A stretch of 64,000 nucleotides of DNA, taken from positions 1,364,001-1,428,000 of the forward strand of contig OZ037769.1 in NCBI GenBank assembly GCA_964035545.1, read 5' to 3'. Shown piece after piece: positions 1 through 64,000 of this stretch. Each line of letters opens with the position of its first letter. Position 1 is the first letter of the stretch. This DNA comes from Bugula neritina (taxonomy: Eukaryota; Animalia; Bryozoa). The notes below the pieces were generated by a model. That model saw only the letters and a program-made list of their open reading frames with translations. It did not search any database and was not told the DNA's origin. The position numbers were made by a program, and so were the translations under genes.

Positions 1-26
1 GATAAGTTTCACAGGCTACATCTTAC

Positions 27-3000
27 CATCTCTTCTGTAGAGGACCTCGGATATGTTTTTCCCAACAGAAGTGTCAAAGTTGGCCATGAGAGGGGCAACG
101 TACTGGCTAGCAGTGAGGAAGGAGTGTAGAAAATCGCTCATGTATAGGAATCCTGAACAGAGAGAAATAGCAGGGAATTACACAGAGTATTCCGTAGTAG
201 CAGCCAAAGTAGGGAGATGACTCCCTGTAGTAATGCCCAGTATTTATAAGTACTGATGAAACATTGAAATGAAATGTTAATATTCATAGCTGAGCTTTGA
301 ACAATAACTTTAAATGAACAAATACAGTATGAAATACTCGTCATTAATATTATATATAATATACATTACAGCCAAATATAGTAATATACAGTATAGTTAT
401 ACATAGTAATATAATACAGTTGTCATATGGTAAAATAAAGTCAAGTTATATATAGTAATATACAGTAGCCTACAGCTATACATAGTAATATATACAGTAT
501 AGTAATATAATACAGTAGTCGTATGGTAATATCAAGTTAAGTTATATATAGTAATATACAGTATAGTAATATAAAACCTCATATAGTATAGCTACTGAAA
601 CAATTGTAGCCAATAAACAGTATAAATAGGAGCCACACACATGTACACAAAAGCTCACACATGTAAATTATCCAGTATTATGCAACTGACTTTACATAGC
701 AGTCCCAGATAAACACTAATCTGTTTAGTAATCCATGTTATTAACAACATCTAATACACAGTAACACATCTTCAACACACACAACCTGTCACTTTGAATA
801 TGAATCACTACAGATATATAGCTGGGTAACTGTACAAGATGTCTGTATATACAGCCAATACCACCACCACCACAACCACCAGATGTCTCTCTACTTCCAC
901 CAGATGTTTGCCTACCTACACCAGGTGATGTGTTCAGTTATGTATACTTTAAATGTAAAATATATTAGCCTTTATAAAGAGAAAACCAATTATGAACATG
1001 TGCTAAAGAGAGGGCAATTCATTATATTGAAAATATTGTAAGAATAAAGTATGTTTAAGACCATGTTCAAAAAGTTTCTCCCAGTCAAATGTTGATGCTG
1101 AGGTTCCAATCAAATCATCAACAGATTAGAATAAAGAGCATCAACCACACATGAAACTCTTAGAAGCAGAGAACTGTTGAAGGAAATGGAATGGAAAGAG
1201 AAACTACATTAGTATAAACAAGTTCATATGATTCTCTCCTATTATGACGATGCATTTTTTCAACTTATGTAACTTCAAGCAGCCTATTGTGTTGACAAAA
1301 GGAAAACAATACGCCTAAGTGCTTCAGCTACAGCCTATAGAACTTATGTATAGAGAGCATAAATAGTTATATAATGAGTGCTTTTAAACCACGTGCTAAT
1401 GCGTGCGTCAGATGAGTTCTAGTCAATAACGTCAACATGCTTGCTTATGAGTTATATATACTCTCTGATTACACTGCTTACTATGCAATATACTGTCTAC
1501 CATCTTTGGGTCAGCCTTGCATTACGTTCTGTAACAGAGTTGCTTAGCTTTTTAATTTAAACTTGCGTTGGGGACTGCTTTACTTTACTTGTTAGATCAT
1601 AGATATTAGCCACTGACTTAACTAAACACAAACACTAAACACAGTATATAGTTCAGTGGACTTGAGTTGACTTGAGTCACGACTTGAGACATGACTTGTT
1701 ACTTGCCCTTGACCACAAAGAAGACTGAGAACAGAAGGAAAGACTTCACATGATGGAGCTAGCAGGACTAATCACTGTACGACAACCAAATAAGACAGGA
1801 AGAAGAGCCATACGGGGCGAGTCCCTTGTTCATCAGCTGAGGATATGCCGGTTAGAACTCGGAATGTCAAGTTGATAATTTATTCATTCCCAGCACGAAA
1901 CTGTTGACAAGCTGCATAATCAGCTGCAACTCACTAAGTTGATGTGGCCAGCAACATCGGAGCAGGCCAAATGAATACCAAATGAGCTCCAATAGTAGAA
2001 CAACCCTCCCCCCCCCCCCCCCACAGTCCAAGGTGAAAGGGAGCGGAGGGGGGAGGGGGTAGGGATAGTTAGTAGCTGAAACTAACTAATCATTTCAAAA
2101 AGTAATCAAAACCACAAAATACTATCAGTTGGAGGAAGAGAAAGGAAGGGTGAAGCTGCATAATAGAATATTTCTCAATAACCACAACACTAATCCATCA
2201 TCTGCACTCATTGCAATGTAGTATTTATATACATAATCTCCCATGTTTACTAGCACTGTCCACTGACCATGACTCATGTACTACTATAACTATATACTAT
2301 ACACTCTGCTAGGAACTCACACTATACACTCTGCTAGGAACTCACACTATACACTCTGCTAGGAACTCACACTATACACTCTGCTAGGAACTCACACTAT
2401 ACACTCTGCTAGGAACTCACACTATATACTCTGCTAGGAACTCATACTATATACTCTGCTAGGAACTCATACTATATACTCTGCTAGGAACTCACACTAT
2501 ACACTCTGCTAAGAACTGACACTATACACTCTGCTAAGAACTCACACTATACACTCTGCTAGGAACTCACACTATACACTCTGCTAGGAACTCATACTAT
2601 ATACTCTGCTAGGAACTCACAGCTAAACATAAAACTTAACTTCTGATATGAATAAAGGAAGTTACGTATCACTCACCACCAGTAGCGACTGTGACTGTGT
2701 TCACCATGTGGCCGTAAAACTGGAAGTCAAAGTGAAGAGGGATTTTCTACAAGCAGAGGAAATGTATTGATTAATTTTTAACTACACGGTGTTTATAGTG
2801 TAAGCAGTTGATTAAGTATTGATAGTGATGCAGTACCTGCAGAGTTAGTGGCAGTTACTAACTAGTAAGAGTAGTAACTAGCAACTCAACTGGCAACTCA
2901 ACTGGCAACTCAATCAACTAGCAACTCAATCAAGTAGCAACTCAAATGGCAACTCAATCAAGTAGCAACTCAATCGGCTAGCAACTCAACTGGCAACTCA

Positions 3001-4625
3001 ATCAACTAGCAACTCAACTAGCAACTCAATCAGCTAGCAACTCAACTAGCAACTCAACTAGCAACTAGAAAGTCTCACCACAGCCAGTCTGTACGCATCC
3101 TGTAGACTCTTATGACGAACAACTCTCTCCTCATCTGGTCCGGCCAGCTCCCGCCAGAAATCTGCACCTCCCAGACTCTTGTCTACATACTGGATAGTGT
3201 AGTAGTTGGTCCTGTCCTGTGTTAAGGTCAACACACAACATTACAGAGTGTTTGATACATTACTGTGTATTTATACATTACAGAGTATTCCATACATTAC
3301 AGCTCAGGGTAATATCTAACCTCACTTTACGTGATAACAAAAGCAGTAATCCATAAAGTACTACTTGCTGTGTATTCTAAATTATGCATGCCTAACAAAT
3401 AGAAACTAGATTTTATCCTAATGATTCCAAAAATTGACGTAACAATACAAATATATGTTTGATGACTTGTGTGCCAGTGAACTAGCTTAGAGAATTGTTT
3501 CACTAAGTGCTAATGTTATAGTTGTGATACACATGTGTGTATTTATCCACTATAAAATCTCATTACTATACTACATTAGACCTAAATACATACTTTTAAA
3601 CCACAAGCCGTTTGTTAACCTTTCACCAGCATGTCCTGATCAGACGACAGGTTTAAACTACATACAGTGAAATTATTACTATTATTATCTTTCCTTCTCC
3701 AGTAAATCATCTCACAAAGCACTGCTATATAATTTTGTATTTCTATTACTAAAACAAACTCCCTGAATGTAACACAGAGACGAACAAACACCCTGCATGC
3801 TTTCAATACAGAAGGCATCTCACCTCTTTGATTATGGAGGTGAAAGGGGTTGTGCCAGTGGTGGAAGGAGAAGCAGTAGTGGTAGAGGGGTTGGGGATAG
3901 ACTGCCTTCGTACTCGCACTAAGTTATCTGAACTAAAGCTGGATGACACTTCTGTGTTGTATGTTATTTCTTCAGCTGAAACAGTGGCTATTCCTCATTA
4001 GACTAACGTCATGACCATAATTAATTATACACATTTACATGTGCTGTGTGTATAATCACAGTGTAGTGTAGAGCCCCATTAATTATACCAGGAAAGGTAA
4101 GGCCGGGTAGGCTTTCAGGAGCCCGCAGTCACTTTAGGTACTCAAACTAAGTATTCCAACACTTATACAAAACCTACGGACTAATGGAAGGCCTACTGAT
4201 GTAAATATGTGTATTAAATATACCTTTTAGAAGTACTAGAAAGTAGTAATACGTTTGTTGGGAGTGGATATTTTATCAAACTGCGTACAATTGTGAAATA
4301 TTTCTTCTATCAGTCTAACATACTCAAAATACAATTTAAGTGGTTTGTTTAGCGATTAAAAGCACGTATCTTTAATTTCAGTACACAAAAACATCAACTA
4401 ATGACCACTTGTAGTGAAAACCTTTACCCCACCTGTGTAGTTGCTGTGAGTCTGTCAATAAAAAGAGGAAGCTGGGTCAAGATCTTCAATAAGCATCATA
4501 AAACAATAAAAGCTACCCACAATGCAGGTGACAGAGTTACCTGATATTTTCTGGGAGAGTATAAGGAGTCCCACCAATGTCAAGGTGAAATATTGAAGTG
4601 CATTACGCACAGCGTCTTGCATCAT
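27..4625 (-). CDS. PLXDC: Plexin domain-containing protein (PLXDC1/2, TEM7-like), 5' part; gene continues beyond the window start
   Basis: GT-AG exons ~4541-4625 (signal peptide MMQDAVRNALQYFTLTLVGLLILSQKIS), 3824-3975 (RVRR furin-like site, S/T-rich), ~3078-3216, ~2677-2746 and 27-152 splice in frame. They give [46 protein letters not shown], matching the PLXDC hallmark (FDFPFYGH...TIATGGFI...LTATQY.APLMANF). Confidence 0.9.
2296..2621. repeat. Intronic minisatellite, 25-bp unit CACACTATACACTCTGCTAGGAACT, ~13 copies
   Basis: Directly visible tandem array. Confidence 0.95.
2875..3068. repeat. Intronic tandem repeat, 12/16-bp AGCAACTCAA(TCAA)CT units
   Basis: Directly visible tandem array. 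Confidence 0.9.
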
Positions 4626-5956
4626 AGTTGATTATGTCTTTTTTTGGTGTTCTGCAAAGTTAGAAATCAAGCTGTATTCAGATATCAACAACATTCTAAG
4701 ACTTCACACCTAAAACTTCTCAATATACAATGCTGTAATGTCCACAACTGCACTATATGAATGGACGAGTCAATAAACTGAAGTTCAAAGTTCACTAGAG
4801 TTAACAGCATTCACCTGTTAAGTTGTTCAGTCACCTTGAAATCTATTAACTATGACAACAGGAATTTCACTAGTTTTGTATAAATAATTGAAATTAGGCT
4901 CTACGTTTAACCAACTACAAAGATAACTGACCAAATTAGCAGGATTACCAAAGGTAAACAGTGCATTACAAAACGCAGTACTAATTACTGTTTAAGTTTA
5001 CCCCAACAGTAAAGGCTATATCAACTTTAAATTGTCAAAAAAAATTTCCTAATACTACTAGAGACATGCATGAATATAGTCTAAAACTGTAACCTTTATT
5101 TTAAGTTACAGTAAAATATTAGTTGAAATACAATCATGTGCTTAACAACTGCCATTATTTCTAGACCATTTGCTAGCCAGTTAGTCATAGCTCAGTTTAG
5201 GAATAATTTACAAGAGAATTTACATTTTTAATTAATGTTATAAGCTTTAATATATTAAACTTAAACCCCAAAGTTTGAAATTCTGAAAAACTAAGCCTAC
5301 ACTCAAGACCTGATGAAAGCAAAGTTTTAACTTTATACTACACAAAACAGATATGAAAGGAATCCATTACATTGTGGAATGATTTTAGACTGAGAGTCTG
5401 AAAATTAATTTTTTTAAAGTTGTAGACAAAAAAACTAAGAAATAGAAGTATCATTCTAATGATTGTCATCAGACTGTAAAATCCAAAAAACTTGTGTTGA
5501 GAATGTATTCAGAATAAGTACTAACTTCATAGTTCACATTTAATCTAAATGAATAAATGAATAACCGATAATTTTACAACAAACTTGATATTCCATGTAA
5601 CAACATAAAGCTTTTCTCTAGAAACTAAGTACAGTAATTGAGATTGGATTCTTCTACTAAAAAATTCCAACAAAAATATTTCAATCAGACCTGTCAAATC
5701 TTATATTTTGACCTATTAAAAATAAACTTGAATACAGAACCACACTAAGATCTAGAGTAACATTTAGTATGACTATGAAATAAAAATTACTGACCATTAC
5801 TGAGGCAAAGATAATTTAGTTTTACAATTCCTCAACAAATAATAAGCAGATTATTATAATTAATATTATTAACACTTCCTAAATCTCAATCTGATACTCA
5901 TAGCCATACTGATCTAAATTATTAACACAATAATTGAATAAATAGTAACAGTAATA

Positions 5957-6425
5957 CAGTCGGTTTCATTCCAAATAGGCGCTTCCCAGTTAGACGCTAC
6001 TTTTTATTTTGGTGCCATATAATTATCTAGTAATATACCTATATATACCTATATAACTGTTGCATTGATTGCTTAATAGCTAATATGCTAATAGCTATAA
6101 CAGCTAACATGAATTATCTGGAATAATATTCTAATTTTCACAGATTTGTGTGGGACAAAAAACAGTAATAATACACATTATCCTTAATAAATGAATACTC
6201 ATTAACAAAATATTTGTTTAAACAAGAAGCAAAAAATATGTTTAATTAATATGTTAATGCATATCAAAGAAATTTATGTAGGCTATGTACGTGCTCAATA
6301 CGTGCTTTATTTAAATAGACATATATTTAAATAATATTCAAATAAATTGCACATAAAATATATATTGTACCAATATAAATTAATAGCGTCTAACTGGGAA
6401 GCGTCTATTTGAGATGACACCATTA
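5957..6425. mobile_element. MITE-like non-autonomous DNA transposon (Tc1/mariner-pogo-like ends)
   Basis: Inverted repeats CAAATAGGCGCTTCCCAGTTAGACGCTA (~5972-5999) and TAGCGTCTAACTGGGAAGCGTCTATTTG (~6384-6411) with one mismatch. The left end begins TA|CAGT, and the interior is AT-rich and non-coding. Confidence 0.65.
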
Positions 6426-6689
6426 CCATACAGTCAATATAGGCAGTATCAAAATCATAATAATGGTGGCTTAACTTACTTGAAATTTCAATTTGAATTG
6501 TAAATTTATCATTAAATTTAATAATATTAATATCAATATTAATAATAATAATATTGCAATACTAAAGTAATACTAAAAGTATTAGTAATACTAATAGTAA
6601 TACTAATAGTAATACAGACTAATACTTTACCAATTACTTGGAATAACTATTACTATTAGTATTACTATTGCAGTGAGTATTAGTATTAT

Positions 6690-6836
6690 TATTAGTATTA
6701 ATATTAATATTAGACTTACTAACTCACTTAGTATTAGGCTAGTATTACTATTACTATTACTAATAGTAATAGTAATACTAGCCTAATACTAACTCTAAGT
6801 GAGTTAGTAAGTCTAATATTAATATTAATACTAATA
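6690..6836. repeat. Near-perfect palindrome, 70-bp arms, 1-nt loop
   Basis: 6690-6759 is the reverse complement of 6761-6836 apart from a 6-nt insertion (CTCTAA) in the right arm. Confidence 0.9.
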
Positions 6837-8361
6837 GTAATAGTATTAGTATTACTATTAGTATTAGTATTACATTTACTATTACTATTAGTATTACTAT
6901 TAGTATTACTATAGTATTACTATTACTGTATTAGTATTATTAATACATATTTTAATAATACTAATAGTAATAGTAATATTATTTACTATTACTATTACTG
7001 TATTAGTATTTAGTCCATTACTATTACTATTAATATTTACTTTTAGTATTACTATTAGTATTAGTATTACTATTACTATTACTATTAGTATTACAATTTC
7101 AAATTTGTATTACTAGTAATAGTAGTAACTATTACTAGGTCATAGAAATAAATTCATACTGATTAATGATGATCATATTTATGCTATTAAACATCTCTAC
7201 AGTAACTAGTATTACTATAAAGCGCAAAGTTAAACTTGAATACTTTTATCGTGTACGTACAAGTAGTATTACTATTGTTATATTTTTTCACTTCGACCTA
7301 AGCCGATGACTCGATCTTCTATTTCAGTTATTTGCTATTATTGAAATTTTCGGGCATTGGCCAATCATTGGTGCAGAAAAGATCTTCAACTACATTGTAA
7401 CGAAGATGCGAAGAGCCCCGCGAGAAAAATCTGAAAACCGGGTATAAGGGTTACGCACGCTTGATAAATACCGATTAGTGTCAACAAATTATATTCTCCT
7501 ACTGATATTATGGAAAAGATCTCAATGGTTGTACTCGCATGAAATTTAACGATTTCTGTTTCTCAATTTCTCATCTCAGCCTGAATTTTTCTATTTACCA
7601 TTTTCCACTTACCATTGGGATTGGCATTTGCCATTTGGCATTTACTATTTGGTTATTATTAATAATATAAATATATTTATAGTTGTTTTAACTTTAGTAA
7701 AACTAAAATTTAAGTAAAATTAAAGCACAAACTGAAACTGCTGTTACTTATAGTTATCGTAATAGTTATTATTAATAAATATGATATTTAATATTTATCA
7801 TTTTATGATTTTATCGTGATATCTAATTATATATTATAATTATTAATAATAAATTAATATTATTGACTTTTACTAAAAGAATAAATTTAATATTTGTTAA
7901 GTTAAAGTTAGCTTTTTCAAAATGTAGCTACGCTTACTGTTAGTGTTGAACTTGAGTGAAAATTTGATGAGCTTGAACTTGAACTTGAGTTGAAGACTTG
8001 TCTTTTTTAGTTGTAAGCGTATTTGGATTTATAAAACAATCGATCATAATAACTCTAACTTTTAAGTGATGAAGGTTTTGATTTTTAAATGTTGAAATTT
8101 GAAACTGTGTTTCAGTTTGGGTGTGTACCGTGTAGAGACTAAACTATTCTCTATCACTCAATCAACCCTAGCAATTTAACTTTTTTTAATTCTCACTCAC
8201 ACTCACATTACGAATTTTATTTGTTTCTAAAGCAGTTAATAGCTACTTACTAACAATAACAGCATAGCAATAGCATTTTAATATTATTTTTAGCCGAAAA
8301 CTAATAACTACAGAATTCATGCTCCTGGTGTTCTCACATTAATGTTTTCTCCCTGACTTGA

Positions 8362-11300
8362 ATGGCACAGGCTGTGAGTATTTTTATTTTAAATTGAGTA
8401 AGCTTTGCAATCACTTTTTTATAATAATTTTCAAATGAAAAAGTCACACGCTTCTATATTGGACTGCGTAATTTTTCAATGTCTCTGTTCATATTGTAAA
8501 AAAGACAACCTTCCTTTTAGCAACATACTTGTAATTTGTTTTCATTTGCAGAGTTAATTCCTCATAGACGGTAAATTTTTAAATCACCAATGCATAATTT
8601 ATTTCAGTGCAATCATTTGCTGTATTCATTTATGTAATGAATAGATACCGTTGCATGAAATAGTAAAAATGAATTGTTACTAATTGCATAATTTATTCCT
8701 ACCAAACTATTCAACAAGATAAATTTACTGCATGTTGCTCTTGAACCTTAAACTTTCCTGTGCATGCCTAGAATTTTAACCAATCATCGTTGAGCTTTTA
8801 GAATTATGCAACATCTGCTTTAAACTGTTTATCTTGCAATGAGTCTCAATCAAGATTTTCACATATATACCTCTAGCTTTACAGTAATAGTCTTGCCTTT
8901 TGACTAAATTTGTCCAGCTATTTCTTATGCAATAACTACAATTTTTTAGATTCATAAATTCATGATAATTAGAATTGCACTTTGACTAATGAATTCCACA
9001 AACATAATGTCTACTTAACGTTATATTGTGAACAGGGTAAACACTACATAACCTTTTCTCCCATGATGCCCTCTCAACAGAACGGGGATTGTCTTCCCTG
9101 CTTACAGAGATGTGCATCTGGTAGATGGAAGGTCATAGCTTTGGTGGCCATCATTGTCATTCAGTCTGTAGTCATGTACACCGGCTATATGTGTGGGAAT
9201 CGTAGGCCTTTGTCTGTGAGTATTAGAGTAGTACCACTGTGTAGTCATGTACTGTGACTATTACCACTGTGTAGTCATGTACTGTGAGTAGTACTGCTGT
9301 GTAGTGACATACTGTGAGTAGTACTATTGTGTAGTGATGTACTGTATTAGAATAGTATTACTGTGTAGTCATGTAATGTGAGTAGTACTACTGTGTAGTC
9401 GTGTACTGTGACTATTACCACTGTGTAGTCATGTACTGTTAGTAGTACTGCTGTGTAGTGACGTACTGTGAGTAATACTATTGTGGAGTGATGTACTGTG
9501 AGTATTAGAGGAGTACTCACATACAGTAATTACTAAAACAGGTTTAAACAGTGTAGATAGATAAATTGTTGATATGCTGTACGCTGTAATATGATGAATT
9601 ATATAAGCTGAAGTAATTTAATGGTGCACTATATTCTGCTGCTCTGCACTATAGGTCACACCCTTGCTTTCATCAAGGCAGCGTGCCGCTCCATCTCCAC
9701 AGCAAGATGCTGCCTCATCTCCTTCGAAAGACGCTGCTGTTTCACAGAAAGATCTTACTGCCACTGCCAAAACTGCTGCTTCAACTGCTGCTGAAGTCAC
9801 CAAGACAGAAGAGAAATCAGGTTCAGAGAAGGAGTTGAAGCAAAGGTTCCCTCACTTCATCATAATAGGAGTGAAGAAAGCTGGGACCAGGGCTCTACTG
9901 AACTACCTTAACATGCATCCTGATATTGAGACAGCTAGCATGGAGGTGAAATAGTATACACAGTGTGTAGATATAGTATATACAGTGTGTAGACATAGTA
10001 TATACGGTATATAGACGTAGTATATACAGTATATGGACATAGTATATACAGTATATAGACGTAGTGTATACAGTATATAGATGTAGTATATACAGTATAT
10101 AGACATAGTATATACAGTATATAAATATAGTATATACAGTATATAGACATAGTATATACAGTATATAGACATAGTATATACAATATATAGACATAGTATA
10201 TACAATGTTATATAGAGATTTGTATATATAATATCTTCAGGTGCATTTCTTTGACCGAGATGACTCGTACAAGGAAGGACTGGAGTATTACAGGAAACAG
10301 ATGCCATTTTCTTACTCCAATCAGCTGACGGGGGAGAAGTCACCGAGTTATTTCAGAGAGCCGGAGGTTCCAGAGAGAATTCACAAGTTCAATGAGTCCA
10401 TCAAGGTAACGCTACTACAGTACTACTACAGTGTGTAGTACTAACTACGGTGTGTAGCAGTAACCACAGTGTGTAGCAGTAACTACAGTGTGTAGTACTA
10501 ACTACAGTGTGTAGTACTAACTACAGTGTGTAGCAGTAACTACAGTGTGTAGCAGTAACTACAGTGTGTAGCAGTATACTAGCTACATAACTACATACTA
10601 ATATACTATCGTACGGTATATAGTAAAACAAATTCTATTGGCTGGCTTTAGCTGATCCTGGTTGTCAGAGAGCCAATAGAAAGATGCATGTCTAACTACT
10701 TGCAACACGCAGACGGTCAAGAGGACTTCCCGTCATTTGAAGCCTCAGTTCTTCTGCACAATGGGGAGGTTAATCCGAGATCTGCTCACATTAGAAACTC
10801 AGACTACAATGCGTAAGTCCTTGACCCTGTCACCTGTCATGTTGGTGTGTCATGCTGATGTGTTGAAACAGGTGTTATTTAGATTTAGATTGAGTAAAAG
10901 AAAAAATACACATATTACATATTATAATATATTTTATCTGTTGAGTAAAGGGTTCAATTATCAGTTAAATAACTTTTCATTAGTTTATTGAGAGTTACCC
11001 TTCCATAGTGCTTTATCATTGGCATGATTGTATTATGAAACAAAAGTTCAATTAATAATTATAGCTTTGTACACATAAGAATGAAACTGAGACTATCATA
11101 TTCCACTGCACTATTATTTGCTATAGTATTGCTACTACATAATATGCATAATACTACATTACTGTAGTTGATTAATTGTGCTATAGTATTGCTACTATTG
11201 TACATAATATACATAATATACATAATACTGTAGTTGGTTACTTGTGCTATAGTTTGCAACCTTGCTCACAGGTATATAGACAAGTGGTTAGAGTTGTTTC

Positions 11301-11819
11301 CCCTTGATCAGATTAATGTAGTGGATGGAAATCTCCTTATCAAGTCTCCTCATGTTGTGCTCAAAGATTTACAAAAGTTCCTGGGAGTTCGACAATATAT
11401 TGATGAAAGTACGTAGCTTTAGCATAGTTCAAGTTGTTTCTAATAAATTTTTTAACAAACTATTGAACTGCTTTGTTTTCCACGGAAGTTTGTTTGAATC
11501 TTTAATGTTTTACCATGTATGGTATGTTTATATCGATAATGCCTGAATAGTGACTCGTAGATAAAGCCAGACTTTGACTTTCACTGCCTGCGTGTTTCTA
11601 TTTGTAGGTTTCTTCAAGTATGACGAAGAGAAAGGATTTTATTGTTTCTATAATCGCTCAGAGTCTCTCAAATGTTTGGGGGACTCTAAGGGCAGGCCTC
11701 ATCCACCCATCAAAGCTGATCTGAAACTTAAGCTATATAAATATTTCAAGCCAAAAAATAAAATGTTTTTTGACAAAATAAATAAAACGTTTGACTGGGA
11801 GTTGAAAGTAGAGTCATAG
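8362..11819 (+). CDS. HS3ST: Heparan sulfate glucosamine 3-O-sulfotransferase (type II Golgi membrane protein)
   Basis: Exons 8362-8373 (MAQA, tentative), 9036-9215 (TM segment VIALVAIIVIQSVVMY), 9655-9945, 10241-10405, 10652-10812, 11272-11408 and 11608-11819. Motifs: 5'-PSB IIGVKKAGTRAL, EVHFFD, EKSPSYF, 3'-PB LVVREPIERCMSNY, KGFYC..KCLGDSKGRPHP. Confidence 0.93.
9951..10205. repeat. Intronic minisatellite, 22-bp unit (TAGTATATACAGTATATAGACA)
   Basis: Tandem array filling most of the intron; it generates the spurious ORFs at 9895-10343. Confidence 0.9.
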
Positions 11820-12838
11820 TGAAAACTTGTTTATTTTGCAAGATAAGAATTTTAAACTAAAGCTTTAGAAGAACTCGAATTTTTGTCAAACCTCAAAACA
11901 TTGAGTCAGTTTTGTTAATCTGATTACCTTAAGTACCACAAACTGTTTATATTAAAGAGCTGGATTGATCGGCAACTATTTTTATTTGACTGTCTATACG
12001 CATCATAGTGGTGGACCGTAAAACTATTGGCTTACAAGTTATTTTCATATTAGGAAACTTTCAGCTTTAAAATTTATTTCCTATCTACTTCAACGCTATA
12101 GAATACCATTGTTAATAAATTTTGGACGGGCTATTTTATACCCTGTAATAGCTCTTCCATTTCTCTGCCATTTTACTCCTATATTCTATGAAAACTAATA
12201 GCTGTGCTCACAGCTTACCTGGTACGCACTTAGTTGTGTGTTGGTGCATTTAGTATTACATAGTTGGATTAAGGTGTATAAACTCCAGTATTGAACAGCT
12301 ATTATCTGTATTATTGTTTATATTTTCTAGATATGATGTTTAGTTAGTAGATTTTATTCAGAATTTCAACTCTATTTTATCTCAATTTTATATTCATAAC
12401 TTTGTTGTTTTGTGCACATTATATGCCATTATAATTATTAGTTACACTTTTTACGTGTCATGTTGCAACTCAGAAAGTAATATTTAGATGGTACAGTTTA
12501 TTTAATAAAATGTCTTACAAATAAATCAGACCTTGAGATCTTTTCTCAATAAATTTTGTTGGGAAACTTGCTAATTTGACTGCAAAAATTTAAGCATATA
12601 AAATGAATCTAATGAAAATATACGTTTATCTTGTAATTATTTCTCTGTCTGGTTACAAATTATATCATAAAATTACCTTATAGAAACCAGGTTAAAAACA
12701 ATTATTAGAAGAAATGTTCAAGTCTCAAAGAATGAATGAGTCTACAGAACTGTGTAGTCTATTTTTGTAAATTAGCAATATATGAATATATGAATGCTGT
12801 TGAACAAAAACTATAAAAATAGAACATAAAATAAAGTT

Positions 12839-15800
12839 TCAGGTAACAGAACTATTTGGACTTGGCTTACTGTAAAGACTAACCGAATTATCCAAGTTGC
12901 TTCCCATTTCAGTTGCGAGTTTAGTGGAACCAGTTGCTGGTTTAGTAGAGCCAGTTGCTGGTTTAGTAGAGTCAGCTGTTGGTTTAGTAGAGCCAGTTGC
13001 TGGTTTAGTAGAGCCAGTTGAATCTCCACACAAGTCAACTCTGTTCAGTTGATCACTTATTTGAAAGTAACGGTCTCGGAAACTTTCGCTGTAATGATCT
13101 CTATTGGTAATACCAACCCAATCATCTTCCTAAGTACATGAGACATCAATGGATAAACATTATCAATTCTTGAATAAAGAAATGTTATAATTGACAGATC
13201 TTCACTAAATATATGCCTGATTTGTGTGCTGTACAACTTAAAAAATTTATTAAAATAAAATATTTAGGCGCTGATCAGATAGTAAGAAACTAACCTTGAG
13301 GGACGACGGTTCCCGTACCTTCTGTAAAGTAATAAGTCTACGGGCTATGAAAGTCGAGAGTATTTGCTCACAGTTGGATATCAATTTAAAGCAGGGATGT
13401 GAAGGTATATTCTCTTCGTGGTAACTACAAACCAACATGGTAGTCAAATCACTGCAAGATACCATTACAGACACAGTACTCAGTAGAAAGTCAACATCTG
13501 TTGTATACAAACGTACTCGGGTCTAAATATAGGAAGCCAGAACACAAGTTTCCCACCAAGTGTCAAGCACCTGCTACAGAGTGTCAGTAAATCAGTGAAG
13601 ACATCTGACAGGTTGTACTGTGATGTGGGTGGCATAAAGTAGGGTTTTCTGGAGTCTGGCGCGGGTGCTTCCAGTTTGAGTGTCTGTTCACGTATTCCGT
13701 AGGGAGCTGCAAGTACAGACAAGATTGCTAACATAATATCAACTGAATGGGTGGCAGGGAATTGAAATGAAATTGTGTAAAGTGATGTAAAGAGTGTGAT
13801 ACAACAGGTAAAGAATGTGATACAACAGGTAAATAATATTATGAAACAGGTAAAGAGTAAGATACAACAGATAAAGAGTATAACACAGCAGGTGAAGAAT
13901 GTGATAAAGATGAACGTACGGTCAGTAACGACGGCATCAAAGAGCCCTTCCATCGCCCAGAGGTTGTGCTTGGAGGCGTCAGCTACCAACACATCCAGGT
14001 ATTTGTCCTCCATGTTGTATTGTATAAAGTTTGCTCGCACGTTCTCATCTCGACCTCTCCATGTCTTCTTTGCTCTGCTAGACCTTCCTTAGAGTAGAGA
14101 TCAAAGTTATCATACGACATGACTAAAAGAAGCATCATATCCTTATTGCTATACGTGAATGGCATTATATACTCAAGGAGTTGTCTACTTATGTTCAGCA
14201 GTAAAAGAAGTGACGACTCCTACTCTATTTACTACACCAACTACTTTCTTACTGTGTATTACCAGTATAACAGAAACATAGCTTAGGTACCTCACCTCTG
14301 CCATGAAGCAATACTTTGTTAATATCTGTACCCACAGTGTAGGCTCCGTAGTGAGCACAGGCTAGGAGAAGACTGCCTGAAGAGAAACAGGGAGAGAAGA
14401 AATGGATTAGTCTCAATCATAACTCAACAAACAGAAACGGCAGAAATGACATCAAAATCAGAAACTGGTTTCAATAAATCGAGAAGGACTTCAAAATGTT
14501 GACTAAAATAATTGAAGAATTCATTTGAAATTCATTTTTCACAAAATTCAATCAACAAAACAAGAAGAAAGTAATTGAAAGATATATAACTTTAAACAAA
14601 ATAAGTATATAGTACGAGTGGTGTATATAGAAGACCCTATAAAGCATATTTAGGGGCTCCAGGTAAGCCGGAATATCCGAACCAGAGTGAAATACTAACC
14701 GGTTCCTACGAATGGATCCAGTACCAGGGAACTTCGAGTGACTCCAGCCATGTTAGCCATGAGCAAGGATAGCGTAGGATCCATACTGGTATTACCTGGG
14801 AAACACAGGGCAGTCTATGTTACCACACATAACGTATACCATGTTATACAGTAGAACACAAGCTATTATAACGCTCCTTTACAAACCTATAAACTTTCTT
14901 GTTTTTATGTTGAATTTCCGGATACTTTTTTCTCGACCACTTTCTGAGATCTAAATTTGAAAATAAAATGTATTCTACAGCTTTTTGCATGTAGGCAATT
15001 TAGACGTTGATAGAAATACATAAGGGCAGGCATTTAAGCAATTATAATAAACGATTGAATAATTACAATAATGCACAATATGACAATATTATATTATATT
15101 ACTATATACTATTATACAATATTCATGTGAGCGAGTCACCCCAAATAGAGCCTGTATGAATATGTATATCATATAGCCTTCATAGCCCTAATATTTAATT
15201 GGTGAAGTCAGAATCATAGCTTTGTTGTTGAAGAGTTACAGTAACTTATAGGAGTTCTCACAGACGTGCAGATTCTAACCAAACATGAGTGAGAGTGAAT
15301 GAATGGGTGAATATACACATGGTTAGAGAGTGATACTAACATGATGATTGAACAAACAACATGCGTGCTACTATGTGTCAGTAAGTAGTGGCATTTGTCA
15401 GCAGGTGGCAGCATATATAAGATATGTGTCAGCAGGTGTCAACATGTGTTAGACACATATTCTCTACACAAATGTTACAGCACAAAACACTTCTACCCAA
15501 TGCCTCACCAATTTACCAAAGTAGAACTTCAGAGGTTCAGCTGTAGACTGAGTTCCATGAGGCCCAAAATACTCAAACATGGAATAAACTGCATCGGGTT
15601 GACTCAGCTTTACCGGTGCGTCAATGTTGAGAGCTTCGGCTAAGGCCTAAAATTATAGCATCTCAGTTTTCTGGCCATTCAAAGTAAAAACAGACTATAA
15701 CTGAACATTATATAAGCATAAACAACCTAAAGATATCTAAATATAGTAATAAAATACAGTCTTTACAACTACAAATGATTAAAGTTTATATAATTTTATA

Positions 15801-17807
15801 TAGACAAGTATTTGAGATATTTCATACATCAATTCTGCGTAACCTCTCCTCCGTTCGGTTGGTATAACTTCTGTTGAAGGGCTCAATGCAGATCTTGTAC
15901 GACGTGCAGGACTCTTTCTCTTGCTACAGTATACATTACATTACACTGCTACAGTATACATTACGTTACACTGCTACAGAATACATTACATTACACTGCT
16001 ACAGTATACATTACATTACACTGCTACAGTACACATTACATTACACTGCTACAGTGTACATTACATTACACTGCTACAGTATACATTACATTACACTGCT
16101 ACAGTATACATTACATTACACTGCTACAGTACACATTACATTACACTGCTACAGTGTACATTACATTACACTGCTACAGTGTACATTACATTACACTGCT
16201 ACAGTACACATTACATTATACTGCTACAGTGTACATTACATTACACTGCTACAGTGTACATTACATTACACTGCTACAGTGTACATTACATTACACTGCT
16301 ACAGTATACATTACATTACACTGCTACAGTATACATTACACTACACTGCGAGGTTAGACATGTTGACATTGTATGCCACATCTAAAACTAGTGTAGCCTG
16401 GGGTCTAAGGAACATATAGAGTTACCTGCACATGGAGAGACACCTGGTGCAGGAGATCCTCCAAACTGTCAGACTCACACCAATACTCGTACACAGCCCT
16501 GTAAACAGGAGACAGATGTAGACACAGTACCTGTAGGTATATTACCTGTAGACACCTTACCTGTAGACACACGTTACCTGTAGACACATCACCTGTAGAC
16601 ATATTACCTGTAGACATATTTCCTGTAGACACACTTTACCTGTATATACAGCACCTGCAGATATAAATCACGTGTAGAGACATTACCTGTAGACAGATAT
16701 TACCTGTAGAGAGGTATTCCTCACCTTAGAGATATTGAACGACTACACAAGGTAGTCACATCATCTCGAGTCAAGTTGTGGTATTTTCTATAAGGACAAT
16801 CCTACAATAAGCATAAATTAGTTTAACTATTACTACTTGCATAAAGCAAGTTAACCAGTTATACTGGACATCTTAACTGTAGCTATAACAGAAACACCAA
16901 TATAAAATTAGTCTAGGGCACACAATTAAATACTGTGCAGAAAGCTACTAAATAGGTGCAATTAGAAATATCATACAAACCCCAGTCAACATGCATTTAC
17001 ATGAATGTGGCCACTGATTGAAAATACTAAACAACTATTACTAGCAGACACATTAGTTGGGTAGCTCGACCCCATGACTTTAAACTCTAATGTGACAAAA
17101 TAAGTCAAAACTATCTATCTATTGTATAATAATTGAAAGAGCTTAGAGATTATTTTTTATTCTTGCTACTATTAGAATATCTTTTATAAGATAACTTGAC
17201 AACCACTAGAGCTCAGTGCTGCACGCACCGTCACAGCAAACTAACCGGGGAGTAGATTTCTGAAGAGGTCAAGTCAATTCCAGTTGCATCCACAATACCT
17301 TTTAACTCCTAGAAAAACCAACATGACTTACAAACTTCATGACAAGCTTTATTGAGCTTCAAAAAGCATATTACGTTTGTTGTGTTTTTCCAATTATAAA
17401 AGCTCAAAATCATAGACTCTCCTTAAAGTAAAACTAAAGATATTTTAGTTAATATTGCAAAGCTTTTAGTTAAATTACATGAGACAAAATTTGATTCAAT
17501 TCCATTTCATACTCACATTGTTATTGTTGAGTATGGGCCTTAGATACTTGCACTTACAGTGGCATATCATAAATCTATATAAATTTGGTTCAACTAGTAT
17601 TAAAAGTAAACTTTGAAATTCATTTTCAACAATTTCCAAGCATCTTCGTAAAAACCATGGGCTATTGGCATTGCAAATAGAACTACTTTAAAAACTTTAA
17701 AGATAGCTACTTAGTAACCACTCGCTATCTTAGTCTGTAATTGTACTTACAGCATCTAAAAACCCTGGAAAATCATTCGAAAAATGCATAACAAAAGTTG
17801 AAGCCAT
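12839..17807 (-). CDS. TRMT11: tRNA (guanine-10-N2)-methyltransferase
   Basis: About 13 GT-AG exons from ATG 17807 (MASTFVMHFSNDFPGF) to TGA 12839. Motifs FIGNTSMDPTLSLLMANMA, LDPFVGTGSLL (SAM binding), GTDI, VTDPPYGIRE, GGKLVFWLP, NCEQ..RRLITLQK, SFRDRYF. Confidence 0.95.
15922..16348. repeat. Intronic minisatellite, 25-bp unit CTGCTACAGTATACATTACATTACA, ~17 copies
   Basis: Tandem array ending at the TRMT11 acceptor (exon starts 15923); source of the spurious ORFs 15874-16419. Confidence 0.95.
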
Positions 17808-18573
17808 TGTAACTGTTTACTGTGAAACAAACTGTCAATAATAGCAATCTTCAACCGTGAGTGTGCCTAAAAATAGAAATTAAAGTATAGAAAATACCTA
17901 TTCATGATCCTATAACTTTTAAGTATATAATTATAATAACCATTATATTTATTTACTATTCAGTATTCGGTATTTAATTTTAGTTTTAGAAAAGTCAAAA
18001 ATAATTATTAAAATTGGCAATACTTATACCAATTCAATTAGTATAAATATTAGTAAATTTAATTAACAAAGTACAATTACTAATAGTGATATTAATAATA
18101 ATACTAACAGTAATACTTATACCAATAGTAATACTAATAGTAATACTAATACTAATACTTAACTAGTTAATAATGATATTAATAGCAAAAGCAATACTTA
18201 TAGTTATACTCCCAACCAACTTGAACTTGAACTAGTATACAACTTGAACTTAGTATAATTAACATTTAGGAATTAAAAAGCTGTAACAAAACTGGTACCA
18301 CTGGTTTGTTATTTACAAACATAGAGTTCATTTTACTTTTTTGACACCCCAAAGGCAGAAAGAAATGTAGCGATATGAAATTGAAGTGAAATGAGCATGA
18401 CTACAGCCATGGGCGCAGCCATTGCTTACTACCTAATTAACCTATCAAAGCATACGTCTGATAAAGGCACTGTTGTCAAGCTTGATTCGCTATCGGTTAA
18501 TATTTCTTATAAAGCGAAAGTGCAAGGGTTATTACCCACTTCAGTTTTTCACAGATGTCAACTGTCTTCAGTA

Positions 18574-19694
18574 ATGGAAATTCCTGGCTTAGAATTGCTA
18601 TTTTCTTCAATTTCATCTTCTTTGACAAATAAGCTAGACTCGTTGGTAGCTTTAGTGCATTGGCTGATTGTCAAAGAAAACGCAAAATGTTTACAGGATT
18701 CTGAAGGGGTATAAATTATTATTAATATTTATATTATTATTAATATTATAAGTTAGACTATAAGTATAACTATAAGACTATAACTATCACTATTATACAG
18801 TTATGCTTATAATAAGTTTAACTGTATAATAGTGATAGTTATATTTGAATTTAGTTTTACTATTATTATTAGGTACTATTAGTATTACTATTACTAATAG
18901 TAATACTAATAATTATATTCATAGGTAGTAGGTACTATCACTACATCCATACACTATAGTTAAACAATAGCAAAATTTCATAACAGTTTGAGTTGTGATT
19001 TACATTCACAAGCCATCAATCTTGAATTATAAATTATTGAATACCTAATAATAATATGAATATTATTTGATATTTTGATTTCAATACTAATCTTGATGTA
19101 GACTATTTTTAAATTTAAGATACTAATCAGTAATTAACATTTGCTTTGTTGTTGTCATCATTATAATTAATTCTTGGCTCTTGACTCATGGCATGGCTTT
19201 TTGAATGCCTCTGTCTACTTTTCTTTTGCATATGTAAATCCTAAGTTTTCTTTGTCTGTTGAAGTCTGACTTTGGAATATTCTGGAAGCAGAAAGTTAAA
19301 GGCTAGCTAGAAGTTTCTATATACTTATACCTTAACCGTTTAATTAATTTTACTTATTTATAATAATAGCAATTATGCATTATTCGATAATTATTTTATA
19401 CAATTTATTTTGGTCTGAGCAATTACAATTTTTTCTATTTTGAGGTAAGCAACTGATTTCCTGTTGCTTGACAATATATCGTGTTACAGTCAAAGCTGGG
19501 AGAGGTGCTTCCTCCTGGCTGGAATGCAGACTCAAACGAATACACTCTTCAGTATGTTGCTAATGGCAAACGCTACGTTCTCAAAATCATTCGAGTGGAT
19601 CAAACAGCCCTTCTCCATTTCATGGTAAAGCAACTTACTTTGGTTGATGGCCAAAACTGAAGTTGTGTGTTTTTGCTAGCATATGTTGTATTTA

Positions 19695-19758
<64 letters not shown>

Positions 19759-21625
19759 TACACATTTGTGTTCGAACATTTGGTACTGCTGCATATAGTC
19801 CTGTGATATACCTGAATATAGTCTGAGTTCCACCCTGGCTATTCTGTTTTCTAGGAACAAGATTCTGACAGATTGGCTGTACTCAATATCAACATTGATG
19901 ATGTCATTTCCTCTGAATACTCTCAGTTTGACAGGTATTTTTGGTGAAAGTTTTTATGAAAACACTAAGCTTGCAGTGTTTATTATTCTCCTCTAATCAT
20001 GTGGTCTTGTTTCAGGGCTTTTGTTGATCTCGAATTGTTTCACGGGAAGTTTAAATCTGAAATCAGCCCCATTGTAACCGTACCCAGCGGCACCTCTTCT
20101 CGACAGTCTTCTCAAAGACATGACCCCCTTAGAGCAGACCCCCTCAGAGCAGACCCCCTTAGAGCAGACCCCCTCAGAACAGACCCCCTTAGAGCAGACC
20201 CCCTTAGAGCAGATCCATACAGGTGCAGTATAGATATTTTATATACAAACTAATAGCAGATTTACACAATTTGTATACTTTTTACTGGTTATGATTCCTC
20301 ATAACTATGAATAAGTGCTAGCAGAGTAGGTTGAGGCTAGACTGACAGTGCTAATTTAGTGCTTGCATGTGGTGATTATATTAATAGAAGATTTACAGCG
20401 TGTAGCTGTATCAAGAGAGAACGATTCACAAAGAAAAACTCTGTTGAAATACACAGGTTTATGTTTAACTCGTTTTATCTGTGATATTGATACTAGTACT
20501 TTAATATCTTTCATTGCGGCATTTTAAAATATTTGAAGAACTTTGTTTTATTTTTCCTTACAATTTTTTTAGCTTGGAGTTTATTTTTTTGAATTGTATT
20601 TTGTGCAATATAGGAAAGGATAAAACACAGCAATTGTTGAAATAACTGACTATTTATTTGATAGCCTATCAAAAGTACCTTATGAATAGTTTCTTTTAAC
20701 TTTCTATCACTGGCTGCTCATTTCTGAAATGCTGTTCATCCAATCAGAGACTTTCGTCCAGGAGTGGATCCATTCAATGTTGGGGTTGGAGACTTAGATC
20801 CTCTGAGAGCCGGACGGGGTGGGGGTGGTATGATCTTTGACCCTTTCCGAGGAGGTTCCAGAGGTGGATTTAGGGGTGGGATTCGTCCCGGAGCTGGCGG
20901 AAGTTTTTTACCTCCGTAAGTTTATTACGTTGCTCTAAAACATCTGCTTTGCTTATAAAACTATAAAACTAGTCATTAAAAGAAAATATAGTTACTATAA
21001 GATAAGTTTACGCATTAAGCATATGTTTTACCAAGTCACTAATTCTCTACGCTCCTTTTTGAAAATTGATTCATGGTAAGCTGGCTTTATCTGGTTGAAT
21101 CTCCATGAAGTGCTATAAAAGCACTGCAACACGGCAACAAAATCTTGTCTACAGTATTATGCTTTACATATCTAACATTAATTGTGTATTTGAGAGTTGT
21201 GTTGTCTGTGTAACAGTTGTATTATCTTCCCAGCACTGTGCTCTCTATATCGAGTTGTGTTCTTTGCTTCAGAGGCTCAGTCCCTCCTGGGGCGAGGTTT
21301 GATCCTTTTGGTCCTGACATTGAGGATGACAGGAGAAACCCTTTCAGATCTGGGTAAGTTCATACTTGTAAGTTACTTCATATACTTGCATGTGAGTTGC
21401 TCTATATGCTTACATATAAGTTACTTTTTATACTCGCTTATAAGTTCCCCTGTGCACTTACTTGTGAGTTACTCCATATACTTGCCTATAAGTTACTCTA
21501 TATACTTACCTTAATATGATTGCGAGCCAGTCTACCCACATATGTACAGCTCAGTTTGTTGTCAATTTTCCAGGCCAACTCCCGATCACATGCGACCACC
21601 AGATTTTGACGATCAATTTATGTAA
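18574..21625 (+). CDS. PSMF1: Proteasome inhibitor PI31
   Basis: Exons 18574-18708, 19490-19624, ~19855-19934, ~20016-20222, ~20748-20915, ~21273-21353 and 21574-21625. FP-domain start MEIPGLELLF..LVALVHW, LPPGWN; C-terminal GDLDPL..GGMIFDP, PPGSVPPGARFDPFGP, PTPDHMRPPDFDDQFM*. Confidence 0.95.
19702..19753. repeat. (TA)n microsatellite
   Basis: Directly visible. Confidence 0.95.
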
Positions 21626-22668
21626 CAGAGCTGTTCGTCGAATCAAAGATAAGCTCCACAAAGACGTTGTGCATTTCTTCATCCCTATTTAAAGCTCTTA
21701 GTACATACCCCAGACTGCTACACTGCTCTATTATAAACTACTCTGTGTGCATCTGGTTAAGCTTATGTTAACTCGTTAAATGCCATTCCTATGTCACCAT
21801 GTTACTAATCATATTGATATTTTCAAGTCCTAGATGTATGAATGCAGTTTTTCTAACTAATTATTTTTATGTTGGCAGTTGTATTTTACTAATTTAGTGT
21901 ATTTACTGTAATAAATACAAGCCTTCAGGCCACACTACTTCATGCCATTGCATATTTTGTATACTCCGTCAAACTCAGAATATTCAAACATGGGAATGAC
22001 TCAATTCGAAGCAAATACTTGTAATATTCTCTTTAGTATTTTTCAATAACTATAGTCTAAGTTACAACAATGTGACATGTTAGAATATACAGTTGATGGA
22101 CAGATATTTGGTTCTATTGGGAGGCACTCTATTGTACTATGCAAACATCTCTCTGTATATAATAACCTTTATTCACCACATATGAGTTACCAACATACAA
22201 TAACTGAAAACATTGAGTCGTAAAGAAATAATTCAGAAGATATGGAGTTGTTCTCTTTTGTGCATAAAGTAGAAAGTAAAGATAACGCCTTAATAAAGTA
22301 CACAATATACATACCCTCAGTAGCTTGTCATTATCAAGGCGGGCACCAAAACCACTCTTTGGTGAAACAAACCTTTGGAATTATTTTCACACTACTGTCA
22401 CCAATAAAACATAACCCATAAATTTATATAAAAATAATTATACAACATGCAATGCATATTTTTTCTAATTTAAACATTTACACTGATAATGCACCTTGGT
22501 ATGACTGCTGTAAGAATATGCCTATAAGTTAAGTCTCACGTTTTGGCTCAAGTAAATATGTCACATTATACATAATCATCAGCACCATTTACAGTCTTCA
22601 GCTGTAGCCCGTAAATATATTTACAGTACACTTCTCTTGAGGAATGTCAGACTAGATCCAAAATACAA

Positions 22669-25600
22669 TTACTTGAGTGGGTCAAGAGAGCTGAGGTCAA
22701 AGTCTTCTATGCCGATAACCAGTCCACCTTTGAACCCGTGCTGCAAGTAGACGAGTAGACAACTTACAACATAAGCAGGCAACAGTGAACAAACTGTGGG
22801 GTCAACCACTAAACATGCTCTAAGATAACGGTACACGGTGCAACCAGTGCTGCGGTTAGTAACTAGCCACTTCGGAGTATCTCATGCTGGTTTCTCAAGC
22901 TATGCAAGCATTCAAGTGGCGTTTAGACTGAATTCTTGGGGTTGAACACAACGCGCGTGTGGGCAGTGACAACAGCTAGCCTAATAATACCTTACAAACT
23001 TTCTAAAAATACGTAAAACATGTGTAAGTACAAAAAAGCTAGTGGCAAAATCTCAGTATTTGAAACAGCATAAATATACTAACAATATATATAACAGTTC
23101 ATACTAAAATAATAGAAGTCCTAATTCATGCTAAAGTATCATAAAATAATGGACAAAACATAAGTGAAGCATTTTACATTATAATAAGAAAGTTGGAATA
23201 TAAATATATAATATATCTAAAGCTAGCCCCAAACGACATACTCAATATTTTGAATCTGCTTGTTTAAAAATGAAAAAGTGAAATTAAAAACTTGAAAAAA
23301 CACTTACTATGTTATATATATTAAGTAATTCATATATAAATTGGGTATAGATTGTAACTTACCTCCATGTCGGCCATTTCACTCGGATTAAATGCCGGCA
23401 TACCGAACTCATCTGTAATTCCGTAAATAGAACATGTATATACAGACTAGATTACAGAGTATATACAGATTGAGTATAAAGTAAGTACAGAGTAAGTACA
23501 CAGTAAGTACAGAGTAAGTGCAGAGTATACAGAGTAAGTACAGAGTAAGTGCAGAGTAAGTACACACAGTGACACCCACCAAAGTTGTGAGAGGGGAGAG
23601 CAGGCTGAAATGGATTGGGTTGAGGTGGAGTCAAGTTAGACTGAGGACTTGTTCTTTGACTAGACTTGGAGGAGGGTGGAGGTGCCACTACAACATAATC
23701 AAAATATCTTTGAAGTTTTAGTCTAAAGTAAATCTTCAAGGTAACAGATTGGAATACATATAGATGAAGGTAATACTGTAGTTCCCTAACACAGCTGGTC
23801 TACTAGTGAGGTGAGTTAGGACCCCCCCCAACTCCTATACAACTACAGATCTCAGACTATGTCAACTATTCAATCACAGAAATTTCTAACAGTTCTAAAG
23901 AATAGTAAAGAGTTTATACCATCAGTCTCTCTGTTATACTCCCTACTGTACATAGTAACACTCACGTTTAGGCTGCACAGTGGCGTATATATCGCCATTA
24001 GACTGAGTTCCGTTGGTCAATGACATGTGACTAGGGGGCTGTGAAGGTCGAGGGTTGAAGTCGTCTGTGAATATCAACCCCTCCAGCCTGGTGCCCACAG
24101 CTGGTCCATTAGAACTCGGCTAGAAGAGGTAGGAAAACTTGGTAAGTTGTTTGAGGTAGAGAATACTAGCAGGATAATTGCTTTTGTAGCACACCCCTTT
24201 ATAACACACCCCCCCCCCCCCCCCCCGTAACACATCCCTGCAACACATCCCTGTAACAGCCCCTCTGTAACACACCCATGTAATACATCATCATATGTCT
24301 ACTCACTACAGTAACGCTCGGTGTCAAAGACTGGGCGAAGGCGGAGCTAGAATTTTTCTCTGCTTCCAGTTCCGCTACTCTTTTCTTCAGCAACATATTC
24401 TCTTCTTCTAACTTCTTCACCTGTAGTGTTAGATCACAGGCTAATTAAATGACATCTGATAGATGAAGATAGGAGCCAGTCTAGCTAGTCCTGGACCACA
24501 GTCTATTGTAGCCTTAGAAACCTCACAATTACCTGCTGCTGCAGATCTGTCAACTGTTTATCTTTTTCCATTTGTGTTTCCTTTTTCTCAAGAAACCTTT
24601 TATATGCCAAATCGAATGCTTGCCCAATAGTGAGAGTTATCTCCTCGGCCTAGAAAAGAAAGCACAACTCTACAATACACTTAGCTAAAAATTCAAAATG
24701 CATATTATATTATACAGTTTCATGTTCTCACAAGCAATAGCAATAGTAAATGAGCAACAGATTCTACAAACGGCAAATTACTTTGTCCTATTTTGATCAG
24801 TGAATGATTTTCAGCAGCTAAGCATCAATACAAACAACTAGAATATTCTATTTCTATCTGAGACTGTAATGGAGGATATTGAGTGGACAGACAGTGTTAT
24901 CTTTAGTATCTAATACAGTGTATAGAGTAGATAACCCCATCAGTTGACAAATAACAGTATATATGTTACATCGTGTCAGGGAATGGAAGAACAAAGGAAG
25001 TAGAATGTGATAAGAAATGCCAAAGCTGAGTACAATTATAACTGTTTACACAACATCAGGTCTGAACAATAGACAAATTCAATCTACTTTTTCAAGACAC
25101 AGAGAGATAAAGAGAAAGATAAAACTGAGAGATAAAGTAAAGATATGTAAACCAAAGGAGAGGTAACTAAAGTGTGTCCAAACTGTGGGAATGAAAATAA
25201 ATTCTGACTCTGACGTTAAAGTAGAGAAAGAAAAACTGGAATATTCAAGATAGAGAATTGTAAATGAAATAATAAGACTGGTTAGTAAAATGATTGAGTG
25301 AGTAGGGAGTGAGACTGAGTATTTCATGGAGTAAAGAGTGAGACTGAAACTTACATTTTTCTCACTGCCGAGGACAAAGCAATGATGTTTGCCGGTGGTT
25401 CCATCTTTTGCTATAAATGTGAAGAGTTTCTTCTCCGACTTATCATCGGCGCAGTAGGAGATGTGGTGCAGGGGGAACTTATATTGTTGGATCTTAGTCT
25501 TGGGGTCTTGTATTGATATGCCATCTACATTAATGCAGAGTTCAACTTTCGGGGTCACTTTATGTCCTTCTGCTTTCCTCAATTGCTTGTGAAACTAGAA

Positions 25601-26318
25601 ACAAATTGAGGTAAAAACAACCGTATTGACTAGCAGCTAGATTTCTACCAACAGGCATATTAGCAGCTAGATTTCTACCTGCAGGCTGTGCAGCTATCCT
25701 TCAAGGAGTTGATTGTTTAGCAAGATAAATTTCCCAGCAGGTTAACAACTATGAATACATGTAATTTGCTACAGAGGTATCATATTAAACTAGACAGATA
25801 CTGAGCCTTCTTCTTCTAGTATATTATTATAGTATTGTTTACTTAGTTACATATGTTACTACGACAACCAATAGCCTCAAACCTTTCAAGACATTGAGAA
25901 TCTAAAAAATTTTGATATAAATAAGTCCTATTGAAGTGAACGAATACATGTACTGTATGCTATAAATAATGACATATTAGGTTGACAAAAATGAAGAAAG
26001 AATCATTTCCATTCAAGTCAAATTCTTACTAGTCCTAAAGATTTCATGTCTCAAGCAAGCCATCAGGGATTATGAAAATTTACTGATATGCCAGTTAGCT
26101 GGCCTTAGACATGACCAATAAGGGTGGAGATGATTTAAAAGTATTAAATAGTACCATACCTTCATCTTTCTAACGGCTTCTTTAATTGGTTCAGTGCCTT
26201 TAGCCTGTTGCACCTCCTGGTCCCCATAGAACTTCACATTATACACCAGACGCCCCCTCAAAAGGGCCTCAGGGGAGTGAGGCCACTGCTTGTTTGCCAT
26301 CACATGTTTACTACTCAT
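22669..26318 (-). CDS. GULP1: PTB-domain engulfment adaptor GULP1/CED-6
   Basis: Exons ~26160-26318, 25355-25594, 24533-24649, 24306-24420, 23966-24119, 23578-23687, 23363-23412 and 22669-22740. Motifs WPHSPEALL, AKGTE.IKEAVRKM, PLHHISYCADDK, AEEITLTIGQAFDLAYKRFL, a leucine zipper (LEEENMLLKKRVAEL) and DDFNPR. Confidence 0.93.
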
Positions 26319-29300
26319 TTCAAAGTCTACTGCAAAATAAAAAATAACTAACTGAATTCTTACTTGATAAAAAGAACTTAAGTGATAGAAAAAATATCTA
26401 TATGAATGGAATTCAACAATAAAAAATCATACGTTTTGCAGACCGAAGTTTTGCTACAAGCCCGTGAATCATAGCAGAAGGCATGTAAGTAGTGTTTGGC
26501 AGAACTGTAACAAAATTTCTAAACATGTTTGTGTCTGAATGAAACCACTGCCACTTTAGAGTACAACAGAGAAGAGAATAAACTGCGATATTAGCATTGT
26601 TTGGGTGACTTTACTTGTAGCGCAAATTTATACACAACTTTATACACAACGCCATACGCAGCATTTCAGTTATATTAGATATATTAGATACTAATTGCCA
26701 CGTACACTCATACTGGTAGCAGTCAAAACATCAATATCTAGCTAAAACAAAACAAACACTAAATTTCAAAACCATTTATATTTATTACAATTTTTTTTCG
26801 TAAACTAGATGAGACATAAAAGGTTTAAATAAGTTAATTTAATTTATATTATACAAAGCAACTCTAAAGCAATAAAAATGTCATTAAATGATATACTTCA
26901 ATACAGCCAAGCTGTTTTTATAAGCATTGTCTAATCTTAATAGAAAAAAAATAATGATATACTTGCATGTGTGTATGAAATAGGCACCTAATATATTAAC
27001 TACAATTTGAGTGACCAGGGTAGTTTACAAGCTGCAAACTATAGCATCTTAACACATGTATTTAATCAGACACTTATAGGCTAGGAACTCCGACTATATA
27101 TTATGCACTAACATTACATTGCAAGGGAGGCATGTTTATACGAGATAATATCCAGAATGATACTGTATTATTACAGCTGAACAGCATGTGAGCGCTAATT
27201 AGAACCTTATCATTAACACATCCATAAGCATATTTAGTAATTAATTGACAAAAATGAAAACCACTGTTGCGTACTAACAGAAACTGTGCAAACACAGCTT
27301 CAAATTAGCATCCTGAAGAAGGAGATTTAGATATCCAATCAAGTATTATAAAGTTGTGGAGTAAAAAATGAATATTCTGAGTCTAGAGAGCTGCTTTACC
27401 TTTCGTAGTATGAATATCTCCCAGAATGCAGCTGCTTCCAAGTTCACTTAATGTTTAGTGTAATGTATTGATGCAAATTATAACTTAATGGAAGCTAAGC
27501 ATTTTTTGTATGATTCAGACTCACACTGGATTATTGCCATAAATTATTCAACTGTGACACTTGAATTAGAAATGGTGGAAGAAGTTTAGCATTCAGAGGC
27601 GGAAATTAGGTAGGTTAAAGGACATGGAGGGATAATTACTATCTCCTATACATCTATTACATAACATGCTTATACAACTGCCTGGTTACACGCCATCATC
27701 TATCAACTAAATCTATTCCTCAATGTAAATAGTGAACTGTTTAATTTTTGATTAGGTATTACATTTGCAGTGTTCAAGTAATGACAGGTATCTTATCAAA
27801 ATTACATGAATTATTGTTTGTGTAATTTATTATTGTGTATTTGTAGTTTTTGACTCCCTGGATGTGCCATTAAAGAATTTATAATATCCTGTAGTTTACA
27901 ATTAGATCCAGTGTAGCGAAATGCATTGTAGGTAATGAAACTGAGCATCAATTACAAAGCAAACAAATAAAATGATGATCTTGGTGCATGCAAACAATCC
28001 TCTCTATAATACACAACTGTTTGATTAGCATCCTTAACAAGGATAAAATAACAGATGGTGACAATGATGCAGCAAAAAGACGTTTTGAATTGCAATAAGT
28101 GGCTATTTATATTTTCTTGAGTATAAATTCTTGAATAATAATAATAGAGGCTGTATAATTGATTACAGGTCATCAATGTGAAATTTAAAGTGTCTTACAG
28201 TATGCATGACTAATACAAAAATAAATGTTAATTTCACATTTAAAGGTGTGTCTTGCTTAAATTTCTAAACAGGGTCACATGACACAATACAAAATAATGC
28301 TTTAATAATAATGTGAGGAATTGACTATCAGTATAGCCTAATGATTATATATCATTGCTAAGACAAAAAGCGTTGCAACAGTGAGCAAATGATTTTTCAT
28401 AATCAAAGGAAACATTTACTTCACCGATTTCAACAACTCAAAATTGTTTCATCTTCATTCACTCGTGACCAAAAAATTAAAATAATTTTTTTAAGAAGCA
28501 ATTTAAAAATGGCTGAAAAGAGTGAAGAGAAATATGAATTTATATCAATAAATATCCATAGTTATACTTAGGCTGCTACATTGTCTCATACTAATACTAA
28601 GTTTTATACATATAGATTTAGTCATAGTTATACGTAGTATAAAGTACAAAAACATACTGCTTTATACAGCTTATCATGCCTATAACTATAGTAATAGTTA
28701 TGGCTTTTCCAAATCTAATGGCATAACACTTACATTGGCACTGGTCAAAATGAATAATTATTACTATAAAATCAAAATATAATTATTAGGAATATGATTA
28801 TCAGTAACACCTTCACACTGAGTCTCACAGCCAAGCTCAATCTGTTGAATCCAATCATTAATGTTACATTTATTCATAAGTATTAGTATAACTTCAAATT
28901 GCTATAAACTAAAAATATCAATAACATAATAAAATGAGAAAAATGTATCCATATAGTAATATAACTAATTCAACACGTTCATGGTAATATTATTAGTAAT
29001 AATCAGAACCTCTGAAACAAAATTGAAATAAAACTAGAAACTCAGACTGAGTGTGAGTGTAAGAGTGACACTGACACCCAGTCCGAGTCTCTACTCTCTA
29101 ATTTTATAATATCCGCCATTCAGTGTAGCAAAATGCATTGTGTTTGTAGGCACTGAGACTGAGCATGAATACCATTAAATTCAATTACAAAGTAAACGAA
29201 TAAAGTGATAATTTTAGAACATGTAAACACAGTATGACTACGAGTATGAGTAAACAACTCTAAGTCTATGTCCTAACTCTATACATGTATTACAAAACTT

Positions 29301-29885
29301 CTTCACAAAACAGTAACAGCATGAGCATAACTATATTGATAATGATGATCATAATGATTATTATTATCAATATAAAATTAAATAATAACATATCATTGAC
29401 ATTACCATAATTATAATATTTATCAGCTTCAGATTATAATTATCATTATGATTATGATATTGATTATGAGAAATTTAAAATTAAATATGTGATTTGGAAA
29501 TCAGAATGGTATGAAACGAAATAAAAACATTGAATTTAAATCAAAGACAATAAAAATATTTGTATCATACAATGAAAATACCTTAAAGTGGTAAGTATTA
29601 GGTTCTACTGAAAGAATAACGTGTAACTGTAAGATTATAAGATTTTGTTAATACAAGATACTCTCACACTAGATTTTATTTCTCAATGCCATTTCCGGGT
29701 TATTTGTAGAGCTGTAAGCTGCAAATGCAGGTTTAACTTTTCAGAGATATGTATAACGTAACTTATACCTGTTAGGCTGGTCTTTGCGCTTTTATGTGTT
29801 TCCTGTTTGAAACGGGTGCAAAATGAAATGTCAACTTGAAGAAAAATAACTTTTTAATTTGTTTCAGAGTTAGACAAACATCACC

Positions 29886-32800
29886 ATGGCCACAACTATG
29901 GTTTATGACACTATGCGATTGTAAGTAGAATGTATTTTTATTTTGTTTCAAAATGTTTCGCCTAACAGTAAATTTATTCGTTGTTGAATCTAGAATAATG
30001 AAGCAGAAAATGAAATAGCTACGATAATCCTAATCTAAGGCTAAAAGTAAATCGTTATCATTATGATTATCATTATGACTTCATTACCACAATAATAATA
30101 TTAATATCTATAATTATAAGTATAAGTTTTATAACTATTAGTATTAATTTATTAGTATTACTCTTAGAGTATTATTCTTAGTAATACTTCAAGCGTATTA
30201 TAAAAAAGTTAACACAATTACTGAATTAGTGAAATACCAACCTTTAGCCCACACTGACACTGTAAGTGTAAAACAAATGAGGCACTTCTATAACCTTGAG
30301 TGTTTCCAAGTGTTCTATCACTATGTCTTTAAAAGTATTTTAAGATACTGGTTTAGCACGAATATCAAATTTAATAATAATTAATTAATATATAATAAAG
30401 CTAAACATAAAACAAGTGATTAGTGAATAGTGACTATAACTATAAGCCAGTATTATTCAGTATAAGGGTCACACTCACTATCAACTTCAAGTTCAATATG
30501 AACATCAATTCAAGCATCAAGTTTAACATGAACATAAGCATGCTGATTCTCATACCGATACTGATAGGCATAGTCACACAGCGATATACTAACAAATGAA
30601 TAATATTAATTATCATAATGATAATGATTATCATCATTATGATTATTGATATAATTAATCATTATTGTGATAACCATTATAACATTGATAGTCATAATCA
30701 CAATAATAATGCGGATGTGTATAAACTAACATGATCCGTAGTAATTATTATACGTACAAATTGAGATGGTCACTGAGTGAGATACAGATCATATATTTAT
30801 AATTTAAATAAGCAATACCAAGATAATTACATATCATTATATGACGCTCACAATAAAATTAAATATAATAGGTATACTTATTACTTAATACTATGACTGC
30901 AATTCTTAGTATTATTCTGTCCACTGATACCAACAGTAAAACTAATACTTGTAGTTGTAGTACTGGTAACAAGTATACTAATACTAATGCAATAATAGTA
31001 GTGATACTCACTCTAAAGTATAATTATTATAGAATGATTGTAAATATATATATAAATTTGTAGAACTAATAATTTTTTTTATGATTTCTAATTTATTAAC
31101 TTCTATATTAGTTTGATTGATTTTCAAATTTATAATTATTAAAAATGAGAATTCATGCTTAAAATGAACTTTTAAATATAATGTATATTACTGTTGGATT
31201 GTGTTATTTAAACAAAATGTTTACTTTAGGTATGTTGGCAGTGACCAGTACGTAGTTCAACCTACAGAAGCTAACCAAAGTCTTGTCATTGACAGAATTA
31301 CTCGGGAGTTAAATATAGTTGAAGGTAGTAGAAACATGGTTAAAGAAACACAGATGTGCTCATTTTTAACTTAGATCATTTTCATGTTGAAGGAACTATA
31401 ACTAGTTCATAATTATTTCTTTGCGAAATTTTATATGTCAAATGAATTAATGTCTTCGTTGGAATTATTAATTATAATGTATGTTTTTGTAAATTATTAT
31501 ATTTTGTCTCCTCAACTAACTTTACTCAATTGAGAGGGTTTTACTTTGATTTTACACTAAGCTTGCAAACTGTACAAATGTGAATATAAACTTTCAATTT
31601 TAATTCCAGATCTTGAAAATTTGTTTCTCATATACATTTTGCTTTGGTTTAGGGTCCCCAGATATACCCGCATACAGTACAAGTAAAAACATATACGGTA
31701 TTGTTGGAATAATACGGCTGCTTTCAGGTAGGCATATCACGTGTTAGTCTGACTCTGCCTTAACTTGACACTTTTAATATATTTAATTTTTGTGTATAGA
31801 ACAATGTGATTCGGTTTTTTTCTTATTTTTCAAACTTGAATATTTTTGAGTGGCTGGCACTTTACTACTGACCTTTTTGTTTAGGTCCTCAGCTGGTTGT
31901 TATAACGGACAGGGTGCTAGTAGGAGAGATCAATGGCCATTTGATATGGATGATCACCAAAACAGAGGTGCTACCTTATGCCAGGAGTAATCTCCACCTT
32001 AATACACAACAGGTAGTACCCTCTGCGTGTCAATAGCATAAGTATGCACGGGATCTTTCAGATAATTAAGGTGATATGAATAGTACATGCTATTAAGACT
32101 GCAAAAGGCCTATATATTATCAATCTTAAACATAATTTCTATTAGAAAACTTGAAATTAGTTGAAATTGTAATTCTAATGCCTGTAATTTTCATTTCAGT
32201 GTTCTAATCTCTTCTTGTATTTCATGAGTTTATCCTCTGATATTTTATAATGTTCTCTCCAGCAACAAGATGATAAAACTTATGAGGCAATGCTAAAAGC
32301 TGCGCTAGAGATCAAAGGGCTGTACTACTCGACGTCATATGATTTGACTCACACTTTACAGAGACTCTACAATACCAGTATGTATAGTCAGTTCTAGTCA
32401 CACTAGTATGTATAGTCAGTTCTAGTCACACTAGTATGTATAGTCAGTTCTAGTCACATATAATTCAAGTTAAGAGAGTGGAGTAACAACTAGCATGTAT
32501 GTTGTATGACATTCTCTGCTCTTTACGCAGTTAACCAATCATATTCTCTGCTCTGTATGCAGTTAACCAATCATATTATCTGCTCTGTACGCAGTTAACC
32601 AATCATATTATCTGCTCTGTATGCAGTTAACCAATCATATTTCCAGGTGCTGAATTCTCCAGCATCCCTTTGGCAGAGCGAGCTGATCAGAGGTTTGTCT
32701 GGAATCACAACCTGTTGAGGGAGTTGAAACATCAAGCTGACTTGTCTCTGTACACGCTGCCGATCATGTGTGGCTGTATCCTTTCCTTCCACTTGATCAG

Positions 32801-35800
32801 TTTAAGTTTTTTGATTGGTTGTGAAATAATCTTTCTCTGCTGATTCCTAGTCAATCAGAACCCAAGAGTTGCCCAGAAATTATTGCCTGAACTATAGCAC
32901 TGGGTACCTTCTGTTACTAAATTTTACCAACATTTGCAATCAGTTATAAAAGTGGAATTGTCTGCTTTTTAATTTCATTTCACTGGACTTTATTGGCTGA
33001 ATTAAGCAAGTTTCATGAATTATCACCGCTAGAGTATCTAAACACATTTTGTATTGTATGACTGAATTATAAACAGTATAATTATTATTTCAATTGAGCT
33101 GAAGTTGTTTCCTCAACACATAGTATACAGTCATAGCCATCAAACCTGTGTCTATGAAAGGCCATAATTTCACGTACGTGTTGGTATCTCGTAGAAGTGT
33201 GTTTCGAGCCGGCACCAGGTGGGGGAGTTTGTTACTTTACACCATGCTTATACCACATACCTTGTATTGTATTCTAATATCCTACACAATACCTATACCA
33301 CATACTTTGTATTATATTCTAATATCCTACACAATATTTATATCATGTACCTTGTAATATATTCCAATATCCTACACAATGTTTATAATATAGCAATTCC
33401 ATACTTTGTATTATTATATATTTTCTTGCAAGATTGTACTGGCCGAAACATTGTTATGGTAGGATGTATGAATTATATATTGTTGAACTGCGTATTGGGT
33501 TTCATATTTTGTTATACAAGTAACTGAGTATTTTGTTAACTCTTTTCTTAGCACATGTAGGTGCATTACATATACATATAATATACATACATATATACAC
33601 TTCACATGGACATAGATACATAGATACATAGATACATATTACATGTACTTATATCATATATACTACATATATACATATATATTACATGCACCTATATTAT
33701 ACTTCTGTAGATACAATGTCCGAGGACTGGACTCTGATGGGCATGCGGCCAATTTTGTTGAGACAGAGCAGATTGTGGAGTATGACTACACCAAATGTTC
33801 TTTCGTGCAGGTAAACACGTGCAACACCGTACATACATCCATCAATGCGGTGCATTTGGAGTGTAATTTGGACTATTACAGCTGATATGTTGTCTTGGTT
33901 ACAACTGTTGAACATATTGTCATGGTTACAGCTGATATGTTGTCATGGTTACAGCTGATATGCTGCCATGGTGACAGTTGATATGTTGTCATAGTTACAG
34001 TTGACTTCTTTTAGACTAGAGGCTCCATTCCTCTCAGCTGGTCTCAACATGTGAACCTCAAATATAAACCAAAACCAAAGATTAACGACACAAATCACGT
34101 ACGTAACTCTTCAACTCCCTATGCAGTCTTCCTTTATACACCTTTACTGTTTTGTGATTACTACTACTTCTCTTAGCATGCCAGTTATTTATGTTCAGTT
34201 TTGGTATTTTGTAGCAAAAATTATTCAATGACCATTTCAGTGGACAGATATACAACTATGGCAAGCAGGTGCTTGTCAATCTGGTAAGTAGTATCAGTGT
34301 CAGATTCTCATATTTTTACTGGTCTTCTCTCTCTTATAACAACCTCTGCATGTAGTTGTCACCTTATTCTCTTGTCATCCATACTGTAGTATTGTATCAG
34401 TATCTCCTCGCTTAGGTCAACCTGACAGGCAGTGAAGGTAGGTTGGCATATGAAATGGAACAGCAGGTGCTCCGAGCTGCCAACAGTAACATGAGGTACG
34501 AGGCGTTTGACTTCCACAAGGAGTGCTCTCCCAGCTGGAGCAGACTCTCCGTGTTGATGGACCGTCTAGCTTCAGATCAGCAGCAGTTTGGGTGAGTTTC
34601 TAGGGCTATGTTCATTTCTAGGGATATGTTTGTCTCTAGGGCTATGTTGTATAGGCTTGTAGATCTCTAGGGCTATATTATATTGACTATGTTTTGCTAA
34701 CATGTGACTACACAGTTGAAGGCTTTCTGTTGAATGCCACTATATAGTTGAGTATATATTAATTTTATCCACCATTATTCTCGGAATTTCGTGAAATGCA
34801 TCTCACCACATTATAATATTTAACTATAACAGCATGCAAATATTATGTTCTGTTATATTTTTTAATATTATATAATGTTATGTAACATTTTACCATGTTT
34901 TAACTCATATTATCATACTCTCAACCACATCATGTAATATCATACCATATAATGTTATATTATTGTATCACATGTTATATTATGTGATATTATGTAATAG
35001 AAGACCACAACGAGCTGATATTCTCACAAACAGGTATCTAATGGTAAACAAGACAGCGTCAGAAGTGAGGCAGCAGAAAGGCGTGTTCAGAGTGAACTGC
35101 ATGGACTGTCTAGACAGAACTAACGTAGTCGAAGGTCTACTGGCTAAAAGATCTCTCCGGGACCAACTCATCCTCCTGGGTATACTGCAGGAGAGTGACA
35201 AGATAGAGGCACAGGGCACATTCGATTATGTTTTTAGGAATGGTTAGTTTTTTACCTGAATATTCCAACTATGCATGTTCAGCTTATAATATAATAATCT
35301 TAGCATCTTACATTAGATAGTTAGCATGTTATACAGTTTATATCTGAACACCTTACATTAAATAGTTAACATATTATAGGGTACCATAATAAAAGTTGCT
35401 GTTCAATGATATGTCATGGTTTATGGTTATATTTGACTAATCATATTATTCAGAGCTAATAGTTCAATCTGAGTTCACATGTTTTAGTTTGGGCTGACAA
35501 TGCTGACTTCATATCCCTCCAGTATGCTGGAACAGGTGCTCTGAAAACTGACTTTACCAGGTAATTGTGTTGTAACATACCTTCTCACCTGAGAAGGTAT
35601 GTTATACCTTTGCTATGTGAAAGCAAGCAGGTTAACATACTGTGCTAAAACTGTTATGTATTGGAATGAGTTCTCTATTGTTTCATGTTCTGAATTTTTT
35701 TATACATGCTACAAGTCTGGTTAGCATGTTTTCTACACGTTACACTTGCTGACACAGGACTGGCCAAAGAACCCGCTGGGGTTTGCTTCAAGATGGATGG

Positions 35801-36391
35801 AACTCAGCTATCAGATATCTGAAGAATAATTTCAGTGACGGATTCAGACAAGATTCGTTAGACTTGTTTTTAGGTGAGTGACTCACTACTCTGCTATAGC
35901 TACAAGTTTTATAATCTGAAACATATATTTTGTCAAGTGATTAACACTGCATGTGTGTATAAATGATTGCATGGTATATACATACATGTAATAATTCGTG
36001 TTGTAGGAAACCATATTGTAGATGAATTAGAAGGTACTGTCAAAACCTGCCCGTTGAATGTGGAGAGAGACCTCAAGTTTTACGCTGTAAGTCTTTATCT
36101 CTTTCCGGCTGTTTCCGGCCATCGATTTTATTTCTACGTTCGTGCTGCCATGGCCCGCATGTAGTGATACCTAATAGCTTTTATCTTTCCTTACAGCTAC
36201 CCGTGGTCTTTCTTGTGGCCTTTGCAATGTTCACGTTTACCGTTCTCCTTCCTGGCGAGAGTTTGACGGAGCAAATAGGCACCATCTTGTTTTGGGGAGG
36301 AGCAAGTATCACGTCTCTTATTACTATTTATATCTACGGAGATGACTTTGTTGATCTCCCTAAACTTGGCGAGAAAGATAAGGAAGTGTAG
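29886..36391 (+). CDS. SACM1L: Phosphatidylinositol-4-phosphate phosphatase SAC1
   Basis: About 16 exons from ATG 29886 ([12 protein letters not shown]). Motifs [53 protein letters not shown], catalytic [12 protein letters not shown] (CX5R), [23 protein letters not shown], and two C-terminal TM helices. Confidence 0.97.
32776..33130 (+). other. U12-type (minor spliceosome) GT-AG intron in SAC1
   Basis: 5' site GTATCCTTT and branch-like TTTCCTCAAC ~14 nt upstream of the AG. Splicing restores [16 protein letters not shown] in frame. Confidence 0.88.
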
Positions 36392-36952
36392 GAAAGCCCA
36401 TTGGCTAAACTAAGCCAACCATATTTCACCAACTTTTAAACTCCTTTTAGCACTGTTGCTGCTTAGTCTATTTCTTTTCGTGGTCTATAGATTCAATACA
36501 TTATTTATGTTGATAAAATTATTACGTTAAAATAATTATAATAAATTATTGAACCTCTAACTGTGTGACTTTGCAATTTATTATGCAGTTAAATGGCCAA
36601 CTGTATAAATTTCTGACTCAAGTATAAGTTGAGAGAATTGAGGTGTGGCTAACGAATGTTTCAACTGTCAGCTATAATCAAATGACCCAAACTCTACATT
36701 ATAGAATTATAGTTTTAATTAATTTCTTGACCATGAAGAATGTTGATAAAAAGAGACAAATAATTTTTTCGCTTGCTAGCTTCAAGAGATAAAAAGTTTT
36801 AACAAGGAAGAAAACTCTGATTTTTTGCCAAAATATTGGCCAGTATAGCTTTTTACAATTTACATAATTTATCTTTTAAAATATAAAATCAGTTTTTGTT
36901 ACATAACTTTATTGATCTATAAGATATAATTGATTACATAATTTGTTTTTAT

Positions 36953-37570
36953 TTACATTACTCCGCAGAAAGCTTCGTAACACTTGAAGTCCAGTCTCGC
37001 CCGATTCAGTGGTCTGACGACCTTGTAAATCACTTCACTGGCCGAGCACCGCATTACTTCCACTTTAACCGTAGCTGCCTTACAACTGTCACCAGAAACT
37101 CGGTACGAATCAACAGTCTTCTTCACTCCAACTATCTCTGGTAAATCACCGTCACTCCAATATGGTAGAAGGGTGCCACAGCTCTTTGATTTTGGGCATG
37201 AATTGAGCATTTTACTTCCTCCTGGACCAGAGAATTTAAACCATTCTACATCTTCCTTGAAGTCACAAGCGTACCCATCATAGGAATAATTTCCACCCGG
37301 TCTGTGGCCAGTTCCTTGGTGATCCAGTCTCCAGGCTTCAGTGAAACTAGTTGCTGTGAAGCACTCCGGTGGAGTTATTTTCCTTACCAAATCATTTCTG
37401 TTACACTCAAGGAGCTTGGTGAAGACTTCATTGAAGCTCACAGTTTCTGCGTTGTAGCTGACTAGACCAGGGCACTTGCTCGACAACAGGTTGTGAAGGA
37501 TCTTCACCTTGGCATTCTGTTCAGATCTAACCAAGGCGCAAACCAACAAACTAACTATCAAATATCTCAT
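36953..37570 (-). CDS. Intronless secreted Cys-rich protein with a UMOD/GP2/OIT3-like D8C domain
   Basis: 205-aa single ORF with signal peptide MRYLIVSLLVCALVRS. The pattern WR..YACD..WFKFSGPGG..MLNSCP..CGT..PYW..P..C..V.V.RC..IYK..C..AFC is typical of D8C domains. Confidence 0.82.
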   Translation of the reverse strand: MRYLIVSLLVCALVRSEQNAKVKILHNLLSSKCPGLVSYNAETVSFNEVFTKLLECNRNDLVRKITPPECFTATSFTEAWRLDHQGTGHRPGGNYSYDGYACDFKEDVEWFKFSGPGGSKMLNSCPKSKSCGTLLPYWSDGDLPEIVGVKKTVDSYRVSGDSCKAATVKVEVMRCSASEVIYKVVRPLNRARLDFKCYEAFCGVM

Positions 37571-38448
37571 GTCTTGCGCTGCTCTTAGTAAGTACTAGCT
37601 CTTGAGGTAGTCTAGAACTATTTGATTTCTCTACACTATCTCTACTATATACACTTCTCTACTCTCCAAATGGTGGGCGATTTTATCATAGTTCAAATAT
37701 TTAGAGACTCAGATGTAGGCTAATCAGTCAAAGCTGGCTGGCTTAGCAAACAGCTCCACCAAACTGTTGATTTGAATCAACATCTGCTTGTCCACAGGAA
37801 ACACGCGGTATGATTTGCAGATAAAAAGTAGTCAAGAGTATTTACTTTTCGTGTAAAAAGTATAGGACGGCACCTACGCAAGTCATGTGCAAACATTTGA
37901 AGATAATGCTGGATTAAAGTTGCTGACGCCATGTAACACCCAACTTAATTTCGAATGCCTTGAATCATATAGTCCAGTCAAAGTGCTATGTTACTGATTA
38001 AGCAACAGAGTCTATGATTACAAAAGGAATAACCAATATTGCAATAAGATTTACATCAATTTCACAGGCATTCAGAATATTAAGGAGTTGGAAAAGACAG
38101 AACCGTTTTAGCACAATGGTTTCAGATATCTGTTTCTTTAGATAAAATAAAATTCATAAAAATTGGCACCAAATAAAAGTTGCTACAATGCACAACTTAT
38201 ACAAATTCAACAGGACTTGATACAGTTTGTTTGAATACTGTCATTTCACATTGCAAAGGTTGTGATCCAATATATACTTTTAAAAGTGTGTGAAAAAAAG
38301 GGGATGAGATGGTAAAATAATACAAACTTTTCCACAATGAAGATTATGACAAAAATAATTTAAAAGAATATAAAATGCAAGCTTCATACACCGATTACAC
38401 TTGCAGAGCATATAAACATAGTTCCCAGTCTATCATAGACTGAGTTCT

Positions 38449-41400
38449 TCATATTGAACTTAAGGGTGAGATACTCAAGAGAGAGAGTCCATGTGACAGA
38501 GTGAGTCTAGCACAGTGAAACATCAACAGTCTAGCCTCAGCTACATCCTGTCTCTCACCTTTAACGGTGAGCTTCTTGAAAGCTGAGTTGGAGAGGTGAC
38601 TACAAGGTGAAGAGACAACTCCTTAACGTAAGGTGGAATAATATCTCACAAGGTAAGATAACTACAGGATAAGATGCAGTGCAAGTGATGAGTAGATTAT
38701 ATGTATGTTATCGTGGTACAAAAAACAATGCAATGTAAGACAAAATACTATATTCTATGTCAAGAAATAATATTTTGAGCAAGTTTTATTAATAAAATAA
38801 ATTCAGCTGATGAAAAACAGGTTGAAAAATATGAAGGACTATTCCTAGCATGAAACTTTAGCAATGCTAGAAAACATATTACAAAATACATTCATCTGTG
38901 TTAGAATTCGGACGGCTGGTGTTGCCACGTAACAACAAACTTACCACAAGTCAAACAAATATCGCACCAGGACACAAGCTTCCTGTTGCGAGGCAGACTT
39001 TTTAACTGCTTCATCATATCTACAAATCAGAGTAGTAACTCTTTGTTTATCTCTATAATATATACAGTACAGTTCTAACTATTCTATCTACAAACTATCC
39101 TATCTACAAACTGTTCTATCTACAAACTATTCTGTCTACAAACTATTCTATCTACAAACTATCCTATCTACAAACTGTTCTATCTACAAACTATTCTGTC
39201 TACAAACTATTCTATCTACAAACTATTCTATCTACAAACTATTCTATCTTCATACTTAGCCAAGTGGATTATCAATCTGATAGCTTCAGCTTCAACTAGC
39301 AACTCTAGAGAAGGGGACAGGTTCAACTCCACCCCGCAATTCTTTTCTAGACTGAAACAAAAAAAGTACATTGAGATATGGCAGCCAGAAGAAAAGTGGT
39401 CAAACGTATTCCTGCCGCTGCTGCTGATACAACCTGCTGCTGCCAACACAGCCCGCTGCTGCTGATACAACCTGCTGAGTCTCGAGTGAGTGATCTGTAG
39501 AAAGGGTCCCGAATCAGCTCCTAGACTCAGCACCTTCTCCCAATCAAAACTGTAGTCTTTCAGTCTGGATAGCCTTAGATCATAGACAATGACAGCACTG
39601 CTACTGAGACTCTCAGCTATACGTCCCAACTCCTCTCCAGTAGCCTGAGTTGCTACAAGTACAAACAGCGGCTAGTGACATCCTATCTGTCTCACAGTAT
39701 CTGCTTTATGGCAAGTCTGAGCATGATAGAGATGTATTCACAGGTGAAACTAGCAACTTCAGAAAACTCTTTTAACTGTGAGGCAAGTATGCGAAACACC
39801 TACAGTATCTGTAAATTCTTTGAGCTGTGAGGTAAACATAAGGACTGGCTTTGACTTACTGTTAGTGGAGCACATTTTTTCAATCATCCGTTGTTTAGCT
39901 TCTTCCAAGATGTCAGCAAGCAGGACGGAGGTTCCTTTGCGGGTGCTCATGCCACTCACCCTACCAAACTTCACGTGCTGTATTCTACAAGAACTGTGGC
40001 TATTAGAGACATACATATGCAATTCTAAGTAACGACAACTTGAGATAGTACACTGTATGAAATGTTAGAATTTTTTGCATAGTTTTTGTGTTTTATTGGA
40101 GTTGCTAGAAAAAATTGAAAGAGGTTAGACTTACAAAGATGATGCCAAGCTGCCGCTGTCTGTCAGCAAACTGTGGTGATCCACGATTCTGGCAATATTA
40201 CTTATGTGAGAGTGTTGACCATTGTCTACCTGTATATAGTAGAGTAGATATACTAATAGTAGAGTAGATATACTAATAGTAGAGTAGATATACTAATAGT
40301 AGAGTATATATACTAATAGTAGAGTAGATATACTAATAGTAGAGTAGATATACTAATAGTAGAGTAGATATACTAATAGTAGAGTATATAAACTAATAGT
40401 AGAGTAGATATACTGATAGTAGAGTAGATATACTGATAGTAGAGTAGATATACTAATAGTAGAGTAGATATACTAATAGTAGAGTAGATATACTAATAGT
40501 AGAGTAGATATACTAATAGTAGAGTATATAAACTAATAGTAGAGTAGATATACTAATAGTAGAGTAGATATACTAATAGTAGAGTAGATATACTAATAGT
40601 AGAGTAGATATACTAATAGCAGAGTAGATATACTAATAGTAGAGTAGATATACTAATAGTATAGTAGATATACTAATAGTAGAGTAGATATACTAATAGT
40701 AGAGTATATATACTAATAGTAGAGTATATATACTAATAGTAGAGTAGATATACTAATAGTAGAGTAGATATACTAATAGTAGAGTAGATATACTAATAGC
40801 AGAGTAGATATACTAATAGCAGAGTAGATATACTAGTAGTAGAGTAGATATACTAATAGCAGAGTAGATATACTAATAGTAGAGTAGATATACTAATAGT
40901 AGAGTAGATATACTAATAGTAGAGTATATATACTGATAGTAGAGTATATATATATATATACTACTGATGAAGTAGATATATTGAGAGTAGAAGAAGCAAA
41001 CATACCACGTACAACATTTTATCAAACTTATACTTCTTGTATCTAGAGAGGAAGGCAGCCACATCTCTGTAACACAACAAAAGAAGTCATATTGATAAAT
41101 CTGACTATTTGATCAATTTCAATCATAGAATAACTCTTAAAGAGCTCAGCTGTATAGGAGCCAAGAGAAAATATCTGTTACAGGCTTATATACGGTTAAA
41201 ATTATAGATATGGGTATTACACACAGCTGGTATACACACAGCTGGTTACCTGCTAATATACAGAGTAGAACCATTTCCTTTCAGAAGTACAACTTTCTGC
41301 AGTTTACTACTTTTATCTTCTAGCAAAGTGCAATATGCACCATCACTGAAACGACACATCAAACATATACTGGACAGGAAAATATTGATATGTGAAACAC

Positions 41401-44400
41401 AACAGAAAGAAGACAACTCCATGCTTGTGACTGTTAATGCAGACTCACATGTATTCTAGTTTACCGTGTGACAACAGCTGGTCACACAACTTCTTAGCTG
41501 TGATATGGTGGTCAGACTCCCACTCGTGTGCATCGAACCAAACCCCTAGTCTCTAAAACACAGCACAATTTCAATAGTCGGTGTAGATATGGTGTACAAT
41601 GTACATAGTATAGAAGTGATGGTAGTGGGTGTAGAGACGGTTGTAGATAGAGTAAAAAACAAAATAACTTGAGAGAGCATAAATGATGAAATAATATTTC
41701 AAAAAGAGACACAAATAATAAGAATACCTGGTATATCTTACTATTACTTTCTATGCTGGCTTTTCGGATTGTCTTCCATAAGTTATATACATCATCTTTA
41801 CCTACAGTGAAGTACTTACAGTACAATATCTACCTACAGTGAAACACTTACAGTATAATATCTACCTACAGTGAAATACTTACAGTATAATATCTACCTA
41901 TAGTGAAATACTTACAGTATAATATCTACCTACAGTGAAATACTTACAGTATAATATCTACCTACAGTGAAACACTTACAGTATAATATCTACCTACAGT
42001 GAAACACTTACAGTATAATATCTACCTACAGTGAAATACTTACAGTATAATATCTACCTACAGTGAGATACTTACAGTATAATATCTACCTACAGTGAAA
42101 TACTTACAGTATAATATCTACCTACAGTGGAATACTTACAGTATAATATCTACCTACAGTGAGATACTTACAGTATAATATCTACCTACAGTGAAACACT
42201 TACAGTATAATATCTACCTACAGTGAAACACTTACAGTATAATATCTACCTACAGTGAAATACTTACAGTATAATATCTACCTACAGTGAAACACTTACA
42301 GTATAATATCTACCTACAGTGAAATACTTACAGTATAATATCTACCTACAGTGAGATACTTACAGTATAATATCTACCTACAGTGAAACATTTACAGTAT
42401 AATATCTACCTACAGTGAAATACTTACAGTATAATATCTACCTACAGTGGAATACTTACAGTATAATATCTACCTACAGTGAGATACTTACAGTATAATA
42501 TCTACCTACAGTGAAACACTTACAGTATAATATCTACCTACAGTGAAACACTTACAGTATAATATCTACCTACAGTGAAATACTTACAGTATAATATCTA
42601 CCTACAGTGAAACACTTACAGTATAATATCTACCTACAGTGAAATACTTACAGTATAATATCTACCTACAGTGAGATACTTACAGTATAATATCTACCTA
42701 CAGTGAAACATTTACAGTATAATATCTACCTACAGTGAAATACTTACAGTATAATATCTACCTACAGTGAAGTACTTACAGTATAATATCTACCTACAGT
42801 GAGATACTTACAGTATAATATCTACCTACAGTGAAATACTTACAGTACAATATCTACCTACAGCGAAATACTTACAGTATAATATCTACCTACAGCACAT
42901 CACTTAGTACAGCTACACACTATATCATAGGAAAGAGTAAATGTGAACACAACTACCTTCATTCAAATCTGAACCGGCACGCTCGACTTCTAGAGCAATG
43001 CTGGGATCTGTTTCCTTTAGTCTGTTCATCTTCACGTAGAGGTCATAGAGATGCTGCACCGCATTCTCCCTCAACAGGTTGGAGTCACCAAACATTCGGT
43101 ATCCAGACGTTATGAGACCTGAACGAGGAAATAATCTATATATTGGTAAACAAAACACAGACACAAACTCTACTGGGTAGACACACAGACAGGCATGAAA
43201 AGAGAAAGACGCACAGACAGACATACCGAATTGAGTTCCCCAGTCTCCGAGATAGTTGATTCGAGTAACTTTGTCACCAAGAGCCGAGTAGAGAGTGGAC
43301 AGAAAGTGCCCGATGAGAGTAGATCTGAGATGGCCAGCGTGGAAGGGCTTTGCGATATTCGGAGAACTGTAGGAGACAATGGAATACGTAATGCTGACAG
43401 CTGATTGGTCCGTTTCAAGTGTAACAATATAAGAAAATTTTACAGTCAGTGAAACATTCACATCATGTTTGCCTGGAGAAAACAATACCACAATTTTTAG
43501 CACACATATATTTAACTAATTCTGACATAATAACTAATAGGAGTAGAAACACATTGGCGACATAGATATCACCACAGTGACAGCTTTATCATAGTAACAG
43601 TATCACTATGGTAATAGCATCACCATAGTGACAATAGAACCATGATGATACTGTCACCATAGCAACAGTATCACTATGGTGATAGCATCACCATAGTAAC
43701 AGTAGAACCATGATGATACTGTCGCCATAGCAACAGTAGGACAAACCTGTAGTCTACTGCAATGTTACTTGTTTGTCGCTTAGTAACACCATTTCCTTTT
43801 TCCTCTAAACTCCAAGAGTGGATGCCGCTGTCTACCCCATGTGCACCTTGTCTAGAGATGATAGTGCTGAGAACACAAGATTTGAATGTGTTCGCATTCA
43901 AATGGAAATCGGTGACGGCCCGATTACGACTAGATTGTGAGGCAACTACTCTATGTATAAAAGAGCTTGTAGCTTGAGATCTGTGAGTCGAGGAAATATT
44001 TTCTAGGGGTGGGCAAAGACCCTTAGCATGCCTAGGATATGTTAACCTAAGACACACTTGTCCATTTTCATTTTTCCTACAAACAACAATTTACTATAAC
44101 AAAAACTTATACAACAAATTTTTGATCACAACACAGTACTAATAACTCATAGGAAAAAAACCGGTGTGAATTTGACTACTGCAGAGCATAAGCTTGATTT
44201 GCAATGAAAAAAACAAATAACCCAACAATTTTTTTTAAAAACAAAAAACAAAAAAACTTTTCTTTATGTCTGTTGAAAGAATTACAATTTATCATTACCC
44301 AGAATGCTTTGCAGATAACTGAAAGGAGCACAAATGAGCAAATTTCTCTGCCTGACAGAAGTTCTTGGTAATCTGTGAAACAACCATGTACTTATGAAAT

Positions 44401-44659
44401 GAAACGGCTTAATAGTAGAGAGAAAGTCTAATTAAAAAATCTCATCTTCTAGCAAAACCAGACTATGATCAGCAATTGCACACAGAATTCTTATTGCTAC
44501 CTTCCATGACAGTACTACCAAAAAAGTACAACGATCACAGGCATAGGACTAGGCATCACTAAACTTATAGCAGAAACTATTCTAATTCTACAAACTAACC
44601 TCGTAGATCACAGCCTTTCGCAGTGCGTGAATATCTGTAAGCTGAAGAGAAATTTTCAT
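38449..44659 (-). CDS. RARS2: Mitochondrial arginyl-tRNA synthetase
   Basis: Multi-exon gene with [23 protein letters not shown] (HIGH motif), [49 protein letters not shown] and ARLLMF...[12 protein letters not shown]. The start codon at 44659 is tentative. Confidence 0.93.
39078..39248. repeat. Intronic minisatellite, 16-bp unit CTATTCTATCTACAAA
   Basis: Directly visible; begins a few bases from a RARS2 donor. Confidence 0.9.
40237..40950. repeat. Intronic minisatellite, 20-bp unit TAGTAGAGTAGATATACTAA, ~35 copies
   Basis: Directly visible; abuts the RARS2 acceptor near 40230. Confidence 0.97.
41800..42895. repeat. Intronic minisatellite, 32-bp unit TCTACCTACAGTGAAATACTTACAGTATAATA, ~34 copies
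   Basis: Directly visible; fills almost the whole RARS2 intron ~41802-42956. Confidence 0.97.
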
Positions 44660-46771
44660 CTTGATCTCGTATTTTGATTTTCAAAGCTAAGGCCAACTCA
44701 ATAAACGTCATGAACTCATAACTTTACCTGAATCCGAAGATAAATTTAATGTAAACGCTAACACGGTGACAGTGTAATTTCAAAACTAATTTACTAAACT
44801 AAAACTTAAAAGTTTGAACATAATGATGATAAATTTCAAAACTACAAAAGTAAAATAGTAAACAGTAAAACACTGAAACAGGTACTGATACTGATAGGTT
44901 TTAAAATATAATAATTCTAATAGTAATAGTAATACTAATACTAATAGTAATTCACTAATAGTTTAGTCAGTATTAGTAATAGTTAATGTAATACTAATAC
45001 TATTAGTAATAGTCATAGTAATGCCTATATTAATACTAATAGTAATACTAAGCCCAACCGTAGCGCCTAACGGTAACGGGTAATCACTGAAAATCATAAT
45101 CATAATGATAACAAACATGAAACTAAATAGAAGTAATACTAAGTCTAATAGTAATACTAATAGATAATCATAATGATAATCTTGTTCTTCGATTAAACTG
45201 AAACTCACATGTACAGAGGTATTTATTAACTATGACAAGTAAAGGCTTTACTTATAGTGACTTTCCTTGCTTATAATATTAATAACCTGAGCGCCAGTAT
45301 CACTGTGACTGCGATTGTAAGAGTAAGTGTAACTGTAAATTGCAATTGTTATTGTTACAGTACGTTAGCAAAGCTATTCAGAGTGCATCTACTATATTTG
45401 AAGATTTTCTCTTTTAACACTTTTTCTACCTCTCCATAAAGAGAACACAAGGTACACCCTTTTCTGCGTGACTATTGGATATTTATAAAAATACAGACAT
45501 TTAATTGGATACAGACGGTAAAGCAGCATTTGGACGTTTTCGTTGCTTAGGTACTGGTAGTTCCAAGAGGCTGCAGGGGGAGCACCCTTAGTATCTTAAT
45601 ATTAGTCGTGTTCAAATAATTCAGCTATGCATGCTTCGCAACACCTTAGTCTTTCATAATCATTTTCTCTCATGAGTCAGTCAATAATATAGTGTTTATA
45701 TAATTATAACCAACAATTTGAAGCAAATATCCAAGATACAAATCAAGTTTTGTGTCTTGTTTTTTAGCATTCAAGGGTTAAATTTTTCTATGCTGGTGCT
45801 CCATTTATGATTTATCATTTTAATAAAGCCGGTTTTGTTCAAAAATATTCACTCAACTTTAAGCTTTTTCATTTTCATTTTGTTCGCTGTTAGTGTTAGT
45901 GTTACACTTTCACTTTGACTTACTGTTACTGTGTTTGCTATTAGTATTAACACTGTTAGTTTTACGGATCGTCTTTAAAACAAAGACTAGCAGTAACTCC
46001 AAGTTTATTTTATGCTTTTACAACTACTACTACAGTACTAGTAGTAGTACTAGTAGACAGTGGTGGTAGCACTAGTATTGCATTTACTATTACTATTAGT
46101 ATTAGTATTACTAGAATTACTATTACTATTAGTATTACTATTACTATTAGTAATAGTATTAATTTTTTTATTAGTATTTTTATTGCAGTCAATGTTACTT
46201 ATACAGTTTTCAGTTTTACTTATGAAATTCATAGCCATATTGTTAAGTACTGAATTTAATATTCAATTTTTATTTTATAGAAATATTTGCATTGCTTAAA
46301 AATTTAAATATTTTTATTAGTAGTACTGTCAATGTTTATCGTTTATCAGTTTATGTTAGTTCTTTTTTTACCTGTTAGGCTGTTAGTGTTAATTTTACTA
46401 CTACTCAGTTGTTATACTCTAATTTTCAGTATGATTATGATTTATGCAATTAATATTGCAATCATTATGATTTTGATTTAAGCTTAACTCTTGATAGTAA
46501 TGATTGTTCACAGCCATTGCAAATGTCTTCATTCAGGCCAAATCATTTTTTTATTCAGCCAAATGTAATTGCTCATGCTAGAAGTGCTTATACTTACCTA
46601 TAATCTTTTTACTTGGAGGCATTAACTCCAGCCTCTGGTATCTAAGCTATAACATTAACTGTGTGTTTGTATTTATACATTTTAAATGAGCTCCTGCTAT
46701 ATTCCAAAGTGTGTACCAACTTATTATTTCACATTTTAATTACTTTGCTATTTTTGTAGCTAAATTTCATC

Positions 46772-48942
46772 ATGACAGCACCTATTGGAGAACTAGCACT
46801 TACCAAACCCGCCCCCAGTTTTTCTGGAACCGCAGTAGTGGATGCTGATTTCAAGACAGTAAAACTTAGTGACTACAAAGGGAAATATGTTGTCTTCTTT
46901 TTCTACCCTCTAGATTTGTAAGTTGATGTTGAAAAAAAGAATTGGACTTGATATAAAATGTTTTGTATTGCAAGTATTTGAATTTTATATATAAAACCAA
47001 TTCAGCATCTACATCTATACCACCCTATTGCTCATTTGAATAAATTTTATAAATAATATTTATCTGTTTGTATTTTCTTTTGTAGTACATTTGTATGCCC
47101 TACAGAGATTATAGCTTTCAGTGATAGAGCTGAAGAATTTCGAGCTATCAATTGTGAGGTAAGCACCAATCAGTGTGAGGTTATTTGAACTATGGTGTCA
47201 TAATATTTGTAGCTGGTTTTAACAGTAGAATACTAAGCTTCTAGTGTTTATTGATTCTCAACGCATATGTTCATAATGGTTTCATTAGCACTGCTCCAAT
47301 GTGGCTATGAGCATGCTAATGCACCTATCCTACAAATTATTTTACAATTTACACAACGCGATATACTAGATATATGTAGATACACATGTAGAAGCTGTAG
47401 GCATATTGATTTCAAAAGCATAATATAATTCAAATTGGTAGCCCAGCTAGAGTTACACAACTTTGTCCTGTGAGCTGTATCAATTAACTCTCTTAAGTAT
47501 CAGGTGATTTAGGGAATATAGCTTATTATAAACACAGCTTTGACACTTTGCATGCATGAATTAGGTAACAGAAATCGATACAGATTACAAGCTAAACATA
47601 AGTAATGGGAAGAAATTCCAGCAAATTTAAAAAGTGCATTTCTAAAGTCAAGTAGTCATATTACAAACAGGCTGTATGACTGGAGTTTTCAAATGATTAT
47701 TAAAACCTGTCCAGTGTCCACATTGGGACATGCATTCATTTTTTAGAAAATTCAAAAACACCCAAATGGTCCAGCTTTTTCTGATCATGCAGCTGATAAG
47801 CAAGTTTTTTTCCAAATACAAATTTAACAATTGCTGACCAAGTAGCAGTGCTTTTCAGTGACACCAAAGCCTTTGAAAGTTCACTCAGTAAAAATAACCA
47901 TGAATAGATTAAATATTAGTTCTTAGTAGATACAGAACTCATAATATTATGCTTCTTAATTCCATTTATGCCTCAGGATTATTTTAAGAGCAGCTAGGGA
48001 ATTTATTCGGCTAAAACTTGTGTCTCTGCTCAGGTTATAGCATGCTCTACCGACTCTGAGTTCAGTCACCTGGCATGGATCAACACTCCACGCAAGCAAG
48101 GGGGTCTTGGAAACATGAACATTCCACTGCTTGCTGACAAAACTTGCGAGATAGCCAAGAAATATGGTGTATATAAGGAAGATGAAGGTATGGCAACATT
48201 ATCATAGCCCACACAAATTTCATTTAGGGCTCCCAAGTGCTCTAAGCTATGGATTTAGCTAACAACCAATAGTTGAGACTCGCATTGCTCTGTTGCCGAG
48301 TATAGTTGGATTTTTTTGTTTTGGGCTAAAAATCATCACCATGTTATCATTCTAACTTCAAATTGCAACTTTTCGCATGCATTATTCGAAACATCAACAA
48401 TAGAATAATCAATTTAAGCTCAAAATTGTAAAATTTAGTGAGCAATAAGAAGCAGTTACAATCAACTAGCTAGTGTTCGGCATATGTAGAATCAACTTAT
48501 GTAATTGATGTTTAAGATTTCGCTTACAGCTTGGAAATTCAACCATTTTATTGATAATGCTAGTCTCAAACTCAGTCTTACTTTTTATTCAGCACTACTA
48601 ATATATTAGCTGGGATTTTTTTGTAACCATGCAGTAGTATATCTTCACTCTAAAATGTATATTTTTCTACTGGCCAACCTTTCGCATTCCAGCTGTTATA
48701 GGCCTGTTTATTTTGCAGGTGTTGCATTCAGAGGTCTCTTCATAATAGATGGCAAGGGCAACCTCAGGCAGATGACTATCAATGATTTACCAGTGGGCCG
48801 ATCAGTAGATGAAACTCTGCGATTGGTGCAAGCATTTCAGTTTACTGACAAGCACGGTGAGGTGTGCCCGGCTGGATGGAGACCTGGTAAAGAAACTATT
48901 AAACCTGATCCCAAAGGCAGCAAATCTTTCTTCCAAAAGTAA
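46772..48942 (+). CDS. PRDX: Typical 2-Cys peroxiredoxin (Prx1/2-like, no targeting peptide)
   Basis: Exons 46772-46917, 47086-47158, 48034-48187 and 48719-48942. Motifs FYPLDFTFVCPTE (peroxidatic Cys), [23 protein letters not shown] (resolving Cys). Confidence 0.97.
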
Positions 48943-50506
48943 ATGGTCTATCCACCAACTGTGCCTGTTGTAGTTACTACGCAGCTTTAGTGTAATTGAT
49001 TGCTAAAGAGATAGTCTCAAATTAATTATTGTTATTCTGATAAACTAGGACATTTTTCTTTTTTAGACAATTTACTGAATCCAGTTTTTTTTATACAAAT
49101 TTTACACTTCCTGTTTGCTGTACTGAGATGTTGCCTATTGGTGCATGAATAGTTTTACAGAGGTTGTTTAATTAATATCATTTCCCTAACTGAAAGGGCA
49201 GGTTTTTTGAGGAAAGGTTATTGGGTGAGCTATGAATATTAAGTCGAGTTTTCTGTAACCCCAAGCTATCCTCAGTCAGTCAACAGTTTTAATTTTGATG
49301 ACTCAAGTGTAGTATAACTCAAATTAATTTTCTTGGAAGATAATTTCAAGTTCCTTTATAAAAAGAATGTTTTATTAAATAGCAACTCTATAACTGTTGG
49401 CTACATTTGCTATAGTTGAGCTACAGGTAGATGCAAAAAGTCAATTTGCTTTGGATGAATTTATTGTTTATAATAGGAATATTATTCTATGCTCGGTTAT
49501 TAGGAAATATTTCTGTTTCCAGCGTAGATCTGAGAGAGTAATCTCAACAATGTCATGCTCACTGCTTTTGTTATTTTCATATTGTATTGCTTTATTAGCC
49601 AATTGTGATAGACTGCTGTGATGTACCTTTATATTACTAATATTGTGGTAAATATAACTGTTATGCATAAATAGAGGCATGTTATATTGGTATTATTATT
49701 GTTGTGATATTAAGAGCCCTGTGTTATTATTGAACAATATAGAACTTATATACAGTATACTATGATTTATGATGCTTACAATTATAGATTTACAGTGTAA
49801 ATCATTGCAAATTATAACCTCCAAGTTGAGATACTGGGACAATATTATATTGAATGATCGTTGTAAAACCTTACATAGAATTCAACTGCACATAATGTTT
49901 TACAATGTTAGAATGTTTTACCAAAATAAAATATCTCGTATGGAAGTAATATTGTTATGGAATATACAATAAAGTTACAATTTGTTAACTGTATCAATAT
50001 ATGGTCAATAATAGCACATTTATATGGGTAAAATCATAAACTATAAAAATAAGTTGGCTGTTGGTAGTATTCCATTACAATAGACTATAGAGAATGATGG
50101 AGTAAAAGCTGGTAAAATGGCAGTACAATCCGATACATGATATTTCTGTATTCCCTTCAGTGTTACCAAGATAATCTGACCGTTGCATTTAGATAGAGAA
50201 AGTATTTAATAATTAGGTTTATAGTTTTTAATCTCAAAGAAGCCCAAATAATGCAAACCAAAATTAAGTTGCCAAAATGAATTTAAACATGATGAAAATA
50301 ATTGACACTAAAAGGTTACCTGCTAGCACTTTGCTGTTCCCATAACAGAAGGAGCATACACCTGCTTGGCCAGCATACTCCAAATGAAACCAGACAACAT
50401 GAACTGACAGAACAATAGAAAATGGGAACAGGTTCATGTGTTGCCTAAATTATATCTTGCTGTGAAATTAACCCTCAATAAAAGGCTGGTGAAATTTCAA
50501 GAAGTC

Positions 50507-51357
50507 TGTCACCACTATAAACAGTGGGGGAACAATTCTCAACAGTTTTCAACTGTGACATGATTCGTGACGGTCTCCACTATTACAGTGGGAGAATAAT
50601 TCCCAACAGCATAAGCTGTGACGAGACGGGTCTAGATAACTTTAGTAAACAAATTATAAACGAGTTAGCATAGCTACTTGATAAATATATTTGCTTATTA
50701 ACCAATATTGAGTGAGGACAACATAGCCATGTTTTCATTCATCACAGCTGGAGAAAATTTAGCTTTCAACGGGCATAAATTCTCATCAGCAATCGAAACT
50801 TAGCTTCTAGTTGATCCAATTGAAAGTTATTCATTTGTGTAAAACCAATTGTGACAGAGCAACAACAGTCGCCACTAGCAGAGTGGGGGAACAAATCCCA
50901 ACAGTGTAAAACTGTGACTTTATTTTAGAACAATATTCAACATATAATACTAGACTTGCCTTGATTGTGTCACAGATTTTACTCCATCAATTGATCGGGT
51001 CACATTATATGTTAGTCCACAGATAACGTTCACTCAACTTATTAATTTACAAATAAGCACTTGCTGGCAAACCAGTGAGTAAATTTCAACATTTTGAAGG
51101 AGTAAAACATGTGATGTCTACTAAAACGAGTGTTTCAACACATGAGTGGTAGAGCAGTACCAACCTTAGACATAGAGAATATATAAGATAGGCTGCAGTG
51201 TGCTTTATTCAACAGTAAATGTACATACATAAAATGAACATAAAAAGTCAAGTTACAGAATATTACACTGTAGATATGGAAATAAGAGTAAGTCGCCAAC
51301 CCAGATAGTCCGGTTGGGGGCGTTCAGGACGTCCCAACAGCTGTTAATAGCTGTGAC
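50507..51357. ncRNA. Cluster of four copies of a putative structured four-way-junction RNA element (family unknown)
   Basis: Copies at 50507-50560, 50573-50622, 50867-50919 and 51292-51357 share junction residues, while stems covary and loops differ. Confidence 0.55.
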
Positions 51358-51555
51358 ACGCACTTGCCTGTCTCTCAGTTAGTTATATTCTCCAACGTCT
51401 CTCAATATATACAAACGCCTACCTTCAACTTAGACACACGGCGAACAGTTAGGAAGTTGTGTACTCAGGTTTGTGTTGAATAAATTTACGACCTACCCAC
51501 TGCATAGAAACAGTCTCACACATGGTGACAGCTATATGGTACAAGCTACGAGGCT

Positions 51556-54485
51556 TTAATAGCGGATCATACCAGAAGAGTAGTGAATGTTCGGGTCTCC
51601 AGAAGGACCACCCGTATATTTAGGTAGCTTAGCTCGTTTCTCCTCCTACAAAGTATTGAAAACATACTAAATAAGAAGAGAGAAGAGTGAAATTGAAATG
51701 ACTTTGTATTGGAGTAAATCTCAAGTTTTCTAACAATTCGAAAAAAAAGGTTCCAATGATGTCAATACATATTCAAAGCTGATTTGGTTCCAGCATAAAG
51801 TAACGAGCCAAAGCATTTGAAAAATGTAATAAATTTCATGAGAGCAAAGTACACACGTGACACACTGACTCTACCTGTCACACTCAGTGACCCAGACACA
51901 TGACACACTGACTACTTGTCACACCCACTGACACACACATGGCACACTGATTCCTTCTGTCACACTCAGTGACTCAGAGGTGACATATGCTCTCACTTAA
52001 CAGCAAAATGAAAGTAAGAAAGGCTTATCTTGTACAGAAAGCTCCTTTCCTTTCTCAGTGTAGTCAGTGGTAAGAATCTACAAGAACACAAGAGACAGCA
52101 AACTACTTCCAGGAGAATCAGGGAGGGCATACTTACCAGAGAGATGTCTTCATCAGGATGAACAATAATCTGACCTGACCCTGTGGAGTCAACTTTCTTG
52201 ATGCCAGAAGGTAGGCTGCTCTTACCACCGTCCCCGCCCGAAGAAGAGGCTGTAACTTGAGGAGATGCAGGCAGTGGGATGCCAGGAGGTGGGAAAGCGG
52301 CCGGTGTCGGCATGGACTGGCCGGCTTCAGCTTGAGCCGATAAGGAGGGCTGCGGTGGCGCCTGGAGGAACAACGGCAGTCAGTATTATTTCTAACTTCT
52401 ATATTCATTTTAATTAATTTTAATTTTACTGTTACTGAGCGAGAGTTGACAGGTGACATAGTAAACTTGTACCTGGGATGTAGCGGCAGGAAAGAGTGGT
52501 GGTCGTGTCGGGCCGATACTCGGTGGCGGCTGAGGTCCAGAGTTTGGGGGAGGGGCTCCTGGGGGTCTCCACATTCCAGGAGGCGGGCCTCCCATTCTAG
52601 CACCACCCATATTAGGTGGAGGACCGCCCATTCCCATGCCTGATGTTTGTGAGATGCAAAATGAGATTAGCCAATTAAATAAAACGTATCGACCTTCACC
52701 TAGAACCACAAACTTGTCCCATCTTATTAAGGGCAAGTGATATAAAAATGAGAAACAGATGGCAAAGTGACTGCCCCAGGCCAGGAAAACAAACCAGGAT
52801 AAATTTCAAGTTCTTCAAAATAATATCAGCGGCTCTTACCAGGTGGAGGGCCTCCCATTCCGGGGGGAATCGGCATTCGTGGGGGACCAGGCATCCCCGG
52901 GGGACCATTGAACATCATTTGAGGGGGTCGCATTCCCATTGGTCCACCTATGGGTTGAAGCACAAATGCATTTAGTACACTAATGAGGGGGCACGCAATT
53001 TTTAATAGTCACTAACAAAACAAACTATATTTAGTATAATTTAAATGTTAGTAACTTAACAGCACCAAAAACCAATCACTCACCCATATTTGGCCCACCA
53101 AAATTGGGACCTCCAAAGTGAGGCCCACCAAAGCCACCCATATTAGGGCCACCAAAGCCTGATGGACCCATATTAGGTGGCCCAAAGCCTGGCATTGGAG
53201 GTCGCATTCCCATCTGGTTGAATTGTGGAGTCGGAGGAGCTGATTGGTTATTAGAAGCAGAATTGCTTGACTCGCCCACTGTAACATCCAAGATACGATT
53301 ACCAATCGGCAATAGGCTACTTATTGACTAGTGTGTCTAAGAAAAATAGTTTTGGAATCATATCTTACACTTTCTAAATTTTAGATGAGGCGTACAATGG
53401 CTGGAAAACTAAAGTAACAAAATAACTAAGGACGGTGTTAACTTGTGCGAGTAATAAAACTTTGACAATTTTGCAAAATAACCTGATGACTGTTGACTGG
53501 AAGTTTTCTTCTCGTGGGCTATGACATCTTCTTCGGGAATTCCTTCCATCCCGTAGATCTCAATTTCTGTGCTGTCTCGCCCAGGTACGGCATTATGCAC
53601 CTTCTCTAATTTCTCTTTGTGTACCTACACCAGCAGTGAATCGGATAACACCCCTAACTACCTGGTTTAATATGTACACATGACAGTCAGTAAATATCAA
53701 TAAAAATAATACATATCACCATATTACTAGACACCACTCTTACTGTATTCAAGCACTATAAATAGTTGATGCAGTTGCGTACAGTAGTGGATAAGAACAG
53801 CATGAGATTACCGACCTGGGCACAGTGAATCTGTAAGCCGGGCCCGGTGTACAGTTTCTTGTGACAGATGTGACATTTGAAATGTTTTGCTTTCTGGTGC
53901 TGAATTAATATCTTTTCATCTTCAAACTCACGATTACAATACCTAGATTCTAAGGTCAAGGCTGAACAACTTGCAAGGTAAACAGTCACACATTTATTAA
54001 CAGTAGAAAAGAAATTGAGATAGCCTAAGTTCTTTAATTTATTTTATTAAACCTTGGTTTGGGGGCAGTTTGAAATTCTTGGTAGAACATAACTTATTTT
54101 GCTACACTTTCTAATCTAGAATACAGGCTTTTTTCAATTACTGCACCTAACTCGAAAATCATATAAATTTAAGAATTTCCAACTAATAAAACTTCCATTC
54201 TGTCCATATAAGTATAGCAGTCATAGATATACAATACAACTGCTAGAATCAATTTTAATGCAGCATCTTAATTACTGAATTGCAAATTGCAAATTCTGAT
54301 TTTCTGTGACTATAAAACTTTGTACAGGTGAGTTTTTAGAATCATCATTAGTAGAACGAGAATCTAAGATAAATGAGTTTTACATTCAATGATAACAAAT
54401 TATTGCATTAACCGGTTGACAATACCAGCATTATAAAAGGATACCAGCACCATGGCTTAGACTGCTTTTTCTTCTTTCTACCCAT
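51556..54485 (-). CDS. ZNF207: BUB3-interacting GLEBS-motif zinc finger protein (BuGZ)
   Basis: [66 protein letters not shown]...[11 protein letters not shown], a Pro/Gly/Met-rich middle, PLFPAA, and the GLEBS motif [21 protein letters not shown]. Stop at 51556-51558. Confidence 0.97.
53943..54444 (-). other. U12-type GT-AG intron 1 of ZNF207
   Basis: 5' site GTATCCTTTT interrupting the Trp codon of KPWC-W-YC; branch-like CCTTGAC ~12 nt upstream of the AG. Confidence 0.92.
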
Positions 54486-57323
54486 ATCTACTTAAATTCA
54501 AAATGAGTTTAGGTTCTTCTTTCTTGTGATCAGGGTAGCTGCAATTACTCAATTTTATAAACTCTCACATTAAATAAGAATACTTAATTGGTGAATGTGC
54601 TAAATATTATAATTATGATTCTGAGTATGATTGTTCATTAAAATAGTTTGAATTAATATCATCAGAATGATAACCATCATGATGATGGTCTTGATTATCA
54701 ATTGATACTGGTAAACTCAAACTGATAATCATTATGATTATGATTATGATAAATATTATTGGTTATTAAATTTGAAATTCCTGTATATCGTTAATTTTAG
54801 TTTTAATAATTTTAATTCATTTTAGGCCTAATAATAATTTCAAATTTAAAGTTTTAACTATTATTACTATTTAGTGTTTTATGTTGATATGTGATGTATA
54901 ACTATAAGCCGCCTTCAGTTGTCCTGTTATTCTAAAAAAAATTAGCCTAGGTTAGCGCCAGCTTTCAAAAACACCTTCTCATTATGAGCTAAAAATTAAA
55001 TTACCTAGTATCTACAAACTACGACTAAAAATGGCAGCTTCGACAATTCATCGGTTTCAATTACAAAGTTATTCTCTTTTTTGCCAAGATTAAAAAGACA
55101 ACCCTTTTGAGATTAATAACGCGCCAACATTTAAGGAGTTGTCTTTGATTTTCAACTAGTAGCTTGTATCGGAAATCGTTAGTAGACCTACGATCTCCAG
55201 GAGGGAAAGCGGCGTGCCACTGAAGCAAAGCGAAACAATCGAATAGAAGGATAACAATCATTCAATTGCAAGAAGTAGCGACGAAAGGATTAACAATCAA
55301 AGCAAAACTGAGGACAGTAGTAACGATAACATTCCACTGAGGTAAAAGCTTAAATTTTTATGTTGTATTCGTATTTTGACCTAACGTGAATAGTAGCACA
55401 CGTATTGATGTTCATAACCAGGTACTTAGAGTTACTATAAGTATTATCTAGCTCTCTGTTCAGGTTCTACACTAAAACTTTTAGTAAATCTTAATGATAT
55501 TCTAATCTTTATCTACTACTACTTCTAGTACTTCTACTTCTAGTCACAGAAGCAAATTGAAATTTGAAAGAGATAAGTTAAACCCACTAACTGACTAAGT
55601 CTCAAAGTCAGTCAGTATCGCGTGTTAATTTAGTATTACTATTACTATTACTATTAGTATTACTATTAGTAATACTATTACTATAACCATGTCTATTGGT
55701 ATTAGTAATTACTATTAGTATTACTATTAGTGATAGTGATAGCATTGCTATCGGTATGGCGATGAGTTGCTGCAAGTGTAATCACTATGACTATCACTAT
55801 CAGAGTACCCCTATCAGTATCAGCCAAGTCTGAGTAGTGAATCTCAATCTGGTGTCTGAGTGATAATAACAACTGATATAAACTTAAAGTTAACGCCAAG
55901 CGTGAAACATGTTTACGTTACTTTTAGTAATAAGTTACTACTAAAGCACTAATTAGTTGCTGTTAACATTGCGAAATTATTAGGCTTGATCATGGTGTTA
56001 AACTCAAATGACCATTGTTAAGCATTGTGATTGCCATTACATAATGATAACGCATTTACTAAGAGTCAGAGTGAGTCTAACTAATACTAATAGTAATGCT
56101 AATACAGTAAATGTAATAGCACTTTTAGCTGTTATTACTAATAATATTAGTACTACTACTACCGCGGTAGTTCATGTCAGTGTTAGTAAGAAAGTTGTAC
56201 TTCTTCTTCATATTGATCTTGAAAGTCAATTACCATAGTATCATAGCTGTAAACTATCAATTGTATTCTTTACACTGATTGCAAGATGAATATTACCATC
56301 AAGTTGACGCTGACTAATTTAGTATCAGTAATGGATTGTCATTATGATTGAGTTTACTTTGTAATCCCTAATTAAATTTCCTCTTTATTATTATTAAACA
56401 TATATTACTGTATTTAGTGTGTTGCATCTACTGCTAGTGCTTATACCTGGTACACAATCGTTATCATCATAGTAACCAATGTGTATAGTATACTAATTGC
56501 TATTAAATCATAATTTAGTATTGGATTTGAAAGCTTAAATTACTTATTAAAATAGTTTTAACTTGATTGAAAATTGCTATGGAGTTCTTCTAAATAATAG
56601 ATAGCTACTCAAGGTCTTTCATTTTAATTGTAGCTAGTTATTGGATTTTAGATGGAAGTTAGCAGTTAATACTGGACAGGTCGGCTCTATTCGAAAGTAT
56701 AATAGCCAGATTAATTTTAGTGCTTAAATTGAATGTGAGGATTAGCTGCACTGTTACAGTCAATAACAATAAAAACGGCACATTTATACCTAATGTGTTT
56801 TCATTTTTCCAGGCATACTGTTTCTAATTAAGTAGTTGAATAGAACTTGTCAATGTTACATGTTTACACATTTATTGATAATGTATATCTCAGTAGGCTT
56901 TGGAATTTGCAGTGTGCTCTGTCTTTAACATACAACAATAATTAATATTATAGCATTTTCAAAGTCGCAAAAAATAATTTAGTTCATAACACACATGTAT
57001 AATTGTATACACATTCTATGTATAAGCATATATTTTATACGTCTTGCACATGTCGCTACTTATGTGAAGAATTAACACATTTTAGCTTTTAGGCATTTGG
57101 GAAAAGTTGTTGTTACATGCAAATCTAACACCATATCTAAGCAGTGCTACTACAACTTTGTGTTACTGCTACAACTTTCTAGTTTGTGGTTATCAAAGAT
57201 TAGATTAAAGCTTCAGTTGATATTTTGATTGTTGCTCTCACCCTGCAACTAGTGTAAAGGATATTTTAATTAATATCAGGATGTTCCCTCTACTTTTCTC
57301 ACAAGTAATGTTTGTTTTCCAGC

Positions 57324-60300
57324 ATGAGTGGAGAAAGCAAGGACAAATTGCCAGCATCTGGCAGGCCAATGATAGCACAGCCACAGGCAACCTGGCCCAT
57401 GCCTGCGAACATGACAGGTTAGTTGACACCACCCCCTCCAGTACTCCCCCAGTGCCCTGTAGTTTAACTGCTGGACCTGTTAGCACTCTCCTACAGGAGA
57501 AATACCATATCTAGCTGCTAATCTTTATTTGTTGAGGGGGGAGGTTGCCATTGTGGGTAGATTACACCTTGTTTTCTACCAGTAATAGATCATTAATTGC
57601 CAGGATTAGCAGCTGAAAGCACCTTCTGTCAATAGACTAACTCAATAACAAGATTCCTGGACTCCAACATCACCTGATGTTATTACTGATAGCAGTTGTT
57701 TACTTGCTACTACTCCCACTGAAATCTTACTACTACTCAGTGAAATGCTATCTGTTTCAAGGAGTAGTATTTGTGTTATGTTAATCCAACTTTACTGACA
57801 GATTTTAAGATGTAAATAATTGTGGTCTTCCACAAATGAATTTGCTCCCTGTGTTGTAGTCTAGATAAAGATTGTTATTTCAACTGTTCAGTACTACGAT
57901 TCTAGCTGTTTACTTGTGTGCCTTGTTCAGATTCTGCTACCACTTGCCATTTTCAATGATTTGCATTCAAATTTCATCCTTGAAACAGCTGGACCTCAGT
58001 TAGCGAGATTGTATATTAATTTTCAAGTCTTTTTGGTGTTACAAGAGTGAAAGGGCATGCCATGCTTCATATTCATTACTACACAATGTTTCTCTATAAA
58101 TACTATAACACTGAGTGTTCTTTACTTTAGGCAGCAGATTTAGCAGCGGCAGTAACATTTCTATCTCAACATTGCAGTTAAGATAACATCTAAATACCTC
58201 GTAATGTTCACTACATTACTACCTGCTAAACTGCGCTAGTAGTCAGTCCTGATTTGAATAATAAAGATACTTATGGGCGGATTTCGCAGTTCTTTACAAA
58301 TATTATATCAAATAGTGCGATGGCTAGTATTTCATCCACAGTTTCATTGTTGATAGCACAACAGCCTGTTGTTTTGATTGTATCGATTGTCAATTAAAAT
58401 AGCATCATACTATTGTATGCAGTGTTTGTGTAGTTGTGTGTTTGATTATAGAGTGGGGGCTGAGTCATTGCATAGCATTATGTAATACCATTAGCCTAGT
58501 GACCAGTCTTACCTACTTCAGTTTACTTATAAGTTTAAATCATAATAACTAAATACTACATAGAAACAATCAAGTAGTGCAGTTATTTTTGAACTGAATA
58601 CTCCAGCAAAGAGCATTAGCATATTGGAAAAACACACTACTGAGTTTAAATAGGCTTTAGACTGGTGCAAAGTAATTATTATTGAAAGTTACTAACAAAC
58701 ACGGAGGCTGAATACCAGGTTACAGAGCAGATGGCGTGATATTGAATACAGTGACTAAGATTGGCTGAAAGCCACCATTTTCAAGGTTCTCCCGTTTCTA
58801 TAGTTTCATAACATCTTTAATAGCAGCTCAGTTACAGCCTTATTTGTGCCTGTAGGGATTTCAATTGCATAATTTAGCTTTGAACTTTTGCTACCAGTTA
58901 CTTCTGTATCCTTCTAGGATGTATAATATGAAACTGCTGTGTTGAGTTCTGTTGGTAGTAAGTATACACTTTAGTAATAGTTTTCTGTTCTTTTGAGGGA
59001 GATTTTTTACAAATCTCAACGGGCTATTGTATATCCCTCAACACAGTCTATTATACCCTCAGTGTTGGGTATATATTTCAGATTGTCTGCTGGATTAAAT
59101 CAGTTGATGTACTTGGCATTGTGGGACGTATAATATCTTCACTGGCTGCCTTGGTTGTAGAAAATAAGCTCTAAAATATGTCTGCACTATAGTCACTATA
59201 CTATACCAGTATACTATACTACACTATACTCCATAGCAGCTAGCAGTATACTATAATCACTCCACTATACCAGTATGCTATAGTATACTATAGCATACTA
59301 TAGCAGTATACTGCAGTAACTACACTGTAACAGTGCTAAGGTGGTAGTGTGAAGTGATACAGAAGCAAGCTGTATTACAGTATACTATACATTCTTTCAA
59401 TAACACAGCTTCTGTCTGTACTTTGGGCTATAATCTCCAAAGTCATACCAACTTGTTAAATGCCATTCAACAAGTTCCTGTCTTCATGCTGTGCAGGTGA
59501 ATCTCTGTGGTCATGTTGATTGTACCTTGTACTGATAGTAACAGTTGTGTTTGCCAGCTGTGTATTCCAATTTTAGGTAAAAATGGCAGCCTGGACCCTA
59601 ATATTGAAAATGTGCCATTTTTACCTACGTTGCCATATTATTACATGTGCCATTTTCACCAGACACCATATATTTCATCTGTTGTGTGCAACTCAAGTCT
59701 TGCCAGGCTTTGTTTACCAACAAAATAACTCGCCATGTAATCATTTCTATCCACCTGCTGCACACACATAGGTTGTGTTGTGTTCAACTTACAGGTATGT
59801 GTGATGTGTTCAACTCACAGGTATCTGTGATGTGTGCTACACAGCTGCCCCTACTGTTTACATGTCTTCACATGTTGTAGACTTCCCTACCTGGCAGTGG
59901 CAGCCTGTGAACTGGCAGCAGATGGCAGCAATGGCGTACTCCAGCATGCCCTACCTCCACCCTGGTGCCGGGCTGCCTGGAGTCCTACATCAGCCCCCTA
60001 TGCCAGCCCACACCTCTGCGACAGTAGCTTCCACGAACCCTTCTCCTAGAGCTAAAGGTTGGTTACCATGGTTACACTATGTCTAGATTCTAGACATCTG
60101 CTATGTCAGCAGTTCATACAATAAGGTGTGGCCATGTTGCCAGCAGCTAGTGTTGTTTTAGAATTTAGACTAATACATATCTTTCTATAGCAGAGGATGT
60201 GTGCATAGTCTCTCAAGGTTACATGAAGGTCAAACTAATGTTTTTGCTCAGTCAGCAGTTTAGATGGCAGCAGTGTTACAGGTTGTGACTATATTGGTTA

Positions 60301-63300
60301 GCATTCCATCTCTCTCTAATATGTGTTACATCTCTTAGTACAGGATCTTCTCAGGAAACACTGAGTAAAGGTCTCTATAGACATGCTATTAGCAAGTGTT
60401 CTCTCTTTATAGTAAATATCTTTAGAGTTATCTAGGAACTCCTTCCTGGGGAATGCAACTGAACTTAATTGCTAAGAGTTTAGAATTTTTTTGGTAATTG
60501 CTGAAAATATATACCTCTGCATGACCAGTTGCTTCTCTTTTCAAATGTTGGACAGAATTATAGGATACAATGTTCTAGCTAACTTGTTCCAGTGTGTTGT
60601 TATTAGGTCCATCAGCCTTGGAGTTGTTAGACACAAATTTATACTCTTTGTTTCTATCATACCTTTATTATATATAATATGATATACTCTTTGGTATGTC
60701 ACATGTCTATATACTCGAGTATGTCACATGTATACTCTTTGGTATGTCACATGTCAATATACTCTAGTGTCACATGTCTACTCTTTGCAGATGACTCAGT
60801 GAAAGTGGTGAAGCCGAAAGACCCACAGATGCGGGTAGCCAGTAGTTCTGCTGGTATACAGAGTCCTAAACCCAACGGGCCTGGGTTCTTACTCGGTGCC
60901 AGCACAGGGGGAGGGTTCAGGGCGTTCTCCCCCTACACATCCCGGTCAGGTGAGTACACAGGCTATGCAGCTGAAAGTACACAGTTTGTACTTATTTCAT
61001 GCCCGGAATGTTAACAGGAAACACTCAGTGAAGAAGTGTCTTATTTATTCACTGTCTTAAAGAAGACATGAAGTTTAAGTACTAATTCTGAAGTCTGATG
61101 AGAAATTTCCTGCTGAAAGTGTTGAGAATGGAGTGAACCTGCAACTGAAGTCCCTCCGTAACAAGTTCTATGATGTCATTTCTTCTCTGAAGTCATATTC
61201 TCATTTGATCTCTGAAGTGTTGCTGTCTGGTTGTAGAGACTCCTGGAAGTTCCCCGTCTGTATCTGGACGAGTCTCGGAACCCCTGAACTCTGCAGGTTT
61301 GTATTATCCACCCCTTGTGTTTGTATCCTGCATGTGTTTGGCTTGGCATTACACTGTTCCCATGTATAGTAATATTCACACTATACACGTGCATGCTTTT
61401 GCCTTTGCAAGGTGTTTGCATTGTTACTCACTGTTCTAGAACTCATTGTGCATCCTCAGCCAATCACATTTGATTACTACGTTATTCAAGAATACCAACG
61501 GAGACTGGAAGTTGGTAGAGACGGTAAACTGCTCGTTCTGTTATCTCAGTTATGATTGGCTGTTAGCTGTTTTACTTGCGTCTCATTTAACAGCGTGATG
61601 CTGCTGTTATTTATAAACCATCTTCTGCTCTCATGTTTTGTGATTTCTAATTTATCAACACGTACGGTTACCTAGCAACTAGTCAACAGATTCTATAAAT
61701 GGAAGCTTGTAATACTTCTCCTAATCCTGTTATTGAAACAATCAGTGGAGCTTTGGGTGAGCAAACCAACTCAGGAGTTTGTTTTTCTGAGCTGATCTTG
61801 TAAACAGGAAGCTGACCAAGAGTCAGCAGCTGCTGAAGCAGTGTAGCTCCTCTCTAGGGAATACTCTACTTCCTGTGCAGCGGAATGCTGCCTCTGCTGC
61901 CAGTGCGTAGGCATAATCATATTTACTGGAGCTCCGCATACTCTCCCATAATCAGTATTCTAAGTTAACTTAATCAACTCTATACATGATATGGTGATCA
62001 CGTCAGCACCTAAATATCACTGCTGACTTTACGCCTCTCCCCAGGGCACAGAGGGGGGCAGGGGGGTGTAAATGGCAGCAACTATTTGTCTGGCACAGTT
62101 GATTCACCAATGTGGCAGCTGTGATGAACAGGTGACACTATGTGTGTTTCCTGTTAGATTCAACATTTCTTTCACCGTGACTGACATGCATTACCCTGTA
62201 ACACCCCCTTCGCTGCCTGGCTGATTTAATTTCACTCTGTTAAGTTACTGTTGGCTTTTTTGTGAGCTTTCAGCAGTTGTCTGCTCCCTGAAGGTCATCA
62301 AACACATCACGTAACAGGTACTATTTTCAGGTGTAGATCTTACGAAGGGTAAAAAGTCATCTTCTATACCCTCAGCTGTATCCACCACTGGCGATCCTAC
62401 CAATGACAAGAAGGATGACAAACCAGTGGGTATAGTGAATGCGAGACAGCGGTCAGCGAGTGACAGGAAGTCCCGGACCAGTAAGTTTACTCTCAGATTG
62501 TGTAGACAACTCTGCACTAAGTGCGTGAGTAACTAGTGTTGTGTGTGTATACTATATAGAGTTGCTAGTAACATATACACTGATACCACTGCAGCTCACT
62601 GCTTAGTGTAAGATGAATATATTTCTGGTGAAAACTTATCACGACACGCTGTAGTTTCTACTCTAAAGCTGGTAGCAGTGGTTTGTTGGCTGTGAAGCAC
62701 TCGTTGCCTTGAACACAATGATAATTATTCACTCATATCCAGGGTTAGGAAGTGTAGCTGGGGGTAGATTGACATGTTTACATTATATCGCTATGGTTAC
62801 TAATGATTCACATCTGTCTTGGCAAGCCTGTTTGCTCTCCCAAGACTTGTTATTCCAGCCTATCACAGTGGAGAGGTGTTTATCCCTTCTAGCAGCCAGT
62901 CTAATCCTGGTTCTATTGCATGTGCACTTGTAGCTCTACCTGTTTTCCTCTCTATTCTGTAAACATGTTTTCCACAAACTGTATTGTGATAGACCCTCAC
63001 AACACTGAACTCTGGTTATGTTATGTAGGCCAATCAGTACCATCTCCTGCTGCCGCGGCATCAGCCCCAGGAGTTGTCAGCACTACCAGTTCTACTGCTA
63101 CACCAGCCACTACGGCAATAACCTCCACTCCTCACCAGCCGGCTGTCACTACAGTCGGGGGTCAGTGGCCCCCCTTCCCCACAGCTATACCTTACCTGGG
63201 AACCCCCTTTCACCATTTCAGTGAGTATCTGCACAGATAGTTCTGTCTACAGAATGTATAGTACACAGACACCCATTGCTTTACACTCCTTGTGTTTTAT

Positions 63301-63519
63301 CCAGCAGCTCTGGCTCAACACCCCCTCTACATGATGCCCCCCAGGGCAATGTTCCCCGGCCAACCCGGTTTGCCGGCTCCACCAGGATACATGCCGATGC
63401 CCGCGCAGCAGATGCTGGTGCCAGATCAGCTGACAGTCAAAACTCAAGTCCCGCATCACATCACGGCACACGCTAGCACCTCCCCGAGCAAACCTCACTC
63501 TGCTGAACCAAGTCCCAAG
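57324..63519 (+). CDS. Unidentified Pro/Ser/Thr/Ala-rich low-complexity protein, N-terminal part; continues past the window end
   Basis: Six GT-AG exons splice in frame: 57324-57417, 59881-60057, 60791-60949, 62331-62480, 63029-63220 and ~63305-63519 (MSGESKDKLPASGRPM..DFPTWQWQPVNWQQMAAM..GGGFRAFSPY..). A probable non-coding first exon ends near 55341. No recognisable domain. Confidence 0.75.
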
Positions 63520-63853
63520 GTGTGTAGAGTATATACAGAGTATACAGTGTGTAGAGTATATACAGAGTATACAGTGTGTAGAGTATACAGTGTGTAGAGT
63601 ATACAGTGTGTAGAGTATATAGTTTGTAGGGTATACAGTGTGTAGGGTATACAGTGTGTAGGGTATACAGTGTGTAGAGTGTACAGTGTGTAGAGTATAC
63701 AGTGTGTAGAGTATACAGTGTGTAGAGTATACAGTGTGTAGAGTATACAGTGTGTAGAGTATACAGTGTGTAGAGTATACAGTGTGTAGAGTATACAGTG
63801 TGTAGAGTATACAGTGTGTAGAGTGTACAGTGTGTAGAGTGTACAGTGTGTAG
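63519..63853. repeat. Intronic minisatellite, 17-bp unit GTGTGTAGAGTATACA(G)-like
   Basis: Starts exactly at the donor CCCAAG|GTGTGT. Confidence 0.92.
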
Positions 63854-64000
63854 CAGGGTTGGGGTCAATTACATGTAAATGTAATTAATTACAATTACAA
63901 TTACATGAAGATTTGTCAATTACAATTACAATTATATTTACAGTTAAAACAAATGTAATTAATTACAATTACATGGCAATGTAATTAATTACAATTACAA
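63854..64000. mobile_element. Probable left end of a non-autonomous DNA transposon (CAGGGTTGGGGTCAATTAC...) with CAATTA subterminal repeats
   Basis: Abrupt switch from the minisatellite to CAGGG..., an hAT-like terminus, followed by many CAATTA repeats. The other end lies outside the window. Confidence 0.5.

Follow-up and report, generated by a model that had tools for sequence, protein, structure and literature searches.

The locus described here lies in a 64,000-nucleotide stretch of Bugula neritina DNA, referred to below as the window, in which a ZNF207/BuGZ gene and a peroxiredoxin gene (Prx) converge. The 3' end of ZNF207 and the end of its neighbour are marked by the following features:

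52136-52365, minus strand: penultimate exon of ZNF207, 100% identical to B. neritina protein
51645-52135, minus strand: last intron of ZNF207, from the spliced joint 51644/52136 in RNA contigs
51556-51644, minus strand: last coding exon of ZNF207/BuGZ, from its translation and the same spliced joint in RNA contigs; stop codon at 51556-51558
48940-48942: stop codon of Prx

The assignment to ZNF207 is based on the match of the N-terminal C2H2 pair to PDB 6j0d (E = 4e-19), which we take to be SUF4, the plant BuGZ homologue, on a C-terminal motif of 18 letters that is presumably the Bub3-binding region, and on the same assignment in the initial annotation of this DNA. The last exon ends in a peptide of 29 letters.

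Between the two stop codons are four copies of a compact element of 50-66 nt, each built of three hairpins and a closing stem. The list gives their scores under R1, a covariance model made from the four B. neritina copies:

51292-51357, minus strand: copy 4, 46.7 bits, 198 nt 3' of the ZNF207 stop, the ancestral position
50868-50918, minus strand: copy 3, 70.5 bits, fold z-score -3.5
50573-50622, minus strand: copy 2, 65.7 bits
50508-50559, minus strand: copy 1, 75.3 bits

Four copies at these positions had been reported in the initial annotation, and all of them are recovered both by pattern and by R1. The partial pattern CAACAG-N4-16-CTGTGAC matches the 64-kb window four times, at the four copies, where 0.01 matches would be expected. 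A longer pattern run over the 216 Mb B. neritina genome returned the four copies, one further site that is probably due to chance and no more, and a loose pattern returned chance matches and minisatellites alone. In the window and among 150 prefiltered candidates from the genome, the runner-up scored about 22-25 bits, against 47-75 bits for the copies; the other top sites, L040 (21.5 bits), L069 (24.6 bits) and L050 (20.8 bits), were partial and had the look of chance matches. By the pattern, and by two models scored on prefiltered candidates, the element occupies one locus in 216 Mb, and this rules out the end of a transposon, MITE or other repeat. A search of this kind had been suggested in the initial annotation as a check against a high-copy transposon end.

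At the gathering score no family of Rfam 15 was found in the window, and at E <= 10 over positions 50300-51500 there were two chance-level matches, both outside the elements; the families covered included hammerhead, twister, twister-sister, hatchet, pistol, HDV, U1, U11 and SECIS. ARAGORN found no tRNA at the elements. A tRNA-like gene is ruled out by the closing stem of 3 bp and the variable loops of 3-10 nt, as against an acceptor stem of 7 bp and an anticodon loop of 7 nt. The early opinion that the element is not a tRNA, snRNA, SECIS, hammerhead, HDV-like or twister RNA is borne out by these searches. Pattern matches in viral (17) and prokaryotic sequences (80 scored of at least 120) never exceeded 20 bits under the full model and are therefore attributed to chance. 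The searches thus point to a real element that is confined to this locus, falls outside known families and is not a transposon end. An inverted repeat at 50970-50990 and 51094-51114 was left out of the element because a second lineage of B. neritina has not kept it.

Orthologous loci were located by exon-peptide search, with the exons queried separately; the element itself was not the query. The second B. neritina lineage (GCA_010799875.2, here L058) has the same convergent pair of ZNF207 and peroxiredoxin genes and all four copies. The other loci are L057, a Logan contig with a ZNF207 exon 55% identical to that of the window, L062, an ENA metagenome contig with a ZNF207 exon 61% identical (P0005 against P0002), and a group of three (L056, L063 and L064) in which the ZNF207 exon is 65% identical. 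L057 has one element 264 nt past the ZNF207 stop (23.8 bits with R1, E = 2e-8, and 41.9 bits with a second model, R2) and L062 has one element 262 nt past the stop (R1 score 29.5 bits, R2 score 51.3 bits); with respect to ZNF207 both are oriented like the copies of the window. As L057 and L062 were in the training set of R2, the R1 scores are the independent ones for these two. In L056 and L063 a divergent copy was found about 1.2 kb past the stop, with an enlarged P2 hairpin and a 3' half that retains CCCAACAG..GCTGTGAC. Four independent lineages with the element were found.

These loci also bear on the host of the element, which had initially been sought in a long Prx 3'UTR or an independent plus-strand non-coding RNA. 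This proposal is not supported by the comparison, as the orthologues are tied to the 3' end of ZNF207 and L062 has no Prx within 5.4 kb, with a sulfotransferase-like gene (read from ORFs) there instead, about 3 kb away. The absence of Prx from L062 and the constant position past the ZNF207 stop argue that the element belongs to the ZNF207 3' end. The comparison of sequences further indicates an ancestral state with one copy about 200-265 nt past the stop, at the position of copy 4, which B. neritina expanded to four. Whatever its mechanism, the element makes a clean new RNA family; one species has four paralogues of it and two more have an orthologue each, a set well suited to probing of the structure and to comparison among bryozoans.

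Read on the plus strand, the consensus of the element is GUC-N-[CCA..UGG][GGG(A)..(U)CCC]-A-[RCAG..CUGY]GAC, and copy 4 reads GTC-G-[CCAACC..GGTTGG][GGGCGT..ACG(T)CCC]-A-[ACAGCT..AGCTGT]GAC. The closing helix P1 consists of 3 bp (GUC/GAC) and the P4 hairpin (RCAG..CUGY) stacks straight on it, while the P2 (CCA..UGG) and P3 (GGG(A)..(U)CCC) hairpins abut and stack directly on each other. This leaves two unpaired nucleotides in the junction, one invariant A and one variable nucleotide. The junction had at first been described as having an invariant AA linker and an invariant TGAC. The first A is indeed invariant, but the second A and the T before GAC are not; they pair with each other and covary, every copy of B. 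neritina having A:U here, and L057 and L062 having G:C. It follows that P4 begins one pair sooner than had been drawn and that a single A is unpaired.

The three junction-proximal pairs of each helix are invariant in the six sequences with the exception of the second P3 pair of copies 1 and 2. In copy 1 this pair is G.U on the plus strand and C.A on the minus strand; in copy 2 it is an A.C mismatch on the plus strand and G.U on the minus strand, in agreement with the initial remark that copy 2 favours the minus strand. P3 of copy 4 requires a bulged T or a G.U. P2 occurs as CCACU/AGUGG, CCAAC/GUUGG and CCAACCA/UGGUUGG, P4 has either U:A or C:G as its fourth pair, and P4 of L057 is longer by more than 20 nt. 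For copies 1, 3 and 4 on the plus strand, for copies 2, 3 and 4 on the minus strand and for the elements of L057 and L062, the fold of minimum free energy is the four-way junction.

Evidence that this structure is maintained comes first from the distal pairs beyond the conserved cores. By a manual parse of the stems 35 such pairs were counted, compared with 10.5±3.5 in shuffled inner segments, and none of 20000 shuffles reached 35, although copies 1-3 are not mutually independent. The manual parse was used because RNAalifold on a MAFFT alignment recovered P3 and P4 alone, the other stems being misaligned by insertions. When the alignment is fitted to the model, 92.7% of its cells are paired, a share that drops to 39-52% if the partners are slid, and four pairs have double changes. 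The compensatory changes are of the types A:U to G:C and C:G to U:A, and the covariation is drawn from about four independent lineages. The initial annotation had called for a search for conservation and compensatory changes in relatives, and both were found.

Further evidence comes from comparison of the two B. neritina lineages. Between the window and L058 the elements are identical at 212 of 219 positions (96.8%) and the rest of the UTR at 1270 of 1498 (84.8%; P = 5e-8). All five substitutions within the elements fall in loops or at the unpaired N, and none of the 150 paired positions has changed (P = 0.003). Copy 2 is identical at 50/50 positions (P = 3e-4 at background divergence) and copy 3 at 50/51, with its lone change in a loop; a 2-nt deletion in P3 of copy 1 in L058 is the sole stem-breaking change among the copies. 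A neutral minisatellite is excluded by the compensatory stem changes together with the lack of substitution at the 150 paired sites. Both compensatory changes and purifying selection on pairs, the general marks of a conserved structured RNA, are found here. These comparisons indicate that the structure of the element is under selection, as had been surmised at the outset from the paired changes in the stems; a nucleic acid selected for its fold would be expected to vary in this way. B. neritina and its relatives thus share, at the 3' end of ZNF207, an undescribed RNA motif in the form of a four-way junction whose structure is conserved.

The region is transcribed, a point that the initial annotation had left for checking. 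Unitigs of 1532-1748 nt begin at 51646, the boundary of the last exon, span all four copies and end at 49836-49908. The Logan contigs are unstranded and come from runs labelled or guessed to be RNA; the presence in them of the spliced joint 51644/52136 argues for an RNA origin. They diverge in the same pattern as L058, down to the two segments that align poorly. In run X5 a contig covering 50847-51646, and with it copies 3 and 4, has a depth of 425 compared with 762 over the coding sequence, while depth falls to zero at 50124-50631 and the contigs on the Prx side fade by about 50100. This coverage suggests an abundant RNA in which copies 3 and 4 are continuous with ZNF207 and not with Prx, and provides strong context rather than proof. 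The placing of copy 4 in the likely ZNF207 3'UTR, made before these data were considered, fits its position 198 nt past the stop and the contigs that extend unbroken from the last exon.

The functional strand is probably the ZNF207 sense strand. It is unlikely, though by no means far-fetched, that the functional RNA is instead the plus strand, antisense to ZNF207, in the form of a natural antisense transcript or a read-through RNA. In such an RNA an upstream consensus donor (GUAAGU/GUUAGU) and a downstream sequence resembling the U1 5' arm, ACUUGCCUG, would flank the junction and pair together. Most copies fold slightly better on the plus strand (free energy is lower there in five of seven), and G.U pairs specific to this strand are present in P3 of copy 1, in P3 of L057 and in the outer helix of copy 4. 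In L062 the 14-bp outer helix contains three G.U pairs when read on the plus strand, as against three mismatches in ZNF207 sense (z -4.8 compared with -2.2; 0/200 shuffles at the former). The loops are A-rich on the plus strand (37 A to 19 T by hand count), and the order GGG(A)..(U)CCC then CAG..CUG is that of the bases of U1 stem-loops SLI and SLII. Against this, P3 of L056 pairs in ZNF207 sense alone. The G.U evidence as a whole is mixed and, contrary to the initial remark, gives the plus strand no clear preference. The complete conservation of copy 2 makes it presumably functional, yet it is this copy that has the A.C mismatch on the plus strand, and its P3 pairs in ZNF207 sense; copy 1, which is mismatched in ZNF207 sense, is also the copy that has decayed in L058. 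No evidence of plus-strand transcription was seen, the Prx-side coverage of run X5 ends before copy 1, and the surroundings of the copies have no promoter-like or pol III terminator features in common. The convergent neighbour also varies, being Prx in B. neritina and the sulfotransferase-like gene in L062. That the functional strand is to be described in some other way than sense or antisense is less likely still.

In ZNF207 sense, a number of short signals accompany the element in the 3'UTR. Those of the window, the donor-like motifs among them being located by motif scan, are as follows:

51492-51497, minus strand: GGTAGG, first donor-like motif, in the proximal 3'UTR
51418-51423, minus strand: GGTAGG, second donor-like motif
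51362-51368, minus strand: GGCAAGT, a AGGCAAGU-type donor-like motif, 4 nt 5' of copy 4 in ZNF207 sense
51268-51291, minus strand: CUUAC (its C being the last base of P1, 51292), a pyrimidine tract and ACAG, branch-point/acceptor-like, directly 3' of copy 4
51204-51209, minus strand: AATAAA poly(A) signal, about 85 nt 3' of copy 4
50954-50960, minus strand: second GGCAAGT, 35 nt 5' of copy 3 in ZNF207 sense, kept in L058 at 1772
50919-50924, minus strand: second AATAAA, abutting copy 3

The 3'UTRs of the relatives no longer align, yet short motifs are common to them, always in ZNF207 sense. Five of six loci (the window, L058, L057, L062 and L056) have GGTAGG twice, at a spacing of 39-74 nt, and L063 has it once. 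GGCAAGT occurs twice in the 3'UTR of the window and of L058, three times in that of L057, four times in that of L062 and once each in L056 and L063. Outside the 3'UTR it is absent from both strands of the five fetched loci, and the 64-kb window has six more, about the rate expected by chance. The Poisson probability of this clustering ranges from 1e-7 to 7e-4, with values of 1e-7 for L062 and 6e-6 for L057. The motif lies 0-29 nt 5' of the junction for copy 4 of the window, L057 and L062; all species outside the L056 group have one at 0-35 nt, and in that group the distance is about 120 nt. The canonical donor consensus of GC-AG introns is AG/GCAAGU (AGGCAAGU; the slash marks the splice position), and the contexts AAG/GUAGG, AUG/GUAGGU and CAG/GCAAGU of the donor-like motifs fit the 5' splice-site consensus. 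Directly 3' of the junction L057 has CUAAC, a U-rich tract and AG, and L062 has CUUAC and UAG, so that the signals of a GC-AG intron (donor, branch point, pyrimidine tract and AG) are found in order in the window, L058, L057 and L062. A poly(A) signal is present 75-85 nt past the junction in three of five 3'UTRs, those of the window, L058 and L062, with UUGAAUAAA at about 75 nt in L062; no AATAAA was found after the junction of L057. A brief look at the U1-C gene revealed neither a tandem array nor the junction in the 3 kb around its zf-U1 exons.

Structured, covarying cis-elements are rare in animal 3'UTRs and are mostly tied to autoregulation by RNA-binding proteins. The present one belongs to ZNF207. 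In human cells the zinc fingers of ZNF207 bind U1 snRNA and U1-70K, and the protein acts as an auxiliary factor of the U1 snRNP, a cofactor role that was established only in 2025 (PMC12952242). It modulates weak 5' splice sites and the poison exons of U1-associated genes, and feedback on other genes of this kind is reported too (PMC12952242). The pairing of U1 within a terminal exon inhibits polyadenylation (PMC2367729).

On this basis we tentatively suggest that the element is a sense-strand module of the ZNF207 3'UTR coupled to the U1 snRNP through the donor-like motifs and a junction platform, a reading that we hold to be possible but somewhat short of probable. The U1 snRNP would pair with the donor-like motifs of the ZNF207 terminal exon and the invariant junction core would serve as a protein-binding platform, for which ZNF207 itself is the candidate binder. 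The output of ZNF207 mRNA would thereby become dependent on the activity of ZNF207 and U1, the effect being less productive mRNA. This might come about by either of two routes. In the first, 3'-end processing would be inhibited or the RNA retained in the nucleus. In the second, unproductive GC-AG splicing would remove a mini-intron of about 98 nt (51268-51365) with the junction as its core, and the product would be subject to nonsense-mediated decay. What the data establish is the structure with its conservation, linkage to the gene and transcription, together with the co-conserved motifs; the functional strand, the binding partners and the regulatory outcome are inferred. The stronger version, in which the ZNF207 3'UTR is a dedicated sensor whose junction recruits ZNF207 or a U1-associated protein beside GC-type donor decoys and so gates polyadenylation or mini-intron splicing, is doubtful. 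Were the coupling to U1 correct, a new RNA fold would serve to keep the activity of the U1 snRNP in homeostasis by feedback; if the link holds, there would be a testable feedback circuit of the U1 snRNP and a new kind of junction whose sequence-specific core might be recognised by a zinc-finger protein. The ligand sensing, metal sensing and self-cleavage considered in the initial annotation found no support for this element.

The closest functional analogue is the polyadenylation-inhibition element (PIE) of U1A, a stem whose two internal loops reproduce the loop sequence of U1 SLII and bind U1A. As in that case, a structured 3'UTR element is found in the gene of a U1 snRNP-associated protein, shortly upstream of a poly(A) signal and near sequences that could engage U1. 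Like the PIE it lies in the 3'UTR of its own gene, the contigs being continuous with the last exon, and AATAAA follows 75-85 nt on in three loci, though not in L057. The ZNF207 element differs in being a four-way junction with non-conserved loops and in lacking the U1 loop sequence, and binding by its own protein is putative. The PIE copies the snRNA sequence that its protein binds; in the ZNF207 element no U1 loop motifs were found, and a comparison of the junction with U1 snRNA gave no detectable similarity (RF00003, E <= 10).

The U1 snRNA itself has a four-way junction (RF00003) in which four helices meet with almost no unpaired nucleotides, as they do here, and the stem bases GGG..CCC and CAG..CUG of the element recall SLI (GGGG..CCCC) and SLII (CAGG..CCUG) of B. 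neritina U1. Unlike U1, the element has neither the loop motifs for U1-70K and U1A nor an Sm site, and the order of its helices fits on the antisense strand alone. Mimicry of U1 snRNA was therefore rejected as a mere resemblance of stem bases, confined to the antisense reading, and the likeness is an analogy at most. Small ribozymes (hammerhead, twister-sister and hairpin) and tRNA-like elements are similar in size (50-80 nt), in having several helices round a junction and in occurring in multiple copies. The element lacks the conserved unpaired catalytic nucleotides of the ribozymes, its unpaired core being one A and one variable nucleotide, and its loops are too small and too variable for a tRNA-like element.

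An alternative in which no protein partner is needed places the junction at the heart of a short, regulated GC-AG intron, where its one function would be to bring donor and branch point together; splicing more than 55 nt past the stop would then send the mRNA to nonsense-mediated decay. This is improbable as a full account, although several features point to it. A AGGCAAGU donor lies 0-29 nt 5' of the junction in the window, L057 and L062, signals of branch-point, pyrimidine-tract and AG type come within 25-45 nt downstream, the closing helix brings both ends together and ZNF207 is known to act on weak 5' splice sites and poison exons (PMC12952242). The arrangement resembles that of introns, GC-AG introns among them, with structures that bridge 5' splice site and branch point, having a GC donor upstream, a branch-point/acceptor-like sequence downstream and a closing helix between them, but splicing has not been observed for the ZNF207 element. 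The contigs of four runs read straight through and contain no joint 51365/51268, although contigs drop rare or decay-targeted forms. Additional copies of GGCAAGT are present that have neither a junction nor a clear acceptor, and copies 1 and 2 have no flanking donor or acceptor signals. A plain spacer would also have no need of three near-invariant junction-proximal pairs in each helix. The intron bridging structures known to us are simple stems without a sequence-invariant junction.

Least credible by far is a feature at the level of DNA, such as a protein-bound or extruded palindrome cluster or what is left of a decaying minisatellite or mobile element, for although the helix bases read alike on both strands, the G.U evidence is mixed and copies 1 and 2 stand in tandem 65 nt apart in a minisatellite-rich region, the element occupies a single locus in 216 Mb and has no viral or prokaryotic counterpart (17 viral matches; 80 scored of at least 120 prokaryotic), three hairpins of 4-7 bp closed by 3 bp would not, to our knowledge, extrude from duplex DNA, neutral decay can yield neither compensatory stem changes nor 150 paired sites free of substitution, and the position relative to the stop codon is kept where the flanks no longer align.

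The intergenic and UTR region between ZNF207 and Prx was compared between the two B. neritina lineages by setting window positions 48943-51552 against 1208-3718 of the L058 locus (GCA_010799875.2), and differs by approximately 15%. Two segments, at about 50764-50847 and 51032-51137 of the window, have been replaced between the loci, and the last ZNF207 exon shows one amino-acid change (LPKY to LPRY). These differences are consistent with the presence of cryptic sibling lineages within 'B. neritina'. In the relative represented by the metagenome contig L062 (region 6418-11428), the gene convergent with ZNF207 is, by reading of the open reading frames, sulfotransferase-like and not Prx; gene order on the downstream side of ZNF207 is thus not shared with this relative.

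The ZNF207 UTR also contains GGAGTAAAA and its complement, which recur as long inverted repeats:

50095-50111, window, UTR: inverted-repeat arm
50970-50990, window, UTR: inverted-repeat arm
51094-51114, window, UTR: inverted-repeat arm

The 21-nt arms are 86% complementary and the 17-nt arms 94% complementary, and, by reading of the sequences, the 21-nt pair is not maintained in the second lineage. In L058, the NCBI annotation places a 68-amino-acid gene model without a Pfam domain at 2338-3233; it falls inside the long ZNF207 3'UTR as shown by RNA contigs and is probably spurious.

Elsewhere in the 216 Mb genome the covariance model picked out a possible partial element, and U1 snRNA genes were located:

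C2:27505249-27505297 (L069 1501-1549), minus strand: half-element GGGAA..TTCTC-A-ACAGC-TATAA-GCTG
C4:6269584-6269747: U1 snRNA gene
C4:6537383-6537546: U1 snRNA gene
C2:21591835-21591998: U1 snRNA gene
C9:8343719-8343882: U1 snRNA gene

The half-element, which resembles P3 and P4 without P1 and P2, scored 24.6 bits (E ~0.003 at genome level) and may represent a chance match or a fragment. The four U1 genes have near-equal scores (155-156 bits); the 5' arm of this RNA is AUACUUACCUG and its junction helices are GCAC/GUGC, GGGG..CCCC, CAGG..CCUG and CGAU..CUCG.

Further repeats lie within the last ZNF207 intron and on either side of the ZNF207/Prx pair:

51851-51978, window, last ZNF207 intron: three tandem units of ~43 nt (ACACACGTGACACACTGAC...)
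44960-46300 and 55600-56240, window, flanking the pair: imperfect trinucleotide-type repeats

At the intronic repeat both RNA and DNA contigs are interrupted or have loose ends. The long open reading frames that arise from the flanking repeats, with a high content of T, N, S, L, V and I, are spurious.
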